From NCBI GenBank assembly GCA_002840285.1, contig PHAE01000004.1:7706-71705 (forward strand): a stretch of DNA of 64,000 bases. The letters are read 5' to 3'. This stretch comes from Firmicutes bacterium HGW-Firmicutes-11 (GTDB lineage: Bacteria > Bacillota > Clostridia > Peptostreptococcales > Anaerovoracaceae). Within the stretch, counting starts at the first letter, position 1. Each line of letters begins with the position of its first letter. Of this stretch, positions 1-64,000 are shown piece after piece. The notes under the pieces were generated by a model that saw only the letters and a list, made by a program, of their open reading frames with translations, ran no database searches and was not told the origin of the DNA. Both the position numbers and the translations under genes were made by a program.

Positions 1-1023
1 CCGCTGACAGACAGGAATGAGAGAAAGCGGATCATGCTCAGCGTATTTCAAGATATGGTCTCTAAGGGAATCACGGTGATCCACACCTATGCAGCAAAAA
101 TCTGGAACTACTTCGAAGACATTGAAGTTTATCGAGAACTGGATCGACAAGGAGAACTGCCTCTAAGGGTCGTGGTCAGTTTGGATGAGTTTTTCGAACA
201 CGAAAAAATGAGCGAAGTCGCGCACGATAAAAAATGGAAGGTCAAATATGGTTCCTACAAAATATTTACAGATGGGTCTTTCGGTTCTCGATCCGCTGCC
301 TTGTCTGAAGAATACGATGATGATCCTGGAAACTTCGGCATCCTGGTCAAAGACAGGGAAACCCTCGAAAGCGAAATCAATGAAGCCTGTCAAAGAGGGT
401 TGCAGCCTGCGATACATGCAATTGGAGATGCAGCTTTAGAAATCGTGTTGACTGCGATCGAGAACGTAGTTGGAAAGAGCGAGCCTGAACTTCCATTTCG
501 AATCATACACGCCCAGTATGTGAAGAAAGACCATTTGGAACGGTTAAAAAAACTTCCTGTCATCCTGGACATACAACCAATATTCTTGTCTACGGATCTG
601 CATTGGATCACAGATCGGCTGGGACCTCTGCGAGTCAAGGATTCTTACGTATGGAAGACCCTTCTCGATGCCGGCATATTGATGACAGGGAGTTCAGATT
701 GCCCTGTGGAAAGCTATGACCCGATGTTGGGAATCTATGCGGCGGTAACAAGACAAGATATGAGCGGCAAGCCAACCGGAGGTTTTTTCCCGAAGGAAAG
801 ACTCTCTGTTTATGACGCCTTGTGTTTGTTTTCAAAAAATATTCCATTTGCAACAGGTGACGCGGAAGCTTATGGAACGATCGAGCCGGGGAAAGTAGCC
901 GATTTTGTCGTGCTCGAAAAAGACCTTTTTAAAATACCGACCGATGAAATCAAAGACGTAAAAGTTGCAGGAACTTTCTTGGCAGGGAGACAGGTTTATC
1001 GTAAAGATGGATTCTTTGTTTGA
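1..1023 (+). CDS. amidohydrolase family protein (YtcJ-like, Amidohydro_3); 5' end lies outside the window
   Basis: Frame 1 is open from base 1, with no stop before the ATG at 34. Metal-dependent hydrolase C-terminal motifs (HAIGD, GSSDCPV, GKVADFVVL) and clear paralogy to the next ORF. Confidence 0.8.
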   Translation, partial: PLTDRNERKRIMLSVFQDMVSKGITVIHTYAAKIWNYFEDIEVYRELDRQGELPLRVVVSLDEFFEHEKMSEVAHDKKWKVKYGSYKIFTDGSFGSRSAALSEEYDDDPGNFGILVKDRETLESEINEACQRGLQPAIHAIGDAALEIVLTAIENVVGKSEPELPFRIIHAQYVKKDHLERLKKLPVILDIQPIFLSTDLHWITDRLGPLRVKDSYVWKTLLDAGILMTGSSDCPVESYDPMLGIYAAVTRQDMSGKPTGGFFPKERLSVYDALCLFSKNIPFATGDAEAYGTIEPGKVADFVVLEKDLFKIPTDEIKDVKVAGTFLAGRQVYRKDGFFV

Positions 1024-1089
1024 ATCCGGACCAAAAGGAAGGTACAATGGACTTAGCTATAGAGCAATGCGCCTGGAGGAAACTACCTT

Positions 1090-2622
1090 ATGAAAAAGGA
1101 CTGCTTGATCATAAATGGATCCTGTTTGACTATGGTTGATGGGAAACGTTACAAATGGATGCTGTTACGGGGAAGCGAGATACTGGAACTCGGCACGGAC
1201 GACGCTTTCACAAAGTATCTGGATAAGGATACAAAGGTGATCGATGCCAAGGGGGCAACCGTACTGCCGGGTTTTATCGACAGTCACTTTCATGTCGTTC
1301 AAGCTGCTTTGAATTCCACCAGTCTTGATCTAAGCAATGCAAAAACGTTACAGGACATAGGAGAGGCAATTGCAGATGCTTCCAAAGCGAGTCCGAAGCG
1401 ACCGATTCGCGGAATTCGTTTGGATGCGCAAAATCTAAAAGAAGGAAAACTTCCCGATCGTTTACTTCTGGATCGCTATTGCAATGATGCGCCGGTTTTT
1501 ATCAACTCGGTGGAGTACCAAACCAGCATTCTCAACACGCATGCTTTGTTGTACTATAAAATACCATTCACCATGAAGGGTGTCGTATTCGACGAGAATC
1601 AAATGCCCACAGGCGTGATCACCAAACATGCCAACGTGGCGTTGCGTGAAAGTGTCCTGCGGGGCATTCCCAATGCGCAGCGCATGGACGCCGTCGAGCC
1701 ATTTTTGGAGACGGTCATCAGCCGCGGGATCACAACAGTCAATGCGATGGAAGGCGGTCGACTCTACTGCGACAAAGATGCCGAGTTCATTCATGAATAT
1801 GCAGATAAACTAAAAATCGACATGGCCTTGTTTTATCAGACGATGGACATTGAAAAAGTCAAGTCAATGCAGCTGTCTAGAATTGGGGGCAGTCTGTATA
1901 TCGACGGTACGTTTGGAGCAAGAACAGCCGCTCTTTCATTTGAATATAATGACAGCCCCGGGAACAAAGGAGGGCTGAATTTTACGCAGGAGGAGATCAA
2001 TGAGTTTGTTCTCGACTGCTACATCAACAAACTTCAACTTGCACTATACACCATAGGAGATCGAGCGATCGAACAGGCAATCGTAGCTCATGAGAATGCC
2101 TTGGAACGAACGGGGACGACTGGTCTTCGACATCGCCTGGAACATGTTGAGCTTCCGAACAAAGGTCAGATCATGCGAGCAAAGGAATTGGGCCTTGTGT
2201 TTTCAATGTCACCAGCCTATGAAAGCATCTGGGGAGGCTCGGGACGCATGTACGAAGAGCGCTTGGGAGACAACTATCGTGTCACCAACCCCTTCCGGGA
2301 GATTTTAGAGCAAGGAGTCACGATCTGCGGAGGTTCCGACTGCGATGTAACACCCGCTGACCCTTTGCTTGGAATCCATTCGGCGGTGAACCATCCGGTC
2401 GAAGAGCACAGCGTTTCTGTGGAAGAAGCCTTGAAAATGTTTACCGTCAGCGGTGCGCAAGCCATCTTTGAGGAAAAACGAAAGGGAACCCTAGAAGTGG
2501 GGAAACTGGCAGATATCGTGATCCTGGACCAAGACATACTAAAAGTCTCGAAGGATGCCATCAAAGACATTCAAATATCTGCAACGATCAAGGGAGGCCA
2601 GATCCTTTATCAGAGGATGTAG
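1090..2622 (+). CDS. amidohydrolase family protein (YtcJ-like, Amidohydro_3)
   Basis: 510-aa ORF. N-terminal DSHFH metal-binding motif, then IGD, GGSDCDV and GKLADIVILD motifs typical of this family. Tandem paralog of ORF 1-1023. Confidence 0.85.
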   Translation: MKKDCLIINGSCLTMVDGKRYKWMLLRGSEILELGTDDAFTKYLDKDTKVIDAKGATVLPGFIDSHFHVVQAALNSTSLDLSNAKTLQDIGEAIADASKASPKRPIRGIRLDAQNLKEGKLPDRLLLDRYCNDAPVFINSVEYQTSILNTHALLYYKIPFTMKGVVFDENQMPTGVITKHANVALRESVLRGIPNAQRMDAVEPFLETVISRGITTVNAMEGGRLYCDKDAEFIHEYADKLKIDMALFYQTMDIEKVKSMQLSRIGGSLYIDGTFGARTAALSFEYNDSPGNKGGLNFTQEEINEFVLDCYINKLQLALYTIGDRAIEQAIVAHENALERTGTTGLRHRLEHVELPNKGQIMRAKELGLVFSMSPAYESIWGGSGRMYEERLGDNYRVTNPFREILEQGVTICGGSDCDVTPADPLLGIHSAVNHPVEEHSVSVEEALKMFTVSGAQAIFEEKRKGTLEVGKLADIVILDQDILKVSKDAIKDIQISATIKGGQILYQRM

Positions 2623-2633
2623 GAGTTCTGACG

Positions 2634-3818
2634 ATGCTAATCATAAAAACGCTGGGCAAGGTAAACATTTCCCATCGAGGAGAAGATATAAGCGAGAAAC
2701 TCAGTCACAAGATGGTGGCTCTGATTTGTCTGCTTGTCATATACAACGGAAGAGAAGCCGGCAAGGAAAAAATCGCAGCGTACTTTTGGCCAGACAGCGA
2801 TGACGAGGCATCCAAATATAATTTGCGTTATAGCCTATGGATGATCCGCAAGTTGATTCCCAAAGATAAAAAGGGCGAATCGCTGATCACCGTGGGCAAG
2901 GACAGTTGCCGTATCAACGAGAAGTACGACTTCACGTGCGATAAAATTTTATTGGATCGGTTTCAGGCGAAGAAGGGAAGTTCTATTCAGGAACTGGAAG
3001 AACTGCGTCGCCAGTTTCAAGGGGATTTTCTAGAAGGATTGTACCTGAAAAACTGCAATGAGTTCAATGAGCTGATTCTTTTTGAACGAGTCGTTTGTCA
3101 GAACAAGCAGATCCAGATTCTTAAAGAACTTGCGGACCTCTACGAAAAAGCAGGCAAGCGGGAAGATGAACTCGTCATACTGAAAGAAATGGCCATGATC
3201 GAGCCATATAATGAAACCTTTGTTCGCCGGATCATGGAAGCACTGGCTGCTATTGGCAACCGCCCTGCTGCGATTCAGGCATTTAAAAGATTTGAAACCG
3301 TTTTACGCAGAGATCTGAACATTCAACCGGAGCAACACCTGAAAGCCATGCATGCAAGCATGCTCACCGCCCCATGCGTCGGGAACCCTGACGGAACGAA
3401 AGTCAGTATCACGAATCGGAAACGAATACATATCAAGGTTCGCTGCATGAAGGGCGTCGATTACTTTTTGCTTGCAGGAATCGTAAGTGAGCTTTTAAGA
3501 GTAGCTGATAAAAGTTACATTATGGATATTGAAGAACAGTACCTTTTGGATCTGGGATTCATACAAAACGAATTGCTGTTAGCATATGAGGCCCAGTCAT
3601 CCCGAAAAGTCAAGATCCCGGATTCGGTCCCTGACGTTAGGATCATAAACGCTTTCTGCAAATTTATCCATCATGTTTCACAGGTTTATGAAATGGATAT
3701 CGATGTCGTTGATGCTTTGGAAATCGATGTCGTCTCCCAAAATATTATAAAACATGTACGCCAGACAGAGCCGCTAAACCAGTACTTTCATTTTTCATTT
3801 GATGCTGATATAATGTAA
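2634..3818 (+). CDS. SARP/BTAD-like transcriptional regulator with uncharacterised C-terminal half
   Basis: N-terminal roughly 240 aa resemble a winged-helix plus bacterial transcriptional activator domain (WPD...A..NLR..L..LRK; helical TPR-like region ending AI.AF.RFE..LRRDLNIQP). The C-terminal roughly 150 aa have no motif I recognise. Confidence 0.6.
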   Translation: MLIIKTLGKVNISHRGEDISEKLSHKMVALICLLVIYNGREAGKEKIAAYFWPDSDDEASKYNLRYSLWMIRKLIPKDKKGESLITVGKDSCRINEKYDFTCDKILLDRFQAKKGSSIQELEELRRQFQGDFLEGLYLKNCNEFNELILFERVVCQNKQIQILKELADLYEKAGKREDELVILKEMAMIEPYNETFVRRIMEALAAIGNRPAAIQAFKRFETVLRRDLNIQPEQHLKAMHASMLTAPCVGNPDGTKVSITNRKRIHIKVRCMKGVDYFLLAGIVSELLRVADKSYIMDIEEQYLLDLGFIQNELLLAYEAQSSRKVKIPDSVPDVRIINAFCKFIHHVSQVYEMDIDVVDALEIDVVSQNIIKHVRQTEPLNQYFHFSFDADIM

Positions 3819-3846
3819 CAGATTCTGACCAAAACTAGCGAATCCA

Positions 3847-5073
3847 ATGAAAAGAAACTGGACTATGAAAAAAACCAAACGTAATGCGTTGCTATCTATT
3901 TTTCTCCTTATCATACTGCTGCTGACGACTGGTTGCCAGACCTATGACAACTTCGTCGCTTCTTTTGGCGCAACGTCGGAGGAGGATGTCATACAAATCG
4001 GCATTTTTGAGCCCTTGTCCGGTAAGGACAAGGAGTTTGGCTTGCTGGAGATCTCTGGCATTGAACTGGCCAACGAAATGTATCCCAGTGTCGCAGGCAA
4101 GAAAATCCAACTTGTCTATGCAGACAATGAGTCGGACCTCGTAACTGCGGAAACGGCAGCAAGTCAATTGATCGACGCAGGCGTCGACATCGTGCTTGGC
4201 AGCTATGGCAACACGTTGTCAATGGTAGGGGGAGAATTGTTTCGTGAGGCCAATGTCCCAGCCATCGCGATCACTCCGACCAACCCTCTGGTCACCAGGG
4301 GCAACCCCTACTACTTTCGCGTTTCGATCGTCGACTCCTTCCAAGGTGTTATGGCGGCAAAATTCGTGAACAACGAACTTGGCGCAGAACGCATCGCCGT
4401 GATGAAGGCGGCAGATGACGACTACGGAGCGGCATTGTCCCAGGAGTTTACTACAAAGATGGAAGCTTCCGTAGACGAAGAAACGAAAATAGAAATCGTG
4501 ACCGTCGAGTACGAGAAGGGTGCGACTGATTATTCCGCTGCTCTGAAAACCATCAAAGCGTCAGATAGCCAAGTCGTCTACCTCCCTTGTTCCGCCGAAG
4601 AAGGATTGGCCATTGTAACTCAAGCAAAAAGTATGGGCATTGCAGCCACATTTCTCGGCACAGATCTTTGGCATGAAGAACTTCTGGTCACAGAGGCAGG
4701 AAGCGCTGCAGACGGCATGATCTTTACGACTTTTTTCGACGCAGAATCCTCGCTGAATCCAAGGACAGAAGAATTTCTGACCGCTTATCACAAAAAATAC
4801 GGAACGGACAAGACTCCGGACAAGGCGGTCGCTTTTGGCTTCGATGCCTATCTGCTGGCGCTGGATGCCATTGAGCGACAGATGGACGCCGTCTTGGGGA
4901 CGGGGGATGATACCTGCCTCAGAGGAATTTTACAAAAAACCAAACAGTTTGAGGGCGCAACCGGGAGCATCACTTTCGATGCAAACGGAGATCCCATCAA
5001 GTCGGTTGTGTTTATCGCCGTGGAAAACGGGGAATTCATATACAAGTATACTACTGAGCCGGAGTGGGAATGA
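3847..5073 (+). CDS. ABC transporter substrate-binding lipoprotein (branched-chain amino acid / LivJ-like type)
   Basis: Signal peptide with lipobox LLTTGC. Periplasmic-binding-protein type I pattern (IGIFEPLSGK..., VDIVLGSYG, YYFRV). No permease or ATPase genes adjacent. Confidence 0.8.
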   Translation: MKRNWTMKKTKRNALLSIFLLIILLLTTGCQTYDNFVASFGATSEEDVIQIGIFEPLSGKDKEFGLLEISGIELANEMYPSVAGKKIQLVYADNESDLVTAETAASQLIDAGVDIVLGSYGNTLSMVGGELFREANVPAIAITPTNPLVTRGNPYYFRVSIVDSFQGVMAAKFVNNELGAERIAVMKAADDDYGAALSQEFTTKMEASVDEETKIEIVTVEYEKGATDYSAALKTIKASDSQVVYLPCSAEEGLAIVTQAKSMGIAATFLGTDLWHEELLVTEAGSAADGMIFTTFFDAESSLNPRTEEFLTAYHKKYGTDKTPDKAVAFGFDAYLLALDAIERQMDAVLGTGDDTCLRGILQKTKQFEGATGSITFDANGDPIKSVVFIAVENGEFIYKYTTEPEWE

Positions 5074-5095
5074 AGGCTCGTAAGAAAAGAGGAAA

Positions 5096-5323
5096 ATGAA
5101 TATGGAAGACAACATCAAAAAAGCCCTGGAGAACATTCGCCCATATCTTCAAAGAGATGGCGGAGATGTTGAGTTTGTAGCTTACACACCGGAAAAGGTT
5201 GTGCAGGTCAAGCTTAGAGGCGCATGCGCTGGCTGCCCGCACTCCCAGATGACCATCAAAGGCGGGATCGAGCGGTTGCTGAAAGAGGAATATCCGGAAA
5301 TCGTCAGCGTAGAATCCGTATAA
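5096..5323 (+). CDS. NifU-like Fe-S cluster scaffold domain protein
   Basis: 75 aa. Pattern IRPYLQRDGGDVEFV...LRGACAGCPHSQMTIKGGIE is typical of the NifU C-terminal domain. Confidence 0.8.
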   Translation: MNMEDNIKKALENIRPYLQRDGGDVEFVAYTPEKVVQVKLRGACAGCPHSQMTIKGGIERLLKEEYPEIVSVESV

Positions 5324-5332
5324 AGGTTTCCG

Positions 5333-6622
5333 GTGACGGAAAGGCGAAGTTTGAATCAGAGTAACGATACGACGATCAGCAGAGCGGCAAGAAGTGGCAA
5401 CGGGAGACAGATCCTTTTGCTGCTCGCCTTGGCCGCTGTTGCCGTTTTAGTGGGAATCTTCTCGCTGGGATTGATGGGAGAAGACATCGACCCGGTGAAG
5501 GAACCCATTGATCCGGCAGTTGAACAAGAGGCAGAACCGGATCCGCCGGTGGCCTTGTCTTTTGTTGCGGTCGGAGATGTCATGGTACATCGTTCCCAGA
5601 TCTCCAGCCAGTACGACCCCCAAACCGGCACCTATGATTACACCGACAACTTCCGTTACATCAAACCATACATTCAGGATGCAGATCTGGCCCTGGCCAA
5701 CGTGGAAACGACGTTCGCCGGCGGGACACCGACCGGTTATCCTTCTTTCAATGCGCCGGACGCATTGGCGAATGCTCTGGCTGACACGGGATTCAATGTG
5801 GGACTTATCAGCAACAACCATCTGTATGATAAAGGCCTCGCGGGAATGGATCGAACCATCGGCATCCTTCGGGTCGCTGGAATGAAAACCGCCGGAGCCC
5901 ATCTTCCCGGGGAAAAGAACTATACCCTGGTCGAAGTAAAAGGCGTCAATGTGGGAATCGTTTCCTATACCTATGAGACACCTTCCACCGACGGGCTTAC
6001 AAGGATCAATGGAGTTGTCCTTCCGGAAGCAGTCGCAGAAAGAATCAACAGTTTCTCACACGAGCGCCTGGAAGAGGACCTGAAAAACATCGAAAAAACG
6101 ATCGAAGCCGCCAGAAGCGACGGCGCAGATATCATAATCTGCTATTTCCATTGGGGAGAAGAATACCAAAGATCCCCCAACCTCTGGCAGAGGCGGATCG
6201 CAGAACAGGCGGCAGACATGGGCGCGGACATTGTATTTGCCTCCCATCCCCACGTGCTTCAGAGCGCAGATCGGGTCAAAGGGCCGACAACAGGGAAAGA
6301 GATCCCGGTATTTTTCAGCATGGGCAACTTCCTGTCCAACCAACGCCTGGAGACGCTGAACAACCGATATACTGAGCAGGGGATGATTGCCCGGGTTGAC
6401 CTGAAGTTTGACAAGGAAACGGGAGAAATCTCTGAAATGAACATGAGTGCCATCGGCACCTGGCTCGACAAATACAAGGCTGGAGGAAAAGACTGGTACG
6501 CGATCATTCCTCTGGACGATGCTCTGGAAAACAACGAGACTTTGCGCACATCCGGACACCTGACACGCGCGAAGCAGGCCTACGAGGATATCCGGGAAAC
6601 ACTCGGCACTGTTCTCCGATAA
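5333..6622 (+). CDS. CapA family protein (metallophosphatase-type, poly-gamma-glutamate capsule synthesis-like)
   Basis: GTG start, N-terminal TM helix, then the CapA pattern (FVAVGDVMVHR, LALANVET, ISNNHLYD, FHWGEEY, ASHPHVLQ). Confidence 0.8.
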   Translation: MTERRSLNQSNDTTISRAARSGNGRQILLLLALAAVAVLVGIFSLGLMGEDIDPVKEPIDPAVEQEAEPDPPVALSFVAVGDVMVHRSQISSQYDPQTGTYDYTDNFRYIKPYIQDADLALANVETTFAGGTPTGYPSFNAPDALANALADTGFNVGLISNNHLYDKGLAGMDRTIGILRVAGMKTAGAHLPGEKNYTLVEVKGVNVGIVSYTYETPSTDGLTRINGVVLPEAVAERINSFSHERLEEDLKNIEKTIEAARSDGADIIICYFHWGEEYQRSPNLWQRRIAEQAADMGADIVFASHPHVLQSADRVKGPTTGKEIPVFFSMGNFLSNQRLETLNNRYTEQGMIARVDLKFDKETGEISEMNMSAIGTWLDKYKAGGKDWYAIIPLDDALENNETLRTSGHLTRAKQAYEDIRETLGTVLR

Positions 6623-6661
6623 CGAAACACTCAATACCCTCAGGTAAAGGAGAAGATCAAT

Positions 6662-7927
6662 ATGATGAACACCAACCCAGTACGAGGCACGCGGGATTTT
6701 TTGCCGGAGGAGATGCGCATTCGCGATGCGATGCAGGCCATCATTCTGAAGAGCTACAGCAACAACGGTTTTTCCAAGATCGAAACACCGATCATCGAGG
6801 ACATCGAACGTCTCGATAAAAGCGAAGGCGGGGAAAACCTCAACATGATTTTTCGCATTCTGAAGCGTGGACAGAAGCTGGATCTTTCGAAAGATGAAAT
6901 AACAGAGAAGGATCTTGCAGACATGGGTCTGCGCTTTGACCTTACACTTCCGCTTTGCCGCTATTTCGCCAACAATCGCGCCCACCTGCGGATGCCGTTC
7001 AAAGTCATCCAGATCGGGAAGGTCTACCGGGCAGAGCGCCCGCAAAAGGGCAGATTCCGCGAATTCTATCAATGCGACATCGACATCATCGGAGATGACA
7101 GCAATCGGGCGGAAATCGAACTGATCCACACTACGGCAAAGACATTGATGGATCTCGGCTTTGATGACTTTACCGTCCGGGTAAACGACCGGAGGATCCT
7201 GTTTGACCTGATCGAAAGCGCCGGTTTTCCAAAAGAAGAAGTTCTTTCTGTCTGCATCAGCTTTGACAAGTTGGACAAAATCGGAGAAGATGGCGTTGCG
7301 ACCGAACTGAAGGAAAAGGGATTTCCTGAAGATGCAATCCGGCGATTCATGGAGAGCATCTCTGTTTCCGGAGAACAAGGGGTCAAAACGATGGAACCCT
7401 ATTGCTCGGACAAAGACGCCATCCGCTGGCTGTCTGAAATCATCGACGGCATTGAGGTACTGGCAGAGGGAAAGTACAAAATCGCATTTGATCGCTCTCT
7501 GGTGAGAGGAATGGGTTATTATACCGGAACCATTTTTGAAATCGTAAGCCCGAAGTTCAAAGGATCCATCGCCGGGGGTGGCAGATATGACAAACTCATC
7601 GGCAATATGCTAGGCGAAAACATTCCGGCAGTCGGCTTTTCCATCGGATTTGAGCGGATCGCAGAGATCCTGCTCGGGAGCGAATCCGTAGGATTTGACA
7701 CCGGTAGCCGCAAGCTGGCATTGCTATACGATACCGAATCTCCGTTTGTCGATGTCGTCAAAAAAGCAGATGAAATTCGCAGAGACAACGGGTACGACGT
7801 AAGCACCATCGTGAAAGCAAAGAAACTAGGGAAACAATTTTCTGCTTTGGAGAGGGAAGGCTTTTCTGCTGCGCTTGTCTTCGGAGACGAGGAAATCAAA
7901 GAGCTCTCCGGCAAAGAACAGGAGTAG
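6662..7927 (+). CDS. hisS: histidine--tRNA ligase
   Basis: 421 aa. Class II aaRS motifs (GTRDFLP, YRAERPQKGRFREFYQCD, GGGRYD) and a C-terminal anticodon-binding domain. Confidence 0.9.
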   Translation: MMNTNPVRGTRDFLPEEMRIRDAMQAIILKSYSNNGFSKIETPIIEDIERLDKSEGGENLNMIFRILKRGQKLDLSKDEITEKDLADMGLRFDLTLPLCRYFANNRAHLRMPFKVIQIGKVYRAERPQKGRFREFYQCDIDIIGDDSNRAEIELIHTTAKTLMDLGFDDFTVRVNDRRILFDLIESAGFPKEEVLSVCISFDKLDKIGEDGVATELKEKGFPEDAIRRFMESISVSGEQGVKTMEPYCSDKDAIRWLSEIIDGIEVLAEGKYKIAFDRSLVRGMGYYTGTIFEIVSPKFKGSIAGGGRYDKLIGNMLGENIPAVGFSIGFERIAEILLGSESVGFDTGSRKLALLYDTESPFVDVVKKADEIRRDNGYDVSTIVKAKKLGKQFSALEREGFSAALVFGDEEIKELSGKEQE

Positions 7928-7930
7928 GAC

Positions 7931-9367
7931 ATGGATTTTTGCGGACGGATCGATTCCTATCGGGATGAAATGGTCGTCGCGCTTCGGGACCAGATCTCGA
8001 TTCCTAGTGTGGCAGGTCCGGCAGAGCCGGGAATGCCCTTTGGTGCGGAGATCGACAGAGCCTATCAGTTGATGCTTGCCGTGGGAAAGCGGGAAGGGTT
8101 TGAGACTGTAAATGTAGATAATCACGGCGGTCATCTGGAATTCGGCGGACCACAAGCGACCGACGGAATCATGGGGATACTGGTTCACCTTGATGTGGTG
8201 CCTGCCGGGAAGGATTGGGAATACCCGGCCTTCGAGGGCAGAGTCGTCAATGGCAAGATCTACGGGCGCGGCACGACAGACGACAAAGGCCCGGCGATCG
8301 CAGCATTCTATGCCATGAAAGCTTTGAAGGACGAAGGATTTCTCCCGGCTAAAAAAATACGTTTGATCATTGGCCTGGATGAAGAAGCCGGAACCGGATG
8401 GCAGGGCATGAAGGCCTATTTCAATAAAGTGGAAAAGCCGGATTTTGGCTTCACGCCGGACGCGGAGTTCCCTGCGATCCACGGGGAAATGGGGATATTG
8501 ATCTTCGAGCTGGCGAAAAAGTTTGGCAAGACCATGGGAAAAGGGATCGAACTGCGCTCACTGTCCGGTGGTGAAGCGGCCAATATGGTGGCAGATCGAG
8601 CCAGGGCAGTCCTGCGAGCCGACTCTTACGAGATGGTGAGAGAAACGGCGATCCGGTTCCGAAAAGAGACTGGGTATGAGATCGAAATCAAGGGGATCGG
8701 AAAAAGTCTGGAGATCATCACCAGGGGCAGATCTTCCCACGGCGCCCGCCCGGAAAAAGGGTTCAATGCCATATCTTCGATGATGGCATTTCTGGGACGC
8801 CTCCCGTTGATCAATGAAGATGCATCCGAATTTGTCAACTTCTACAATACTCACATCGGTTTTCATCTTCACGGAGAAGAAATCGGATGCGCTTGTTCCG
8901 ACGAGATATCAGGCGATCTGCTGTTTAATGTGGGAAAAGTCGACCTGGATGCGGAAGCGGGAAAGCTGACGATCAATATTCGCTATCCGGTCAGCATGGA
9001 TGGTGAAGACGTTTATCACGGGATGATGCCTCTTCTTGATAAGCATGGTTTCGGAGTGATCAAGCTGGACCACCAAAAACCGATCTACATCCCCGAGGAC
9101 GATCCGTTGATCCAAACATTGATGTCAGTTTATCAGAAACATACCGGTGATTTCGAAAGCAAGCCGATGGTCATCGGGGGCGGAACCTATGCCAGATCGA
9201 TGAATAATGCTGTTGCGTTCGGAATGACATTCCCCGGGCAGCCAGAGCTGGCACATCAGAAAAACGAACATCTCACCATCGACGATTTGATCAAAGCGAC
9301 GAAAATTTACGCCGAGTCAATATACCTGTTGACAAAAGCGGAGGACGAAGTTATAATTCAGCAGTAA
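7931..9367 (+). CDS. pepV: dipeptidase PepV (M20 family metallopeptidase)
   Basis: 478 aa. HLDVVPAG and GRGTTDDKGP motifs, with M20 dimerisation and lid architecture. Confidence 0.85.
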   Translation: MDFCGRIDSYRDEMVVALRDQISIPSVAGPAEPGMPFGAEIDRAYQLMLAVGKREGFETVNVDNHGGHLEFGGPQATDGIMGILVHLDVVPAGKDWEYPAFEGRVVNGKIYGRGTTDDKGPAIAAFYAMKALKDEGFLPAKKIRLIIGLDEEAGTGWQGMKAYFNKVEKPDFGFTPDAEFPAIHGEMGILIFELAKKFGKTMGKGIELRSLSGGEAANMVADRARAVLRADSYEMVRETAIRFRKETGYEIEIKGIGKSLEIITRGRSSHGARPEKGFNAISSMMAFLGRLPLINEDASEFVNFYNTHIGFHLHGEEIGCACSDEISGDLLFNVGKVDLDAEAGKLTINIRYPVSMDGEDVYHGMMPLLDKHGFGVIKLDHQKPIYIPEDDPLIQTLMSVYQKHTGDFESKPMVIGGGTYARSMNNAVAFGMTFPGQPELAHQKNEHLTIDDLIKATKIYAESIYLLTKAEDEVIIQQ

Positions 9368-9372
9368 GAAAA

Positions 9373-9532
9373 TCTGTTTCAGGGCGAGGTGAAATTCCTC
9401 ACCGGCGGTAAAGAGCGCAAGCTACGAGTCCGCGAGCCGCAAGGCCGAACCGGTCAGATCCCGGTACCGACGGTTTTGTCAAAGACGCGCATCGTGTCGG
9501 TCGACAAAGAAAGTCCGGATGAAAGAAACAAG
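9373..9532 (+). promoter_or_regulatory. FMN riboswitch (RFN element) aptamer
   Basis: Conserved RFN blocks are visible: AGGGCGAGGTGAAATTCCTCACCGGCGGTAAAG, GTCCGCGAGCC, GGTCAGATCCCGGTACCGACGG, AAAGTCCGGATGAAAGAAACA. The P1 stem CTGTTTC/GAAACA closes the element. It carries an extra hairpin insertion (TTTGTC...GACAAA) before AAAGTCCGG. Confidence 0.85.
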
Positions 9533-9560
9533 GTCCGATTTTTGGATCCATGTATTCTTG

Positions 9561-9590
9561 AGCCCTGGGAAAATTCCCGGGGCTTTTTTT
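9561..9590 (+). terminator. intrinsic terminator (FMN riboswitch expression platform)
   Basis: GAGCCCTGGGAAAATTCCCGGGGC hairpin followed by TTTTTTT, about 60 nt upstream of the ribU-like start. Confidence 0.7.
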
Positions 9591-9648
9591 GCCTGACAGA
9601 TTCCCGCGCATTGGGTTTGCAGGTGCAGACCAAAGGAGGAATTTGAAC

Positions 9649-10185
9649 ATGTCAAGAACTGAAAAGACCGCCAGACTAGCTAAAATGGCTATGCTAGCAG
9701 CCATCTCCCTCGTATTGGTGATGGTCATCCGTATCCCGTTTCCGCCGGCTCCATTTTTAGTGTATGATCCGGCAGATGTGCCTATCATCATTAGCGCCTT
9801 TGCTTTCGGCCCATTGTCAGGACTGGCGATAACCTTTGTGGTCAGCTTCATCCAAGCCTTCGCACTAGGCGGCGATGGAGTCATCGGATTCTTTATGCAC
9901 ATGGTAGCAACGGGATCCTTTGTTCTGGTATCCGGTCTCATCTACCGGAAGCATAAGACAAAAAAAGTGGCTTTGATTGCGTTGATTGCCGGAGCGTTGA
10001 TAATGACTGTCTCTATGATCGGATGGAACCTTTTGATCACGCCAATTTACCTTGGTGTTCCAGTAGAAGCGGTCATCGGCATGATCCTTCCGATACTGCT
10101 GCCCTTCAACTTGTTGAAGGCTGGAGTCAATGGTCTGATCATCTTTCTTATATACAAGCCGATCGCAAGATTTCTCCACAAGTAA
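9649..10185 (+). CDS. ribU: ECF transporter S component, riboflavin-type (RibU-like)
   Basis: ATG at 9649 preceded by AAAGGAGGA; the track ORF start at 9589 lies inside the riboswitch terminator. Multi-TM 178-aa protein directly downstream of the FMN riboswitch. Confidence 0.8.
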   Translation: MSRTEKTARLAKMAMLAAISLVLVMVIRIPFPPAPFLVYDPADVPIIISAFAFGPLSGLAITFVVSFIQAFALGGDGVIGFFMHMVATGSFVLVSGLIYRKHKTKKVALIALIAGALIMTVSMIGWNLLITPIYLGVPVEAVIGMILPILLPFNLLKAGVNGLIIFLIYKPIARFLHK

Positions 10186-10192
10186 GGATATG

Positions 10193-10224
10193 TTCCGCCT
10201 TGCGTGTGGTGGCGGAATGGTTTA
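10193..10224 (+). terminator. weak candidate terminator after ribU
   Basis: TTCCGCC-N11-GGCGGAA hairpin followed by TGGTTT; the U-tract is short. Confidence 0.35.
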
Positions 10225-10234
10225 AAATGACCCT

Positions 10235-10681
10235 ATGGAAATGATAGCGAGAACACTTGTCTTACAGAACGAACAAGAAACGGAAGCGTTGGGACGGCAG
10301 CTTGCTGAAGCCGCCAAGCCCGGTCAGGTGATTGCTTTGACCGGCGATCTCGGCGCAGGAAAAACAACATTGGCCCGGGCCATCGCGCGGGCCATTGGTA
10401 TTTGCGGACCGGTCACCAGCCCGACATTCACCATTTTGCAGGAATACGATGAGGGGCGCTTGCCCCTCTATCACTTTGATGTGTACCGGATCGACGACCC
10501 TTCGGAAATGGATGAATTGGGTTACGACGAATACTTTTACGGAGAAGGTCTTTGTATCGTGGAGTGGGCGGACAAGATCGACGACCTCCTTCCCCCGTCG
10601 ACGATACGCATCCATATCCGCTACGGGACAGAAGAAGATCAACGAATCTGTGAGATATCTCAGAGAATGGAGTCGAAATGA
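10235..10681 (+). CDS. tsaE: tRNA t6A37 biosynthesis ATPase TsaE
   Basis: 148 aa with Walker A GDLGAGKTT in the typical YjeE context. First gene of a tsaE-tsaB-rimI-tsaD cluster. Confidence 0.9.
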   Translation: MEMIARTLVLQNEQETEALGRQLAEAAKPGQVIALTGDLGAGKTTLARAIARAIGICGPVTSPTFTILQEYDEGRLPLYHFDVYRIDDPSEMDELGYDEYFYGEGLCIVEWADKIDDLLPPSTIRIHIRYGTEEDQRICEISQRMESK

Positions 10682-11430
10682 AGCTGCTTGCGATCGAGAC
10701 CACCGGACCATTGGCGTCGGTGGCATTTCTCACAGAAGATGGCTCCTTGCGGGAAAAGAAATCTGAACAGAAGCTGTCTCATCTCCAGCACCTCATACCG
10801 ATGATCGGAGCACTTCTGTCGGACCGCGGATCGGATATCAATGATGTGACACACATAGCAGTTTCCGAGGGTCCCGGTTCCTTCACCGGCATCCGGATCG
10901 GTATGGCAACGGCAAAAGCGTTGGCACAGATCATAAGAGTGCCGGTCGTACCGGTTCCAACGCTCAAGGCGATGGCGCGAAACAGCAGCGATCGACCGGG
11001 GATCCACTGCCCGATCCTGGACGCCAGACGCAATCAGATCTATGCCGGAGCGTTTCTTTGCGGAAATGGATCACCGGTTCGATTACTCGATGACAAAGCG
11101 TATGAGATCGAGGAATTCGCGGATGCGGTGAACCGCATCCGGATCGATGGCAACAAAACGATAGTACTGCTCGGGGATGCCATCCCGGTATATGGCGAAG
11201 TTTTGTCAGGACTGCTCCGGGGCGTTATCGTGGAGCAAAAGGTGATACTCGCGGAAGAAGCGGATCGTCATCAGCGCGCCAGTTCCGTTGCGCTGGAAGC
11301 GGTAGAGATGATTGCAAACGGACAGATGACCGACTACCTTGCAGTACGGCCGGTCTATTTGAGAAAAGCAGAAGCCCAGCGCAAACTGGAAGAACGACTC
11401 TCGTCAGAAGGCGTAAGCGAAACGAAATGA
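10678..11430 (+). CDS. tsaB: tRNA t6A37 biosynthesis protein TsaB
   Basis: YeaZ-like pattern (LAIETT..., VSEGPGSFTGIRIG). Its start overlaps the tsaE stop. Confidence 0.9.
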   Translation: MKLLAIETTGPLASVAFLTEDGSLREKKSEQKLSHLQHLIPMIGALLSDRGSDINDVTHIAVSEGPGSFTGIRIGMATAKALAQIIRVPVVPVPTLKAMARNSSDRPGIHCPILDARRNQIYAGAFLCGNGSPVRLLDDKAYEIEEFADAVNRIRIDGNKTIVLLGDAIPVYGEVLSGLLRGVIVEQKVILAEEADRHQRASSVALEAVEMIANGQMTDYLAVRPVYLRKAEAQRKLEERLSSEGVSETK

Positions 11431-11870
11431 ATGGATACCGGATACGAACCGCGGAAGAGAGGGATATCGACCGACTGACCGAACTGGACGCATTGTGTTT
11501 TAGCATGCCCTGGAGCAGGGAGGCCTTTCACCAAGAACTCTGCGAAAACCCGCTAGCGTTTTATATGGTGCTCGAAAGCGAGGACAACGTGATTGGTTAT
11601 GCCGGACTTTGGATGATCCTTTCGGAAGGCCACATCACAAATGTGGCGGTAGAACCTGCCATGAGACGCAAGGGATTGGCGGAACTGCTGCTGCGGGAAC
11701 TTTTCCAACAGGCAGGGGACAGGGGCATTCAAAGGTTCACTCTGGAAGTCCGTCCGTCCAACGTAGCAGCCAATGGTCTGTACGAGAAACTGGGGTTTGT
11801 CGTAATGGGCCGGCGGAAGCAGTACTATGAAGACAACGGTGAGGATGCCTTGATCCTCTGGAGAGGATAA
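11427..11870 (+). CDS. rimI: ribosomal-protein-alanine N-acetyltransferase RimI (GNAT)
   Basis: 147-aa GNAT fold (RRKGLAELLL, acetyl-CoA binding motif) in the conserved position between tsaB and tsaD. Confidence 0.85.
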   Translation: MNGYRIRTAEERDIDRLTELDALCFSMPWSREAFHQELCENPLAFYMVLESEDNVIGYAGLWMILSEGHITNVAVEPAMRRKGLAELLLRELFQQAGDRGIQRFTLEVRPSNVAANGLYEKLGFVVMGRRKQYYEDNGEDALILWRG

Positions 11871-11876
11871 GAATCA

Positions 11877-12896
11877 ATGAAGGACGGAAAGCATATAACG
11901 CTGGCGATCGAAACCAGCTGTGATGAAACCTCAGTTGCCCTGATGGGCGACGGGCGAGAGATCCTTTCCAATGTGATCTCTTCCCAAATCAAAATCCATC
12001 AAGTCTTCGGTGGTGTCGTGCCGGAGATCGCATCTCGTCATCATCTCGACAACATCAATCCGGTCCTGGATCAAGCACTTGCGCGATCCGGGTGCAAGTT
12101 GGAGGACGTGGATCTTTATGGCGTCACCATCGGGCCTGGCTTGGTAGGAGCGTTGTTGATCGGTCTGGCAACCGCGAAAGCTTATGCCTTCGCCACAGAA
12201 AAACCACTCATCGGCGTCAATCACATGCAAGGACACATCAGCGCAAACTATATCGAAAATAAAGAACTGACGCCTCCATTTTTATCGCTCGTTGTATCCG
12301 GCGGACACACCGAACTCATCGACGTCAAGGGGTATAATGAGTTTGAGATCCTTGGAAGAACAAGAGACGATGCGGCAGGGGAGGCCTTTGACAAGGTGGC
12401 GAGAGTCCTGGGACTCGGGTATCCCGGCGGCCCCATGATCGACAAGTCGTCAAAGGAAGGGAATCCTTCCGGCATCGAGTTCAAACGGGTGATGCTGGAA
12501 CGGGACAGTCTTGATTTCAGTTTCAGCGGTCTTAAGACCGGCGTGCTGAATTACCTCAATACAGAAAAGCTGAAAGGCCAAGCAATCAATGTGGAGGATG
12601 TCGCAGCATCCTTTCAGCAGGCAGTGGTTGAAGTGCTGGTGACCAAGGCGATGATGGCGTCGGAACAGACCGGCAGAGACAAACTCGCTCTTGCCGGTGG
12701 TGTCGCCGCAAACAGTCTACTTCGCAAACTGTTGAAAGAAGCCTGTGACAAAGCTGGAATAACCCTTTACTGTCCTTCGATCGAGCTCTGCACCGACAAT
12801 GCGGCGATGATCGGATGCGCTGCTTATTATCGCTATCTGTACGGGCAGGTCGATGGATTGGACCTGGACGCCCATCCTTCACTGGAGCTTCTATAG
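11877..12896 (+). CDS. tsaD: tRNA N6-adenosine threonylcarbamoyltransferase TsaD
   Basis: 339 aa of the Kae1/Gcp family ([13 protein letters not shown] metal site, GGVAAN). Confidence 0.95.
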
Positions 12897-12935
12897 AAAA
12901 AGGGCTGTCTCAAGATTTGAGACAGCCTTTTTTAT
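12897..12935. terminator. bidirectional intrinsic terminator between tsaD and acpP
   Basis: AAAA-GGCTGTCTC-AAGATTT-GAGACAGCC-TTTTTT: a 9-bp perfect stem with an A-tract upstream and a T-tract downstream, between convergent genes. Confidence 0.7.
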
Positions 12936-12961
12936 TTCATCTTGTTTCTTTTGGGTCCGGA

Positions 12962-13195
12962 TCAGTCAGCGGCATGCTCTTCGACGTACTTAACAATGTC
13001 GCCGATGAGCTGGAATTTTTCCGCATCATCGTCAGGGATCTCGATATCAAACTCGTCCTCGATTGCCATAATGATCTCAACTGCATCCAGAGAGTCGGCT
13101 TCCAGATCCTTCATCAGGTGGGTACCAAGTGTGATGGCATCTTCTTCCACTCCGAGTTGTTCGACGATGAGTTCTCTGATCTTCTCAAATACCAT
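12962..13195 (-). CDS. acpP: acyl carrier protein
   Basis: 77-aa acidic protein with the phosphopantetheine attachment motif LEADSLDAVE. Not next to any fab genes. Confidence 0.85.
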   Translation of the reverse strand: MVFEKIRELIVEQLGVEEDAITLGTHLMKDLEADSLDAVEIIMAIEDEFDIEIPDDDAEKFQLIGDIVKYVEEHAAD

Positions 13196-13302
13196 AGTTT
13201 ACCTCCATTTTGTTTAACGGGTGGGATCCCGCTATGCTCTTGTGCTGAAGTCAAACCCATTATAAGGTAAGGGTTACGATACTGCAACAACATTTTAAAA
13301 AA

Positions 13303-15276
13303 TTATTGAAGAGCGATCCAACGCTCGTAATTGGAGTCAAGAGACCGTTTCACAGCTTCGATTTTTTCTGCCAAACGTGTCAGTTCTGCCGGGTCGGTTG
13401 CGATTTCCTCCTTGCAAAGACTGTCTTCCAGAGAGACAAGGGATTCTTCTAGAGTTCGTATCTCTTCTTCTAGTGCGATCAATTCCTTTTCCTGTCTGCG
13501 TCGGTCTGCCTCTGCCGCCTTAGCCAGCCGGCGATCTTCCTGCTTTTGCTCCTTCGACATCGCCACAGCGGGATCCGACGACGATCCGGAAATTGCTGTC
13601 ACGGACTTTGAAAGATCGGCAAGGTGGGTCTTCCCGGAGGATATCGACATCTTTTTCTCCATGTAATAGTCGTATCCACCCAGGTAACTTTCGATGCCGT
13701 CTGCAGATAGTTCGATGATCTTCGAGGGGATCTTGTTCAGCAGATAGCGGTCGTGAGAAACGATCAACAGGGTTCCCTGATAGGAAAGTAGGGCATCCTC
13801 GAACACTTCCTTGGACCGTATATCCAAGTGATTTGTAGGCTCATCCATCACGAGAACATTGGCACCTGACAACATCAATTTCAATAACGAAAGTCTGGCC
13901 TTCTCGCCACCGGACAACATAGAGATCTGCTTGAACACATCGTCATTTCGAAAGAGAAAACGACCAAGAATTCCACGAAGTTCACCTTCCGTATAAAGGC
14001 GGTGAGCTTCCCACAGTTCGTCGATGACAGTGCGGTTCTCAGTCAAAAGCTGTTGCTCCTGGTCATAGTACCCGAACACGACATTGTGGCCGATACGGAC
14101 CATTCCGGTGTCGGGATCGGCTTGCCCAAGCAGGATGCGCAAAAGTGTTGTTTTTCCGATACCGTTTTGGCCGACCATGCAGATCCGTTCCCCCCGCTTG
14201 ATGTCCAGAGCGACATTCCGAAACAGCACCCGCGTTCCATCGCTTCCGAAGAAGGATTTGGATAGGCCGGAACAGGAAAGGACATCGGTGCCGCTTTTGT
14301 AACGCTCTTTGAAAACCAGTTTCATCGGTCCACCGCGGCCTTCCGGACGGTCCAACTGCACGATGTGATCAAGACGCTTTTCTCTGGAACGCGCCCTCTT
14401 TGCAAGTTTTTCCGTTCCGTGCTGTCGAAATCGCCGAATCATTTCCTCCTGGCGCTTGATTTCCCTCTGCTGATTTTCGTAACTTCGGAGCATGGATTCT
14501 TCTCTTTGTCGTTTTTTCTCTGCATAAATAGAATAGTTTCCTTCATATACGGTCAACTGCCGGTGTTCGATCTCAAAGATACGAGTTACGATCTGATCCA
14601 AGAAATAGCGGTCGTGGGAAACGACGGCAACGGTGCCGTTGTAAGTGGCAAGAAAGGATTCCAGCCACTTCAGCGTTCCGATGTCAAGATGGTTGGTCGG
14701 TTCGTCCAAAAGGAGCAGATCCGGTTTTTGTAGCAGTAAGGAAGCGAGGGCGAGCCGTGTGCGTTCCCCGCCGGAGAGGGTGTCGATCCGCTTTTCGTAA
14801 TACTCTTTGGGGAAAGCCATGCTGGAAAGAATCCCATCGATCTCTCCCCGAAACCGATAGCCGCCTTTGGCCGCGAAAGCCTCCGACCGATCGTGATATG
14901 CGTGAAGCATTGATTCGACATCGTCGCCTGTGGCAGAGCGTAGAGCGATTTCCTGAGACAAAACGGCGAGCGCGGTTTCCTCTTCCAAAAGACTTGTAAA
15001 AAGAGAGAGCATTTCCTCATAGACGGTGCTTCGTGATTGAAAATTGTCACGCTGGCGAAGGTATCCGATCGTGATTCCAGAGGCAAAAAACACATCGCCA
15101 TCGTCCGCCGGCGATTCTCCGGCCAGAATAGACAAGAGAGTCGTCTTTCCTGCTCCGTTGTCGCCAACGATTCCGATCCGATCTCCCTTTTCAACGTGAA
15201 ATGACACCCCCTTCAGGATCTGATCGATCCCGAAGGATTTGTTGATTTCGCTTGCAGTAAGAATGACCATAAGCAC
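13303..15276 (-). CDS. ABC-F family ATPase (two ABC domains, no TM domain; YdiF/Uup-like translation factor type)
   Basis: 657 aa. Two Walker A sites (GDNGAGKTT, GQNGIGKTT), two LSGGE signatures, a charged inter-domain linker and a C-terminal coiled-coil tail. Confidence 0.9.
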   Translation of the reverse strand: MLMVILTASEINKSFGIDQILKGVSFHVEKGDRIGIVGDNGAGKTTLLSILAGESPADDGDVFFASGITIGYLRQRDNFQSRSTVYEEMLSLFTSLLEEETALAVLSQEIALRSATGDDVESMLHAYHDRSEAFAAKGGYRFRGEIDGILSSMAFPKEYYEKRIDTLSGGERTRLALASLLLQKPDLLLLDEPTNHLDIGTLKWLESFLATYNGTVAVVSHDRYFLDQIVTRIFEIEHRQLTVYEGNYSIYAEKKRQREESMLRSYENQQREIKRQEEMIRRFRQHGTEKLAKRARSREKRLDHIVQLDRPEGRGGPMKLVFKERYKSGTDVLSCSGLSKSFFGSDGTRVLFRNVALDIKRGERICMVGQNGIGKTTLLRILLGQADPDTGMVRIGHNVVFGYYDQEQQLLTENRTVIDELWEAHRLYTEGELRGILGRFLFRNDDVFKQISMLSGGEKARLSLLKLMLSGANVLVMDEPTNHLDIRSKEVFEDALLSYQGTLLIVSHDRYLLNKIPSKIIELSADGIESYLGGYDYYMEKKMSISSGKTHLADLSKSVTAISGSSSDPAVAMSKEQKQEDRRLAKAAEADRRRQEKELIALEEEIRTLEESLVSLEDSLCKEEIATDPAELTRLAEKIEAVKRSLDSNYERWIALQ

Positions 15277-15340
15277 TCCCGTGATGAAAATAGTGTTCCC
15301 TGGTAATGAAGGAACCGGTTACAGCATATCATATTTTTTA

Positions 15341-15369
15341 TTGTAATTACAAATTTATGGTGTTATAAT
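15341..15369 (+). promoter_or_regulatory. sigma-A-type promoter upstream of rex
   Basis: TTGTAA (15341-15346), 17-bp spacer, TATAAT (15364-15369) preceded by TGT. The -35 lies inside the palindrome TTGTAATTACAA. Confidence 0.5.
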
Positions 15370-15411
15370 GAAATGTAAATTTCGCTTGAAATTAAAATTG
15401 AAATAGAAAGA

Positions 15412-16071
15412 GTGGTCATGGGAATGAAGGCAAACGGAAAAATTTCGACTGCTGTGATTCGGAGACTCCCCAAATATCGAAGAATCCTGCAAGAACTGAT
15501 GGTCAAGGGTGTTGAGAGAATTTCTTCGAATGAGTTGTCGGCGTTAACGGGATTCACTGCCTCGCAGATCCGTCAGGATCTCAACAACTTCGGAGGATTC
15601 GGCCAGCAGGGATACGGATACAACGTCGAAGGACTTCACGGACAGATCGGCAATATTTTGGGTTTGGATCGGGAATACCGCATGGCGATCGTTGGGTGCG
15701 GAAATTTGGGACAAGCAATCGCAAATTATGCGACCTATTATAAAACAGGTTTTGTCGTCACCAGCATGTTTGATGTGAATCCGAAGCTGATCGGTATCAG
15801 CATCAACGGCATTGAGGTTCAGGATTACAGCGAGATGCAGTCTTGCCTTGAGAAGAACCCGGTCGACATCGGCATCATCTGCACCACCAAGGGCAGTGCT
15901 CAGGATGTTGCAGACAAACTCTGCAACGGTAATGTCAAGGGGATCTGGAATTTTGCTCCTACCGACATCAATGTCTGCGAAGGAATGGTATTGGAAAACG
16001 TACATTTGAGCGACAGTCTGAATACGTTGGCTTACTTCATCAGCCACAACGATCCGAGAAACGAAGCATAA
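15412..16071 (+). CDS. rex: redox-sensing transcriptional repressor Rex
   Basis: Typical N-terminus (RLPKYRRIL), winged helix, and Rossmann NADH-binding motif IVGCGNLG. The start may be ATG 15418 or 15424 rather than GTG 15412. Confidence 0.9.
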   Translation: MVMGMKANGKISTAVIRRLPKYRRILQELMVKGVERISSNELSALTGFTASQIRQDLNNFGGFGQQGYGYNVEGLHGQIGNILGLDREYRMAIVGCGNLGQAIANYATYYKTGFVVTSMFDVNPKLIGISINGIEVQDYSEMQSCLEKNPVDIGIICTTKGSAQDVADKLCNGNVKGIWNFAPTDINVCEGMVLENVHLSDSLNTLAYFISHNDPRNEA

Positions 16072-16109
16072 AGCTCCTGCACCGTTGCGGGTCATAACAC
16101 AATAGATAA

Positions 16110-16145
16110 GAAAACCGTTTCCAAAGAAACGGTTATTCTTTCACC
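16110..16145. terminator. bidirectional intrinsic terminator between rex and the ferredoxin gene
   Basis: AAAACCGTTTC-CAAA-GAAACGGTT-ATTCTTT: a 9-bp stem flanked by A-rich sequence on one side and T-rich on the other, between convergent genes. Confidence 0.65.
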
Positions 16146-16214
16146 TTTTTCACGAACCTTCCGGCAAATGGCCGGCTTGTGCGACTCGAAGTCGCGACCC
16201 GAAAGAAAATATCT

Positions 16215-16385
16215 CTAAAGGGGGTTCGGAGCGTCAACAGGGCAGACGTCAGCGCAAGCGCCGCAGTCGATGCATTTGTCGGCATCGATGATGTAGATGG
16301 GATCACCTTCAGCGATCGCCTCAGTCGGGCATTCCGGCGAGCAAGCGCCGCAAGCGATGCAGTCATCGTTGATTACATAAGCCAT
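16215..16385 (-). CDS. clostridial-type 2x[4Fe-4S] ferredoxin (56 aa)
   Basis: Hand translation of the minus strand gives MAYVINDDCIACGACSPECPTEAIAEGDPIYIIDADKCIDCGACADVCPVDAPNPL*. Two CxxCxxCxxxCP motifs, with AAGGAGG 10 nt upstream of the ATG. Below the 60-aa cutoff of the ORF track. Confidence 0.85.
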   Translation of the reverse strand: MAYVINDDCIACGACSPECPTEAIAEGDPIYIIDADKCIDCGACADVCPVDAPNPL

Positions 16386-16444
16386 GATATGAATTCCTCC
16401 TTACATAAGATAGTTTCAATCTATCGCAAACTTTAGCATTTTTC

Positions 16445-16473
16445 ATTATAGCAGAAGACTTGACGTCAGACAA
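16445..16473 (-). promoter_or_regulatory. candidate promoter for the ferredoxin gene
   Basis: On the minus strand: TTGTCT, 17-bp spacer, TGcTATAAT (extended -10). Confidence 0.35.
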
Positions 16474-16500
16474 TATGAAAAAAGGAAACAGGTGGTATTT

Positions 16501-17304
16501 ATGAAGGTCTACGGGTTTTACGGAAAGAGTGGTACCGGAAAAAGCTTTCATGCCATCAACCTATGCAAAGAACTTGATGTAGAAGCCATCATCGACGACG
16601 GTTTGTTCATCTATGGCAATCGCGTTGTGGCAGGCATCTCGGCAAAGCGTCAGCAAACTAAAATCAAAGCCATCAAAACCGCTCTTTTCACCGATGATGA
16701 GCACCGTGATGAAGTCAAAGCAAAGATCGAAGAGCTGGATCTGCCGGGGATCCTGATTCTGGGTACTTCAAAAGACATGGTGGAAAAAATCGTCGCCCGG
16801 TTGGAGCTTCCGGCAATTCACCGTTTGATCCCTATCGAAGATGTGACCACTGAAAGTCAGAGGGAAGCGGCAAAAAAACAGCGCAAGGAATTGGGAAAAC
16901 ACGTGATCCCGGCGCCCACCTTCCAGATCAAACGGCAATTTTCAGGCTATTTCCTGGATCCATTGCGCATGTTCCGCAATCTCGGGGGCAAGCCGACGTA
17001 TGCGGAGAAGACCGTTGTCCGCCCCACATACAGTTATTTGGGAGACTACGATCTTTCCGACAAGGTGATCACAGACATCACGAGCTATCTGGGTTCGAGA
17101 GCCAGCGGCATTTATGCGGTACTTCGTGTGCTGACTGAGAGCAGCCCGGAAGGAGTGGTGATCCGTGTGCTGGTGGTCATGACCTACGGGGCCAGGATCA
17201 TCGAAGCTGCAAAAGAGTTTCAGCGTCAGATCTTTGAACAAGTGGAATCGATGACAGCGTTTCACATCATCAGGGTCGATATCGATGTCAGGGGAATGAA
17301 ATAA
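16501..17304 (+). CDS. P-loop domain / Asp23 (alkaline shock protein) domain fusion protein, function unknown
   Basis: ATG 16501 preceded by AGGTGG. N-terminal Walker A YGKSGTGKS followed by ...IIDDGLFIY. The C-terminal roughly 110 aa resemble the Asp23/Gls24 family (ITDITSYLG...VIRVLVVMTYGARI...). Confidence 0.6.
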   Translation: MKVYGFYGKSGTGKSFHAINLCKELDVEAIIDDGLFIYGNRVVAGISAKRQQTKIKAIKTALFTDDEHRDEVKAKIEELDLPGILILGTSKDMVEKIVARLELPAIHRLIPIEDVTTESQREAAKKQRKELGKHVIPAPTFQIKRQFSGYFLDPLRMFRNLGGKPTYAEKTVVRPTYSYLGDYDLSDKVITDITSYLGSRASGIYAVLRVLTESSPEGVVIRVLVVMTYGARIIEAAKEFQRQIFEQVESMTAFHIIRVDIDVRGMK

Positions 17305-17311
17305 AGAAGGA

Positions 17312-18013
17312 ATGGTGCCGGATATGCTAGGTCCAGTCGTAAATGCGGTAACGATCGTGGTCTGCGCCCTCTTGGGGCGCTTCGTTCTAAAGGGGTTGCC
17401 GGAACGATATGAAGAAATCATAAAAAAGGGGATCGGCCTTTCCATCGTCTATATCGGGATTGCCGGCGCCATGGAAAACCAAAGAGTCATGGTTCTTATC
17501 CTTTCGATGGTGGCCGGGTGTGTCCTTGGAGAAATGATCGATCTCGACAAGGGGATGAATCAGTTAGGACAATGGGCAGAGAAGAAACTCGGGTTTTCTG
17601 ATGGTAATTTTTCCAAAGGGTTCGTCAATGCCAGCATACTGTTTTGCACCGGCTCGATGGCCATTGTCGGATCCATGAACAGCGGTCTTATGGGCAATCA
17701 TGAAATGCTCTTTGCGAAATCGATCTTGGACGGTGTCATTGCCATCGTTTTTGCGTCGGCGCTGGGTCTGGGAGTTGCGTTCTCTGCGATCCCGGTCCTG
17801 GTGTACCAGGGAGCGATCGCGTTGGGAGCCGGGCTTGTCAAGGAATGGATGACACCGGAGATCATCACCGAGATGTCTGCCGTTGGGAGCCTGTTGATCG
17901 CAGCAATCGGGTTCAACTTTTTACTGGTGAAGCAAATCAAAGTAGCCAATATGATTCCTGCTATTTTCCTCCCATGGCTGATACTGGCGGTGGAAGGTTG
18001 GCTGGGTTTCTAA
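17312..18013 (+). CDS. DUF554 family membrane protein (YdfK/YqgA-like)
   Basis: Polytopic membrane protein with the typical N-terminus MLGPVVNAVTIVVCALLG. The true start is probably ATG 17324. Confidence 0.75.
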   Translation: MVPDMLGPVVNAVTIVVCALLGRFVLKGLPERYEEIIKKGIGLSIVYIGIAGAMENQRVMVLILSMVAGCVLGEMIDLDKGMNQLGQWAEKKLGFSDGNFSKGFVNASILFCTGSMAIVGSMNSGLMGNHEMLFAKSILDGVIAIVFASALGLGVAFSAIPVLVYQGAIALGAGLVKEWMTPEIITEMSAVGSLLIAAIGFNFLLVKQIKVANMIPAIFLPWLILAVEGWLGF

Positions 18014-18040
18014 ACTTAGATTTATAGGAGGTATAAGATC

Positions 18041-18595
18041 ATGATCAAAAACGGACTGGATGTAGAACACTCAGGAATCCAACAAGTCGCTGAGCTTATG
18101 GCGGTTGCGGCCAGGACTGCGCCCAAAGGATGCGGCATCGACAATCTGGAAGTGCGGTTGGTGGATGGACAAGAAAAAGTTGCGTTGGGCGAGGAAATGC
18201 GGCGGATCGGCCGGGACACCGGTGTGGATTTCTTTATCAGGGATGGATACAACGTAGACCGCGCTACAATCGTGCTTCTGCTGGGAGCAAGAATCAGCCC
18301 GATTTTTTGTCCGAACTGCGGTTACTGCGGCTACGAAGATTGCGAAGAGAATATCAAAAACGAAGGTATATGCATGTTCAATATAACGGATCTGGGGATC
18401 GCATTAGGGTCTGCCGTTTCCGTTGCATCCGCGCATAAAGTGGACAATCGCATTTTGTTTTCCGCAGGAAAAGCAGCAATCAATTTGGGCTGCTTCCCGG
18501 AGACGGCGACAGTCGTTTACGGCATACCCCTTTCTGTTTCCTCCAAGAGTCCGTTTTTCGACAGAGAAAGCAGCACCGGCGAGGGAGAAGCGTAA
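18041..18595 (+). CDS. DUF2148 domain protein (ferredoxin-domain-containing, Cys-rich)
   Basis: 184 aa. AARTAPKG motif and a CPNCGYCGYEDCEEN cysteine cluster characteristic of this family. Confidence 0.75.
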   Translation: MIKNGLDVEHSGIQQVAELMAVAARTAPKGCGIDNLEVRLVDGQEKVALGEEMRRIGRDTGVDFFIRDGYNVDRATIVLLLGARISPIFCPNCGYCGYEDCEENIKNEGICMFNITDLGIALGSAVSVASAHKVDNRILFSAGKAAINLGCFPETATVVYGIPLSVSSKSPFFDRESSTGEGEA

Positions 18596-18615
18596 CAGGT
18601 GCATAAAATACAGTC

Positions 18616-18646
18616 GAACGGCTCCTCGAAAGGGGCCGTTTTTTTG
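18616..18646 (+). terminator. intrinsic terminator
   Basis: AACGGCTCC-TCGAAA-GGGGCCGTT followed by TTTTTT. Confidence 0.6.
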
Positions 18647-18666
18647 CGAAAAAATAGGAAAAGCTA

Positions 18667-18695
18667 TTGACAAAAAAGGCCCACTGTATTAAATT
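18667..18695 (+). promoter_or_regulatory. sigma-A-type promoter of groES-groEL
   Basis: Perfect -35 TTGACA (18667-18672). AT-rich -10 region TGTATTAAATT lies 14-17 bp downstream; the exact hexamer is ambiguous. Confidence 0.5.
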
Positions 18696-18699
18696 GATG

Positions 18700-18726
18700 T
18701 TAGCACTCACCATTATTGAGTGCTAA
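18700..18726. promoter_or_regulatory. CIRCE operator (HrcA binding site)
   Basis: TTAGCACTC-ACCATTATT-GAGTGCTAA: a perfect match to the 9-N9-9 CIRCE inverted repeat, just downstream of the promoter and upstream of groES. Confidence 0.9.
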
Positions 18727-18777
18727 CAATGTGAATAAAAAAATGACATAAGCAAAAGAAAGAAGGGAGATCAAAGA

Positions 18778-19059
18778 ATGAACATCAAACCACTTGGAGA
18801 CAGAGTCGTCATCAAACGTTTGGAAGCGGAGGAAAAGACGAAGAGCGGTATCGTTCTACCGGGCCAGGCGAAGGAACAGCCACAAATGGCAGAAGTGATG
18901 GCAGTCGGTCCCGGCGGCATGGTCGACGGCAAACAGGTCGATATGGAAGTGAAGGTTGGCGACATCGTCATCTTCTCAAAGTATGCCGGCACAGAGATCA
19001 AATATGACGGCGAGGAATACACGATCCTCTCCCAGCGTGACATATTGGCAGTCGTATAA
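18778..19059 (+). CDS. groES: co-chaperonin GroES
   Basis: 93 aa; [13 protein letters not shown]...GIVLP is classic Cpn10. Confidence 0.97.
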
Positions 19060-19105
19060 TTCCGATCGTTACAAATACTAAAACTAAAAGAACATGAAAG
19101 GATGA

Positions 19106-20737
<1,632 letters not shown>

Positions 20738-20770
20738 TCCACCAAAAAGTACCAATAACCAACTACTCAA

Positions 20771-20802
20771 AAAAGCCGGGGAAACCTCCCTTGGCTTTTT
20801 TG
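20771..20802 (+). terminator. intrinsic terminator after groEL
   Basis: AAAAGCCGGGG-AAACC-TCCCTTGGC hairpin (with G-U pairs) followed by TTTTTT. Confidence 0.5.
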
Positions 20803-20846
20803 GTGGTATGCGGTACAATATCTTATTAAGGCAGTTTGGAGAAACG

Positions 20847-21752
20847 ATGCGCATACTGAAATGGACAACGATCGGGACTGTGGCATTACTGATCTTATTG
20901 GAAGCGATCCTCTTTTCCCGGGCCGGTTTTTTTGACCCGGGATTTACCCAGGGCTTCGATCAGGGAAAAACCGACTGGGTGTATGCATCCGCAATAGAAG
21001 AGCCAGCTGCGCCAGGAGAACCGGAACAACCATTTGAGCCCGAAGAACCGGTGATTCCTGAAGCGGAGCCAACAGATCCGGAAGAGCCAGAAGCTGAACC
21101 TCCCCAATCACCGGAGACTCCGACAGTCACGCCGAACGACCCAACGACTCCTGTGAGGAAAGTGCTCAGTGTAGAGGAAGCGACGGCGCAGGGGATATTG
21201 CTTTTAGTAAACAAGCAAAACCCGATCGTGCCGGACTACAAGCCGGATGACCTGTCTCCTGTGAAGTACTACGCAGAAAACCGGACCGCTGCCAGCCGCT
21301 ACCTCAGAAGTGAAGCTGCTGATCAGTTTCACCGGATTGTGGAAGCCGCCCGGGACGAAGGCTATACGCTGGTCATGACGACCGCATATCGATCCTACGG
21401 ATTTCAACAGATTCTTTGGAACAACTACGTCGCCGCGGAGGGCGCAGAAGCCGCCGCAAGATACAGCGCAAAACCGGGAGAAAGCGAACACCAGACCGGG
21501 CTGGCAGTGGACGTGACGTCACCTACGGTCGAGTATCAACTGACAAGTTCCTTCGGCGAGACGCCGGAAGGCATATGGCTTGCAGAAAACGCACCACGCT
21601 TCGGCTTCATCATCCGTTATCCACAGGGAAAAGAGCACATCACTGGCTACCTCTATGAACCCTGGCACCTACGCTATGTGGGAGAAGCTGTGGCAACAGA
21701 GATCAGCAGCAACGGTCTGACACTGGAAGAATATTTGGAAAGGAAACAATGA
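20847..21752 (+). CDS. D-alanyl-D-alanine carboxypeptidase family protein (VanY / peptidase M15B)
   Basis: ATG 20847 preceded by GGAG. TM anchor, Pro/Glu-rich linker, then M15B zinc motifs ([19 protein letters not shown]). Confidence 0.8.
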
Positions 21753-23263
21753 TCATGGCGAACTATTTTGAAGAACCCTCCAGGACGTTCAACGAATATT
21801 TATTGGTCCCCGGGTATTCCTCCACCGATTGCACACCGGACAACGTCAGCCTGAAAACGCCGATCACGAAATTCAAAAAAGATGAGCAGCCTGCAATCGA
21901 GAGCAATATCCCTCTGGTATCGGCGATCATGCAGTCTGTATCCGACGATCGGATGGCGGTGGCTCTGGCGAAAGAAGGAGGGATCGCTTTCATATTTGCT
22001 TCGCAACCCATTGAAAGCCAAGAGGAAATGGTGCGAAAAGTCAAAAGTCACAAAGCCGGCTTTGTCACCAGCGATTCCAACATAAGACCGGATCAGACGC
22101 TGGCAGATATCCTTGCACTCAAGGCCAAAACCGGGCATTCGACCGTTGCGGTCACCGACGATGGAACCGCGGAAGGAAAAGTCTTGGGAATCATCACAAG
22201 CCGGGACTATCGAATCAGCCGGATGTCGCCTGACACCAAAGTGGAAAGCTTTATGACACCTTTTTCCTCTTTGGTATACGCCGAGGAAGGGATCACATTG
22301 TCGGAAGCGAACGATATGCTTTGGGACCATAAGCTCAACGCGCTTCCCATCATAGACAAAAGCGGCAGACTGACCCATTTTGTATTCCGGAAAGATTACG
22401 AAAGTCACAAGGAGAATCCCAACGAGCTCCTTGACAGTGACAAGCGATATATGGTCGGAGCAGGAATCAACACCAGAGACTATAAGGAGCGTGTGCGATC
22501 ACTGGTCGATGCCGGAGCAGACGTTCTTTGCATCGATTCCTCGGAGGGTTTTTCCGAGTGGCAGAAAGTGACGATCGATCACATCCGTAAAGAGTATGGA
22601 GAAGACGTAAAGATCGGCGCGGGCAACATCGTTGACAAAGAGAGTTTTCGGTTCCTGGCGGAAGCCGGCGCCGACTTCATCAAGGTCGGTATCGGCGGCG
22701 GCTCGATCTGCATCACCCGGGAACAAAAGGGGATCGGCAGAGGGCAGGCAACGGCGGTGATCGAAGTTGCAAAAGCCAGAAACGATTACTACAAGGAAAC
22801 CGGCATCTACATTCCCATTTGCTCCGACGGCGGCATCGTGTACGACTACCACATGACCCTGGCTCTCGCAATGGGCGCCGATTTTCTCATGCTTGGCCGC
22901 TATTTTTCCCGCTTTGATGAAAGCCCGACCAACAAACTCAATATCAATGGGAACTACGTGAAGGAATACTGGGGCGAGGGAAGCAACCGGGCAAGGAACT
23001 GGCAACGCTACGACATGGGAGGCGATGAGAAGCTTTCTTTCGAAGAAGGGGTAGATTCCTACGTTCCCTACGCGGGCAGCCTGAAGGACAACGTCAAACT
23101 ATCGTTGAACAAGGTCAGGTCCACCATGTGCAACTGCGGTGCGCTGACCATTCAAGAACTGCAGAACAACGCGAAACTGACCTTGGTATCCGCCACCAGC
23201 ATCGTAGAAGGCGGAGCCCACGATGTCATACTGAAGGAAAGCACCAATAGCCAGGCCAGATAA
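21749..23263 (+). CDS. guaB: IMP dehydrogenase
   Basis: 504 aa. TIM barrel with CBS pair insert and catalytic loop [11 protein letters not shown]. Confidence 0.9.
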
Positions 23264-23289
23264 CTCATTTGACAGGAAAGGACATGCGT

Positions 23290-24831
23290 ATGAACCACCA
23301 AAAAGTGATCGTCGCCGATTTCGGCGGACAGTATAACCAGTTGATCGCAAGAAGAGTCCGGGAAGAGAACGTCTATTGTGAGATCGTGTCCTATTCCCGA
23401 TTGATGGAGTCGATCCAGACAGAACGGCCAATGGGCGTGATCCTGACCGGCGGCCCCAACAGCGTTTATCTCGAAGGAGCGCCGTTGTTGCCGGCAGAGT
23501 TCTTCCGGATGGGGATCCCGGTCCTTGGCATTTGTTACGGTGCCCAGCTGATGGCCCACGTCCTTGGCGGCAGCGTCGCAAGCCCGGATAATAAAGAATA
23601 TGGTAGGGTGAAGATCAGCACCGAAGACAGCGAGCTGTATCACGGTATCGGAAGCGACGAGGTCTGCTGGATGAGCCACACCGACTATATCGAGCGTGTA
23701 CCGGAAGGGTTTCGTGTATCGGCGATCACCGAAAACTGTCCCACCGCCTCGATGGAAGACCCGGCGGCAAAGCTCTATGCAGTGCAGTTTCATCCGGAAG
23801 TCCATCACACTCCCTTCGGACAGACGTTGCTCCGCAACTTTCTAACCCGTGTCTGTGGTTGCGTCGGCGACTGGACCATGGACACCTTTGCCCGGGACAA
23901 GATACAGGAAGTCAAAGAAACCGTTGGAGACAAAAAGGTGATCTGCGGTCTTTCCGGCGGAGTGGATTCTTCCGTCGCCTCCGTATTGGTCCACGAAGCC
24001 ATCGGCGACAACCTGGTCTGCATTTTCGTTGACCACGGCCTGCTGCGCAAGGACGAAGGCGATCAAGTCGAAGAGGTTTTCGGTAACCAATTCCAGATGC
24101 GCCTGATCCGAGTCAACGCCAAAGACCGTTTCCTGTCCAAGCTTTCCGGAGTGACCGATCCGGAGAAGAAGCGGAAAATCATCGGAGAAGAATTCATTCG
24201 CGTCTTCGAAGAAGAAGCAGCGAAACTGTACCAATCTCTGGGAGATATCGCATATCTCCTGCAGGGAACCATATATCCTGACGTGGTCGAAAGCGGCGTC
24301 GGAGAATCGGCGATGATCAAGAGCCATCACAACGTGGGTGGCCTGCCGGACGATGTCGACTTCACCTTGCTCGAGCCTCTGCGCCTCCTGTTCAAAGACG
24401 AGGTCCGCAAAGTCGGCGAAGAGCTGGGGATCGCCAGCGAGCTAGTCTGGCGTCAGCCATTTCCCGGCCCCGGACTCGCTGTTCGCTGTTTAGGAGAGAT
24501 CACAGAAGAAAAGCTTGAGATCCTCCGGGAGTCGGATTTCATCTTGAGGGATGAAATCAAAAAAGCCGGCTTAGAGCGAGAGATCTGGCAGTACTTCACC
24601 GTGCTCCCCAATGTCAAAAGCGTCGGCGTCATGGGCGATTACCGTACCTACGACCACACCGTCGGCATCCGCGCTGTCACCTCCGTCGATGGCATGACCG
24701 GCGACTGGGCCCGGATCCCCTTTGAAGTCCTTGAAAAAATAAGTAATCGAATCGTCAACGAAGTCAAAGGCGTAAATCGCATCGTATATGACATCACAAG
24801 TAAGCCACCCAGTACGATTGAGTGGGAGTAA
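23290..24831 (+). CDS. guaA: GMP synthase (glutamine-hydrolysing)
   Basis: GATase domain ([16 protein letters not shown]), ATP-PPase SGGVDSS motif, and conserved C-terminus ...[11 protein letters not shown] 23290 has the best RBS spacing (AGGAAAGGA); the track start is 23269. Confidence 0.95.
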
Positions 24832-25180
24832 TACCCAATTCGGCAAGCCCGAAGGGAGCCGCCGAATTGTTGGTATTACCCCCGTCAGGGTTGGCGAGAC
24901 TTTTATGAGCGAAGTGATATAAAAGTCCGCAACCTACGGCGCAACAGAACCCAATTCGGCAAGCCCGAAGGGAGCCGCCGAATTGTTGGTATTACCCCCG
25001 TCAGGGTTAGCGAGACTTTTAAGCGAAGCGAAAAAAGTCCGCAACCTACGGCGCAACAGAACCCAATTCAGCAATCCCGAAGGGAGCCGCCGAATTGTTG
25101 GTATTACCCCCGTCAGGGTTGGCGAGACTTTTAAGCGAAGCGAAAAAAGTCCGCAACCTACGGCGCAACAGGACCCAATT
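24832..25180 (+). repeat. tandem array of three complete 112-116 bp units plus the first 7 nt of a fourth
   Basis: The word CCCAATT recurs at 24834, 24950, 25062 and 25174 (periods 116, 112, 112). Units are near-identical and each contains several hairpins. The array begins 1 nt after the guaA stop. Confidence 0.9.
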
Positions 25181-25212
25181 TAAAATCTTTTTATAGACAG
25201 GGTACAACGATA

Positions 25213-25532
25213 GTTGTCTCATTGCTTAGCAGTCACCCCCATTGAGACAACAATCCACGGGAACTTGATTGATTTTGGTCCGAGACTCCGCACCTTATGC
25301 CCATCAGCAGTTCTGGCGAAAGTTTAGTTGTCTTTTGGCGGACGGGAAAATAAAATTGAGACAACAAATTCAGTTCAACGGCAGAATGATGTTGTCTTAA
25401 ATCCCTCAAGTCGATGAGAAAAGACAACTAAGCCCGAAAAATGAACCAAAGGAAGTCAGTCATGTGACAAACACCCCTATTTTGAGCAAGAAAGTTGTCT
25501 CTAAGGATCTTAAGACCAAATTGAAAGACAAC
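25213..25532. repeat. cluster of four inverted repeats GTTGTCT-N24/25-AGACAAC
   Basis: GTTGTCT at 25213, 25327, 25391, 25494. AGACAAC at 25245, 25359, 25422, 25526. Orientation strictly alternates, with arm-to-arm offsets of 32, 32, 31 and 32 bp. Confidence 0.8.
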
Positions 25533-25573
25533 TAAGCCGGGCAGAACCTATAGGGCGGATAGCATTAAACATA

Positions 25574-25608
25574 GGGACGGTCTCTTTTTAAGAATCGAGA
25601 ACCGTCCG
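25574..25608. other. hairpin GGACGGTCTC-N12-GAGAACCGTCC (related to the 27198-27253 hairpin)
   Basis: Imperfect 10/11-bp stem followed by GTTTC. Shares the GGGACGGT(T)CTC / GAGAACCGTCC word with the hairpin at 27198-27253. Confidence 0.4.
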
Positions 25609-25628
25609 TTTCATTCAATTGCACATTA

Positions 25629-25669
25629 GAATTTGTAGGTATTACCCCGCCAGGGTTAGCGATAGCTTT
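25629..25669 (+). repeat. degenerate partial copy of the guaA-proximal repeat unit (distal part of the interrupted fourth unit)
   Basis: GAATTTGTAGGTATTACCCCGCCAGGGTTAGCGATAGCTTT aligns to the unit segment GAATTGTTGGTATTACCCCCGTCAGGGTTAGCGAGACTTTT with a few mismatches or indels. Confidence 0.6.
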
Positions 25670-25769
25670 GATGATAAATGATGCTGCTGCAATAGGTGAT
25701 TCCATTGAATGCCAATGACGACGGAGGTATTCGACTCACAAAGGTCTCAAGAAACACACGAGGTGCAAA

Positions 25770-26696
25770 ATGAAACGAAGCGATGAACGAGACATCATGT
25801 TTTCGCGAATGGCAAGAAAGCCAAACACGAAAGAATATGACCAGTATTATTCCCTTCATCCAGAGCTCCTTGAAATTGATGATACACTGCGAGCACAAAT
25901 GCCGATCGGGAAGCCTGGCGACCGCTTTTATGATTCGCTAAAGACCTCTACGGTGGATGCAGCCTTTCAGTTTCTGGATAGCATCAAACCTCTTGTCGAA
26001 GGTCCAACGGCTTCAAAGATTCTCACCACTGGGACTGCGGAAGATTTCACTGCCCACATTAAAAGCATTGCCGAATTGTATGGTGCCAGTGTGACCGGAG
26101 TAGCAAAGAGCGACGAATCCTTTTACTATTCACATCGAGGTCGTACCGATCAGGTATATGGAGATTCTGTCAGCATAGATAATTGGCCCCATACCATCGT
26201 GTTTGCTGTCCCGATGAATGAAGCTATGATCCGAAAGGCTCCAAAAGCAGAAGAGAGTATAGCTGTGACCCAAGGGTATGTTCAGGCTGCTATCGTTGGG
26301 ATGATACTCACATACACAATAAAGGCGTTTGGCTATGAAGCCAGAAACCACATGGATGGGAATTACCTTTGTACTTTGCCACTCGCTGCAAAAGCAGCTG
26401 GTATAGGGGATATTGGGCAGCATGGCCTGATCATAACAGAGGCGCATGGTCCAAGAGTGAGACTTGGCGCGGTATCTACAAATCTACCCCTGGTAAACGA
26501 TCCACCATTTTCAAAGTCAATTGCGCCGATTTGCGAGACATGCCGAAGATGTGTCAGAAACTGTCCATCAAAAGCTATTCCTAATGACATTTTGGCAACG
26601 ATCACACAGGAAAAGTGCTTTGAAAAGTGGTTGGAATACGGAACCGATTGCGGTATTTGTCTTTCGGTGTGCCCGGGATTTGACGAAGGGAAGTGA
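25770..26696 (+). CDS. reductive dehalogenase / epoxyqueuosine reductase (QueG)-family Fe-S protein, cytoplasmic type
   Basis: 308 aa. C-terminal CETCRRCVRNCP and CGICLSVCP ferredoxin-type motifs after an RdhA/QueG-like core. No Tat signal. GC content is visibly lower than in the flanking genes. Confidence 0.65.
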   Translation: MKRSDERDIMFSRMARKPNTKEYDQYYSLHPELLEIDDTLRAQMPIGKPGDRFYDSLKTSTVDAAFQFLDSIKPLVEGPTASKILTTGTAEDFTAHIKSIAELYGASVTGVAKSDESFYYSHRGRTDQVYGDSVSIDNWPHTIVFAVPMNEAMIRKAPKAEESIAVTQGYVQAAIVGMILTYTIKAFGYEARNHMDGNYLCTLPLAAKAAGIGDIGQHGLIITEAHGPRVRLGAVSTNLPLVNDPPFSKSIAPICETCRRCVRNCPSKAIPNDILATITQEKCFEKWLEYGTDCGICLSVCPGFDEGK

Positions 26697-26700
26697 AGTG

Positions 26701-27192
26701 ATGAACAAAGATATTTCAAAATGTATCGAAGTTTATAAAGACCAACTTGAACTAGGCGATATACAAGTAGCATACTCAGCATTAATGAAGTATATGGCAG
26801 AATTAAAGACGAAATTTCCACAGCAGTATTTGACAGGTCATATTTCCTTTGGATCTTTGGATTTTACATATTTTTCTTTTTACAATCAATACTTAAGAAA
26901 TCACAAACTCCGATTTGGAATCATACTAAATCATAAAAAAATGCAGATTGAGCTGTGGTTGATGGGACAAAATGCTTCGATCCAAAAAACGTATTGGGAG
27001 ATTTTGAAAAACACAGATTGGAATAAAAATCGAAAAGCGATGCCAAAATACTCAGTGTTGGAGATTTGCTTAGTAGATGAATTAGATTTTGAGCACAAGG
27101 ACAAAATGACAGCAACAATACTTGGAAAAGCAAATTCCTTAGCAATTCAAATCGAAAAATTTCTTGTAGAGCAAGGATCGAACAAGGGATAA
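26701..27192 (+). CDS. hypothetical protein (163 aa), AT-rich gene
   Basis: ATG 26701 lies 4 nt after the preceding stop; the 26521 track start would overlap the upstream gene by 176 nt. Coherent Lys/Asn-rich composition, no motif recognised. Confidence 0.6.
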   Translation: MNKDISKCIEVYKDQLELGDIQVAYSALMKYMAELKTKFPQQYLTGHISFGSLDFTYFSFYNQYLRNHKLRFGIILNHKKMQIELWLMGQNASIQKTYWEILKNTDWNKNRKAMPKYSVLEICLVDELDFEHKDKMTATILGKANSLAIQIEKFLVEQGSNKG

Positions 27193-27197
27193 ACAGA

Positions 27198-27253
27198 GCA
27201 GAACGAAGGGACGGTTCTCTGTTGTAAAACAGAGAACCGTCCCTTCGTTCTGC
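27198..27253. terminator. 24-bp perfect-stem hairpin between convergent genes (probable bidirectional terminator)
   Basis: GCAGAACGAAGGGACGGTTCTCTG-TTGTAAAA-CAGAGAACCGTCCCTTCGTTCTGC. No strong U-tract on either side. Confidence 0.6.
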
Positions 27254-27307
27254 AGCACCTTTGCTCTGCGCTGTTATCCCCCTGCTCGTTCCCCCTTGTG
27301 TCGTTGA

Positions 27308-27667
27308 TCAGTGGCTGCAGCCGTTCGCATGTGCATGGCAGGAATCGCCGGAGTCCACAAGGGATCCATCCAGCCATTTCTCCACGACTTCTTTCACGTC
27401 ACCTGAGCAGCCGCGCAGGACGTCTATGCCGGAGTCGTTCAAAACCATTACGGCGCCTTCGCCCATGTTTCCGGCAAGCATGACGGTCACGCCTGCTTCC
27501 GCCAGGATCGATGCGATATTTGATTTGCACCCGCAGCCTGCCGGTGATACTATAGTCTCAAGGGAAATGATCTCTTTGTTGTCATTGACAGTAAACACAC
27601 TGAAGTACTCACAGTGGCCAAAATGGTCGTCGATCATGTTCTGTCGTGACGGCAATGCTATTTTCAT
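27308..27667 (-). CDS. NifB/NifX-family (dinitrogenase FeMo-cofactor-binding-like) protein
   Basis: 119 aa. Pattern MKIALPS...DDHFGHCEYF...GV.V.LAGNMG is typical of the Nitro_FeMo-Co family. Cys/His-rich tail. Confidence 0.8.
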   Translation of the reverse strand: MKIALPSRQNMIDDHFGHCEYFSVFTVNDNKEIISLETIVSPAGCGCKSNIASILAEAGVTVMLAGNMGEGAVMVLNDSGIDVLRGCSGDVKEVVEKWLDGSLVDSGDSCHAHANGCSH

Positions 27668-27715
27668 ACGATATCCTCCTGATTTGTTTATAGCATCAAT
27701 GATACATCAATTTTA

Positions 27716-27727
27716 TGACATATGTCA
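27716..27727. promoter_or_regulatory. 12-bp perfect palindrome TGACATATGTCA in a divergent promoter region
   Basis: Read directly in the sequence. Lies 22 nt upstream of the DUF134 start codon and 49 nt upstream of the divergent NifX-like gene. Confidence 0.3.
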
Positions 27728-27748
27728 AATTAAATAGGAGAACCAATT

Positions 27749-28090
27749 ATGCCAAGACCAAGGAAATGCAGGAAAGTATGTTGTCTACCATTGAGCAATC
27801 AATTTGGTCCGTTGGGCGACTCGGTTCACAACGTCGGATTCGTCACGATGACGGTCGACGAATATGAGACGATCCGGCTCATCGATTGGGAAGCGCTGAC
27901 ACAAGAGCAGTGCGCCGCCCAAATGAACATCGCCCGCACCACAGTGCAGGGCATCTATGATGGAGCAAGAAGAAAGATCGCGGAAGCATTGGTGTTTCAG
28001 AAAATCCTTCGGATCGAAGGTGGTGATTACGAGCTTCATCATGGAAAGGGTTCGTCGAAATGCAGTGTTGACGATTGCTGCAAACGGTGA
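27749..28090 (+). CDS. DUF134 (UPF0251) family putative DNA-binding protein
   Basis: Characteristic N-terminus [10 protein letters not shown] plus a sigma-70 region-4-like HTH ([19 protein letters not shown]). Confidence 0.8.
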
Positions 28091-28108
28091 TAGAAAGGAA
28101 GCGGAGTC

Positions 28109-28417
28109 ATGTCAAGAAAAACTATGATCGGTCTTTTACTTTTCGTCGGAATGCTCATCCTTATGACCGGATGCATTCCAGGGGACGGGTCTTACACCCT
28201 TGGGCGACCTGCAGGGTTTCTCTGGGGAATCTGGCATGGATGGATCGCGCCGATCTCTTTGATCATCGGTATTTTTGATCAGAACATCAGAATCTATGAG
28301 GTGGTCAACACCGGTTGGTGGTATGATCTTGGTTTCTATATTGCGATCATCAGCGGATTCGGCGGATTGTCCTTGTCGCGCAAGAAGAAAAGAAAAAAAT
28401 TCAAAGAGAACGCGTGA
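28109..28417 (+). CDS. small membrane lipoprotein, function unknown
   Basis: 102 aa. Lipobox LMTGC, two further hydrophobic helices rich in Trp/Gly, and a poly-Lys tail. Its stop overlaps the start of the next gene. Confidence 0.55.
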   Translation: MSRKTMIGLLLFVGMLILMTGCIPGDGSYTLGRPAGFLWGIWHGWIAPISLIIGIFDQNIRIYEVVNTGWWYDLGFYIAIISGFGGLSLSRKKKRKKFKENA

Positions 28418-29421
28418 TGGAACAAGCAACATATTTCCTGTTCTTTGGTCTTGGACTTTCAATGATCATCAAGGGTAGCGACTGGTTCATCGATTCCGTC
28501 ATCTGGATCGCATCGGTTTTTAGAATCCCGCATATAATAATTGGGGCTACGATCGTCAGCATTTGCACCACTTTACCGGAAACGCTGGTGGCGGTCACTG
28601 CTGCAGCCAAGGGTGTGACTGACATCGCCTTTGGAAACGCCATCGGATCGATCGCGATCAATACCGGTGTTGTTTTGGCGATGATCATTGTATTTTCCCG
28701 GCCACGCATAGAAGATCCGGCGACGTTTGTCAGAAATGGGATTTCCTTGATCGTCGTCATCGTTTTCACGTGGATGATGGGTTTGCTCTATGGCGAAATT
28801 TCAAGACTGGCAGGCGTCATTCTTGTTGGGTCGTTCGCCTATTTTATCGTCAGCAACTATAGGCAAGCAAAAAAAATGATGCATGCGAGAGAAGACGAAA
28901 GCGACAGGGATGATATCGACAAGTCAAGAAAGAACAAATTGATCAAAGTGCTCCTGTTCAGCATCGGCATCTCACTCGTGATCATTGGCTCAAACCTTTT
29001 AGTGGACAATGGAATCGAGATCGCAAAGATTCTCGGTGTTCCCCCCCTGGTGATCGCGATCGTATTCACATCGCTAGGCACCTCTCTTCCAGAACTTGTG
29101 ACTGCGATCACATCCATTCGAAAGAAAGTCACCGGTCTTGGCGTTGGCAATATCATCGGCGCCAACATTCTAAACATCGTTCAGGCGATCGGAATCGCTT
29201 CCCTTGTCCGACCCATCGATCTTGCAGGAGATCCCAGCATATTGCCATTTCAATTTCCGCTTACATTGGCGATCGTTACCTGCGCTGTGGTGTTCGGTGT
29301 CGCAACCAGGAATGGATACCAACGCTGGCATGGGATATTGATCTTTGGACTGTATCTGGTATTCCTGGTCGTAAATTTGTTGAGAGAAAACACACCGATC
29401 CTGGGACCGATCCTGTTTTAA
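28414..29421 (+). CDS. calcium/sodium antiporter (CaCA family, YrbG-like)
   Basis: 335 aa. Two internal alpha-repeat motifs (GTTLPE / GTSLPELV, then GNAIGS / GNIIGAN) separated by a charged loop. Confidence 0.85.
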   Translation: MMEQATYFLFFGLGLSMIIKGSDWFIDSVIWIASVFRIPHIIIGATIVSICTTLPETLVAVTAAAKGVTDIAFGNAIGSIAINTGVVLAMIIVFSRPRIEDPATFVRNGISLIVVIVFTWMMGLLYGEISRLAGVILVGSFAYFIVSNYRQAKKMMHAREDESDRDDIDKSRKNKLIKVLLFSIGISLVIIGSNLLVDNGIEIAKILGVPPLVIAIVFTSLGTSLPELVTAITSIRKKVTGLGVGNIIGANILNIVQAIGIASLVRPIDLAGDPSILPFQFPLTLAIVTCAVVFGVATRNGYQRWHGILIFGLYLVFLVVNLLRENTPILGPILF

Positions 29422-29487
29422 CGAATTGCCACAGGCTCTCTTGTTATGATATACTGCTCTGAAATACTTGAAAGCAGAGGAAACGAA

Positions 29488-30321
29488 ATGAACAAGCAGA
29501 ACATCATCGAAAGCGCTTGCCGTTTTGTCCGGGAATCCAAGGGCAATTACGTCGCAGAAGACATTGCCTTGTCTCCGGATCTGGCGGGAATGAAGATATA
29601 CGAAGACCCCATTTTTGCTTTCGCTACAGCAACCGACGAGGGGTTTTTGAAGCTGAAAGACCCGGTAGCCATCGGAGAACATTTTATGCTACCGGCACAA
29701 TGGCTTCCTCAGGCGAAAACCGTCATTTCTTTCTTTCTTCCCTTTACTGACGTGATCAAAGAAAGCAATGCGATCGACTTCTCATGGCCTTCCGACGAAT
29801 GGCTCCATGGCAGGATCGAGGGGCAGGCATTTTTGATGCAACTGGCGCAGTACATCAAGGGAGAACTGATCCAAGAGGGATATGAGAGCGTCGTGCCGAC
29901 GATGGAGCAGGGTTTCTGGACCCAGTCGATCCCGAAGGAGGGTTCCCCGCATCCGGAAGTGACATTTACCAGCAATTGGTCGGAACGCCACGTGGCATTT
30001 GTCTGCGGTCTTGGCACCTTTGGTCTTTCCAAGGGCCTGATCACTTCCAAAGGGCTATGTGGGAGGTTTGGAAGTATCGTAACGAGCTTGTCGCTTCCGC
30101 CGGATCCAAAGGAATACGAAGAGGTCTACGAATACTGCTCCATGTGCGGGGTCTGTGTCGAAAATTGCCCGGTGGATGCGATCACTCTTGAGAACGGAAA
30201 AGACCACGTCTCTTGTCTTCGTTTTGTCGATGAAACATTGGAAAAGCACGCGCCCAGATATGGTTGCGGGAAATGCCAGATCGGAGTTCCCTGCGAATCC
30301 GGGATCCCTTGCCGGAGATAA
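29488..30321 (+). CDS. QueG/RdhA-like 4Fe-4S protein (epoxyqueuosine reductase family)
   Basis: ATG 29488 preceded by AGCAGAGGA. CSMCGVCVENCP ferredoxin motif and a second Cys cluster CGKCQIGVPC. The core resembles the 25770-26696 product in architecture. Confidence 0.7.
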   Translation: MNKQNIIESACRFVRESKGNYVAEDIALSPDLAGMKIYEDPIFAFATATDEGFLKLKDPVAIGEHFMLPAQWLPQAKTVISFFLPFTDVIKESNAIDFSWPSDEWLHGRIEGQAFLMQLAQYIKGELIQEGYESVVPTMEQGFWTQSIPKEGSPHPEVTFTSNWSERHVAFVCGLGTFGLSKGLITSKGLCGRFGSIVTSLSLPPDPKEYEEVYEYCSMCGVCVENCPVDAITLENGKDHVSCLRFVDETLEKHAPRYGCGKCQIGVPCESGIPCRR

Positions 30322-30328
30322 AGGAAAA

Positions 30329-31033
30329 ATGAAGACGAAACGCAAGGCGCTGAAAGCCGCTTTCTCTATGACGATTCCGGTGATGACCGGCTACCTGGTG
30401 CTCGGCGCCGGGTTTGGAATTTTAATGAGCAGCAAAGGTCTGGCTATCGGTTGGTCAGTCCTGATGAGCGCCGCGGTTTTTGCCGGTTCGCTGCAATATG
30501 TTTCGGTCTCGATTTTGACTGCCGCATTCAACCCTTTGTATGCGCTCATTCTTGCATTGATGATCAATGCCCGGCATCTCTTCTATGGGCTTTCCATGCT
30601 GGAAAAGTACGCAGGGACCGGACGTTTAAAACCTTATCTGGTCTTCGGACTGACTGACGAAACCTTTTCCTTGCTGGTTTCAGGAACGAAGAAGGATGAC
30701 GTAGATTCTCGCTGGTTTTCTTTTTTTGTCACGTTGCTGGGACATGTGTATTGGATCTTGGGGTCCACAATAGGAGCGTTTGCCGGCGCTGTGGTGCGGT
30801 TTGACACCAAAGGGCTGGATTTCGTGCTCACCGCCCTCTTCGTTGTCATTTTTCTCGACCAATGGCGGTATGGGAAACATCACATAGCAGCGATCATCGG
30901 TATCGCAGCAACGATCCTGGGGCTTTTCGTATTTGGGCAAACCAACTTCATGATTCCTTCTCTTCTCCTGATCCTCGGTCTGATCACGATCTTCCGGAAA
31001 ACCATCGACAAGGGAGAGGGGGAGCCACAATGA
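30329..31033 (+). CDS. azlC: AzlC family branched-chain amino acid exporter subunit
   Basis: ATG 30329 preceded by AAAGGAAAA. Pattern IPVMTGYLVLGAGFGIL...GSLQY is typical of AzlC. Followed by an overlapping azlD. Confidence 0.8.
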   Translation: MKTKRKALKAAFSMTIPVMTGYLVLGAGFGILMSSKGLAIGWSVLMSAAVFAGSLQYVSVSILTAAFNPLYALILALMINARHLFYGLSMLEKYAGTGRLKPYLVFGLTDETFSLLVSGTKKDDVDSRWFSFFVTLLGHVYWILGSTIGAFAGAVVRFDTKGLDFVLTALFVVIFLDQWRYGKHHIAAIIGIAATILGLFVFGQTNFMIPSLLLILGLITIFRKTIDKGEGEPQ

Positions 31034-31359
31034 CATCGCTGCAAATGTTCGCTACGATCGCTCTTCTGACCGTTGGAACTGTGGCGACCCGATCCATTCC
31101 TTTTCTGCTCTTTCCCGCCCATCGGGAAACACCGACTTACATTCGGTATCTGGGAAGAGTATTGCCCCGGGCGGTCATCGGTCTTTTGGTGGTGTATTGT
31201 CTCAAGGGGATCGCACCATTGGAGTACCCTTACGGAATGCCGGAGCTGATCGCCATCGCCGTGATCGTGGCGCTGCACTTCTGGAAGAGAAATTCTTTGC
31301 TGTCCATCGGAGCAGGAACTATCGTATATATGATTTTGGTACAACAGGTGTTTCTATGA
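31030..31359 (+). CDS. azlD: AzlD family branched-chain amino acid transport protein
   Basis: 109-aa hydrophobic protein. ATGA start/stop overlap with azlC. The N-terminal pattern ...TRSIPFLLF is typical. Confidence 0.75.
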   Translation: MTSLQMFATIALLTVGTVATRSIPFLLFPAHRETPTYIRYLGRVLPRAVIGLLVVYCLKGIAPLEYPYGMPELIAIAVIVALHFWKRNSLLSIGAGTIVYMILVQQVFL

Positions 31360-31380
31360 TTGTTCAACAGGAGGTTCGAA

Positions 31381-32406
31381 ATGAGATATATTGATTTAAG
31401 AAGTGACACGGTGACCCTGCCAACAGAAGAAATGCGGCAGGCGATGGCCAACGCTGTCGTCGGAGATGACGTGTATGGCGACGATCCCACGGTGAATCAG
31501 CTGGAGGAGTTGGCGGCTCGGAAAGTAGGTAAAGAAGCAGCCCTGTTTGTGCCAAGCGGAACCTTCGGCAACCAGCTCTGTGTTTTGACACATACCAGTC
31601 GTGGAGACGAGATCATACTCGGGGAAGATTGCCACATCACACTTCACGAAGTTGGAGGCACAGCGGTGATTGCCGGAGTACAGCTCCGCACACTTGCCAC
31701 AGAAAACGGCAAGATGGATCCGAAAAAGGTAGAAGCCGCGATTCGTCCGGAAAACGACATCCACTACCCCCATACGGGACTGATCTGTGTGGAAAATGCC
31801 CATGGGGTCGGAACGGCGATTCCCCTCGACAACCTTACATCGATCAAGAAGATCGGAGAAGCGTACGGTATTCCCGTCCATCTGGATGGCGCCAGGATCT
31901 TCAATGCGGCAACTGCCCTCGGGGTTAATGCAAAGGAGATCGCAGCTTGCTGCGACACGCTGATGTTCTGTCTTTCCAAGGGATTGGCGGCGCCGGTCGG
32001 TTCTATGGTTGCAGGATCCAAAAGCTTTATAGATAAGGCCAGAAAAAACCGAAAATTGATGGGCGGCGGCATGCGTCAGGCAGGGATACTGGCGGCGGCT
32101 GGCATCGTCGCGCTGGAAACGATGACCGAACGCCTCGGGGAAGACCACCAGAATGCCGATTATCTTTCTGAGCAACTTGAAAAAATCCCGGGGGTCAAGG
32201 TGAAGACCGACCGCCGGGACATCGACATGGTGTTTTTCGAAATGGGAGAAGATGTGGTTCCGGAACAAAAGCTGGTGGACCATCTGTTTGCCAACGGAAT
32301 CAAGATCAGCGGCACCGAAGATGGAGAATGGCGTTTCGTCACAAACCTGGATGTGTCCAGGTCGGACATCGATTTTGTAATAGAAAAAATCAGAGAATGT
32401 CTGTAA
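31381..32406 (+). CDS. ltaE: low-specificity L-threonine aldolase
   Basis: ATG 31381 preceded by [18 protein letters not shown]...[10 protein letters not shown] and the PLP-lysine region CLSKGL are typical. Confidence 0.85.
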
Positions 32407-34378
32407 GCTCACGTAGCCAATCACTGACATCCGCATCGCTGGGCATTCTCCAGTCGCCTCTGGGCGAAAGACTGACCGAGCCGATCTTGGGGCCGTCAGG
32501 AGATGCGCTTCGTTTGAACTGTTGGGAGAAGAACCGGCGGTAGAACAGGGTCAGCCACTTTTTCAAAGTTGCTGCGTCATAATCGTCCTGGAAAGCGATC
32601 CCGGCAAGTGCAAGTAGCTTGGCGGGATTTGTGCCGTATCGGATCGTATGGTACAAGAAGAAGTCGTGAAGGATGTAAGGCCCCACTTTGTCTTCGGTGA
32701 TCTGGGTGATTTGTCCCTCGTCTCCGGGAGGCAGCAACTCGGGAGAAATGGGGGTATCCAAAACTCCTTGAAGAGCAGCTGCGAGAGCAGCATTGTCTTT
32801 GCAAAAACCTTTTTCCTCTTCCGGACCGGTAAGAAGTGTTTCCATCACCCAGCGGACGATGATACGCACCAGGGTTTTGGGGATCCCTCCATTCACATTG
32901 TACATCGACATGTGGTCGCCGTTGTAAGTGCACCAACCGAGCGCCAACTCAGACAGGTCTCCGGTACCGATCTGGAGGCCGTTTTCTTTATTGGCCAGAT
33001 CCATCAGGATCTGGGTCCTTTCTCTTGCCTGCGCATTTTCAAATACCTGATCGTGTACGTCCGGATCGTGACCGATATCCTTGAAATGCTGAAGAACGGC
33101 TTCGGAGATCGGGATCTCTCTGCGGTCCACACCAAGGGCATCCATGATATCAGTTGCATTGTTGTAGGTTTGATCCGTCGTTCCAAACCCAGGCATGGTG
33201 ACCGCAATGATATCTTTTGGGTCTTTGTTCAACAGCTTGAAGGTCTCGACGACCACCAACAGCGCCAAGGTGGAGTCCAACCCTCCGGATATACCGATGA
33301 TGGCCTTGCTCGACCCGGTGTGGGAGAGACGTTTGGCCAGCGCAGCGGTCTGTATTGCGAAGGATTCCCGGCAGTTGGCATCCAACTGTGCTTTGTCATG
33401 GGGGATAAAGGGTGTTTTTGTGTAGCTCCTGGACACCCTGTCCGCCGTCGAGATGACCGGCAGGGGATCCAGCGAGACATTGGTGTAGAGTGTCGTGTCA
33501 TTGTAATAAGATGCGCATTGCTCAAAGCCCTGCACATAGGATCTCTCGCTCTTGATCCGGTCGAAGTCGATGTCGGCATAGATAATAGAACGTTCTCTCC
33601 CAAAACGACGACTCTGCTCCAGCAGGACGCCGTTTTCCGCAATCATACAATGACCGCCGAAGACCAGATCGGTGGTGGACTCATGGACGCCGGAAGAAGA
33701 ATAAATGTATCCACAAAAGCAATCGGTGCTTTTTTGTTTCACCAAGGCTTGCCGGTATTCGGATTTGCCTACCAGTTCATCGCTGGCAGAGGGATTGCAG
33801 ATGATGTGGGCTCCTGCCAAGGACAGGCGGGCGCCGGGACTGATCGGAACAAAAAGATCCTGGCAGATCTCTACCGCAAGTTTCAACTCGTGGGCACTGT
33901 CTTCAAACAGGAGATTCCCGAAGGGAACAAAGTTTCCAAGCAAGTACACGGAATCGACCTTTCCCGCCGCATCCAGGCCGGAAGCAAACCAACGGGCTTC
34001 GTAATACTCTCTCGCATTTGGCAGAAACATTTTAGGGACAACACCCTTCAGTTCACCTCTTTGGATCACGGCAGCGCAGTTGTACAGACTGTTTTCCACC
34101 CGCAAGTAGAAGCCAAGTACGACGATGCCGGGCAACTGCGTGGTGGAAGCCACGATCCGCTCCAATTGAATCAACTGATTTCGGTACAGGATATCTTGAA
34201 AAAAAAGATCCCCGCAGGTGTAGCCGGTGATACACAGTTCTGGAAGGACGATGATGGAAGCGCCACCCTCGTGAGCCTGCTGTATGCTTGCAATGATCTC
34301 GTCGGTGTTGAACTTCGTATTTGCCACTCGAATGACCGGCGTGACAGCAGCTCCCCGGATCAGTCCCAGATGTTCCAT
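32390..34378 (-). CDS. nadE: NAD+ synthase, glutamine-dependent (long form: nitrilase-like domain plus synthetase domain)
   Basis: 662 aa. N-terminal CN-hydrolase domain (catalytic E and C context) and C-terminal ATP-PPase motif SGGLDS. Confidence 0.9.
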
Positions 34379-34524
34379 GGTGATCGCCTCCTTTGGTTTT
34401 TCTTATTATATAACGAAATCTATTCCAAGTACAGCCGGAGAACGACAGAAAATGTCGAAGAAAAAGTCGCGACTGAACCGGGTTTTAGTATATAATGGCA
34501 AGTAGGAAATTGGAGGAGGACGAC

Positions 34525-35514
34525 ATGAAAGAGAGTTATATCAGCTTTTTGACCACCGATGGAGAGGTTCAGGATTACTTTCTGGTCAAATCCATCGCCG
34601 TCAAGCTGGGATCGAATAAGAAACAATACCTGGATCTTCTTCTTGGAGACAGTACAGGGGAAGTCACAGCAAAAAAATGGGATGTTGCGGACACAGAACT
34701 GCCATCTCTTGATGGGATCAAGACAGGGGATATCGTTAAAGTCAAAGCGTTGGTCACGGAGTGGAACGGCCTGAAACAGCTTCGGGTGCAGAAGATCAGA
34801 AAAGCAGTGGACCAGGACGAGGTTTCAATGGAAGACTTCATCAAATCCGCCCCGGAAAAATCGGAAGACATGATGGCATTCCTAGAAGCGGCAGTGTCGA
34901 TCATGGTCGATGAGGATCTCAAACGTCTCTGCGGCAGGATACTGACGGACAACCGGGAAAAGCTGATGTACTATCCTGCCGCCATGAAGAACCATCATGC
35001 GGAAATGGGCGGATTGCTCTATCATATGAAGCGCATGGTGGCGATGGGCGAACGCTATTGTGAAGTCTATCCGAATCTGAATCGGGACCTGGTCGTGACC
35101 GGTGTGCTCATCCACGACATCGAAAAGTTGAATGAGATCGACTCCGACGAGACCGGGATCGCCAGCGGATATTCCTTCGAAGGAAAACTCCTGGGACATC
35201 TGGTACAGGGAGTCAAAACCATTGATCGGCTGGCAGAGGACCTGGGCATCGAGAAGGAAAAATCCGTGATGCTGGAGCATATGATCCTTTCACACCATTA
35301 CCACCCGGAGTTTGGAAGCCCGAAACGGCCGATGTTCCCGGAGGCGGAGATCCTTCATTACTTGGATATCGTCGATGCGAGGATGTATGATATGGAGGAG
35401 GCGCTGCTCTCCACCGAACCCGGGGCGTTCTCGGAACGCGTCTGGACGTTGGACAACCGGCAAGTATACAAGCCAATGGGCAAGGAGGACGTCGATGTTT
35501 CGTCTGCCGAGTGA
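34525..35514 (+). CDS. yhaM: 3'-5' exoribonuclease YhaM (OB-fold plus HD domain)
   Basis: ATG 34525 preceded by GGAGGAGG. OB-fold N-terminus and HD-domain motifs (HH...GGLLYH, HDIEK, SHH). Confidence 0.8.
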   Translation: MKESYISFLTTDGEVQDYFLVKSIAVKLGSNKKQYLDLLLGDSTGEVTAKKWDVADTELPSLDGIKTGDIVKVKALVTEWNGLKQLRVQKIRKAVDQDEVSMEDFIKSAPEKSEDMMAFLEAAVSIMVDEDLKRLCGRILTDNREKLMYYPAAMKNHHAEMGGLLYHMKRMVAMGERYCEVYPNLNRDLVVTGVLIHDIEKLNEIDSDETGIASGYSFEGKLLGHLVQGVKTIDRLAEDLGIEKEKSVMLEHMILSHHYHPEFGSPKRPMFPEAEILHYLDIVDARMYDMEEALLSTEPGAFSERVWTLDNRQVYKPMGKEDVDVSSAE

Positions 35515-36769
35515 GATCAAACGAATTTTCGAAGTATTGGAAGGTGACGGACACCAGGTCTATCTGGTCGGTGGCAGTGTACGAGATGCCTTGCTTGGAC
35601 TGGAACCGGAAGATTGGGATCTGGCCAGCGACGCAGCTCCGGAGCGGGTGGCCGAGTTGTTCGACGTTGCTTCGTTTCAAGGGGACCGGTATGGTGTCGT
35701 AAAAGTAAAAGTGAAGGCTCTGGAAGCCGAAGTTGCAGCGATGCGGATCGATGGCGTGTATTCCGATCGACGCAGACCGGACACCGTAACTTTTACCGAT
35801 GACATTAAAAAAGATCTTGCCCGCAGAGATTTCACCATCAATGCCATGGCCTACCACCCGGCCACCGGACTGATAGATCCTTATGGCGGTAAAAAGGACA
35901 TCGACCAGAAGCTGATTCGAATGGTGGGAGATCCGATCGTGCGTCTTGCGGAGGATCCGCTCCGAATCTTGCGGGGATTGCGTCTGGCAGGCCAGTTGGA
36001 TTTCGATGTCGAGCGCGCCACCTTTGATGCGATGAAGGAAAATGCTCCCCATCTGACGGAAATCAGCATGGATCGTCGCAGAGGTGAGTTTGAACGACTT
36101 CTCGTCACGAAGCAAACGGGAAAGGCGTTGCGGATGTGCGCAGCCGCTGATGTTCTGCCAGCGTTGTTTGGAGACTGTTATCCGCCGAAGGGCAGACAAA
36201 GCATGGGAGATCTCTCGGTGTTGCTGCAAGAGATCGACCAGTCAAGACCAAGAGTCGATCTTCGAATGGCTTTGCTGCTGCTTTGTTTCGACAAGAAGAA
36301 AGCGAGAAAAGCGATCCGGGATCTGGAGTTTGACAGAGAAACCACCAGGCGCTTGGAAGCCTCGCTGGACCTGCTGGATGAGTTATATTTTTCTACAGAA
36401 AAATATTTATTGAAGAGGTTCATCTACCTGAACGGCATGGACATTTACGAATTCCTGGAGTCATTGGCAAAACAGCATCGGGATGTCTATGATGTTCCCG
36501 GCTACCGGATCGAAAGCCGGTATTATCTGTTAGACCACATCAAAAAGAGCAGAGAGCCGCTGTTTCTGGAAGATCTTGCCATCAATGGCGACGATCTGGT
36601 GGAAGCGGGGATCGTCACCGGTGAACAGGTCGGGGAGATGCTACAAATGTTGCTGGACGTCGCTCACAGACTCCCGGGCCTCAATACGAAAAAGAAACTT
36701 CTGCAGCGGGCAAAGATGCTGAAGAATCCCATACGCGCCAAGCTTCGCAACATCTATTTTATCAAATGA
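35495..36769 (+). CDS. cca: CCA tRNA nucleotidyltransferase
   Basis: ATG 35495 overlaps the yhaM end by 20 nt. Motifs YLVGGSVRD, DWD, RRDFTINAM. Confidence 0.85.
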   Translation: MFRLPSEIKRIFEVLEGDGHQVYLVGGSVRDALLGLEPEDWDLASDAAPERVAELFDVASFQGDRYGVVKVKVKALEAEVAAMRIDGVYSDRRRPDTVTFTDDIKKDLARRDFTINAMAYHPATGLIDPYGGKKDIDQKLIRMVGDPIVRLAEDPLRILRGLRLAGQLDFDVERATFDAMKENAPHLTEISMDRRRGEFERLLVTKQTGKALRMCAAADVLPALFGDCYPPKGRQSMGDLSVLLQEIDQSRPRVDLRMALLLLCFDKKKARKAIRDLEFDRETTRRLEASLDLLDELYFSTEKYLLKRFIYLNGMDIYEFLESLAKQHRDVYDVPGYRIESRYYLLDHIKKSREPLFLEDLAINGDDLVEAGIVTGEQVGEMLQMLLDVAHRLPGLNTKKKLLQRAKMLKNPIRAKLRNIYFIK

Positions 36770-36776
36770 GGAGACC

Positions 36777-39032
36777 ATGGAAGAGAAGCGGGGCACACTT
36801 TCTGAAGTGATCTACCACAATCGTGACAATGGCTATACCATCGCTGTTGTGGAAAACGACGAGGTGGATCCACCGGAACAATTTACAGCAGTCGGATATC
36901 TGCCGTCGCCGGACAGGGGGCGGGTTTTTATATTTGAAGGAGCGTGGAAGACCCACCCAAGCTACGGCGAACAATTTTCTTTTCAGTCGTATCGGGAAGA
37001 AATGCCACAGACCGTCACCGGGATCGAGGGGTTCCTGTCCTCCGGCATACTAAAGGGCATTGGAAAGAAAACCGCCGCAGCTATCGTACAGCGCTTTGGC
37101 GAAGATGCGCTTACGATCATCGAACGGGAACCGGATCGGCTGACTGAAGTCGACGGGATCGGCAAAGTGAAAGCGGCATCGATTGCTGAAGCGTTTGAGC
37201 ATCACAGGGAATTCGCCGCGATCGTGCTTTACTTTCAACAGTACGGGATCGCTGCGGGGCTTGCGATGAAGCTGTATAAGGTTTACGGCAAAGAAACCAT
37301 CAAAGCGGTTGAAGAGAACCCTTACCAGTTGGTCGACGACATCTTCGGGATCGGGTTTCGCAAAGCGGATCGGATCGCAGAGAAGTTGGGACGGGATCCC
37401 AATTCGCCGTACCGGTTGAAAAGCGGGATATTGTTCACCCTATGGACCTTTGCAAATGAAGGACATTCTTTCGTGCCGCAAAAGCAGCTGTGCGAAACTG
37501 CCGGTGAGCTGATGGAGGTCGCAACCGGTGAGGTGTACGATCAGATCGTACAGATGGCCTTTGAAGGCGACCTGCACATCGAAACCCTGGAAGGCCGGTC
37601 GGTGGTCTACCTGATCCACTTTTATCTGGCGGAACAGGGCGTTTGCAGAAAACTGATCGAATTGGAAAGTTCCCTCCTCAAACCGGTCCACGCGGAGATC
37701 GACCGACTGATCCATGCGACCGAGAAGGAAACCGGCATCGAGCTGTCAGAGAATCAGAAGCTCGCCGTGAAGGCCTCGCTTGAGAGGGGAGTCACTGTGA
37801 TCACTGGTGGACCGGGCACGGGAAAGACGACGATCATCAACACTATCATGGCGATTTTCCGTCACAGCGGCATTTCTGCGGCGATCGCAGCGCCAACAGG
37901 ACGGGCAGCCAAGCGAATAACAGAGACCTCCGGACACCCGGCGTCCACTATCCATCGTCTTCTGGAGTACTATTATTCCGAGGGAGACGACGGGATGCGC
38001 TTCGGTAAGAATCAAGAGGACCCACTAAACTGGGATGCGGTCATCATCGACGAAGCATCGATGATCGACATTCTATTGATGAAGGGTCTTGCAGATGCGC
38101 TGAAGGCCGGAACCAGACTCATTCTGGTTGGGGACGCGGACCAGTTGCCATCGGTCGGCCCGGGAAATGTGCTTCGCGACATCATCGCAAGCGAGATCTT
38201 ATCCGCCATCAAGCTGACGGAAATTTTCCGCCAAGCCAAGGAAAGCATGATCGTGGTCAATGCCCACAGGATCGACCGGGGAGACTACCCGGAAGTCAAT
38301 GAAAAAGACAAGGATTTTTTTCTTCTTCGTCGCAAAGGGGAAAAGGAAATGCTTGCCACCATCAAGGATCTTTGCCTTCGCCGTCTGCCAACTCATTTTG
38401 AAAACTGTGATGTGTTAAGAGATGTTCAGATCCTCACGCCGGTCCGTAAAGGACTGTTGGGATGCATTCAACTGAATCGGGAACTGCAGCAGATACTGAA
38501 TCCTCCTTCTCCAGAAAAAAAGGAAAAGCAGATCAACGACCGAATCTTTCGAGAGGGAGACAAGGTCATGCAGATCCGAAACAACTATCAGCTGGAATGG
38601 AAGCGGGTCGATGATTTTACCGATGGGCAAGGGATGTTCAACGGCGACAGCGGCTTTATCAAGACCATCGACACCGAGTTCGGAGAATTGACCGTAGTCT
38701 ATGACGACAACAAGTACGTGACCTATGAATTTACCCAACTGGACGAGTTGGAACTTGCCTATGCGATCACCGTTCACAAGAGCCAGGGAAGCGAGTTTCC
38801 TATCGTGATCCTTCCCGTGACATGGTTCCCCCCGATGCTGGCAACCCGAAATCTGCTATATACTGCTGTGACACGGGCAAAAGAAACTGTGATTTTGGTC
38901 GGCTCGGAGGACAAGATGAGGGGGATGGTCGACAACAATCCGATCATTGAGCGATACTCTGGCCTGCGGCCAAGGCTTCATGCGTTTCTGCCAAAAGGAG
39001 GGGACGATCTCGGCATATTTCGACAAAAATAG
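36777..39032 (+). CDS. recD2: ATP-dependent RecD-like DNA helicase (RecD2, SF1B)
   Basis: 751 aa. HhH N-terminal region, Walker A GGPGTGKTT, DEASM Walker B, and C-terminal SH3-like plus TVHKSQGSE motif. Confidence 0.9.
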   Translation: MEEKRGTLSEVIYHNRDNGYTIAVVENDEVDPPEQFTAVGYLPSPDRGRVFIFEGAWKTHPSYGEQFSFQSYREEMPQTVTGIEGFLSSGILKGIGKKTAAAIVQRFGEDALTIIEREPDRLTEVDGIGKVKAASIAEAFEHHREFAAIVLYFQQYGIAAGLAMKLYKVYGKETIKAVEENPYQLVDDIFGIGFRKADRIAEKLGRDPNSPYRLKSGILFTLWTFANEGHSFVPQKQLCETAGELMEVATGEVYDQIVQMAFEGDLHIETLEGRSVVYLIHFYLAEQGVCRKLIELESSLLKPVHAEIDRLIHATEKETGIELSENQKLAVKASLERGVTVITGGPGTGKTTIINTIMAIFRHSGISAAIAAPTGRAAKRITETSGHPASTIHRLLEYYYSEGDDGMRFGKNQEDPLNWDAVIIDEASMIDILLMKGLADALKAGTRLILVGDADQLPSVGPGNVLRDIIASEILSAIKLTEIFRQAKESMIVVNAHRIDRGDYPEVNEKDKDFFLLRRKGEKEMLATIKDLCLRRLPTHFENCDVLRDVQILTPVRKGLLGCIQLNRELQQILNPPSPEKKEKQINDRIFREGDKVMQIRNNYQLEWKRVDDFTDGQGMFNGDSGFIKTIDTEFGELTVVYDDNKYVTYEFTQLDELELAYAITVHKSQGSEFPIVILPVTWFPPMLATRNLLYTAVTRAKETVILVGSEDKMRGMVDNNPIIERYSGLRPRLHAFLPKGGDDLGIFRQK

Positions 39033-39042
39033 GATCGAAGCG

Positions 39043-39780
39043 ATGTGGAAGCACGGCTGGGATCTGGTGTTTCCCTCTGATTTGTACTGCATCTCCTGCG
39101 GAAAGCCGGTCAAAAGAGGAACGCCGTACGCGCTCTGCAACGGCTGCGTTCGAAGATTGCACTGGGTTGGAGCGGAAGCATGCGGTCGCTGCGGGAAACC
39201 GTTGCGGGCCATCGGGATGGGACAACTCTGCAATGACTGCATCGACGCGGTCAGGGAATTTCAAACCGGGACGACCTGCACCCGGTACGGCTTCGAAGAA
39301 CGCGAGCTCATTCATCGGTTCAAATATCAGAATAAGCATTATTACAGCGAACCCTTGGCTTCACTGATGTATGAGAGACTTCTTGTAGAGGCGCTTACCT
39401 TCGATCTGGTGGTGCCGGTTCCAATGCACAAGACGAAGGAGAGGACGCGAGGATATAATCAGGCGGCATTGCTTTCAACCGCTTTGAGCAAGCGATCCGG
39501 ACACCCGGTGAAGACAGATCTGCTTCTCAAGAGTTCGAATACAGTGCCTTTCAGTCAACTCAGCGCAGAGGAGCGAAGAACCGTAAGCGATGGCGCCTAC
39601 CGGGTGAATCAGAAATGGGCGCACCTGCTCCCAGGCAAGGCGGTACTGCTGATCGACGATGTCTTTACCACGGGCAGCACGGCAAATGCCTGCAGCAAAG
39701 CATTGAAGGATGGCGGATCGGATCGGGTTTTCGTAATGACATTTTCCGCAGGAATCGATCCTTCGGTGATGCAATTGTGA
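39043..39780 (+). CDS. comFC: ComF family protein (ComFC; zinc finger plus phosphoribosyltransferase domain)
   Basis: ATG 39043. Two CxxC pairs at the N-terminus and PRTase motif LLIDDVFTTGST. Confidence 0.8.
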   Translation: MWKHGWDLVFPSDLYCISCGKPVKRGTPYALCNGCVRRLHWVGAEACGRCGKPLRAIGMGQLCNDCIDAVREFQTGTTCTRYGFEERELIHRFKYQNKHYYSEPLASLMYERLLVEALTFDLVVPVPMHKTKERTRGYNQAALLSTALSKRSGHPVKTDLLLKSSNTVPFSQLSAEERRTVSDGAYRVNQKWAHLLPGKAVLLIDDVFTTGSTANACSKALKDGGSDRVFVMTFSAGIDPSVMQL

Positions 39781-39791
39781 TACAATGAAGT

Positions 39792-39994
39792 GTCGGTTCC
39801 CGTGACCGTCCGGGTCTGTGGTTGCAAGTCCATGCCAGCTACGGGCAAAAGGACCCACGTAAACTGTCCGCATTGCGGCAGCGAGCATGGCGTAGTCTAG
39901 ATATAAGTCCTGACGTCAGCCTTTATGGTTAGATTCAGCGGCAGGCGAGTGTGGGGGCAAAGACCAGGTCAGCCGGACGGTCACGGGAACCGAT
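39792..39994 (+). ncRNA. structured RNA, candidate raiA-motif ncRNA
   Basis: The 20-nt segment CGGTTCCCGTGACCGTCCGG (39794-39813) is perfectly complementary to CCGGACGGTCACGGGAACCG (39973-39992) and encloses about 160 nt of GC-rich non-coding sequence. Location between comFC and hpf (raiA) matches the reported context of raiA-motif RNAs. Strand is assumed from that context. Confidence 0.6.
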
Positions 39995-40392
39995 ATCCAC
40001 AGGCACGAATAGGGTAGGGCTCCGCCGGGAGAAAAGAAAAATATAAATTTATGTGAATATTTATACATGTTAAAAAACATTGAAATACCAACGATAAAGG
40101 CCGGCAATGCCTGCCGAACAAGTGAACGGATGAATATTCACCTCCGCAAATTGTGTCCACAGTAGAATTGTTGCAATTTCAATTATGCACAGAGTTATCC
40201 ACAGTATCAACAGTGCATCACACAACTATAAATACGTTGAAAACGCAAAGCCGTTCGATGAATATTCAGACTATTTGCCAGAGCAGTATTCACGGTTGCT
40301 GTATAAATTTATTTCATTCAAAAAGAGGATTGGCATGACTTTTGTGGTATAAGTAAAGAAAGGTAGTTCTCTATAGTAAAGGGGGTATCATC

Positions 40393-40917
40393 ATGAAAGT
40401 GATCATCACCAGCAAGAATTTTAACGCAAGCGACCACCTGAAGAAGATCATAGAATCCAAATTCGAAAAACTGGGCAAATATTTTTCCAAGGATATCGTT
40501 GCAAACGTGACTCTGTCGATGGAAAAAGGCAGACAAAAAATGGAAGCAACGATCAACGCCAAGGGAACCATTTTCCGCGCTGAAGAAGAAACCAGCGATG
40601 TGTATGCCGGGGTCGACAAAGTCGTCGACAAACTGGCGACCCAGATGTCAAGATTCAAGACAAGACTGCTCAGAAAACATAAAGACAACAAGGAGTTTGC
40701 ATTTGACGATCTTCCGGATTCATCGGAATCGGAAGAGACTGTAGTTGTCAAGAGAAAGAAGTTCGATCTGATTCCTATGACGATAGAAGAAGCCATCATG
40801 CAGATGGAGCTTTTGGAGCACAATTTCTACGTCTTCCTCGACATGGACTCTGAAACGGTAAACGTTGTGTACAAGAGAAAAGACGGAGACTACGGTATTT
40901 TGGAACCCTCCTATTGA
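40393..40917 (+). CDS. hpf: ribosome hibernation promoting factor (long HPF)
   Basis: 174 aa. The N-terminal sigma-54-modulation/RaiA fold (ITSKNF..., LEKLGKYF) and the C-terminal dimerisation domain (KRKKFDL.PM..EEA..QMELL.H.F..F) are typical. Confidence 0.92.
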   Translation: MKVIITSKNFNASDHLKKIIESKFEKLGKYFSKDIVANVTLSMEKGRQKMEATINAKGTIFRAEEETSDVYAGVDKVVDKLATQMSRFKTRLLRKHKDNKEFAFDDLPDSSESEETVVVKRKKFDLIPMTIEEAIMQMELLEHNFYVFLDMDSETVNVVYKRKDGDYGILEPSY

Positions 40918-40935
40918 AGCGAACTTGAAAAGACC

Positions 40936-40964
40936 GGCCGGGACGATGCTCCCGGCCTTTTTTT
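40936..40964 (+). terminator. intrinsic terminator after hpf
   Basis: GGCCGGGA-CGATGC-TCCCGGCC (8-bp GC stem) followed by TTTTTTT. Confidence 0.8.
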
Positions 40965-40967
40965 CTA

Positions 40968-40996
40968 TTGAAACTTGGCTCAAAATTGAGTACAAT
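40968..40996 (+). promoter_or_regulatory. sigma-A-type promoter of the cdaA operon
   Basis: TTGAAA (40968-40973), 17-bp spacer, TACAAT (40991-40996), about 34 nt upstream of the cdaA ATG. Confidence 0.5.
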
Positions 40997-41029
40997 CAAT
41001 AGTATAAGCCACATCGAAAGGAAAGTCAC

Positions 41030-41878
41030 ATGACTGACTTCATCTCCAACATCATATCCGGTTTCGGCATTACCGATGTCATCGACGTGGCCATCGTTGC
41101 TTTTGTTATCTATAAGATCCTCAACTTCATCCGGGAGACCCGGGCTGAGCAGCTGGTCAAAGGACTATTGATCCTGGTGGCTGCCACTTTTTTTTCCGAT
41201 TTGATGAATCTCTACACTTTGAACTGGATCCTCGAAGGCACTTTGACCCTTGGATTGATTGCTTTGATCATCGTATTTCAGCCGGAACTGCGGCGGGCGC
41301 TGGAGTATTTGGGTCGAAGCAAATTTCTTAAGATGCAAGGAGAAATCAATAAAGAAAAAGCCAAGCAGATCACATCTACCATCAGCAAGGCGGTAGATTA
41401 TTTTTCTGTGGGCAAAATCGGTGCGTTGATCATCATGGAACGAGAAATCGCACTGAATGATATTGCAGAGACCGGCACGAAGATCAATGGAGAAATATCG
41501 GCAGAGACTCTGACTGCGATGTTTTATCCCGGCGCTCCGCTTCACGATGGAGCGACCGTGATTCGGGGTGACCGGATCCTGGCTGCCGGTTGTGTTCTCC
41601 CACTGACCCAGAACCGCACCTTGGGAAAAGACCTTGGAACACGACACAGGGCGGGCATCGGAATCACGGAACACTCAGATGCCATAGCAATCATCGTATC
41701 GGAAGAGACTGGGATCATTTCCATTGCGATCGATGGCAAACTGTCACGATTTCTCGATATAAAGACAGTCGAAAAGACGCTCCTGAACATCTATTTGAGC
41801 CAGTTGCCGGATGAGGATGACAGAAATGTCTTCGCCCGGATCTTCCGGCGGAAGGATAAGGTGGACGGGAATGGCTGA
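41030..41878 (+). CDS. cdaA: diadenylate cyclase CdaA
   Basis: Three N-terminal TM helices plus a DAC domain (GALI, DGA, RHRAG motifs). Confidence 0.92.
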   Translation: MTDFISNIISGFGITDVIDVAIVAFVIYKILNFIRETRAEQLVKGLLILVAATFFSDLMNLYTLNWILEGTLTLGLIALIIVFQPELRRALEYLGRSKFLKMQGEINKEKAKQITSTISKAVDYFSVGKIGALIIMEREIALNDIAETGTKINGEISAETLTAMFYPGAPLHDGATVIRGDRILAAGCVLPLTQNRTLGKDLGTRHRAGIGITEHSDAIAIIVSEETGIISIAIDGKLSRFLDIKTVEKTLLNIYLSQLPDEDDRNVFARIFRRKDKVDGNG

Positions 41879-43103
41879 CAAGCGAAAACGGGATAGCTCT
41901 GAGAAGGAAAAAACAATCACGATCATCCTTTCCATTCTTGTGGCTTTGGTTTTGTGGGCTTATGTGCTGGGCGAAGTCAATCCCACGACCCAGCAGACCA
42001 TAGCAAACGTGCCGGTGCAGTTACTCAACATTCAATCGTTGACAGCCCGGGAACTGGCCATTTCCGGTGACGGAAAATATACGGTCAACGTGATCATTGA
42101 AGGAAAACGCTCGGACATCATGAACATCACCGCTCAGGATATCATTGCGGAGGCTGATCTGTTCGGATGGAGCAAGGGTGAAAACTTCGTTCCGGTCAAT
42201 GTGATCGCACCGGAGTCACTGAAGATCCTGGAGGCAAAACCAGCCAAGGTTGAGGTGACGATCGAGGATCTGGTTGCGTTGAGCAAACCGGTCGAAGTGA
42301 TCTTCCGCGGTAATATGCCGGCAGATACGGAAGAGGGAGCCATCGAAGTCAAGCCAGCAGCCATCGAAATCACCGGAGCCAGATCCGAAGTCGAAGCCGT
42401 GACAAGCGTACAGGTGACTGTTGAGGTTGCAGATTTTTCTGCGGAGGGATCTACGGTGCAGGTCATTGCATCAGCGGTCAACTATGCGGGGATGCCGGTG
42501 GAAAACATCAAGCTTTCCGCCAACTATATTCAGGTATTTGCGAAGCTGTTGCGAGTGAAGGAAATTCCTCTCAGTGTCTCGATCGTCGGCGAGTTGGCCG
42601 AGGGGTTAGGAGCCGAGTTGTCCGTACCGGAAACGATCAAGATCAAGGGAACAAAAGGCGTGATCGATGAAATCACTTCGATCGATGCGGAACCGGTAGA
42701 CGTTACTGGCGTCACCGGGAACGGAACAGTCTCTGTGAAAGTCATACTACCAGAAGGTGTTGAATTGGCGAAGGGATATGAAAACATCCAGGCGGGAGTC
42801 GTCGTCGAACAGATCAGTACCAAGGTGTTCGAGTATGCTGCCGATGAAATCGTTTTGGAAGGATTGACAGCAGGAAAAAGCGTAACCATTCAGATCGCTT
42901 CTGTGGAAGTAAAAGTAACGGGAAGGATCGATATCGTCGATCAACTGGAGAAGGAAGATCTGATCCTATACATCGATACAGAAGAACTGGCGGAAGGTAT
43001 ACAAAACGTGACGATCAAGGCATCCCACGAGGTGGCGCTTCATACGGTGACGATCCTTCCGGAAGAAGTCACGATCGAGTTGCTACAGACAGGACAGGAG
43101 TAA
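41871..43103 (+). CDS. cdaR: CdaA regulatory protein CdaR (YbbR-domain repeats)
   Basis: ATG 41871 overlaps the cdaA stop (ATGGCTGA). N-terminal TM anchor followed by four repeated YbbR-like beta-rich modules. Conserved position between cdaA and glmM. Confidence 0.8.
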   Translation: MADKRKRDSSEKEKTITIILSILVALVLWAYVLGEVNPTTQQTIANVPVQLLNIQSLTARELAISGDGKYTVNVIIEGKRSDIMNITAQDIIAEADLFGWSKGENFVPVNVIAPESLKILEAKPAKVEVTIEDLVALSKPVEVIFRGNMPADTEEGAIEVKPAAIEITGARSEVEAVTSVQVTVEVADFSAEGSTVQVIASAVNYAGMPVENIKLSANYIQVFAKLLRVKEIPLSVSIVGELAEGLGAELSVPETIKIKGTKGVIDEITSIDAEPVDVTGVTGNGTVSVKVILPEGVELAKGYENIQAGVVVEQISTKVFEYAADEIVLEGLTAGKSVTIQIASVEVKVTGRIDIVDQLEKEDLILYIDTEELAEGIQNVTIKASHEVALHTVTILPEEVTIELLQTGQE

Positions 43104-43107
43104 ATCA

Positions 43108-44457
43108 ATGAGCAGACTATTCGGAACCGACGGAGTGCGTGGAATAGCCAACTCGGAATTGACGCCGGAGTTGGCTTTTAATCTTGGAAAGGCCGGAGCT
43201 CATGTGCTGAGCAAAAGCGTTGACCGACCGGTGGTACTCATCGGCAAAGACACCAGGATCTCAGGTGATATGCTGGAGGATGCCATAAGCGCCGGCATTC
43301 TTGCAATGGGTGGAGATGTGGTAAAGGCAGGCGTCCTTCCCACCCCGGCGATCGCTTACCTGGTGCGACAGCAGAACGCGACGGCTGGCGTCGTGATTTC
43401 CGCATCCCACAATCCATTTGAGTACAATGGGATCAAATTTTTCAACAGTGATGGCTTTAAGTTGGATGACGACCTGGAAGACGAAATCGAGGACATCATC
43501 GTTCGCAACATTGACGTCAACAGCCACATCACAGGAGAAAAGATCGGCCGCTCCATCAAAGCGGAGGAAAATGCAGCAGCCACTTACGCAGAGTTTTTGA
43601 AAGGCACCACAGATACCAAATTGAATGGCATGAAGATCGTCCTTGATTGTGCCAATGGCGCTGCGTTTCGGATCGCGGAATCCGTATTTCGGGATTTGGG
43701 AGCCGAAGTCATAGTCCTGGCCAATACGCCGGACGGCAGAAACATAAATGAAAACTGCGGATCGACCCATCCTGCAGCTCTTCAGAAAAAAGTGACGGAA
43801 GTGAAGGCAGACTTGGGGCTGGCCTTTGACGGGGATGCGGACCGACTGATCGCCGTAGATGAAAAGGGACGCACCGTCGACGGGGATCGGATGCTGTATA
43901 TTTCTGCAAAAATGCTTCTGGATGAGGACAAACTCGTCGACCGTAAAGTAACAGCAACGGTCATGAGCAATCTGGGATTCCATAAAGCGATCCAAGGGAT
44001 CGGATGCACCGTCGACGTCACGTCTGTCGGTGACCGTTATGTTCTTGAACAGATGCGCAAAACCGGTTGTGTCTTGGGGGGAGAGCAATCCGGTCATATC
44101 ATATTTCTGGAACACAGTACTACGGGAGATGGGATCTTATCCGCCATCCAGTTGACGAAGGCCATGGTAAAAAGCAAAAAAGCACTGTCGATTCTGGCGG
44201 AGGAATTGACCATTTATCCTCAGGTGTTGAAGAATGCCATCGTGAAAAACGAGAACAAGAAAAAGTATGAAAGCGATCCGGAAATCCTGGAGGAGATCCG
44301 CAGGATCGAGAGCGAGATGGCCGGCCTCGGGAGAGTACTGATCCGGCCTTCGGGAACGGAGCCGCTGGTTCGGGTCATGCTGGAGGGCGAAGACCTGGAG
44401 CATATCACTGCAGTAGCAGAAGGTCTGGCGACCCTCATCACCAGACGGATGGGATAA
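43108..44457 (+). CDS. glmM: phosphoglucosamine mutase
   Basis: 449 aa. LFGTDGVRG N-terminus, active-site SASHNP, metal site DGDADR. Confidence 0.95.
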   Translation: MSRLFGTDGVRGIANSELTPELAFNLGKAGAHVLSKSVDRPVVLIGKDTRISGDMLEDAISAGILAMGGDVVKAGVLPTPAIAYLVRQQNATAGVVISASHNPFEYNGIKFFNSDGFKLDDDLEDEIEDIIVRNIDVNSHITGEKIGRSIKAEENAAATYAEFLKGTTDTKLNGMKIVLDCANGAAFRIAESVFRDLGAEVIVLANTPDGRNINENCGSTHPAALQKKVTEVKADLGLAFDGDADRLIAVDEKGRTVDGDRMLYISAKMLLDEDKLVDRKVTATVMSNLGFHKAIQGIGCTVDVTSVGDRYVLEQMRKTGCVLGGEQSGHIIFLEHSTTGDGILSAIQLTKAMVKSKKALSILAEELTIYPQVLKNAIVKNENKKKYESDPEILEEIRRIESEMAGLGRVLIRPSGTEPLVRVMLEGEDLEHITAVAEGLATLITRRMG

Positions 44458-44470
44458 CAGGAGGAGTATT

Positions 44471-46300
44471 ATGTGCGGGATCGTTGGTTACATCGGAGAC
44501 GGACATGCAAAAGATATCATTATCGAAGGACTGAAAAAACTCGAATATCGGGGATATGATTCCTCTGGTATTGCCCTTTACATCGACGGAAAGATCCAGG
44601 TACGAAAACAGATGGGTCGGATCGCAAATCTCGAGGCCGTGATCACAGAGAAGGAATTTGACAGCCATCTTGGGATCGGCCACACTCGTTGGGCGACCCA
44701 TGGCGCGCCTTCCGATGTCAACGCTCATCCCCACGGCAACGGAGACGAGACCGTTGCAGTGGTTCACAACGGAATCATCGAAAATTACGTGGAACTGAGG
44801 GAATGGCTGTCTCGGGAGCATGGCGTGAAGTTTCGCTCGGAGACTGACACAGAAGTCATCGCCCATCTGATCGGCATCTATTATGACGGAGATCTGGTGG
44901 ATGCCGTCTATCGTGCAGTGGAAAAGATGAAGGGCGCTTATGCCATCGGTGTGGTATCCAGCCATGAACCGGACAAGATCGTCGCGGTCAGAAAAGACAG
45001 TCCTCTCGTCGCCGGACTTGGGGAAGGATGCAACTTTATCGCATCGGACATACCGGCATTGCTGCGCCATGTCCGAAAAATCTATCTCATTGAAAACAAC
45101 GAAGTCGTCGTTCTTACGACTGGCGACATCAAGATATTCAACCAGGATCGGAAGGAAGTTCATAGAGAAGTGTTCCACGTCACATGGGATGCCGCTTCCG
45201 CGGAAAAAGACGGATTCGATCACTTTATGCTGAAAGAGATCCACGAACAACCGAAAGCCATCGAAGAGACACTGTCCCGTCGCCTGGACGCTGACGGCCT
45301 CGTCAAATTAGATGGGATCAGGATGACGAAGGAGGACATCGAGTCCTTCCAAAAAGTATATATCGTAGCTTGCGGAACCGCATACCATGCGGGACTGATC
45401 GGTAAACATGCAATCGAAAAGTTGGCGAAGATCCCGGTCGAAGTCGATGTCGCGTCGGAGTTCCGCTATCGCGATCCCTTTGTGGACGACAAGACACTTT
45501 TCATCGCCATAAGCCAGTCCGGCGAGACACTTGATACACTTGCCGCGCTGCGGGAAGCAAAACGGAAAGGCGCCAGAGTACTCTCTGTGGTCAACGTAGT
45601 GGGAAGTTCCGTCGCTCGGGAATCCGACGACGTATTTTACACCTGGGCTGGTCCGGAGATTGCCGTCGCTTCCACCAAAGCCTATACGACCCAACTGGTC
45701 TGCATGTACCTCATCGCTCTATTTATGGGACGTACAAAAGGTTCTCTGGATGTAGAAACCTACCAGTCTGTCATAAGAGAACTTTCGGCCATCCCGGAAA
45801 AACTCCGCGGCCTTTTGACCAAAGAAGAGGAGATCGACGCCATCGCAAAGGACCTGTATCGCTGTGAGAGCGTGTTTTTCATCGGGCGTGGTCCCGATGC
45901 CAGCGTTTCCTTCGAGGGCTCCCTGAAACTCAAAGAAATATCGTACATCAATTCCTTCGCGGTCGCTGCCGGAGAACTGAAGCATGGCACCATCGCTCTC
46001 ATAGAACAGGGCACTGTTGTGATCGCGCTTGCGACCCAGGAACGGTTGTTTGACAAAATGCTTTCGAATATACAGGAAGTCAAAGCTCGGGGGGCGAGGG
46101 TCCTGGGCATTGCCAAGGAAGGAAACGTCGGCATGGAACAGCAAGCCGACTGGATGATAACGATTCCCGACTGCCACGACGATGTTGCACCATTGATGTC
46201 TGTTGTTCCTCTGCAACTCCTGGCTTACCATATCGCCAAGTTGCGCGGGTGCGACATCGACAAACCGAAGAATCTGGCGAAATCAGTGACCGTAGAGTAA
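44471..46300 (+). CDS. glmS: glutamine--fructose-6-phosphate aminotransferase
   Basis: 609 aa. MCGIVGY Ntn start, two SIS domains, and C-terminal ...LAKSVTVE. Confidence 0.97.
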   Translation: MCGIVGYIGDGHAKDIIIEGLKKLEYRGYDSSGIALYIDGKIQVRKQMGRIANLEAVITEKEFDSHLGIGHTRWATHGAPSDVNAHPHGNGDETVAVVHNGIIENYVELREWLSREHGVKFRSETDTEVIAHLIGIYYDGDLVDAVYRAVEKMKGAYAIGVVSSHEPDKIVAVRKDSPLVAGLGEGCNFIASDIPALLRHVRKIYLIENNEVVVLTTGDIKIFNQDRKEVHREVFHVTWDAASAEKDGFDHFMLKEIHEQPKAIEETLSRRLDADGLVKLDGIRMTKEDIESFQKVYIVACGTAYHAGLIGKHAIEKLAKIPVEVDVASEFRYRDPFVDDKTLFIAISQSGETLDTLAALREAKRKGARVLSVVNVVGSSVARESDDVFYTWAGPEIAVASTKAYTTQLVCMYLIALFMGRTKGSLDVETYQSVIRELSAIPEKLRGLLTKEEEIDAIAKDLYRCESVFFIGRGPDASVSFEGSLKLKEISYINSFAVAAGELKHGTIALIEQGTVVIALATQERLFDKMLSNIQEVKARGARVLGIAKEGNVGMEQQADWMITIPDCHDDVAPLMSVVPLQLLAYHIAKLRGCDIDKPKNLAKSVTVE

Positions 46301-46328
46301 GGAAACAAGTTGAAAAGAGGTGTAAAGG

Positions 46329-46883
46329 ATGAAGAACAAACCTGCCATCGTCCTGTCTCTGCTTCTGATGTTGAGTCTCCTTGCAATAGGTGGCTGCGGT
46401 CAGCCGGTCGAACCGACACCGGAACCGCCTGACACAATGACCTATGATGTCGTATTGTATTTCACCAATATGGAGTATGTGGAAACCGGCGACCAGAGTC
46501 TTCCGGTATTATTGACGGAAACCTCCGAGATCGAGGTCGGAGCGGAGGAAGAGCCATATCATGTATTGCTGAAGGCCTTGTCCACCCCGGTGGAAGAAGC
46601 TCACGGGACGATGATCAGTGAGCAATTGGTGATCCACAAAGTGGCTTACAGCCCAGAGGGATCGGATCTTCTGCTCGTAGATCTCGCAAAAGAAGGGTTG
46701 ACCGGCGGATCTCTTGGCGAGTCTCTTCTCATCAGCCAAATCGTCGAAACGTTGCTTGCTAATGAAAGTTTGGCAGGCGACCGTCCAACACCGACCCGTG
46801 TCCAGTTTCTGGTTGACGGAGAGATCGTCGAAAGCCTGATGGGACATATCGACGCAAGCGCACCCTTCGAAAGCAAACAGTGA
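46329..46883 (+). CDS. GerMN domain lipoprotein (sporulation/germination-associated)
   Basis: Lipobox LAIGGC followed by a single GerMN-like domain (VVLYF....LL.AL......GT...). Confidence 0.7.
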   Translation: MKNKPAIVLSLLLMLSLLAIGGCGQPVEPTPEPPDTMTYDVVLYFTNMEYVETGDQSLPVLLTETSEIEVGAEEEPYHVLLKALSTPVEEAHGTMISEQLVIHKVAYSPEGSDLLLVDLAKEGLTGGSLGESLLISQIVETLLANESLAGDRPTPTRVQFLVDGEIVESLMGHIDASAPFESKQ

Positions 46884-46916
46884 TCAGCCGCATCGACCGG
46901 CGGAAAGACAATAAAA

Positions 46917-47957
46917 ATGAAAGACAGCAAAGGATATTTTCGCGGATGTCTGCTGGGGGGCGCAGTGGGAGATGCACTGGGTCATCCGGTTGAGTCGCTG
47001 ACTTTGGACGAGATCAAGAACCGTTTTGGAGCCGATGGGATCCGCAATCCCATTCGAAGCGAAGTCACGGGAAAAGCATTGATCTCTGATGCGACGCAGA
47101 TGACCATATTTACTGTAGATGGGCTTCTGTGGGCGGACAGCCGTGCAAGAAACAAGGGTCTATACGCGTATGTGCCCTGTGTGTTTTACGCATACCAGAA
47201 GTGGTACTTTACCCAAACCGGACATTTTGCCGACAAGGATTACGAATTCCTATTAAAAGGGGAAGTGCTGGAATGGGAAGAGCTTTTTGTCCGCAGGGCT
47301 CCCGAGACAGCAACTTTGGATGCCTTGGCCGGAAGTATCCGGAGCAAATATGGAACGACACGGAATCGAATCAACAGCAGTCAGGGATGTGGTGCCGTCG
47401 TACGCACTGCGCCGGTTGGAATGTACTTTTTGGCCGATCCGGAGAAGGCGTTTCAAATCGGAATCGAAACAGGTGCTTTGACCCATGGTCATCCGGACAG
47501 TTATCTGACAGCAGGATTCTTTGCGGAAACGATCGCCCTGATCCTATCCGGATTGGAACTGGAACAAGCCATCACAACGGCACTTCAGACGTTGAAGCGT
47601 AAAAAGGAAGGCAAGACCTCCTTCGAACTGATAAGCAGAGCGCTTGCCGCCGCGACGTCTGACCGGGATCCAAAGCTTGTCATGGAGGACCTGGGAGACG
47701 GTTGGACCGGTGGAGAAGCCATGGCCCGAGGACTTTATTGCGCTTTGAGACACCGGGATGACTTTGAGAATGCAGTCTGTCTTGCGGTCAACCAAAACGG
47801 AAACATCAGCGATCCGGCAGCGATCTGTGGGAATCTTCTCGGCGCTTCCCTTGGGAGTCTTGAGATCCCCTATCCATGGATCCGCGATGTGGAGCTTTCA
47901 GATCTGATGGTCCACGGATCCGACAAGCTGTTGAAAGCGGCGAAAGATACAATATAA
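46917..47957 (+). CDS. ADP-ribosylglycohydrolase family protein
   Basis: 346 aa. N-terminal GCLLGGAVGDALG and C-terminal metal-binding Asp-rich motifs of the ARH/DraG fold. Confidence 0.85.
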   Translation: MKDSKGYFRGCLLGGAVGDALGHPVESLTLDEIKNRFGADGIRNPIRSEVTGKALISDATQMTIFTVDGLLWADSRARNKGLYAYVPCVFYAYQKWYFTQTGHFADKDYEFLLKGEVLEWEELFVRRAPETATLDALAGSIRSKYGTTRNRINSSQGCGAVVRTAPVGMYFLADPEKAFQIGIETGALTHGHPDSYLTAGFFAETIALILSGLELEQAITTALQTLKRKKEGKTSFELISRALAAATSDRDPKLVMEDLGDGWTGGEAMARGLYCALRHRDDFENAVCLAVNQNGNISDPAAICGNLLGASLGSLEIPYPWIRDVELSDLMVHGSDKLLKAAKDTI

Positions 47958-47982
47958 ATGTAAGTGCAAAGGAGCAAAACAG

Positions 47983-49230
47983 ATGAATCACGAAGTCAGA
48001 GATATCAGTTTAGCAAAAAGTGGACGGCAGAAAATCGAATGGGTTGCGGCAAACATGCCGATGCTTTCCGCGCTCCACCGTGAATTTGCAGAAACAAAGC
48101 CGTTTGCTGGGGTCAAAATTTCACTGTCAGTGCATCTGGAGGCAAAAACAGCTTATCTTTGCGAAGTTCTTGCAGCAGGCGGCGCCAGTATGAGCATCAC
48201 CGGAAGCAATGTATTGTCAACTCAGGATGATGTCGCGGCTGCGTTGGCAGAAGCGGGACTCCGGGTCTATGCATATCATGGAGCGACGCCGGAAGAATAT
48301 CGCCGGCATCTGGAAATGACACTTTCACATCGTCCCAATATTATAATCGACGATGGCGCAGATTTGGTCAGTTTGATCCATCAGAGCCGACCGGAGCTGG
48401 GAAGCGAGGTTTGGGGCGGATGTGAAGAGACGACGACCGGCGTGGTCCGACTAAAGGCGATGGAGCATCAGGGAATCCTCAAATTCCCGATGGTAGCGGT
48501 AAATGACGCCAAGTGCAAGCATCTGTTCGACAACCGATATGGGACCGGGCAATCGGTGTGGGACAGCATCATGCGAAACACTAATTTACTGATAGCAGGC
48601 AAGCAGGTAGTGGTAGCAGGATACGGATGGTGCTCTAAAGGGATCGCCATGCGGGCAAAGGCGCTGGGGGCGAAGGTCATCGTGACCGAGATCGATCCGA
48701 TTTGTGCGATGGAAGCCATCATGGACGGCTTTGTCGTTTTGCCGATGGAAGAAGCGGCACCTTTGGGAGATATCTTCATCTCCGCGACCGGAAACAAAAA
48801 AGTGATCACCGTCGAGCATATGCTGACGATGAAAGACAGAGCCATTCTGTCCAACGCAGGCCACTTCAATGTCGAAGTCGACATGGCAGGCCTGGAAGAA
48901 GCTGCAGTAGAGAAACGAGAATTTCGTAATAATGTGATGGGATATCGTCTGAAAAACGACCGCTGGATGATGGTCCTTGCAGAAGGCCGTCTGGTGAACA
49001 TTGCGGCAGCCGACGGCCATCCTGCGGAAGTAATGGATCTGAGCTTTGCGGTACAGGTGCTTTCCGCCTTATATATAAAGGAAAACAAAGGGTCGCTGGA
49101 GAACAGAGTCATCGATGTATCCGCAGAAATCGACGACCGGATCGCTAGAAGAGTCCTTGGAGCATGGGGCGTCAGGATCGACACCTTGACCCGGGAGCAG
49201 ATCGATTACCAGAACAGTTGGGACATATAG
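47983..49230 (+). CDS. ahcY: adenosylhomocysteinase
   Basis: 415 aa. DISLA..G...I.W N-terminus, NAD-binding VVVAGYGWCSKG, and SAH hydrolase signature motifs. Confidence 0.93.
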   Translation: MNHEVRDISLAKSGRQKIEWVAANMPMLSALHREFAETKPFAGVKISLSVHLEAKTAYLCEVLAAGGASMSITGSNVLSTQDDVAAALAEAGLRVYAYHGATPEEYRRHLEMTLSHRPNIIIDDGADLVSLIHQSRPELGSEVWGGCEETTTGVVRLKAMEHQGILKFPMVAVNDAKCKHLFDNRYGTGQSVWDSIMRNTNLLIAGKQVVVAGYGWCSKGIAMRAKALGAKVIVTEIDPICAMEAIMDGFVVLPMEEAAPLGDIFISATGNKKVITVEHMLTMKDRAILSNAGHFNVEVDMAGLEEAAVEKREFRNNVMGYRLKNDRWMMVLAEGRLVNIAAADGHPAEVMDLSFAVQVLSALYIKENKGSLENRVIDVSAEIDDRIARRVLGAWGVRIDTLTREQIDYQNSWDI

Positions 49231-49243
49231 AAAGAGGACAAAA

Positions 49244-50431
49244 ATGAAATACGCAGATCGCATGAAAAATATGGAGGACAAGGCCCTTCTTGCTTTGATG
49301 GAACTTGCCGAGGCCAAAGATGTGATTTCCTTTTCCGGCGGATTTCCATCACCGGAAACCTATCCTCTTGAGGACATCAGAGAATCCTTTTACCACGTTT
49401 TGGAGCACGAAGCCAAGGAAGCTTTGAGCTACAGCTCCACACGTGGATTTGCCAGATTGCGGGAGTTGATCGCCGAGCGGATGGAACAGCAGTTCCGTGT
49501 GCCCTGTGAAGCGGATGAGATCGTGATCACCAGCGGATCCCAGCAAGCGTTGGACATGAGCGGATTGTTGTTTATCGACAAGGGAGACATCGTGCTCTTT
49601 GAGACACCGTCCTATTTGGGAGCCCTCAATGCCCTGAAAGCCTATGAAGCAGAACTCGTGGAAGTGGAGACCGATGATGACGGTATCGGCATCGATGCGC
49701 TAAAACAGGCACTGGACACCTATGGGGAACGGGTCAAGTTGGTCTATGTCATCCCTGATTTTCAGAATCCCACCAGTCGATGCTGGTCCCAGGATCGGCG
49801 TATTGCCTTTATGGACTTGATGGCCCAATACGATATCCCGGTCCTTGAGGATGCAGCCTATTCCGAACTGACATTCAAAGAAGAAAAAGAAACGCCCCTC
49901 CTGGGGTATGATCGGAAGGGGCAGGTGATCTATTGCGGTACTTTTTCAAAAAACTTCTGTCCGGGTCTTCGGATCGCCTGGATCGCCGCCAGAAAAGATA
50001 TCATTGAACAATATCTGGTGCTGAAGAGCTTTGTCGACTTGTCATCGACGGCGATCACCCAGCGGCAAATGGCCTACTATCTGGACCATTACGACCTTGA
50101 TGCCCATGTCTCAAAGATCATAACTCTTTACAAAGAGCGGAGGGATCTTATGCTGCAGGTCGTCGCCAGGGAGTTTCCCAAGGAAGTGAAGTACAACAAA
50201 CCTATGGGAGGGCTCTTCCTGTGGATGACTCTTCCGGAAGGAAAGGACACCAAAGAGTTGTTGCTGCGTGCGCTGGCGGAAGGGGTGGCCTTCGTACCGG
50301 GAGGGTCTTTCTATCCCGGCGCGGCGAAAAACAATGAGATGCGGATCAACTTCTCCAACATGACGGAAGCGGAGATCGTGGAAGGAATGACGCGGCTGGG
50401 TCGGATCACCCGGGACTACTTGCTGGAATAG
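49244..50431 (+). CDS. PLP-dependent aminotransferase (class I/II fold, 2-aminoadipate/aromatic aminotransferase-like)
   Basis: 395 aa. ISFSGGFP, a TFSKNFCPGLRIAW-type PLP-lysine motif, and a C-terminal R...FS pattern. Confidence 0.8.
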   Translation: MKYADRMKNMEDKALLALMELAEAKDVISFSGGFPSPETYPLEDIRESFYHVLEHEAKEALSYSSTRGFARLRELIAERMEQQFRVPCEADEIVITSGSQQALDMSGLLFIDKGDIVLFETPSYLGALNALKAYEAELVEVETDDDGIGIDALKQALDTYGERVKLVYVIPDFQNPTSRCWSQDRRIAFMDLMAQYDIPVLEDAAYSELTFKEEKETPLLGYDRKGQVIYCGTFSKNFCPGLRIAWIAARKDIIEQYLVLKSFVDLSSTAITQRQMAYYLDHYDLDAHVSKIITLYKERRDLMLQVVAREFPKEVKYNKPMGGLFLWMTLPEGKDTKELLLRALAEGVAFVPGGSFYPGAAKNNEMRINFSNMTEAEIVEGMTRLGRITRDYLLE

Positions 50432-52062
50432 GACGCTTCGATCCTGCGCCTGGTTTCCGCTTCTCCCAGGATCTGCTGGATCTCCCAGAGGTCTGGAGAG
50501 GAAGAGCGACCGACCAGCGCGATTCGTATCACTGTACTGACGTCTCCCACATGCCCCTTGTATAGCTCGGGGCTTTTTTTATAGTCTTTCGGCTTAGCGG
50601 CATAACCAAGCTGCACTGCAAGTTCTCTGACCTTATCAAACCAGCCGGTCTGATCGTCACTGTGATCATAGGTCGCAAGGTATTGAGCAAGGATTTGTTC
50701 ACGTTCTTCCTGGTGGATAAGCTCCGGCCAGGGATCGATTTGCTTAAAGTGATCGGTGAAGAAATAGGAGATGAAATCAAAGATCTGCTCTCCGTAAATC
50801 AGATCTTTCCGTGGCTTATCACCGTGACGGTCCATCGCAAGGATGCGAAGCAGAGTTGCTTCCTCACCGGCCAACAGGGGCATCAGATCGTCCCGATAGG
50901 ACGCCGCCCAACGAAGCAAGAAATCGTAGATCTCCTGGTCGTCCATGCGGACCATAACTTCCTTGCTCACATCGTTGAGTTTGTCAAGGTCAAACAGTGT
51001 GCCAGAACTGGACATTTTTTCCGTTGAAAAGATAAACTCTTCCGCTGGCCGGTCTGGATTGGCGAGACGCCATTCCTCGAAATTTGAATTCAGTATGGTC
51101 AGCAGATATTCCCGTACTGCGAGAGGGTGGTACCCTTGCTTTTGGTAGTAATCCAACGATAGCTCGGGATCTTTCCGCTTGGAAAGCTTGCGCTTGGTTT
51201 CGCCATCCAGTTTCATCAACACAGTCGTATGGCAATAGACAGGGAACGGCAGGGCAAGCGCATTGGTAAGGGCGACATGGATCGGCAATGAAGAAAGCCA
51301 TTCTTCTCCGCGGATCACATGAGTCGTTCGCATCAAAAAGTCGTCGATGACATGGGCGAAGTGATAAGTAGGAATTCCATTTTGTTTCAGAAGCACCACG
51401 TCCTGTGTGTTTTCCGGCATAGAAAGAAGACCACGGATCCCATCTTCGATGTGAAAATAGCGGGCAGAGTCACCCTGGGAGCGCAGTCGGATCACATAAG
51501 GCACATCATTTGCGAGCCGCTCTTGGATCTCGTCGAGAGTCAGATCGCGGCAGCGTGCCCACGTGCCATAATATCCCGGGTTATCCCCGGATCCCTCCTG
51601 CGCAGAACGGATATCCGCCAATTCATCCTCCGTACAAAAGCAGGGGTAGGCCTCGCCGCAGAGGATAAGATGTTTTGCATAGCATTGATAGATCAAGGCA
51701 CGTTGGCTTTGGTAGTAGGGTCCATACTCGCCGGAATCACCGTCAAGTGTAGCACCCTCATCAAAATGAAGACCGAAGTAGTCGAGGGCGGAAAGGATCG
51801 CCTCTACCGCTCCCTCCACTTCGCGCTTTTCATCGGTGTCTTCTATCCTAAGATAAAACACACCACCGCTCTGATGAGCCAGCCGTTCATCAGCAAACGC
51901 GCCGTAGAGATTTCCAAGGTGAATAAAACCCGTCGGGCTCGGACCGAGTCTCGTCACCCGTGCACCTTGCGGTAACTTGCGGGGCGGATAGAGAGCTGCG
52001 TAGTCGTCGGGGGTTTTATCGATATGGGGAAACAGAAGATCTGCGAGGGTTTTGTTGCTCAT
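50416..52062 (-). CDS. gltX: glutamate--tRNA ligase (long class I GlxRS)
   Basis: 548 aa. HIGH-type motif PSPTGFIHLGN, RIEDTD, and KMSKS-type KLSKRK. Its 3' end overlaps the convergent aminotransferase gene by 16 nt. Confidence 0.85.
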   Translation of the reverse strand: MSNKTLADLLFPHIDKTPDDYAALYPPRKLPQGARVTRLGPSPTGFIHLGNLYGAFADERLAHQSGGVFYLRIEDTDEKREVEGAVEAILSALDYFGLHFDEGATLDGDSGEYGPYYQSQRALIYQCYAKHLILCGEAYPCFCTEDELADIRSAQEGSGDNPGYYGTWARCRDLTLDEIQERLANDVPYVIRLRSQGDSARYFHIEDGIRGLLSMPENTQDVVLLKQNGIPTYHFAHVIDDFLMRTTHVIRGEEWLSSLPIHVALTNALALPFPVYCHTTVLMKLDGETKRKLSKRKDPELSLDYYQKQGYHPLAVREYLLTILNSNFEEWRLANPDRPAEEFIFSTEKMSSSGTLFDLDKLNDVSKEVMVRMDDQEIYDFLLRWAASYRDDLMPLLAGEEATLLRILAMDRHGDKPRKDLIYGEQIFDFISYFFTDHFKQIDPWPELIHQEEREQILAQYLATYDHSDDQTGWFDKVRELAVQLGYAAKPKDYKKSPELYKGHVGDVSTVIRIALVGRSSSPDLWEIQQILGEAETRRRIEASYSSK

Positions 52063-52150
52063 GGATGAAACTCCTTTTCAAATGGTTCGATTCCCCGGTA
52101 TTATACATGTTTTTGGTCTTAAAAACAATAAAACATGGTATAATACGTCC

Positions 52151-53566
52151 ATGATCAAAGACAAAGTAGCAATGACAATCGAGGATCGGAACCTCATCAA
52201 TGCAGGGGATCACATCGTCGTCGGGGTTTCTGGCGGCCCGGATTCCGTATGTCTTCTTCATATTCTTCACGAACTTTCAGACACGCTGGATCTCCGCCTG
52301 ACTGCAGTGCACGTCAACCATTGCTTAAGGGGCGAGGAAGCGGACAGAGACCAGGCATACACTGAGAATCTGTGCAAACGCCTCGGCATTCCCTGTGTGG
52401 TGGTTTCCTGCGATATCAAAGCGATGGCGCTAAAAGAAGATATGACGACGGAAGAAGCCGGCAGAGAATTTCGCTATCGCTCGTTTTTTAAAGTCAGGGA
52501 CAAGATTAAAAGCGCCGGTGGAGAGAAAGTTCCGGTGAAGATCGCCGTCGCCCAAAACCGCAATGACCGCGCAGAAACCGTTTTGATGCGGATCCTCAGG
52601 GGAACCGGACCGGATGGCCTTTCGGCAATGGATTTCATTCGGGAAGACGGCGTCATCCGGCCGCTCCTTGCCATTGATCGCAGCGAGATCGAAGCCTACT
52701 GCGCAGATCAAGAGCTTGACCCGAGGACCGATCCCACGAACCTGGAGCCAGTCTATACCCGCAATCGAATCCGGTTGGAACTGCTTCCACACCTGGCACA
52801 GAATTACAACAACGAAATCATAGCAGCCCTGGATCGTTTATCCAGATTCGCAGCGGAAGACAGAACCTACTTCCGGGATGAGGTGGATCGCTTGCTGAAA
52901 GCAGCGAAATATGAAGAAACCGGAAATCTGCCCAGGGAGTTTTATCGGCAACTCCCTCCTTCAGTGGGAAAGCGACTGATTGGTACGGTATTGAAAAAAA
53001 ATGGATTGCATCAGGATATCGCTGCTTCTCATCTGGAACGAGGAGATCGGATGATTCGTTACGGTGGATCCGGAGATCGCCTAGAATTTCCAAAAGGGTA
53101 CCTTCTTATTTTGTCAGGGGAAAGCGTTATATTTTCCTCGGTAAAGGAAGAGAAACCGAAGTCGTTTTCTTATCCTCTCCAAATCGACGGAACGACCCGC
53201 CTGCCGGATCTGGGAGTGGAAATCAGGACAAAGACCCTCAAGCTGGTAGATTTGGCCGCATTGTCCAGCGACGATGGCTTCACCGTCTGTATCGCCTATC
53301 CGGAGAGACTGGCGACTGAAGAGAAGATCGTTGTAAGGTCGAGACGCCCCGGCGACTGGTTTGCGCCAATGGGCATGGATGGGACGAAGAAGTTGCAAAA
53401 TTATTTTGTGGATGAGAAGATCCCAGTACAGGATAGAGACCGGATCCCCTTGTTATGCGTCGGCACGGAAGTATTGTGGATCCCAGGGTATCGATTGAGC
53501 GAAACCTGCAGAGTGACCCCGGAAACGAAAACCGTGCTTTCTGTTGAATATAGAGAAACAGTGTGA
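52151..53566 (+). CDS. tilS: tRNA(Ile)-lysidine synthetase
   Basis: ATG 52151; the track start 52052 overlaps the gltX 5' end. PP-loop SGGPDS, and the conserved C-terminal domain (G.KK...FF.D.KIP...R...P). Confidence 0.9.
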   Translation: MIKDKVAMTIEDRNLINAGDHIVVGVSGGPDSVCLLHILHELSDTLDLRLTAVHVNHCLRGEEADRDQAYTENLCKRLGIPCVVVSCDIKAMALKEDMTTEEAGREFRYRSFFKVRDKIKSAGGEKVPVKIAVAQNRNDRAETVLMRILRGTGPDGLSAMDFIREDGVIRPLLAIDRSEIEAYCADQELDPRTDPTNLEPVYTRNRIRLELLPHLAQNYNNEIIAALDRLSRFAAEDRTYFRDEVDRLLKAAKYEETGNLPREFYRQLPPSVGKRLIGTVLKKNGLHQDIAASHLERGDRMIRYGGSGDRLEFPKGYLLILSGESVIFSSVKEEKPKSFSYPLQIDGTTRLPDLGVEIRTKTLKLVDLAALSSDDGFTVCIAYPERLATEEKIVVRSRRPGDWFAPMGMDGTKKLQNYFVDEKIPVQDRDRIPLLCVGTEVLWIPGYRLSETCRVTPETKTVLSVEYRETV

Positions 53567-53623
53567 TAAAATATCACGATACTGTTAAAAAGAGGGCTTC
53601 TTGCCCAGGGAGGTAATACACCG

Positions 53624-55651
53624 TTGAATCGAATCGTTAAAAATCTAGGCATATACCTGGTTATTTTTGCTCTGGTTCTGGGATTCGCCTGGTTTTATCA
53701 GGGCGACCAACAGCAACCGGTGGAGCCGGTGGAGTTTTCTGAGTTTGTCAGTCAGCTTCAAAGCCGGCAGATCAAAGAGCTTACCATAGTCGATACCAGT
53801 TTCATAGGAACGCTGCGCAACGGCGACAAGATATCCACCTACGCTCCCTCCAGCATCGAGATGATGCTGCTCAGTGAGCGATATGTGTTTCCCCAGATGG
53901 AAGAAGGTATTTTAGTGCTCACCAGTGAGAAGCCATCCAGCTCCTCCTGGGTCATTTCTCTGCTGCCCACGATCGTTATGATCCTTATCTTTGTCCTGTT
54001 CTGGTTTGTGTTCATGCAACAAGGCCAGGGCGGAGGAAAAGGAGTGATGAACTTCGGAAAGAGTAAGGCAAGGCTTCACAAGGAAGAGGATCTTCGCAAA
54101 GTCACATATGCGGATGTTGCCGGCCTAGATGAAGAAAAGGCGGAGCTCGAGGAAGTCGTGGATTTTCTCAAGTCACCCAGAAAATTCAACAACCTGGGTG
54201 CCCGCATACCCAAAGGGATCCTACTGGTGGGCCCTCCCGGAACCGGAAAGACGTATCTGTCCAGAGCTACCGCCGGTGAAGCCGGTGTTCCATTTTTCAG
54301 CATCAGCGGTTCCGAATTCGTGGAGATGTTTGTCGGTGTCGGTGCATCCAGAGTCAGAGACCTGTTCGATCAAGCCAAAAAGAACTCGCCTTGCATCATA
54401 TTTATCGACGAGATCGACGCAGTAGGCAGAAAACGTGGTGCAGGTCTGGGCGGCGGTCATGATGAAAGGGAGCAGACATTGAATCAGCTTCTTGTTGAGA
54501 TGGACGGTTTCGGCGATAACAGCGGCATCATCATTCTTGCTGCCACCAACCGGCCGGACATCCTGGATTCAGCGCTTCTGCGTCCCGGACGCTTCGACCG
54601 TCAGGTCGTCATCGGCATACCGGATATCAAGGGAAGAGAAGCGATCTTCCGTATCCACTCCAGAAACAAACCCATCGACGACAGCGTCGATCCCAAGGTG
54701 CTTGCCAGAAGAACTCCGGGTTTTACACCAGCAGATATCGAAAACATGCTCAATGAGGCTGCGCTTCTTACAGCGAGGCGGAACGGCAAATTCATCCGGA
54801 TGGTCGAGCTCGAAGAGGCAATCACTAAGGTGATCGCCGGACCGGAAAAGAAAAGCCGGGTGATCAGCGAGGACGAGCGAAAACTGACCGCGTATCACGA
54901 AGCCGGTCATGCTGTCGTAGCAAGACTGTTGCCCAATACCGATCCGGTGCACCAAGTGACCATCGTTCCGCGAGGTCTCGCAGGCGGATTTACCATGATC
55001 CTTCCGAAGGAAGACAAGTATTATGCGACTAAGACGAACATGGAAGAGAAAATCGTCCATCTTCTGGGAGGACGGGTCGCAGAAAAACTGACACTCAACG
55101 ATATCAGCACCGGTGCAAGCAACGACATCGAACGGGCGACAGACATTGCCCGGGCCATGGTCACCAAATACGGAATGAGCGACCGGTTGGGTCCGGTCAA
55201 CTACAGCTCTTCCGATGAAGTGTTTCTCGGAAAAGATTTCTCAACAAGAAAAAATTACTCTGAGGAAATGGCGAAGGAGATCGACGAAGAGATTCGTTCG
55301 ATCATCGAAACCGGCTTTGACCGGGCGGAGTCCTTGCTTTCGGAAAACGTCGACAAGCTACATCTGGTCGCCGGGGTGCTTCTGGAGCTGGAGACCCTGG
55401 ATGCTGCTCAGTTCGAAGCCCTGGTTTCAGGGGAAAAGACACCGGACCAACTGATCAGTGACACCAAGGAGCAGGAAAAAAACACAGAAGCGGCAAATGC
55501 CAAAGAAGCTGCTGAGCATCTTGCAGAAATGGAAGCCCAGGACCAGGCGGAATCCATCGATGGCGATGAAGAAGATTATGAAGAGGACACGGATGAGCTC
55601 GACGAGGACACTGTTGCCTCAGAAGAGGATGATGAAAGCCGCAAAAAATAA
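53624..55651 (+). CDS. ftsH: ATP-dependent zinc metalloprotease FtsH
   Basis: TTG start 10 nt after GGGAGG. Two TM helices, AAA+ Walker [12 protein letters not shown], zinc motif HEAGH, and an acidic C-terminal tail. Confidence 0.97.
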
Positions 55652-55679
55652 ATTGTGTCCAGAAGCAAGACAATATCTA

Positions 55680-55708
55680 TTGAATAATTCTCAAAAGTGA
55701 TATATAGT
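55680..55708 (+). promoter_or_regulatory. candidate sigma-A promoter of the decarboxylase operon
   Basis: TTGAAT (55680-55685), 17-bp spacer, TATAGT (55703-55708). Confidence 0.4.
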
Positions 55709-55774
55709 GGTCGTGATGTGCTCGTGAAGACAACATGAATGTAATTTACATAGTGTAGTAGGAGGAATTGTTTC

Positions 55775-57316
55775 ATGAACAAGATTGAAGATCTTCGCAA
55801 GAAAAAAGAACATCTTGCGCAAGGCGGCGGACAGAAACGGATCGAGGACCAGCATGCAAAGGGCAAGTTGACAGCCAGAGAGAGGATCGCTCTGCTATTC
55901 GACGAGGGCAGCTTCGTGGAGATGGACACCTTCGTGTCCCACCGATCCAACAATTTCGACATGGCTCACACAAAGGCCCCCGGCGACGGTGTTGTCACCG
56001 GCTACGGAAATGTTGACGGGCGGCTGGTTTTTGCATTTGCTCAGGATTTCACCGTGCTCGGTGGTTCCCTGGGTGAATACCACGCAGAAAAAATCGTGAA
56101 AGTACAGAAAATGGCGCTAAAAATGGGCGCACCCATCGTCGGTCTCAACGATTCCGGCGGAGCCAGGATCCAGGAGGGCGTCAACTCTCTGTCCGGATTC
56201 GGAAAAATCTTCTATAACAATACCATCGCATCCGGTGTCATTCCACAGATCTCTGTGATCATGGGGCCCTGTGCTGGCGGAGCTGTGTACTCTCCTGCGA
56301 TCATGGACTTCGTTTTCATGGTGGACAAGACCAGCCAGATGTTTATCACCGGACCTCAGGTCATCAAGACCGTTACCGGTGAAGATATCTCGCCGGAAAA
56401 ACTTGGCGGAGCCATGACCCACAACAGCATCAGCGGCGTTGCCCACTTCATCGGAAAAGATGATACCGATACACTGATAAAAGTCAGGGAGTTGATCTCC
56501 TATCTGCCTTCCAACAATTTAGAAACCGCTCCTGTCTACGCTACCACAGACGATCCAAACCGTCTGATCCCGGAGTTCAACGAGATCATCCCGGAAAACC
56601 CCAACAAGGGATACGACGTATACGAAGTCATCAAAAAGCTGGCAGACAATGAGCAGATCTATGATGTGATGCACTATTATGCGAAAAACATCGTCACCTG
56701 TTTCATCCGTTTAGACGGACAGACCGTTGGTGTGATAGCCAGCCAGCCTAAATTTGCGGCAGGTTGTCTCGACATCGACGCATCGGACAAAGCGGCTCGT
56801 TTCATTCGTCGCTGTGACGCATTCAACATTCCTCTTTTGACATTGGTCGACGTGCCTGGCTTCCTGCCGGGGACCGGGCAGGAGCATGGCGGGATCATCC
56901 GGCATGGAGCAAAATTGCTTTATGCCTATGCAGAAGCCACCGTTCCCAAGGTCACCATGATCTTGAGAAAAGCTTATGGAGGCGCTTACATCGGCATGTG
57001 TAACAAGGAATTGGGCGCAGATATGGTGCTTGCATGGCCCAGCGCACAGATCGCAGTCATGGGCGCAGAGGGCGCAGCTAACATCGTCTTCAAAAATGAC
57101 ATCAAAAAAGCGGACGATCCCGTCGCCAAGCGGCAGGAAAAGATCGCAGAATATGAAGAAAAATTCTCCAATCCTTACCGCGCAGCGGAAATGGGTTATG
57201 TTGACGACGTCATCGAGCCGGCGACTGCGCGTCAGAGAGTGATCAGCGCTTACGACATGCTGGCCTCCAAGAGAGAATCCCTGCCGGCGAAGAAGCACGG
57301 AAATATTCCACTTTAG
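55775..57316 (+). CDS. mmdA: acyl-CoA carboxyltransferase (methylmalonyl-CoA decarboxylase alpha subunit / PccB-like)
   Basis: 513 aa. Two crotonase-like carboxyltransferase domains. The N-terminal pattern ...GGGQKRIEDQHAKGKLTARERI is typical. First gene of a 4-gene Na+-decarboxylase cluster. Substrate assignment is by family resemblance only. Confidence 0.85.
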   Translation: MNKIEDLRKKKEHLAQGGGQKRIEDQHAKGKLTARERIALLFDEGSFVEMDTFVSHRSNNFDMAHTKAPGDGVVTGYGNVDGRLVFAFAQDFTVLGGSLGEYHAEKIVKVQKMALKMGAPIVGLNDSGGARIQEGVNSLSGFGKIFYNNTIASGVIPQISVIMGPCAGGAVYSPAIMDFVFMVDKTSQMFITGPQVIKTVTGEDISPEKLGGAMTHNSISGVAHFIGKDDTDTLIKVRELISYLPSNNLETAPVYATTDDPNRLIPEFNEIIPENPNKGYDVYEVIKKLADNEQIYDVMHYYAKNIVTCFIRLDGQTVGVIASQPKFAAGCLDIDASDKAARFIRRCDAFNIPLLTLVDVPGFLPGTGQEHGGIIRHGAKLLYAYAEATVPKVTMILRKAYGGAYIGMCNKELGADMVLAWPSAQIAVMGAEGAANIVFKNDIKKADDPVAKRQEKIAEYEEKFSNPYRAAEMGYVDDVIEPATARQRVISAYDMLASKRESLPAKKHGNIPL

Positions 57317-57328
57317 GAGGTGGCGGAA

Positions 57329-57769
57329 ATGAATGAACTTGGATTGATGCAACGCTTTGCCGATCCGGCGCTTTTCGAGTCACTGGACAGTGGAGAAAAG
57401 CTGATTGCAAGTCTGATCACAACATTGACCGGAATGGGTGTCACATTTGCCGTTCTGATCATCATATGGGTGGCTATCGCAATCATGGCCCGTCTTTTGA
57501 AGGTACAAGTACCTAAAAAAGAAAGCCCAGCTCCAGCTCCCGTCGTTGCAGCAGCAAAGGCGGAACAAAATACCGCAGCCACGGTTGCACAGCAGGACGC
57601 CGGAGCGAGCAATGAGCTGATTGCAGTGATAATGGCAGCGATCGCGGCCAGCGAGGGTACCGAGTATGTCAACGATCTGGTAGTCAGAAAGATCAACCGG
57701 ACATCCGGTAGCAGGACGGCTTGGAATGCCGCCGGCACCGCCGACTGTATCGACAGCAGAAAATTCTAA
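57329..57769 (+). CDS. OadG-family small subunit of the Na+-translocating decarboxylase
   Basis: ATG 57329 lies 8 nt after AGGAGG. One TM helix followed by an Ala-rich linker. Position between the carboxyltransferase and biotin carrier genes. Confidence 0.7.
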   Translation: MNELGLMQRFADPALFESLDSGEKLIASLITTLTGMGVTFAVLIIIWVAIAIMARLLKVQVPKKESPAPAPVVAAAKAEQNTAATVAQQDAGASNELIAVIMAAIAASEGTEYVNDLVVRKINRTSGSRTAWNAAGTADCIDSRKF

Positions 57770-57811
57770 CGGAACCAATCAATATTCAACATCTTAAAGG
57801 AGACTGAAAAA

Positions 57812-58237
57812 ATGAAGAAGTACAACATCGTCGTAAATGGCGTCGCCTACGAAGTAGAATTGGAAGAAGTCGGTCATTCGACATCAGCGCCGAAAGCAGC
57901 CGCTCCGGTCGCAGCCCCTGCCCCTGCAGCAGCCCCTGCAGCTGCACCTGCCCCTGCAGCCGCTCCAGCCCCTGCCGCCGCTCCAGCCCCTGCCGCCGCT
58001 CCTGCAGCAGCTCCCTCCGCCGGAGCAGTCACCATCGAATCTCCCATGCCAGGAACCATTCTTGATGTCAGAGTCAAGGTCGGCGACGCGGTCACCGAAG
58101 GTCAGGTATTGGTCATGTTGGAAGCGATGAAAATGGAAAATGAGATCATGGCGCCGAGTGCAGGCGTTGTGGATTCCGTACAGGTTACAAAGGGCGCTTC
58201 CGTAAATACCGGTGACGTTTTAGTTTCCCTGAAATAA
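57812..58237 (+). CDS. biotin carboxyl carrier subunit of the decarboxylase
   Basis: 141 aa. Long Ala/Pro linker and C-terminal biotinyl domain with EAMKMENEI. Confidence 0.85.
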
Positions 58238-58262
58238 CCTCTGAAGGAGGAAAGAAACAGTC

Positions 58263-59387
58263 ATGATTATAGAAACCATTGTTGAGTTTTTTGGCAGTTC
58301 CGGCATTGCCAACATGGATTATAAAAGCGGGATCATGATCGTGGTATCGCTAGTGTTCTTGTACCTGGCGATCAACAAGGGATTTGAACCGTTGCTCTTG
58401 GTCCCCATTGCCTTTGGCATGCTCCTTTCGAACATGCCGTTATCCGGCATGTTCGATCAAGGCGGATTGTTCTATTGGTTCTACCAGTTGAACAAAATGG
58501 GAATCCTGCCACCTCTGATCTTCATGGGCGTTGGCGCCATGACCGACTTTGGCCCACTGATCGCCAATCCCAAGTCGTTATTGATGGGAGCTGGTGCACA
58601 GTTTGGAATATTCACCAGTTTCCTTGGCGCAGTTTTGCTTGCAGGGTTCAATGCGCAAGAAGCTGCCTCCATCGGGATCATCGGCGGAGCCGATGGCCCA
58701 ACGGCGATCTTCCTGACAACAAAACTGGCGCCACACCTTCTGGGAGCCATAGCAGTCGCTGCTTATTCCTATATGGCACTGGTACCAGTCATTCAGCCTC
58801 CGATCATGAAGCTTTTGACCACGAAGAAAGAGCGGGTCATCAAGATGGATCAGCTGCGACCGGTCAGTCAGAGAGAGAAGATCATATTCCCTATCATGGT
58901 TACCGTGTTGGTATCTCTGATCCTTCCCGCAGCGGCGCCTTTGGTCGGTATGCTGATGCTTGGCAACTTGTTCAAGGAAAGTGGAAAGACATTGCGACTT
59001 TCCGACACTGCCGCCAACAACCTGATCAATGTTGTCACGATTTTCCTGGGAGTATCCGTTGGAGCTTCCGCGGTCGGTCCCCAGTTCCTTGTATTTGACA
59101 CGGTCATGATCATTATTTTAGGAGTGTTTGCATTTATGATCGGAACCGCAGGCGGACTGATCATAGCAAAAATCATGAACAGCCTGACCGGAGGAAAAAT
59201 CAATCCGCTGATCGGTTCTGCCGGTGTGTCCGCAGTGCCGATGGCAGCCCGTGTATCCCAAAAGGTCGGTCAGGAAGAGCTCTCAAGCAACTTCCTGCTG
59301 ATGCATGCAATGGGTCCCAATGTAGCCGGTGTCATCGGTTCGGCCGTTGCCGCAGGCGTACTTCTTTCGATGTTCGGCGGATATTGA
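58263..59387 (+). CDS. sodium ion-translocating decarboxylase beta subunit (OadB/MmdB/GcdB family)
   Basis: 374-aa polytopic membrane protein with conserved IGGADGPT and [13 protein letters not shown] motifs. Confidence 0.9.
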
Positions 59388-59392
59388 TACCA

Positions 59393-59501
59393 GGTGCCAC
59401 ACACCAGAACCTTTGTGTGTTAGAATAAAAATACAACAACTTGAGTTAATTAGAGTTGTTGTATTTTTATTCTAACACCTAGATGAAAGGTGTGTGGCAC
59501 C
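59393..59501. repeat. 109-bp composite palindrome
   Basis: Outer arms GGTGCCACACACC (59393-59405) / GGTGTGTGGCACC (59489-59501). Inner 24-bp perfect arms GTGTTAGAATAAAAATACAACAAC (59417-59440) / GTTGTTGTATTTTTATTCTAACAC (59455-59478), with a 14-nt loop. Confidence 0.85.
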
Positions 59502-59581
59502 TGCACCTCTTTTCCGCCGAAAGAACTATCGCTGCTGAGCGGAAGGTTCGGGTGTGTGGCACCTACACCTCTTTTCCGCCG
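59489..59581 (+). repeat. two 31-bp direct repeats (30/31 identical)
   Basis: GGTGTGTGGCACCT(G/A)CACCTCTTTTCCGCCG at 59489-59519 and 59551-59581. The first copy is also the right outer arm of the palindrome. Confidence 0.85.
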
Positions 59582-59617
59582 GCAAGCGGGTACTTGCCCC
59601 TCGCAGAGGACAAAACA

Positions 59618-60610
59618 ATGAACATAGGAACGATACAATTGGACAGCCCGTTTCTGCTCGCCCCCCTAGCCGGGATCACCGACAGTCCTTTTCGTAGGAT
59701 CTGCAGGGCGCAGGGAGCCTCTTTGGTGTACTCGGAAATGGTCAGCGCGAAAGGATTATATTACAACGACAGATCCACGGAGCGGCTTTTGGCATTTGAA
59801 CCGGATGAAGCCCCCATCATCTACCAGCTTTTTGGTTCGGATCCGGAGATCATGGCCTGGGCGGTGGACAAACTGTCAGGCCGTGGTAACGCAGGTATCG
59901 ACGTCAACATGGGATGTCCGGTACCCAAAGTCGCAAAGAACGGTGAAGGGGCAGCCTTGATGAAGGACCCGCAACTGGCAGCAGAGATCGTAAAGGCGAT
60001 GGTCAAGGCGGAACACTCTGCAGCGGACCGACAGGGTCGCCAGGCAAAACCGATCACTGTGAAAACAAGGATCGGTTGGGATGAGTCGAACATCAACATC
60101 AGGGAATTTGCGCTGCGGATCGAAGAGGCCGGAGCCTCTGCGATCGCAGTCCATGGAAGAACGAGAGACCAGTATTACAGTGGATCTGCGAATTGGGACT
60201 GGATCGCCGAAGTCAAATCACTTCTGTCAATTCCGGTGATCGGAAGCGGTGATGTCATGACAGGCGCAGATGCCGTCAGGATGCTTCGGGAAACAGGCTG
60301 CGATACCGTCATGATCGCCAGAGGTGCGTTGGGCAATCCCTGGATCTTCCGAGAAGCAGAGGAATTGCTCGGCGGGCGTCCTGCACCAGCCCCGACTACC
60401 CTCGAAGAAAAGCAAGCTATGTTTCTTTATCAACTGAAATTGACTGTAGAATTCAAAGGGGAGGCTGCAGCGGTTCGAGAGATGCGCAAGCATGCCGGAT
60501 GGTATCTGAAAGGCGTACCGGGAGCGGCTGCGATACGTCAAAAAGTCAACCGGGCAACGACGGAGACCGGCTTGCGGGAGGTGCTGCGGCAGGAGCTCGA
60601 CCTCGGTTAA
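59618..60610 (+). CDS. dusB: tRNA-dihydrouridine synthase B
   Basis: ATG 59618; the track start 59483 reads through the repeats. LAPLAGITD, FMN-binding TIM barrel, catalytic NMGCP. Confidence 0.9.
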   Translation: MNIGTIQLDSPFLLAPLAGITDSPFRRICRAQGASLVYSEMVSAKGLYYNDRSTERLLAFEPDEAPIIYQLFGSDPEIMAWAVDKLSGRGNAGIDVNMGCPVPKVAKNGEGAALMKDPQLAAEIVKAMVKAEHSAADRQGRQAKPITVKTRIGWDESNINIREFALRIEEAGASAIAVHGRTRDQYYSGSANWDWIAEVKSLLSIPVIGSGDVMTGADAVRMLRETGCDTVMIARGALGNPWIFREAEELLGGRPAPAPTTLEEKQAMFLYQLKLTVEFKGEAAAVREMRKHAGWYLKGVPGAAAIRQKVNRATTETGLREVLRQELDLG

Positions 60611-60614
60611 TTCC

Positions 60615-60643
60615 TTGACTTTTCAGCATGAATAGTATAGAAT
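60615..60643 (+). promoter_or_regulatory. sigma-A-type promoter upstream of greA
   Basis: TTGACT (60615-60620), 17-bp spacer, TAGAAT (60638-60643). Leaves a leader of roughly 110 nt. Confidence 0.5.
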
Positions 60644-60760
60644 ATGCCGCATATAGACAGGCGATCCGTTTCGGGTCGATTTCTCTGTTTGCAAAGAATC
60701 TGAGAGCCGATCCCCGTGTGGGACTGCGAACAACAGACAGAATTGGAGGAGTATCAAACA

Positions 60761-61234
60761 ATGTCCCAAGTGATATTATTGACCCAGGAAGGCCACGACA
60801 AGATCGTTGCAGAGTATGATGAACTGGTGACCGTAAAGCGAAAAGAGGTGGCGGAGCGCATCAAGGAAGCGATTTCTTACGGTGACATATCCGAAAACTC
60901 TGAGTACGATTCTGCAAAAAATGAGCAGGCGGAATTGGAAGACCGGATCATGAAGTTGGAAAACATGATGCGTAATGCCAAAATCATCGATCACAGTGAA
61001 ATCTCCGATGACAGAGTCAACGTTGGTCTAAATGTCAAGATCAAAGACAAAGCCAGTGGTGAGGTCATTGATTTTACCATCGTAGGATCCACCGAGGCGG
61101 ATCCTTTTGAGGGCAAGATCTCCAACGAATCGGAAGTGGGAAAACAACTGATCGGAAAACAGGTCGGCGATGTTGCAGAAGTCAACGTACCGGACGGCAC
61201 CGTTAGTTACGAAGTCATGAGAATATATAAGTAA
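60761..61234 (+). CDS. greA: transcription elongation factor GreA
   Basis: ATG 60761 lies 8 nt after GGAGGAG. 157 aa, with an N-terminal coiled coil (acidic-tip motif GDISENSEYD) and a C-terminal globular domain. Confidence 0.93.
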   Translation: MSQVILLTQEGHDKIVAEYDELVTVKRKEVAERIKEAISYGDISENSEYDSAKNEQAELEDRIMKLENMMRNAKIIDHSEISDDRVNVGLNVKIKDKASGEVIDFTIVGSTEADPFEGKISNESEVGKQLIGKQVGDVAEVNVPDGTVSYEVMRIYK

Positions 61235-61279
61235 AATGGGCTGACGACCGGCACATTTCGGGAAAGACGGGAATGGAAT

Positions 61280-62797
61280 ATGAATGAAGATACCAACAAG
61301 GCTATGACCATAGATGATGTTCAGGATGCTCGCGAAGAGCAGGACATCAGCGAGCAGAGAATGATCCGCAGAGAGAAGCTTGCCAAGCTTCAGGAAATGG
61401 GACGCAATCCCTTTCTGGTGGAAACCTGGAATGTGACCCATCACAGTCTGGGGATCAAAGATGACTTTGATGCGATGGAAGGCAAACCCGTTTCCGTTGC
61501 TGGTAGGATCATGGCAAAACGGCAAATGGGCAAGGCCTCTTTTATCGACATTCAGGACAAGGAAGGTCGCATTCAGATCTACGTTCGCCAGGATGCGATC
61601 ACGCCGGAGGAATACGAGGTTTTTCTAACCTATGATCTGGGCGACATCGTCGGGCTGGAAGGCGAGGTCTTCCGCACCAAGCACGGCGAAATCTCCATAA
61701 AGGCGACCAATCTGGTCCTTTTGTCCAAATCTCTCCAACCGCTTCCCGACAAATGGCACGGCCTGAAGGATACGGATATTCGGTATCGGCAAAGGTACGT
61801 GGATCTTATCGTGAATCCCGAAGTCAGAAGCACTTTTATCCTCCGCTCCAGAATGATCAAAGAGATCAAGACATTTCTGGAAGGACGAGGGTTTTTAGAG
61901 GTCGACACACCGATCCTTACGACCATAGCAGGCGGAGCCAATGCAAGGCCGTTTTCCACCCATCACAATACACTGGACATCGACATGAAGCTTCGGATCT
62001 CCAATGAGCTTTATTTGAAACGACTCATCGTCGGGGGCCTGGATCGTGTTTATGAGATGGGCAAGATGTTCCGCAACGAGGGTATGGACAAAAATCACAA
62101 CCCGGAATTCACGTCGATGGAGTTGTATCAAGCCTATGGCAACATGGAAGATATGATGGACATCACCGAGAATCTGGTGGCTACCGTTGCACAAAGCGTC
62201 CTGGGAACCATGGTGATCGAGTACCAGGGCAAGACCTTCGACCTGACACCACCTTGGAAGCGGATGTCCATGCAGGAAGCCGTCAAGGTATGGGCGGGAG
62301 AAGACTTTGATCAGGTGGAAGATGACGAAGCAGCGCGACTTATCGCCAGAAAGCATCACATCGAGGATTGGAAGAAACTGAGCAGGGGACAGATCATAGC
62401 AGAGCTCTTTGAGCACTACTGCGAAGATCATCTGGAAGGCCCAATCTTTATCACAGGTCACCCGGTCGAGATTTCGCCATTAGCCAAAAGAGATCCGGCA
62501 GATCCAAGGATCACCCGACGCTTTGAAGCATATATCAATACCTGGGAAATCGCCAACGCTTTTTCCGAGCTCAACGACCCCATCGACCAGTACAACCGGT
62601 TCAAGGAGCAACAAGGTCAATTAGAAGGCGGAGATGAAGAAGCCCATCCCATGGATGAAGATTTTGTCAATGCTCTGGAGGTTGGATTGCCGCCTACTGG
62701 TGGTTTGGGCATCGGAATCGATCGTGTGATCATACTTCTCACAAACTCTCCATCGATCCGGGACATCATACTGTTCCCAACGATGAAACCTTTATAA
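61280..62797 (+). CDS. lysS: lysine--tRNA ligase (class II)
   Basis: 505 aa. OB-fold anticodon-binding domain and class II motifs ([13 protein letters not shown]). Confidence 0.95.
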
Positions 62798-62811
62798 ATC
62801 GAGGCATACGC

Positions 62812-64000
62812 ATGAAAGAAACTTTGATCAAGCAACTTCAGGAAGAGTATCCCCAACTGGATGGGCATGAAATTTCGCTTACCGGATGGGTCAGAACCAA
62901 CCGGAGCTCCAATCGTTTCGGGTTCATCGAGCTGAATGACGGCACCAGCTTCAAGTCGGTGCAGGTGGTCTATGAACAGGACAGTATCTCGAATTATGGT
63001 GAGATCGCAAAGCTGGCCATTGCCTCGGGCATCGCGGTGAAAGGGCTCGTAGCTCACACCCCGGAAGCAAAACAGTCCTTTGAAATCAAGGCGACCGAGA
63101 TTCAGATCCTGGCAACGTCCGACAGCGACTACCCGCTGCAAAAGAAGCGTCACAGTCTGGAATTCCTAAGAGAAATTGCCCATCTCAGGCCGCGGAGCAA
63201 CACTTTTTCTGCCGTTTTCCGCGTACGTTCGATCTTGGCCTTTGCACTTCACCGCTTCTTCCAGGAGCGTGGGTTTGTCTATGTCCATGCGCCGATCATC
63301 ACCGGAAGCGATGCCGAAGGAGCCGGAGAAATGTTTCGAGTCACAACGGTGGATGTTGCCGACCCTCCAAGGAATCAAGATGGGTCTGTGGACTTCCGGC
63401 AGGACTTTTTCGGCAAGGAAACAAGTTTGACTGTCAGCGGCCAGCTGGAAGGGGAAGCCTTTGCCCTTGCGTTTCGTAATATCTATACGTTTGGACCGAC
63501 CTTCCGCGCCGAAAATTCAAATACTGCCCGTCATGCGTCGGAATTTTGGATGATCGAACCGGAATGCGCGTTTGCTGAACTGGCAGACAACATGCAGCTT
63601 GCCGAGGATCTGATCAAGTATCTGATTCGTTATGCTTTAGAGCATGCTCCTGATGAGATGGCTTTCTTTAACGAGTTTATCGACAAAGGATTGTCGGCTC
63701 GATTGGAAAGTATCGCAAACGCGGACTTTGCAAGAGTGACATACACTGAGGCAGTCGAGATGCTTCTGGCGTCAGGGAAAGAGTTCCAGTACCCTGTGGC
63801 ATGGGGCATCGACCTTCAGACCGAGCATGAAAGGTATCTGACGGAACAAATCTTTCAGCGTCCGGTCTTTGTTACCGACTATCCCAAGGACATCAAAGCC
63901 TTCTATATGCGCCTGAATGAAGACGGAAAGACAGTGGCTGCCATGGATCTTTTGGTTCCCGGTGTGGGAGAGATCATCGGCGGAAGCCAGAGAGAAGAGC
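62812..64000 (+). CDS. asnS: asparagine--tRNA ligase, 3' end outside the window
   Basis: Not in the ORF track because it has no stop in the window. Hand translation from ATG 62812 gives MKETLIKQL...GWVRTNR...[21 protein letters not shown]...GGSQREE, the AsnRS signature. The frame stays open to base 64000. Confidence 0.9.

Follow-up and report, generated by a model that had tools for sequence, protein, structure and literature searches.

Directly behind guaA, the gene encoding GMP synthase, the window (the whole 64-kb stretch of DNA analysed here) carries a tandem array of non-coding units of about 112 bp that can fold into hairpins. What these units are, how they came to pile up at the end of a housekeeping gene and whether their hairpins matter are the questions addressed here. 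Few integration sites are used as widely by prophages, resistance islands and satellites as the 3′ end of guaA. The explanation that we favour, and to which we give about an even chance of being correct, is that the unit is a miniature, att-flanked, gene-less module that was passively moved and multiplied at this hotspot, and that its hairpins, located in the guaA 3′UTR, are under selection.

A tandem array that begins inside guaA

The array was mapped by Tandem Repeats Finder to 24833-25180 (period 112, 3.1 copies, 95% matches, score 625) and is by far the top-scoring repeat of the window. The original prediction of three head-to-tail, near-identical repeats of 112-116 bp was thereby borne out, as were the positions of the word CCCAATT (24834, 24950, 25062 and 25174), but the array starts 2 nt past the guaA stop codon and not one nucleotide past it. 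A 34-nt unit core has three exact occurrences in the window, compared to zero expected in shuffles. The gene itself ends ...ATT GAG TGG GAG TAA, with the stop codon at 24829-24831, and because its last codons make up one strand of the first helix described below, the array in its functional phase begins within guaA. The features of the locus are collected in Table 1.

Table 1 Features of the guaA locus and of the adjoining array, in window coordinates
Feature	Position	Strand	Evidence
guaA (GMP synthase)	23284..24831	+	Pfam GATase + GMP_synt_C
guaA-end att core ATTGAGTGGGAGTAATACCCAATTC	24817..24841	+	foreign/prophage junctions in L023, L026, L118
Unit 1, 116 nt	24833..24948	+	Tandem Repeats Finder; nhmmer 125 bits
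Hairpin A, unit 1	24824..24883	+	RNAalifold, pair counts
Helix P0, unit 1: GGGAGTAATACC (last guaA codons + stop) x GGTATTACCCCC	24824-24835 x 24872-24883	+	RNAalifold
Hairpin P1, unit 1, inside P0: CAATTCGGC x GCCGAATTG	24836-24844 x 24861-24869	+	RNAalifold
Hairpin B, unit 1	24883..24941	+	single-unit folding, RNAalifold, pair counts
Unit 2, 112 nt	24949..25060	+	Tandem Repeats Finder; nhmmer
Unit 3, 112 nt	25061..25172	+	Tandem Repeats Finder; nhmmer; covariance model 100.8 bits
Terminal partial copy ACCCAATT, right half of core	25173..25180	+	sequence reading, Tandem Repeats Finder
Non-coding insert between array and old unit, about 435-450 bp	25181..25615	+	sequence reading, inverted-repeat search
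GTTGTCTY inverted repeats	25213-25251, 25327-25365, 25391-25428, 25494-25532	+	inverted-repeat search
Terminator-like hairpin in insert	about 25575-25607	+	sequence reading
Decayed fourth unit	about 25616..25696	+	nhmmer E = 7e-5 for 25632-25670
Downstream host gene, outside the element (308-aa protein, weak 4Fe-4S matches)	25770..26696	+	

The three copies of the array are 95-99% identical. Unit 1 is set apart by a 4-nt indel and substitutions in the distal loop of its second hairpin, which is where the original prediction, too, had placed most differences between copies, unit 2 by one bulge base and unit 3 by two uncompensated substitutions in hairpin A. Single units fold at −42 to −46 kcal/mol (z = −3.9 to −4.3), and a covariance model scores unit 1 at 142.7 bits for 24820-24957. 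The units do not constitute a coding repeat, in agreement with the first reading of the sequence: 3 does not divide the period, no frame is conserved, and indels between lineages break every frame. ToxI-like RNA repeats of type III toxin-antitoxin systems are short (about 34-45 nt), tandem and located directly upstream of the toxin gene. We rejected this assignment for an array that has a unit of 112 nt and is followed by a gene, for a protein with weak 4Fe-4S matches, only after 590 bp.

An identical entry for the 515-aa GuaA product comes from L001, a contig that was assembled from the same strain's metagenome, and this contig matches the locus exactly except that it carries two units instead of three. 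The copy number of this metagenome-derived assembly is thus ambiguous (3 in the window, 2 in L001), and the difference reflects either copy-number variation or the collapse of a k=141 short-read assembly.

Compensatory changes in two adjacent hairpins

Nine units, which represent about six independent lineages, were aligned, and a consensus was derived with RNAalifold and pair counts. The consensus fold consists of two adjacent long hairpins, A and B. The 5′ strand of hairpin A, GGGAGUAAUACC, comprises the final codons of guaA, its stop codon and four more bases, whereas its 3′ strand, GGUAUUACCCC, is an inverted copy of that stretch; the two form helix P0 around a variable hairpin, P1. The original prediction had likewise extended the first stem of unit 1 by pairing with the end of guaA. 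Hairpin B of unit 1 is built from the pairings CGTC x GGCG, GGGTTGGCG x CGCAACCT and GACTTTT x AAAAGTC and is closed by a variable loop. Its base, CGUC.GGGUUGGCG x CGCAACCU..GRCG, is invariant across all lineages and its distal stem takes four different sequences, every one of which pairs; it also carries conserved bulged bases. The hairpin loops are not conserved among the lineages of the nine-unit alignment. The units fold well (z about −4), but the small second hairpin proposed earlier (CCC-CGTCA-GGG) is without support, as comparative folding pairs CGUC with GGCG at the base of hairpin B.

The consensus contains 42 pairs, and 93.4% of its cells are paired. Two-sided changes occur in 10 pairs, compared to 4.3 ± 1.3 in column shuffles, none of 500 of which reached 10, and slid controls gave at most 5 pairs changed on both sides. 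Stem covariation in homologues had been proposed as a test of a functional RNA, and these ten pairs with compensatory changes are what the alignment returned. In P0, compensation is seen in L026 (AGUAGUACC x GGUACUACC) and in unit 2 of L016 (AGUAACACC x GGUGUUACC), where the helix follows the allele of the stop codon (TAG in L026; AACACC x GGTGTT in unit 2 of L016). Such changes suggest that the two hairpins are under selection. Wobble pairs give mixed evidence as to the strand on which the fold acts: several G-U pairs of hairpin B would read as A-C mismatches on the opposite strand, which favours the guaA-sense (+) strand, whereas a conserved A-C mismatch in P0 becomes a G-U pair on the opposite strand, which favours the − strand.

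A search of Rfam over 24832-25180 gave no match at the gathering threshold nor at E ≤ 10, in line with the initial failure to recognise a riboswitch or sRNA, and a tRNA/tmRNA scan of the window found none. No T-run follows hairpin A or B, and a terminator scan returned trivial sub-stems only; an intrinsic terminator, already discounted in the original prediction for its missing U-tracts, was rejected on the same ground. The scan detected neither a promoter nor a terminator belonging to the unit itself.

Related units in other Clostridia

The genome collection was scanned, with one genome per species, by pattern and then with nhmmer; the collection scans required exact conserved words, and both the diversity and the distribution of the unit are therefore under-sampled. 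Three true homologues were recovered (L003, L016 and L006), the other 17 matches being due to chance or to coding sequence. The Anaerovoracaceae MAG L003 has one unit directly after the guaA stop codon and the Thermotaleaceae MAG L016 has two diverged units in the same place. In Alkalibaculum bacchi (L006), a partial unit lies away from guaA, between jag and mnmE on the opposite strand. As this partial unit carries its own P0 5′ strand, AGTAATACC, at a site that is not guaA, the P0 5′ strand belongs to the module. A metagenome scan added L024, in which a divergent guaA is followed by one unit and then by two extra copies of GACGCAGTAATACCC, and a second locus, L023; a viral-contig scan added L026, and a survey of GuaA relatives added L128, with a diverged unit after guaA (34 bits). 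Altogether, related units occupy the same post-guaA position in five other Clostridia lineages.

Several further matches were discarded. Those in L007 and L013 (Candidatus Limiplasma) and in L014 and L017 (Bacteroidetes) were chance or coding matches, seven viral matches to TGGGAGTAATACCCAAT were chance 17-mers, L124, L126 and L127 showed an unrelated AT-rich hairpin of a high-GC phage, and L121-L123 and L125 proved not to be units. There is one locus per genome in the genome-collection scan and no further copy in the window apart from this locus, by which we rejected a dispersed repeat of the REP/BIME/MITE type; the original prediction had likewise set the array apart from REP/BOX-type elements.

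The GuaA protein of the window is nearest to Anaerovoracaceae proteins (76% to Anaerovorax odorimutans), and the presence of the unit among its relatives is patchy. Among the relatives from which guaA-downstream DNA was retrieved, L003, L023 and L128 have the unit, as does the window, and it is absent after guaA in L114, L116/117, L119, L120 and L129. Other inserts sit right at the guaA stop codon in L115 (a tyrosine integrase), L118 (a prophage) and L130 (an AbiE system), and in most close relatives the site is either empty of units or filled by a different insert. Nor does the conservation of the unit track that of the gene. Between lineages, units are 74-92% identical, compared to 54-76% for the last 300 nt of guaA in the same pairs, the third codon positions of which are only 32-57% identical. 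The unit of L003 is 92% identical to that of L024, whereas the GuaA C-termini of the two are only 58% identical at the amino-acid level. Horizontal spread, or else very strong selection, would account for this pattern better than simple vertical inheritance as part of guaA.

The guaA 3′ end as an attachment site

Three of the loci contain junctions at which the end of guaA, or the unit that elsewhere follows it, meets other DNA. In L026, the place of guaA before the unit is taken by a genuine prophage right end (with genes for a baseplate, a reverse transcriptase, an endolysin and an HTH protein), and prophage and unit are joined at ATTGAATGGGAGTAGTACC. L023 has the unit and the downstream gene of L003, preceded by foreign DNA that carries three GCGTGAAA repeats, and the junction falls at GAGTGGGAG / GAGTGGGAGTAATACC. 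In L118, the GuaA of which is 98.6% identical to that of L003, the gene ends in guaA...GAGTGGGAGTAG (guaA-TAG), followed by a terminator and then by TGGGCACA direct repeats, a layout that reads as a typical attL; the module is absent from the prophage side of this attL. The three junctions place the crossover within GAGTGGGAGTA.

The core defined in this way has 7-bp imperfect inverted arms, GAGTGGG and CCCAATTC, around AGTAATA. Written as GA(A/G)TGGG-AGTAATA-CCCAATTC, with inverted arms and a 7-bp spacer, it looks like the core of a tyrosine recombinase. We also considered P1 as an insertion inside a GTAATACC-CAATTGTT-GGTATTAC core and rejected it, as the arms of P1 are unlike the arms of the core and the real junctions are found farther to the left, in GAGTGGGAGTA. 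Several tyrosine-integrase islands target the 3′ end of guaA (PMC5704250), and GAGTGGGA is the experimentally defined recombination site of the guaA-targeting GIsul2 integrase (PMC9376610). GIsul2 has an internal third att site, through which a sub-element can be excised (PMC9376610), and both cis-mobilizable elements (CIMEs) and site-specific accretion at gene 3′ ends have been described (PMC5704250).

Viral contigs show the same use of the site. Of these, 105 carry guaA, which in most of the 80 fetched loci is at or near the contig end, and the guaA-proximal sequence has the same layout of terminator and arm repeats. A parent element that carries the module turned up neither in the 80 viral loci with guaA nor in phage or plasmid records; BLAST of the unit and of the L026 junction against phage and plasmid records gave no match. 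A single tyrosine-integrase query found no integrase homologue in the window.

Core copies and the layered order of the locus

Every unit begins within the guaA-end core GAGTGGGAGTAATACCCAAT, and its far end lies in a decayed copy of that core. The copies of the guaA end at unit ends are GGGAGTAACACCCAAT and GGGAGTGATACCTCAAT in L016, TAGTAACACCCC in L003, CAGTAATACCCC (twice) in L024 and GGGAGTGATGAAC in L026, and a longer guaA-end remnant, GAATGGAAGTAG, precedes unit 3 of L016. Coding constrains TGGGAGTAA in guaA, whose protein ends ...WE*, and yet this sequence recurs at non-coding unit ends; the unit ends are therefore copies of the gene end and not the reverse. At the internal unit boundaries of the window, the right core half ACCCAATTC has been kept and the left half has diverged to GCGCAACAGA; the internal copies would therefore be poor substrates for an integrase. 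Homologous unequal crossing-over is more likely than an integrase to account for the local amplification of the array.

Downstream of the array, the window contains a non-coding insert and then an old unit. The insert holds four inverted repeats of the form GTTGTCTY-N22-23-RAGACAAC (4 found, 0 expected) and had no BLAST match in phage and plasmid records. The fourth unit retains a short P1, the anti-core GGTATTACCCC (at 25638) and a degenerate hairpin B, and folds poorly (z = +0.6). The order in the window, three fresh units, a 450-bp insert and a decayed unit, has a parallel in L016, where guaA is followed by unit 1, unit 2, about 780 bp (with a terminator and a 158-aa gene), the remnant GAATGGAAGTAG and the decayed unit 3 (47 bits with the covariance model). 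New material therefore enters beside guaA, and older material is pushed away from the gene.

Origin and role of the module

In the explanation that we favour, a module consists of (i) the right core half AGTAATACCCAAT, (ii) the variable hairpin P1, (iii) the inverted core GGTATTACCCC, folding back to pair with the end of guaA, (iv) a second long hairpin with an invariant base and (v) a decayed direct copy of the guaA end. With the right core half at its start and the decayed guaA-end copy at its end, the module is thus bracketed by attL/attR-like repeats, like a miniature CIME. Its traits are those of CIMEs in three respects: direct repeats derived from the integration core are seen in L016, L024 and L003; integrating elements use the attachment site (the junctions of L026, L023 and L118, and the integrase gene after guaA in L115); and the units, at 112-116 bp and with no conserved frame, are without integrase and transfer genes. 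We infer that the module hitchhikes on such elements, which would carry it between genomes by recombining at either of the flanking cores, and that an integrase takes part in its movement and multiplication. Recombination at alternative cores, as larger elements integrate and excise, would be the simplest explanation for multiplication and layering. Newly arriving material would always enter at the guaA-proximal core and shift the older modules and cargo away from the gene. The near-identity of the three copies in the window would reflect a recent origin, through unequal crossing-over or through an integrase that recombined neighbouring cores out of register.

At the RNA level, the module may have a role of its own. 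In L026, in L128 and in the case of unit 3 of L016, the unit is located between the guaA stop codon and a terminator, because of which we take the module to be transcribed as guaA 3′UTR and to be a probable part of the guaA transcript. In the simplest case, the hairpins could then provide guaA, the native 3′ end of which integrations displace time and again, with a replacement 3′-end structure or insulator. Their position in the 3′UTR and the compensatory changes argue that they are more than a mere scar. A pure CIME gives no reason to conserve hairpins, and the compensatory changes call for an additional, putative function as RNA or as single-stranded DNA. Among the candidates offered by the original prediction, a site-specific insertion system, of which the array would be the target or a remnant, is thus the one that is favoured by the junctions at the core, the core copies at unit boundaries, the patchy presence of the unit and a similarity between units that does not follow that of guaA. 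The candidate of a structured 3′UTR or sRNA array holds for the covarying stems and for the place of the unit between stop codon and terminator in several genomes, but no evidence for a processed sRNA array was found; nor was any found for a protein-binding scaffold.

The module could, conversely, belong to the host. tRNA and tmRNA genes serve as integration targets, and elements restore tRNA 3′ halves. By analogy, the unit may be a structured RNA beneficial to the host, either a cis-acting guaA 3′UTR element or a 3′UTR-derived small RNA, that doubles as an integration target; elements would restore or duplicate it as they do tRNA 3′ halves, and the array would be a multi-copy RNA. This would explain the compensatory changes in both hairpins, with P0 tracking the stop-codon allele (TAG in L026; unit 2 of L016), the invariant base of hairpin B, its G-U pairs that would turn into A-C mismatches on the other strand, the place of the unit before an intrinsic terminator in L026, L128 and unit 3 of L016, and a conservation exceeding that of guaA codons. 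We nevertheless regard it as unlikely, as Rfam holds no match even at E ≤ 10, five of the nearest relatives are entirely without the unit, the loops are not conserved, no promoter or terminator of its own was detected, unit 3 of the window has uncompensated stem changes, and the strand evidence is mixed, the conserved A-C mismatch of P0 being a G-U pair on the opposite strand; an RNA role also leaves the core-like direct repeats at unit ends unexplained. At the other extreme, the units would be functionless, neutral scars, namely att-flanking DNA left by decayed elements and later duplicated in tandem by replication slippage or unequal crossing-over. The 95-99% identity of the window copies, which indicates recent duplication, the half-degenerate internal core copies and the visible decay of distal copies (the fourth unit of the window, unit 3 of L016) would all fit. 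Compensatory stem changes, however, are not expected of scars, and neither is a conservation across family-level distances that is better than that of guaA synonymous sites, which makes this the least probable of the explanations considered here, and a very improbable one.

It is also conceivable that the unit recombines as folded single-stranded DNA, as a site or mini-element resembling the attP hairpin of CTX phage or the integron attC. As a single-stranded circle or a transferred single strand, the element would anneal its core to the inverted copy (P0) and thereby rebuild a duplex att site, and one strand exchange with the guaA end would insert the element, leaving the order hybrid core, short spacer, inverted core, rest of the element, hybrid core. 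The mechanism of single-strand integration of CTX phage predicts direct core, spacer, inverted core, remainder and direct core, an order that is also that of the integrated units here, with the 36-nt P1 as the spacer. The compensations in P0 would come naturally to an element that supplies both strands; the conserved P0 mismatch and the conserved bulged bases of hairpin B, the P0 5′ strand that the partial unit of L006 has at a non-guaA site, and the tandem arrays are consistent with this model as well. Against it, the 112-nt module encodes nothing, and rolling-circle, Xer-exploiting or integron machinery was not found nearby, nor an integrase homologue in the window (one query); larger elements, with cargo inserted between hairpin B and the right core, were not observed; and the junctions of L023, L026 and L118 resemble ordinary double-strand att sites of tyrosine integrases with arm repeats. 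An integron attC proper was rejected, as its motifs RYYYAAC and GTTRRRY are absent from the unit consensus or occur there in reverse order. We therefore consider a single-strand site to be decidedly improbable. In a broader formulation, the module would be an autonomous, gene-less mobile hairpin cassette, in which the pairing of GGTATTACCCC with the guaA stop region would specify as well as rebuild the cassette's own attachment site, or an undescribed class of 3′UTR RNA that spreads horizontally, brought along by integrating elements for the repair of the gene in which they insert; we rate this as rather improbable. The same doubt, in equal measure, applies to viewing such a cassette as a counterpart of the integron attC and CTX-phage attP hairpins that targets a protein gene and pairs as single-stranded DNA or RNA.

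Comparison with known systems and significance

The build-up of att-site repeats at the 3′ end of a housekeeping gene is known already, and we read the locus as an unusually well conserved instance of it rather than as a new riboswitch. What is new is a covarying two-hairpin module, the first helix of which uses the stop-codon region, spread across families of Clostridia; no description of it was found in Rfam or in the literature searched. The locus thus presents an unannotated, structurally conserved and horizontally spread module of about 112 bp that piles up in layers inside the guaA site. Should its hairpins have their effect in the mRNA of guaA, a housekeeping gene would be receiving a replacement 3′UTR from the very mobile elements, or remnants of them, that disrupt it; if the hairpins act as folded DNA, hairpin-type recombination sites would extend beyond integrons and Xer-exploiting phages. 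In practical terms, such arrays mark integration hotspots, and in metagenome-assembled genomes they lead to collapsed assemblies and ambiguous copy numbers.

The CIMEs of the Streptococcus ICESt1/ICESt3 family (PMC5704250) resemble the module in being without recombination and transfer genes, in having direct repeats from the 3′ end of the target gene, in occupying a site used by integrating elements and in a layered tandem build-up that pushes older material away from the gene. Known CIMEs, however, are kilobase-scale decayed ICEs or IMEs, whereas the module measures about 112 bp, is without a recognisable parent and has a conserved, covarying two-hairpin fold with an inverted core copy; its cis-mobilization is putative. 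The NIMEs of Neisseria (dRS3/RS arrays; PMC1797815) are likewise arrays of non-coding units (50-150 bp) with variable copy number, in which a short symmetric separator is a prophage integration site and growth by a recombinase has been proposed. They differ by their hundreds of dispersed copies, more than 100 unrelated RS families and an IS110-type phage recombinase; the module forms a single unit family at a single locus per genome, takes the 3′ end of a protein gene as its core and has a conserved secondary structure.

Elements that integrate at the guaA 3′ end (GIsul2, Tn5801-like islands, ATE-1 and SaPI-type islands; PMC9376610, PMC5704250) share with the module the last guaA codons as their target, and the GIsul2 recombination site GAGTGGGA (PMC9376610) is contained in the core found here. 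These islands carry genes and belong to other phyla, and none has been reported to leave or carry a structured module of about 112 bp. The hairpins, in turn, invite comparison with a different class of sites. Integron attC sites and the attP of CTX phage are imperfect hairpins of about 60-140 nt with conserved mismatches or bulges, occur in head-to-tail arrays and have a core that is rebuilt by intrastrand pairing. The module is alike in its hairpin arrays, in its conserved mismatches and bulges and in a core that intrastrand pairing would rebuild. Unlike attC, it is without the R″/R′ consensus, a nearby integron integrase or dif site and cassette ORFs between fresh units, and, unlike either of the two, its observed junctions resemble double-strand att sites.

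Inverted repeats downstream of the guaA array

Flanked on one side by the three-unit array that follows guaA and on the other by the decayed fourth unit, about 320 bp of non-coding DNA carry four inverted repeats of 38-39 bp each, which share the constant geometry GTTGTCTY-N22-23-RAGACAAC, against a chance expectation of zero. Comparison with Rfam and with phage and plasmid records produced no match. One possibility is that these repeats belong to a decayed inserted element, as its iterons or protein-binding sites; another is that they form RNA hairpins.

Features of the window and of guaA loci elsewhere
Sequence	Coordinates	Feature	Rfam score (above gathering score)
Window	9371-9534	FMN riboswitch	91.3 bits
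Window	25213-25532	Four inverted repeats	
Window	39805-39981	raiA RNA motif	136.7 bits
Window	57896-58014	Nested 12-, 18- and 30-bp tandem repeats, within ORF 57812-58237	
L016	~5350-5420 (minus strand)	In-frame stop in guaA	
L026	4310-5407	Reverse transcriptase adjoining a large tail-fibre or Hoc-like protein	
L114	5908-6800	Second guaA-like gene fragment (NAD_synthase + GMP_synt_C)	
L130	2275-4516	Two AbiEi/AbiEii modules	

Elements at the guaA attachment site

Many unrelated prophages on guaA-bearing viral contigs (L034-L113) have a common attL layout 3′ of guaA, in which a strong terminator hairpin comes first and then two direct repeats of 8-9 bp, such as GTGGCATTA..TGGCATTA or GTGATAC..TGATAC; the repeats are presumably integrase arm-type sites. 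In L026, the place of the reverse transcriptase gene in the prophage integrated at the guaA core, beside the tail-fibre or Hoc-like gene, suggests a diversity-generating retroelement.

The close relative L114 (GuaA 83% identical) lacks the unit. Its guaA-like fragment, which lies some 2 kb beyond the first guaA in the downstream direction and is preceded by PNPOx and AzlCD genes, could be a copy of guaA that has been displaced or is carried by an element. In another relative, L130, guaA ends in GAGTAG and is directly followed by the toxin-antitoxin or abortive-infection modules, a pair resembling a small defence island at this guaA-end site. The stop in guaA of L016, a Thermotaleaceae MAG with units after guaA, lies within the N-terminal domain (..SQFMT*ILGG..); the gene is a pseudogene, or else the stop is an error of sequencing or assembly.

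Other features of the window

GCA, GCC and CCT abound in the tandem repeats, which probably encode an Ala/Pro-rich low-complexity linker. The raiA motif and the FMN riboswitch fit a Clostridia/Firmicutes origin.

Follow-up and report, generated by a model that had tools for sequence, protein, structure and literature searches.

The window analyzed here, a stretch of 64,000 nucleotides from a genome placed in the Anaerovoracaceae by its GuaA matches, carries behind the guaA gene a tandem array of hairpin-forming repeats, the fourth unit of which is interrupted inside its first hairpin by a segment of 448 bp. The question is what this segment is and how it came to lie in a repeat unit. The earlier note, made from the letters alone, offered two readings, that is, a non-autonomous element of the IS200/IS605 type inserted into the hairpin loop, or one large multi-domain RNA in which the hairpin is expanded. 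Neither is favored by the comparisons described below. The segment is probably a resident, non-coding promoter module studded with operators, together with a REP hairpin, and lies beside an unstable array; it is probably not a recent mobile element.

The guaA flank and the interrupted unit

The left border of the variable region is fixed, being the 3' end of guaA with its stop at 24831, and the first features to the right of this border and beyond the segment are as follows.

23269-24831, plus strand: guaA, GMP synthase (Pfam GATase and GMP_synt_C)
24833-25180, no strand assigned: tandem array, 3.1 units of 112-116 nt (Tandem Repeats Finder)
25629-25661, no strand assigned: unit fragment with the H1 right arm, the linker and the H2 left arm (local alignment versus shuffles)
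25662-25750, plus strand: remnant of the 3' end of a PHD-like antitoxin gene and of its 72-aa partner ORF (alignment to the intact genes of L055 and L058)
25770-26696, plus strand: Fe-S protein gene, RdhA/QueG-like, 308 aa (weak Fer4 Pfam hits)

For 24833-25180 Tandem Repeats Finder gives a period of 112 nt, 3.1 copies, 95% matches and a score of 625, and the units start with CCCAATT at 24834, 24950, 25062 and 25174. Each unit is made of two long hairpins, H1 and H2. The arms of H1, CAATTCGGC and GCCGAATTG, are 16 nt apart in intact units, and in H2 GTCAGGGTTRGCGAGACTTTT pairs with AAAAGTCCGCAACCTACGG; the unit folds have z-scores of -3 to -4.6, about equal on both strands. As in a variable-number tandem repeat, copy number varies between close strains: there are 3.1 units in the window and 2.1 in the near-identical strain L027, the rest of the region being the same. 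The array ends with ACCCAATT at 25173-25180, and since ACCCAATT borders it on both sides, recombination or slippage between units fits; the array would grow and shrink by unequal recombination or by such slippage. It is best read as an independent, hypervariable tandem repeat of two-hairpin units.

The earlier note described CCCAATT at 25174-25180, followed by divergence and an interruption of 448 bp, and all of its coordinates were confirmed. The sequence to the right of the interruption is really related to the unit: 25629-25669 aligns at 36 of 41 positions with small gaps and a local alignment score of 48, as compared with a mean of 13.8 and a maximum of 24 among 500 shuffles, none of which was as good, and a search of the whole genome gives this similarity an E value of 1.8e-4. 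The fragment is shorter than was claimed, however, because the bases from 25662 onward (AGCTTTGATG) belong to the toxin-antitoxin remnant, so that only 25629-25661 is true unit sequence. In the window this fragment is 88% identical to the units, and the unit-likeness of its counterpart in the relative L058 is not significant (p about 0.08). The toxin-antitoxin remnant itself has suffered two internal deletions, and the Fe-S protein gene is the first intact gene downstream of the segment.

The claim that the break coincides precisely with a structural element holds in part. The interruption does abut the left arm of H1, but the split is not clean, in that H1 has lost about 21-23 nt from its interior (CGGCAAGCCCGAAGGGAGCCGCC). 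The "split fourth unit" is best understood as an old junction at which the segment's repeated module, described below, abuts a unit truncated in H1; the right-hand unit fragment may have been fused later, by deletion, to the toxin-antitoxin remnant.

Composition of the 448-bp segment

The 448-bp segment is a composite of a four-box module of about 345 bp and a hairpin of the REP family. Its parts, with one related element further downstream, are listed here.

25181-25204, no strand assigned: leader at the left of the segment (window and L058 agree at 13 of 24 positions)
25205-25556, plus strand: conserved core of the four-box module (paralogs in C13, C69 and C16; orthologs in L058, L059 and L061)
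25213-25251, minus strand: box A, GTTGTCT-N25-AGACAAC, with its conserved extension leftward (both arms 10/10 in L058 and L061)
25327-25365, minus strand: box B, enclosing a sigma-70-like promoter that reads rightward
25391-25434, plus strand: box C with a TAAGCC extension, 25 nt after box B, the same gap as inside a box
25494-25538, plus strand: box D with a TAAGCC extension, the best conserved part of the module
25576-25608, no strand assigned: REP-derived hairpin, GGGACGGTCTC-N11-GAGAACCGTCC followed by GTTTC (REP core matches elsewhere)
27198-27253, no strand assigned: perfect REP doublet with 26-bp arms (GCAGAACGAAGGGACGGTTCTCTGTT and its complement), after the DUF7000 gene

The four GTTGTCT/AGACAAC inverted repeats noticed earlier were found at 25213-25251, 25327-25365, 25391-25428 and 25494-25532, two of the boxes pointing leftward and the next two rightward. 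They belong to a family whose consensus is 5'-GTTGTCT-N24/25-AAAGACAAC-YAAGSS, a directional box of 45 nt, in which the right arm AAAAGACAAC, followed by YAAGSS, is far better conserved than the left arm. The pattern GTTGTCT-N24/25-AGACAAC has 17 exact copies in the genome, and a reversed control pattern has none. When up to two mismatches are allowed, about 30 copies are found, all intergenic, always with a spacing of 24 or 25 nt, and spread over at least 11 intergenic loci of this Anaerovoracaceae genome. The boxes occur either as divergent pairs (C12 upstream of codY, C30, two in C34, C51, C67 and the end of C16), set about 155 nt apart on either side of an AT-rich and partly palindromic center, or as quadruplets in the order left, left, right, right (the window, C13 and C16:83-380), with three boxes in C69. 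In all four quadruplet loci and in their orthologs the gap between the two inner boxes is 24-25 nt; as this equals the gap within a box, successive half-sites, four in all, are spaced at 31-32 bp. The outer (YAAGSS) flanks usually consist of short repeats, tandem or degenerate, that lead up to a terminator, and several contigs break there.

No second full copy of the 448-bp segment exists in its own assembly (1.93 Mb, 75 contigs), and no match to it was obtained in plasmid and phage collections. The search for further copies that the earlier note had proposed did find paralogous segments elsewhere in the genome, but partial ones only: the best are C13:8992-9190 (about 200 nt, 73% identity) and C69:125609-125762 (about 165 nt, 70% identity). 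The module paralogs as a whole extend over C13:8955-9300, C69:125527-125800 and C16:75-400, have the same layout as the module in the window and have no array beside them. The ends of this homology are not those of the 448-bp segment. In the three-locus alignment paralogy is confined to about 25205-25550, so that the first 24 nt and the last ~80 nt lie outside the repeated module; the left leader, 25181-25204, is poorly conserved and absent from the paralogs, in which homology begins only at about 25205.

The GGGACGGTCTC hairpin of the segment was likewise confirmed at 25576-25608, and when the 448 bp were searched against the genome, many short matches to this hairpin were obtained. The same core occurs in C6, C55, C29 and at 27198-27253 of the window. 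The REP core GGGGACGGTTCTC has 86 extragenic copies with up to two mismatches, full REPs numbering 26, and so shows the many extragenic palindromic copies that define REP/REPIN families. The hairpin in the segment has the inverted core only, without the GTAGAACA arms and the 5' GTAG, and is REP-derived rather than a full REP. It is present in L058 and absent in L061.

The earlier note also asked for Y1-type transposase genes whose end hairpins match. Two Y1-type proteins are encoded in the genome, but only the right-hand hairpin of the segment can be linked to one of them, a REP-associated tyrosine transposase (RAYT). Its gene, C29:10070-10815 on the minus strand, is single-copy, matches PF01797 and scores 80.2 bits (cut-off 80) with NF047646, the NCBIfam model for REP-associated tyrosine transposases. 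Inverted doublets of the full REP GTAGAACATGGGGACGGTTCTCTGTTCTA, which starts with GTAG, lie on its two sides, and a RAYT gene between inverted REP doublets is the classical RAYT arrangement (PMC3116915). The resemblance to the REP/REPIN and RAYT systems (Bertels & Rainey, PMC3116915; PMC3337134) thus includes both the flanked RAYT and the extragenic core shared by 25576-25608 and 27198-27253. Unlike those systems, only the right end of the segment is in the family, and the boxes differ in sequence and flank no transposase gene. REP/RAYT is the sole real link of the segment to IS200/IS605-like biology.

The subterminal hairpins described earlier lie 32 nt from the left end and 20 nt from the right end of the segment. 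Their dissimilarity, which the earlier note itself had counted against a mobile element, is genuine: the left one belongs to the box family and the right one to the REP family, and the two are unrelated.

Alleles, constraint and the question of mobility

The 90% GuaA cluster has ten members, which fall into three lineages about 9-10% apart in guaA DNA. Lineage W consists of the window and L027 (99.8% identical). Lineage Y consists of L058/L059 and L061, with a guaA nucleotide identity of ~90% to the window. Lineage X consists of L055, L056, L057 and L062, plus L060 at 98.9%.

L058/L059 have after guaA one H2 only, the same junction as the window, four boxes, the REP hairpin and an intact toxin-antitoxin pair; the common junction reads CCCAATTCA/AAATCT (…CGCATGAGAAACCCAATTCA/AAATCTC…). 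L061 has half an H2 and four boxes, after the last of which (box D) the Fe-S protein gene starts at once, and is without both the REP hairpin and the unit fragment. In L055-L057 the array has at least four units, the H2 is conserved and H1 is another palindrome (CAATACAACGGCTCCCTG and CAGGGAGCCGTTGTATTG) with complementary arms. L055 is a relative without the segment, such as the earlier note had suggested looking for: it has no box within 8.5 kb and possesses the array without the module, but its junction is not a clean intact unit. L060 has no array and a plain terminator directly after guaA. From these alleles it follows that module and array occur together, separately, or are both missing. 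The nearest other genera (GuaA ~83% identical) have different sequence after guaA: a PNPOx gene is present there in one and a tyrosine integrase in the other.

W and Y, which are lineages at the level of species, are both in the filled state at the same junction, and since the CCCAATT/module junction is common to both lineages, it predates their split. The absence of the module in X may be either a loss in X or a gain in W/Y. In the window, unit 1 carries an H2 loop of the lineage X type, and units 2-3 carry an H2 loop of the L058 type; as both types are present, the ancestor already had at least two units. After that ancestor, copy number and the H1 palindrome were altered separately in each lineage.

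These alleles bear directly on the second of the earlier readings, one large structured RNA covering 24832-25669 with an expanded hairpin 1 in the last unit. The units and the module do fold strongly, and all elements share a single intergenic region behind guaA. Yet the number of units varies between near-identical strains, the module stands beside only about half a unit in L058 and L061, the array stands without the module in L055, and the module paralogs are without any array. Moreover, the fold strength is equal on both strands, no Rfam match was obtained, and covariation is absent. Array and module vary independently, and a single large RNA can be given almost no weight.

The module is also constrained. 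Between W and Y its identity is 84%, as compared with 67-70% at four-fold sites of guaA and the Fe-S gene. The box arms are identical at 88 of 92 positions (96%), the spacers at 75-81% and the loop of box A at 63%; the region of box D is almost invariant, with a left arm of 10/10, a loop of 17/19 and a right arm plus extension of 16/16 in L058 or 15/16 in L061. The segment and its boxes are under purifying selection.

Outside the genus the boxes are hardly found. In 60 other genera of the family the pattern does not occur, and in 185,579 species genomes there were only 12 isolated matches in unrelated taxa; a literature search for the box arms gave only unrelated shRNA and primer matches. When JGI metagenomes were scanned, one more species (contigs Ga0209231) came to light, whose box loci are orthologs of those in C12, C34b, C69 and C41. 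Their flanking genes are 85-91% identical, and the boxes and part of the center are conserved; the repeat-rich outer flanks cannot be aligned. The box loci are thus old; they have been inherited vertically and kept by selection, unlike active or decaying mobile DNA.

An IS200/IS605-like non-autonomous element, the first of the earlier readings, does not survive these comparisons, with its two hairpins unrelated and only the right-hand one linked to a Y1 transposase, no near-identical copy, a junction shared between lineages, purifying selection, and in L061 a module that stands without the REP hairpin or the right flank. The segment resembles the IS200/IS605 derivatives known as PATEs in having no terminal inverted repeats, in its subterminal hairpins and in a site inside a palindrome; it differs from them in its unrelated hairpins, the absence of identical copies and, among the lineages compared, of a clean empty site, its constraint across species, and the lack of a cognate TnpA with ends that match the segment.

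A weaker form of the same idea is that the module is a relic of a non-autonomous mobile element, MITE/REPIN-like or mobilized by a hairpin-targeting HUH enzyme, which inserted into H1 before W and Y diverged and from then on was immobile or became domesticated. The boxes are a multi-copy family restricted to one genus, their doubles have terminal inverted repeats (CCCTTGGTTGTCTTTT and AAAAGACAACCAAGGG) and fairly sharp ends of homology, the module is flanked by the H1 left arm and, in the window, by the H1 right arm, it is missing in lineage X, and the genome encodes two Y1-type proteins. A relic is nevertheless quite unlikely: the 448-bp segment has no target-site duplication at its ends, and H1 lacks 21-23 nt; near-identical copies do not exist; the box loci occupy orthologous positions in different species, with the boxes under purifying selection; and the REPs that flank the RAYT gene are of a different sequence. 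Furthermore, the end hairpins of IS200/IS605 lie on the same strand, as in IS608, whereas the two boxes of a double point in opposite ways. An ancient insertion or capture, as distinct from a recent one, is possible, since the module abuts the H1 arm, has unit-like sequence on its far side, is lacking in L055 and has paralogs in the genome. The reading preferred here is still that of a resident module beside an unstable array.

Boxes as DNA operators or RNA stems

If the module is resident and maintained, its boxes may act as DNA or as RNA. Among 30 oriented box copies there is no covariation in the stem, and pairing at variable positions equals the expectation for shuffled partners: at stem position 8, 20 pairs were observed versus 16.9 expected, and the other positions are equal to expectation. 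At position 7, seven of the 30 copies are unpaired and none is compensated, and the two arms are unequally conserved. RNAalifold, applied to six modules, re-paired only identical arms, with a covariation term of +0.17, and Rfam gave nothing near the gathering score for window positions 24000-27000 and 11 box loci. The lack of covariation and the phasing of 31-32 bp favor sequence-specific binding of a protein to DNA. On the other hand, the smaller hairpin between boxes A and B and that following box C keep their pairing through changed sequences in the paralogs, which hints at a role at the level of RNA or single-stranded DNA.

Box B encloses a promoter-like site with a -35 of TTGTCT (25328-25333), a spacer of 17 nt and a -10 of TAAAAT (25351-25356). 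TTGTCW-N16/17-TAAAAT is retained in L058, L061, C69 and L073, and the equivalent in C13 is TTGTCA-16-TAAAAT. Conserved half-sites are thus arranged with helical phasing around a promoter-like site, as in an operator array. The boxes would be operators for a putative sequence-specific DNA-binding protein, which, when bound to box B, would cover both the -35 and +1, and which may control rightward transcription of a short RNA or a 5' leader. The predicted transcript would pass through boxes C and D and end at the REP hairpin and GTTTC, a possible terminator; in L061 it would continue into the Fe-S protein gene.

Among multi-operator promoters with phased sites, NrdR boxes lie ~31-32 bp apart, and LacI, GalR and DeoR are looping repressors. 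The module is similar in that its half-sites are palindromic, conserved in sequence and about three helical turns apart, with a box operator over -35/+1 and auxiliary sites ~100 bp on each side. It is different in that its boxes are directional with a 6-nt extension, the binder is putative only, box pairs stand beside unrelated genes at 11 or more loci, and the outer repeats are hypervariable.

Several known sites and binders were compared with the boxes. The arm AAAGACAACY fits WWRRACAR-Y, the SpoIIID consensus, but the spoIIID gene is absent from the genome. The attC, sigma-54 and ECF-promoter readings do not fit, as judged by eye against consensus sequences. An invertible promoter or a recombinase site is unlikely; one large serine recombinase and four tyrosine recombinases are encoded, all of them away from the box loci, and the spacer of 24/25 nt is unlike known core sites. 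Since the window contains no tRNA or tmRNA, the locus is not an ssrA-type integration site.

The alternative at the level of RNA is that the boxes are 5' stem-loops of a small RNA or leader and that the box loci form a multi-copy sRNA family, each member made of the box hairpin, a repeated body rich in purines and a terminator that is conserved; the segment would then hold one or two such genes. In the doubles, one box type has a conserved loop, GAGTCAAAAYCGGTCTCGAAAAGACAAC, and is followed by RAAGSC-rich repeats, the motif AAUAAGGAAACGAAAGGGC and a strong terminator (C34a, C67, C12, C16b and L075), and in C13, C69 and L073 a terminator hairpin comes after box C. Changes on both sides of the hairpin after box C leave its pairing intact, and a promoter-like site lies just upstream, in box B. 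Multi-copy sRNA families are known in the Firmicutes, such as LhrC1-5 in Listeria and the csRNAs in Streptococcus, and the box loci are like these in having several paralogous short units, a shared upstream motif, a 5' stem-loop and a Rho-independent terminator. They are unlike them in that the box motif lacks stem covariation, the bodies are fast-evolving tandem repeats and expression is only predicted. The uncompensated mismatches at position 7, the gap of 24-25 nt between boxes B and C, which equals the loop length and fits the phasing of DNA better than the folding of RNA, the terminators, which are bidirectional and in some cases serve convergent genes, and the lack of an Rfam match also speak against such a family, and it is considered doubtful.

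A broader proposal, put forward only tentatively, is that the directional 45-nt box is an undescribed system specific to this genus, in which one putative protein binds phased boxes at about a dozen loci. Such a system would co-regulate small RNAs with repeated bodies or would locally promote the hypervariable tandem repeats on the outer sides of the boxes, including the 112-nt array. The box loci adjoin genes for central metabolism and regulators, namely codY, ilvD, aconitase, PFOR, etfBA and guaA.

What looked from one sequence like a transposon insertion is, on the preferred reading, a conserved regulatory module beside an unstable repeat, and annotators of metagenome-assembled genomes could err in the same way. 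The 3' flank of guaA is a hotspot of repeat turnover and of gene gain and loss in this genus, and a REP/RAYT system is documented in a Clostridia genome. Moreover, a box family specific to its lineage is defined in an uncultured genus of the Anaerovoracaceae, and its candidate regulon of about 11 loci lends itself to testing; should the boxes prove to be sites for a new regulator or marks of a new sRNA family, they would provide a ready handle on gene control in this group.

The 3' flank of guaA

The region immediately 3' of guaA, which was compared in L042:5545-6525 (a relative whose GuaA is 83% identical), L055, L058 and L060, is a hotspot. One relative carries a tyrosine integrase gene immediately 3' of guaA, and in others the cargo at this place varies: it is a gene of the Lactamase_B type, a fragment resembling rdhA, a toxin-antitoxin pair or a two-component pair (HisKA_3/GerE). 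The window holds the following remnant here:
25662-25750, derived from the gene of a PHD-like antitoxin together with the 72-aa ORF that partners it, and carrying two internal deletions

The same pair is undamaged in the relatives L055 and L058, and in the window its remnant has been joined by deletion to the fragment of the repeat unit. When the tandem units of the window (24833-25180) were compared with those of lineage X (L055:5048-5500, L056 and L057), hairpin 2 proved to be conserved and hairpin 1 hypervariable from lineage to lineage, both arms of the latter varying in concert so that the palindrome is retained. Hairpin 1 is wholly absent in the relatives L058 and L061.

The REP/RAYT system

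The genome (assembly G000), a member of the Clostridia (Anaerovoracaceae), contains a complete REP/RAYT system, with 86 copies of the REP core across the genome:
C29:9990-11020 (outside the window), the single RAYT gene of the genome and its flanking REPs
25576-25608 and 27198-27253 (window), REP copies

Inverted doublets of a 29-nt REP, starting with GTAG, lie on both sides of the RAYT gene. A second Y1-type protein, encoded at C64:431-1250, falls short of the RAYT model's cut-off of 80 with a score of 68 bits and has a CD3324-like HTH tail at its C-terminus; flanking REPs are absent around its gene. This protein may be a domesticated transposase.

Repeats near boxes and box-led units

At C41:42083-42480, a degenerate box is adjoined by a repeat, roughly 270-400 nt in length, that is dispersed in the genome; similar stretches occur in C47, C9, C60, C33, C42, C67 and C40, the copies being 74-80% identical to one another. 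Contig L073, from a metagenome, carries a full quadruplet of boxes at the position orthologous to the C41 site. In addition, because the same 23-nt tandem repeat, GCGCCGGCGGGGGCGTCAACAGT, is present at the end of C30 (C30:74222-74320) and the start of C69 (C69:1-76), these contigs probably join across a box-flanking array of more than seven units.

Paralogous box units are located at:
C34:52568-52710
C67:124534-124715
C12:5897-6014, minus strand
C16:16625-16783, minus strand
L075:2319-2470

They are composed of a conserved-loop box, short tandem repeats rich in RAAGSC, AAUAAGGAAACGAAAGGGC and a terminator that is strong and bidirectional, and their bodies are strongly divergent across species. 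These units have the appearance of a family of small-RNA genes present in multiple copies.

Follow-up and report, generated by a model that had tools for sequence, protein, structure and literature searches.

The array described here lies in an intergenic region of the window (the whole 64-kb stretch of DNA that was analysed), between the guaB-guaA genes on the left, where guaA ends at 24831, and a gene encoding a 308-aa RdhA-like Fe-S protein on the right, which starts at 25770. A preliminary description of this DNA had called the region non-coding, and these boundaries agree with it. The surroundings are those of a bacterial chromosome: the 48 window proteins submitted to a Pfam scan are core chromosomal functions (groEL, guaBA, glmS/glmM, cdaA, tilS, ftsH and others), GuaA is nearest to the Anaerovoracaceae/Clostridiales Family XIII (~76% identity to Anaerovorax and Sinanaerobacter), and a raiA RNA and an FMN riboswitch present in the window are consistent with a Bacillota origin. 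The window sequence was also found identically in two metagenomic data sets, ENA ERZ27239239 and Logan SRR3546453. No transposase, recombinase or Y1/RAYT protein was detected among the 48 proteins scanned with Pfam, and the DNA-binding candidates of the window are limited to generic regulators, namely Rex, a BTAD protein and a DUF134 protein. The earlier remark that no gene for an obvious cognate protein is adjacent to the array is true of the whole 64 kb. Directly left of the array, a 112-bp tandem repeat occurs in 3.1 copies (24833-25180), with a partial fourth copy on the right of the array (25633-25669), and a weak terminator-like hairpin (25574-25612) is found downstream of the module in the window.

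Paired arms in a module of about 330 bp

A pattern scan that allowed spacers of 20 to 30 nt identified four exact GTTGTCT-N24/25-AGACAAC sites in the window (hereafter S1 to S4), spanning 25213-25532. The eight 7-mers are positioned as initially claimed, GTTGTCT at 25213, 25327, 25391 and 25494 and AGACAAC at 25245, 25359, 25422 and 25526, and their orientation alternates strictly throughout the array. Chance does not account for them: not a single such site arose in 100 dinucleotide-preserving shuffles, versus four in the window, and permitting two mismatches added only two weak matches, both inside genes, none being convincing in the 64 kb. Nine further copies of the arm 7-mer exist in the window and all are isolated, as previously noted; the three that we inspected are in or beside coding sequence. 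Two subtypes of sites had been distinguished as well, and both underlying repeats proved to be exact (i.e. the 13-mer ATTGAGACAACAA at 25241 and 25355 and the 15-mer AAAGACAACTAAGCC at 25420 and 25524). The gap between S2 and S3 is likewise 25 nt, and the resulting lattice of the four central arms is regular, with 32/32/31-bp steps. A logo made from 44 arms extends the conserved arm to ~11 bp, T-W-GTTGTCT-Y-W. Beyond the arms, the two halves of the array, left and right, display weak dyad symmetry (z = 1.2-2.4).

The four sites belong to a larger module on the plus strand (25211-25544, ~330 bp), which can be written TA-S1-gap1-S2-gap2-S3-gap3-S4-TAAGCCGGGCAG. A profile made from four members of the family aligns to the window at 25208-25545 (E=1e-97), and the homology to the related sequences L003, L145, L128, L180, L163 and L134 extends from TA|GTTGTCT to ~12 nt past the last arm. 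S1 (25213-25251) is composed of arms at 25213-25219 and 25245-25251 and of a 25-nt spacer, and its arms are invariant in 5/5 members holding this site. It is followed by gap 1 (25252-25326, 75 nt), where a small variable hairpin (25258-25290) precedes the conserved CCGCACCTTATGCCCATCAGCAGTTCT (25288-25314); the sequence shared by the family in this gap is CACGGGA...CGCACCTTTGG.CC.TCA.CAGCTCT, and the length of the gap is either 75 or 64 nt across members, an 11-bp step. S2 (25327-25365, plus strand) also reads as a sigma-A-like promoter directed rightward, with a -35 element TTGTCT at 25328-25333, a 17-nt spacer and a -10 element TAAAAT at 25351-25356. Gap 2 (25366-25390) measures 25 nt here and combines a hypervariable sequence with a constant length of 24-25 nt; between L180 and L163, for example, it is unalignable in sequence and identical in length. 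S3 (25391-25428) has arms at 25391-25397 and 25422-25428 and a 24-nt spacer that is partly conserved (AAAT.CC.CAAGTCG). Gap 3 (25429-25493) is 65 nt long in the window and 65 or 54 nt across members, and contains AAAGGAAG (25448-25455), a hairpin GTCAGTCATGTGAC (25455-25468) that covaries, with compensatory changes at 2/4 pairs, and a ACACCCCTATTTT tail. Finally, S4 (25494-25532) has arms at 25494-25500 and 25526-25532 and a 25-nt spacer, and 6/7 of its arm pairs are invariant. The extremities of the module form 9-bp terminal inverted repeats (TAGTTGTCT...AGACAACTA) with a TA at both ends, and the internal arms are TA-flanked too. The spacers had been described as unrelated, which is correct when the sites of the window are compared with one another; however, from one family member to another, the S2 and S3 spacers are conserved in part.

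No ORF of the module is conserved across the family alignments, in which reading frames are broken by indels. A 44-aa ORF called in L003 was considered as a possible small protein and rejected: its start codon is absent in the window, its substitutions (counted by hand) lack a third-codon-position bias, and a search among 5.8 billion proteins returned no homologue except itself. The short ORF that follows AAAGGAAG in gap 3 was rejected as well and reads ATG-TGA in the window. On the minus strand, a TTCCTTT stretch comes after the hairpin of this gap, which gives it a terminator-like appearance.

Distribution of the module family

The closest copy is found in L003, a relative that is syntenic with the window, whose downstream protein is 90% identical and which carries the array at the same position. 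A scan of the metagenome collection for a three-arm pattern yielded 42 stretches, most of which correspond to chance matches or unrelated repeats. Four of them (L145, L128, L163 and L134), all from one sample (Ga0209231), are homologous to the module across ~330 bp, this homology covering gaps 1 and 3 and portions of the spacers in S2 and S3. When run against the window and the collected related sequence, the four-member profile matched only these module copies. Longer contigs were obtained by exact-sequence look-up of the flanking proteins. A 121-kb MAG contig (L180/L181) harbours an orthologous copy flanked by genes for TetR and PNPOx proteins; judging from this contig, L134 and L163 are most likely the two halves of a single array that broke the assembly. 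The TetR gene beside this copy was discarded as a lead, being absent near every other copy.

At least four loci carry dispersed copies of the module. These lie after guaA, 190 bp ahead of purE-purC (a locus devoid of a purine riboswitch), beside a tRNA-Glu gene and at a ferritin/PNPOx locus, and the family as we know it comprises ~5 loci from a few metagenomes, in uncultured Anaerovoracaceae-like Clostridia. Three sequences of the family come from data set SRR22388156, namely L003 (guaA copy), L184 (ferritin copy) and L187 (crcB flank of the tRNA-Glu copy), suggesting that one genome may hold at least four copies. No module follows guaA in relatives whose GuaA is 79-83% identical, and the neighbouring genes differ in these module-free relatives, which therefore offer no clean empty site for comparison. 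Wider searches delimit the family further: the exact three-arm pattern gave only unrelated matches in 185,579 species-representative genomes, no module was found in plasmids and phages by blastn or in viral contigs by pattern scans, the single-site pattern matched viral contigs only by chance, and a full-text literature search with the arm 7-mers retrieved primer sequences only. The module family is rare and lineage-restricted.

Arm conservation, helical phase and a predicted embedded promoter

The preliminary description proposed that the arms are the recognised part of the sites, and comparing arms with spacers in relatives lends clear support to this proposal. Between the window and L003, the arms differ at 1/56 positions, the spacers at 18/99 and the inter-site gaps at 33/165, and the three codon positions of guaA differ by 2.7%, 1.6% and 26%, respectively. 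At a second locus, L180 and L163/L134 show 0/40 real differences in the arms versus 44/223 outside of them. Pooling both orthologous comparisons gives ~1/96 for the near-invariant arms versus 95/487 elsewhere (~20% divergence), with a Fisher p of ~1e-5 that is conservative, two contig-truncation gaps having been counted as arm differences. Therefore the arms do not mutate as freely as the spacers, but are ~20x more conserved in two independent orthologous comparisons. They evolve like codon positions 1 and 2, and the remainder of the module evolves only slightly more slowly than synonymous sites. At the level of sequence divergence, these comparisons show strong purifying selection on the arms at orthologous loci. 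Variant arms do occur (GTTGTCA/AGACAAA in S2 of L145; AGACCAC, ATTGTCT/TGACAAC and TTTGTCT in L128; ATTGTCT in L003), and the mutated arms decay independently of each other, as half-sites would.

The spacing of the arms is also constrained. Across seven members, consecutive arm offsets take only the values 31, 32, 33, 61, 71, 72 and 82 bp, the offset being 82 or 71 bp across gap 1 and 72 or 61 bp across gap 3, in other words 11-bp steps. The shortening of gap 1 affects different alignment positions in L128 and L145, which suggests that it occurred as two independent events. In each of the four full members, the arms are in phase with a mean resultant length of 0.93-0.96 at 10.3-10.4 bp/turn, and 0/5000 random arm placements matched the observed phasing. 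Under a stricter null, in which the ~32-bp within-site spacing was fixed and the three gaps were randomised, significance per member is modest (p = 0.012-0.055), and the members are mutually related; a single best period of 10.4 is nevertheless common to all of them. Outside the arms, AA/TT dinucleotides have a best period of 10.2-10.5 bp. When the arms were masked together with 6 nt on either side, this periodicity was significant in the window, L003 and L145 (p <= 0.004) and in L180 (p = 0.033), and was not significant in L128. In every member, the AA/TT phase lies 130-170 degrees from the arm centres. Major-groove contacts and narrow A/T minor grooves that face one side at half-turn distances are typical of DNA bent by proteins, as in the nucleosome or in CAP/IHF-type complexes. 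Phased arms and antiphase AA/TT together thus amount to a classic bending signature, which argues for a protein-bent or protein-wrapped DNA.

A promoter may be embedded in S2, where a promoter scan found TTGTCT-17-TAAAAT, with 9/12 matches. The layout is TTGTCT-16-TAAAAT in L003 and L163 and TTGTCA-17-TTAAAT in L145, the -10 box becomes CAAAAT in L180, and it is absent in L128. The predicted -10 accounts for the conservation of the 3' half of the S2 spacer. Because the -35 element is itself an arm, any protein occupying it would contact RNA polymerase or compete with it. What lies downstream of the module varies: the RdhA-like gene follows directly in L003, purE in L128 and a convergent gene in L134 and L180.

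A putative docking platform and its alternatives

We propose, with moderate confidence, that the module, a ~330-bp intergenic stretch, is a DNA platform on which a sequence-specific DNA-binding protein docks. Its eight ~11-bp arms would each serve as the half-site of one protein subunit, the arms alternating on one face of B-DNA at distances of 3, 6, 7 or 8 helical turns. Such alternating, equally spaced arms would be matched by two-fold-related subunits, arranged in a dihedral oligomer or in a chain of dimers of dimers; there is no need for a simple dimer to span 32 bp, since the subunit bound at each arm may belong to a larger oligomer. The A/T-rich minor grooves between the arms, on the same side and half a turn away, would pre-bend the DNA, allowing it to wrap or loop on the oligomer over ~320 bp. 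The complex would cover the predicted sigma-A-type promoter of S2, the most plausible outcome being repression or gating of transcription towards the right. We infer that a protein binds the module, that the DNA is wrapped, that the S2 promoter is active, and that the function serves the host rather than the element itself. Several observations sit uneasily with the proposal: (i), no obvious binder is encoded in the 64-kb window beyond the generic Rex, BTAD and DUF134 proteins; (ii), isolated sites of the kind expected of a regulon were not seen in related sequence beyond the arrays themselves; (iii), homology of the whole module at unrelated loci is more repeat- or mobile-like than operator-like; (iv), L128 has neither the -10 box nor a significant AA/TT signal; (v), the gap-3 hairpin covaries, so that a portion of the module may function as an RNA; and (vi), the family amounts to only ~5 loci from few metagenomes.

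Should the docking platform be real, DNA sequence alone would specify a large wrapped nucleoprotein complex in a compact and experimentally tractable form, with half-sites, helical phase and bending signals all legible and conserved. It would also add a family to the few interspersed bacterial repeats that have a function for the host, of which BIMEs are the classic example. To our knowledge, the regulatory biology of uncultured Clostridia of the gut and anaerobic-digester type is almost unstudied, and either a single 11-bp arm or the 330-bp module in full would then provide a defined bait for the DNA-binding protein.

Comparison with known systems helps to situate the module. From the mechanistic standpoint, the closest analogue is B. 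subtilis PurR on paired PurBoxes. PurBoxes are 14-bp sequences with a central CGAA/TTCG, inverted and 16-17 bp apart, with centres ~30-31 bp (three turns) from each other in A/T-rich surroundings; several PurR dimers load onto the DNA, which wraps and changes its supercoiling, and the boxes are promoter-proximal in Firmicutes (PMC8789054). The arms of the module are similarly 31-33 bp apart, A/T-flanked, phased and overlapping a promoter. However, PurR operators are independent of each other and contain two CGAA/TTCG boxes, whereas the module carries eight TTGTC/GACAA arms over 320 bp and its copies are homologous; no PurR gene was seen. In terms of genomic behaviour, BIMEs are the closest system. 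These extragenic, multi-copy and length-polymorphic elements of E. coli, Stenotrophomonas and Xanthomonas are made of alternating, regularly spaced REPs joined by unrelated linkers of discrete length, bind IHF and gyrase, and are mobilised by RAYTs, the REPs themselves being 20-40-bp imperfect palindromes maintained by complementary mutations, with >100 copies per genome and a RAYT gene (PMC2817692). The module is also intergenic and built of alternating arms (offsets of 31-33 and 61-82 bp), but its unit is a non-palindromic arm of 7-11 bp, devoid of compensatory changes and known in few copies. When tested as a REP/BIME, the array formed one cluster in 64 kb and ~5 loci overall, and no Y1 transposase was present among the 48 window proteins. 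The module belongs neither to the PurBox operators nor to the REP/BIMEs.

Other phased or repetitive systems are more distant. In plasmid centromeres and iteron arrays, which small DNA-binding proteins wrap cooperatively, phased direct repeats lie 1-2 turns apart and beside par or rep genes; in R1 parC/ParR, for example, clusters of them flank a promoter. The module shares with such systems the short phased repeat clusters on both sides of a predicted embedded promoter and the cooperative wrapping that we propose, but its arms are inverted and alternating, at least three turns apart, chromosomal and without a partner gene. CRISPR arrays consist of direct repeats of 24-48 bp with unique spacers and usually have cas genes; this assignment was rejected, as the repeats are here 7-11 bp long and inverted, the only direct repeats are the two 13-15-mers, and the window has no cas gene. 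An integron attC site was rejected likewise: in attC, R''/R' sites (RYYYAAC...GTTRRRY) bound imperfect palindromes of 57-141 bp near intI, while GTTGTCT misfits GTTRRRY at positions 5-6 (T and C) and no integrase is found in the window. We regard the module as a new lineage-restricted family, of unusually legible architecture, within two known kinds, the phased operator array and the interspersed mosaic repeat.

The dispersal of the module may also be explained by transposition. It would then be a non-autonomous mobile element, MITE- or BIME-like, whose arms bind a transposase or recombinase encoded elsewhere and whose phased sites assemble a transpososome. The copies do occur in unrelated contexts and the guaA copy is missing in relatives at 79-83% GuaA identity. 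In addition, the module is small (~330 bp), non-coding and bounded by terminal inverted repeats; contigs of three independent samples terminate inside or just beside it, as expected for a multi-copy repeat; L145 has an additional partial tandem copy, truncated in 5'; and, in the L189 and L191 assemblies, junctions fall exactly at arms, with novel flanks that have no match in the related sequence compared. A second palindromic repeat, which co-occurs with the module, points in the same direction. Neisseria Correia MITEs offer a precedent, being small, non-coding and intergenic, with terminal inverted repeats and TA ends, and possibly a promoter and a protein-binding site. All these traits have their counterparts in the module, including the promoter-like S2, but the arms of the module are repeated internally on a helical lattice and conserved at orthologous loci, and neither a target duplication nor a parent IS can be demonstrated. 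We consider this explanation unlikely, though far from negligible, and see in it the main rival of the docking platform. At two fixed orthologous loci, the rest of the module drifts near-neutrally while selection keeps the arms from changing, and a resident dead copy should not show such selection, which speaks against a selfish element. A target-site duplication is not demonstrable, the TA being within the repeat and also flanking internal arms. No transposase, RAYT, recombinase or parent element was found in the window or in any flank, and no autonomous element with the same ends was recovered from the metagenome, genome, viral, plasmid and phage searches or from the flanks. The known copy number is also low, and plasmids, phages and viral contigs gave no matches. 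Were the module a MITE, its internal phased binding sites, conserved at fixed loci, would set it apart from ordinary ones. In any case, the docking-platform and mobile-element readings are compatible, and a domesticated repeat fits both.

It is tempting to go one step further than a docking platform and to see in the module a new kind of bacterial chromatin landmark, i.e. a dispersed, sequence-encoded ~320-bp curved DNA that positions a large sequence-specific protein particle. With ~30 helical turns, eight inward-facing half-sites and antiphase A/T tracts, it would accommodate a nucleosome-like or gyrase-like wrapping complex controlling local transcription or topology, and may have been domesticated from interspersed repeats or have converged with them. 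We regard this extension as distinctly doubtful.

A structured RNA seems improbable. The preliminary description left a choice between a DNA-binding array and a family of RNA hairpins with fixed geometry; the phasing and the antiphase AA/TT favour the former, and the lack of covariation leaves the latter unsupported. An array of recombinase arm sites, which it also named, would still be conceivable, but no nearby gene encodes a recombinase and none of the members is an inverted variant. In the RNA reading, 7-bp GUUGUCU/AGACAAC stems would close loops of 24-25 nt, acting perhaps as a sponge or as a pairing switch. Each site indeed folds as predicted (MFE of -8.2 to -13.5 kcal/mol), the gap-3 hairpin has its compensatory changes, the promoter-like element of S2 could drive transcription from S3 to S4, and families of multi-copy sRNA genes at unrelated loci provide a general precedent. 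However, when covariation was counted in a seven-sequence alignment for the four arm stems and two small hairpins, 22/28 arm-stem pairs were invariant and all 7 variant cells broke the pairing, with 0 compensatory and 0 wobble changes. RNAalifold paired the arms arbitrarily, because all arms are identical, and the covariation term reached only -0.8 to -1.8 kcal/mol on both strands. Folding z-scores are unremarkable (S2, -1.9; S4, -1.5), and a search of Rfam 15 with 24600-25900 and the related loci gave nothing at the gathering score and nothing meaningful at E<=10. No consistent terminator follows S4, L003 continuing straight to the next gene, and RNA folding leaves unexplained the 11-bp steps of the gaps, the 10.4-bp lattice and the antiphase AA/TT.

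Two other readings carry very little weight. A site-specific inversion switch of the shufflon or inverton type, in which arms would be crossovers that flip promoter segments, could draw on the strict alternation of the arms, the S2 promoter lying between inverted arms, the two assemblies with junctions at arms and the recombinant-looking partial copy of L145, but it is very improbable: 7/7 members are collinear without any inverted spacer or gap, the segments, with 24-75 bp, fall below the length needed for synapsis by known recombinases such as Hin, Fim and Rci, neither the window nor the flanks encode a recombinase, and the L189/L191 junctions, whose flanks match nothing compared, may be assembly artefacts. 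We would be just as surprised if the arms were local PurBoxes through which a PurR-type repressor controls guaBA and purE: two of the ~5 loci are at purine genes (after guaB-guaA and before purE-purC) and the geometry recalls a PurBox pair, with centres ~30-31 bp apart, A/T-rich flanks and wrapping (PMC8789054), but the tRNA-Glu and ferritin/PNPOx loci are not purine genes, the module of the window follows guaA instead of preceding it, operators of one regulon normally do not share 330 bp of homology, the arm core is TTGTC/GACAA and not CGAA/TTCG, and in L128 purE is served by a promoter of its own, which bears a PurBox-like TTCG-N24-CGAA separate from the module.

Repeats and a possible integration hot spot at the guaA 3' end

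The intergenic region that holds the module is further occupied by a tandem repeat with a unit of 112 bp (3.1 copies, 95% identity; window 24833-25180), which starts 2 bp past the guaA stop codon and contains a CAATTCGGC...GCCGAATTG hairpin in every unit. A partial fourth copy is found on the opposite side of the array (window 25633-25669). The repeat is present in two copies in L001, an independent assembly, and only as a remnant in L003, the syntenic relative carrying the array at the same place. The relative L177, whose GuaA is 83% identical, has a gene for a tyrosine integrase of phage type (L177:11677-12525) directly 3' of guaA, a position that fits the view of the guaA 3' end as an integration hot spot. 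Between its module and its RdhA-like gene the window has a hairpin resembling a terminator, GGGACGGTCTC...GAGAACCGTCC with GTTTC after it (window 25574-25612); L003 lacks the entire segment of ~210 bp bearing this hairpin, and there the module abuts the RdhA-like gene.

Assembly junctions at the arms

Two assemblies, L189 and L191, each part from their sister contigs precisely at an arm. The L189 junction (~2720) falls within the left arm of S2, the second site of the module (TTAGTTG|GACTTTT), and that of L191 (L191:1-43) at the left arm of S3, the third (GGTGT|GTTGTCT), where L128, the contig with a module copy upstream of purE, reads ATTGTCT. The novel flanks at both junctions had no match among the sequences compared. 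These junctions reflect either recombination at the arms or assembly chimeras.

Surroundings of the other module copies

The purE promoter carries a TTCG-N24-CGAA pair overlapping the TATAAT box (L128:1246-1277; L190:356-387; L191:323-354), which is PurBox-like and distinct from the module arms; no purine riboswitch was found upstream of purE. Next to a tRNA-Glu gene, L145 harbours a tandem partial copy truncated at its 5' end (L145:3094-3240), in which the final 15 nt of the S1 spacer are followed by gap 1 (the S1-S2 interval), ~95% identical by eye to that of the first copy, and by one site with a new spacer; a strong terminator and then the tRNA-Glu, on the opposite strand, come after it.

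At the ferritin/PNPOx locus, a second element of ~108 bp, unrelated to the module, forms a near-perfect palindrome, CAGGTGCCAGACAC...GTGTCTGGCACCTG, that takes the place of module S1 in L180 (L180:8560-8667) and stands immediately right of the module in L134 (L134:3400-3506). It looks like a MITE targeting or accompanying the module. The promoter region of the TetR-family gene adjoining the L180 module contains GACAAC-N8-GTTGTC and two GAACNTTGTTC palindromes (L180:8523-8542); this gene was not found beside any other module copy.

Unrelated repeats with the arm hexamer, and structured RNAs

Repeat families with GACAAC/GTTGTC units occur in L160, L171, L173 and L174 (Prevotella-type) and in L132, L135 and L153, their units ~11 bp apart in oppositely oriented blocks flanking a central segment. 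They have the hexamer in common with the module arms, show no similarity to the family profile built from four module members, and are unrelated to the module. Elsewhere in the window, an FMN riboswitch (91.3 bits; window 9371-9534) precedes an ECF riboflavin S-component gene (9589-10185), and a gene of the hpf/S30AE family (40393-40917) has a raiA-motif RNA (136.7 bits; window 39805-39981) on its upstream side.
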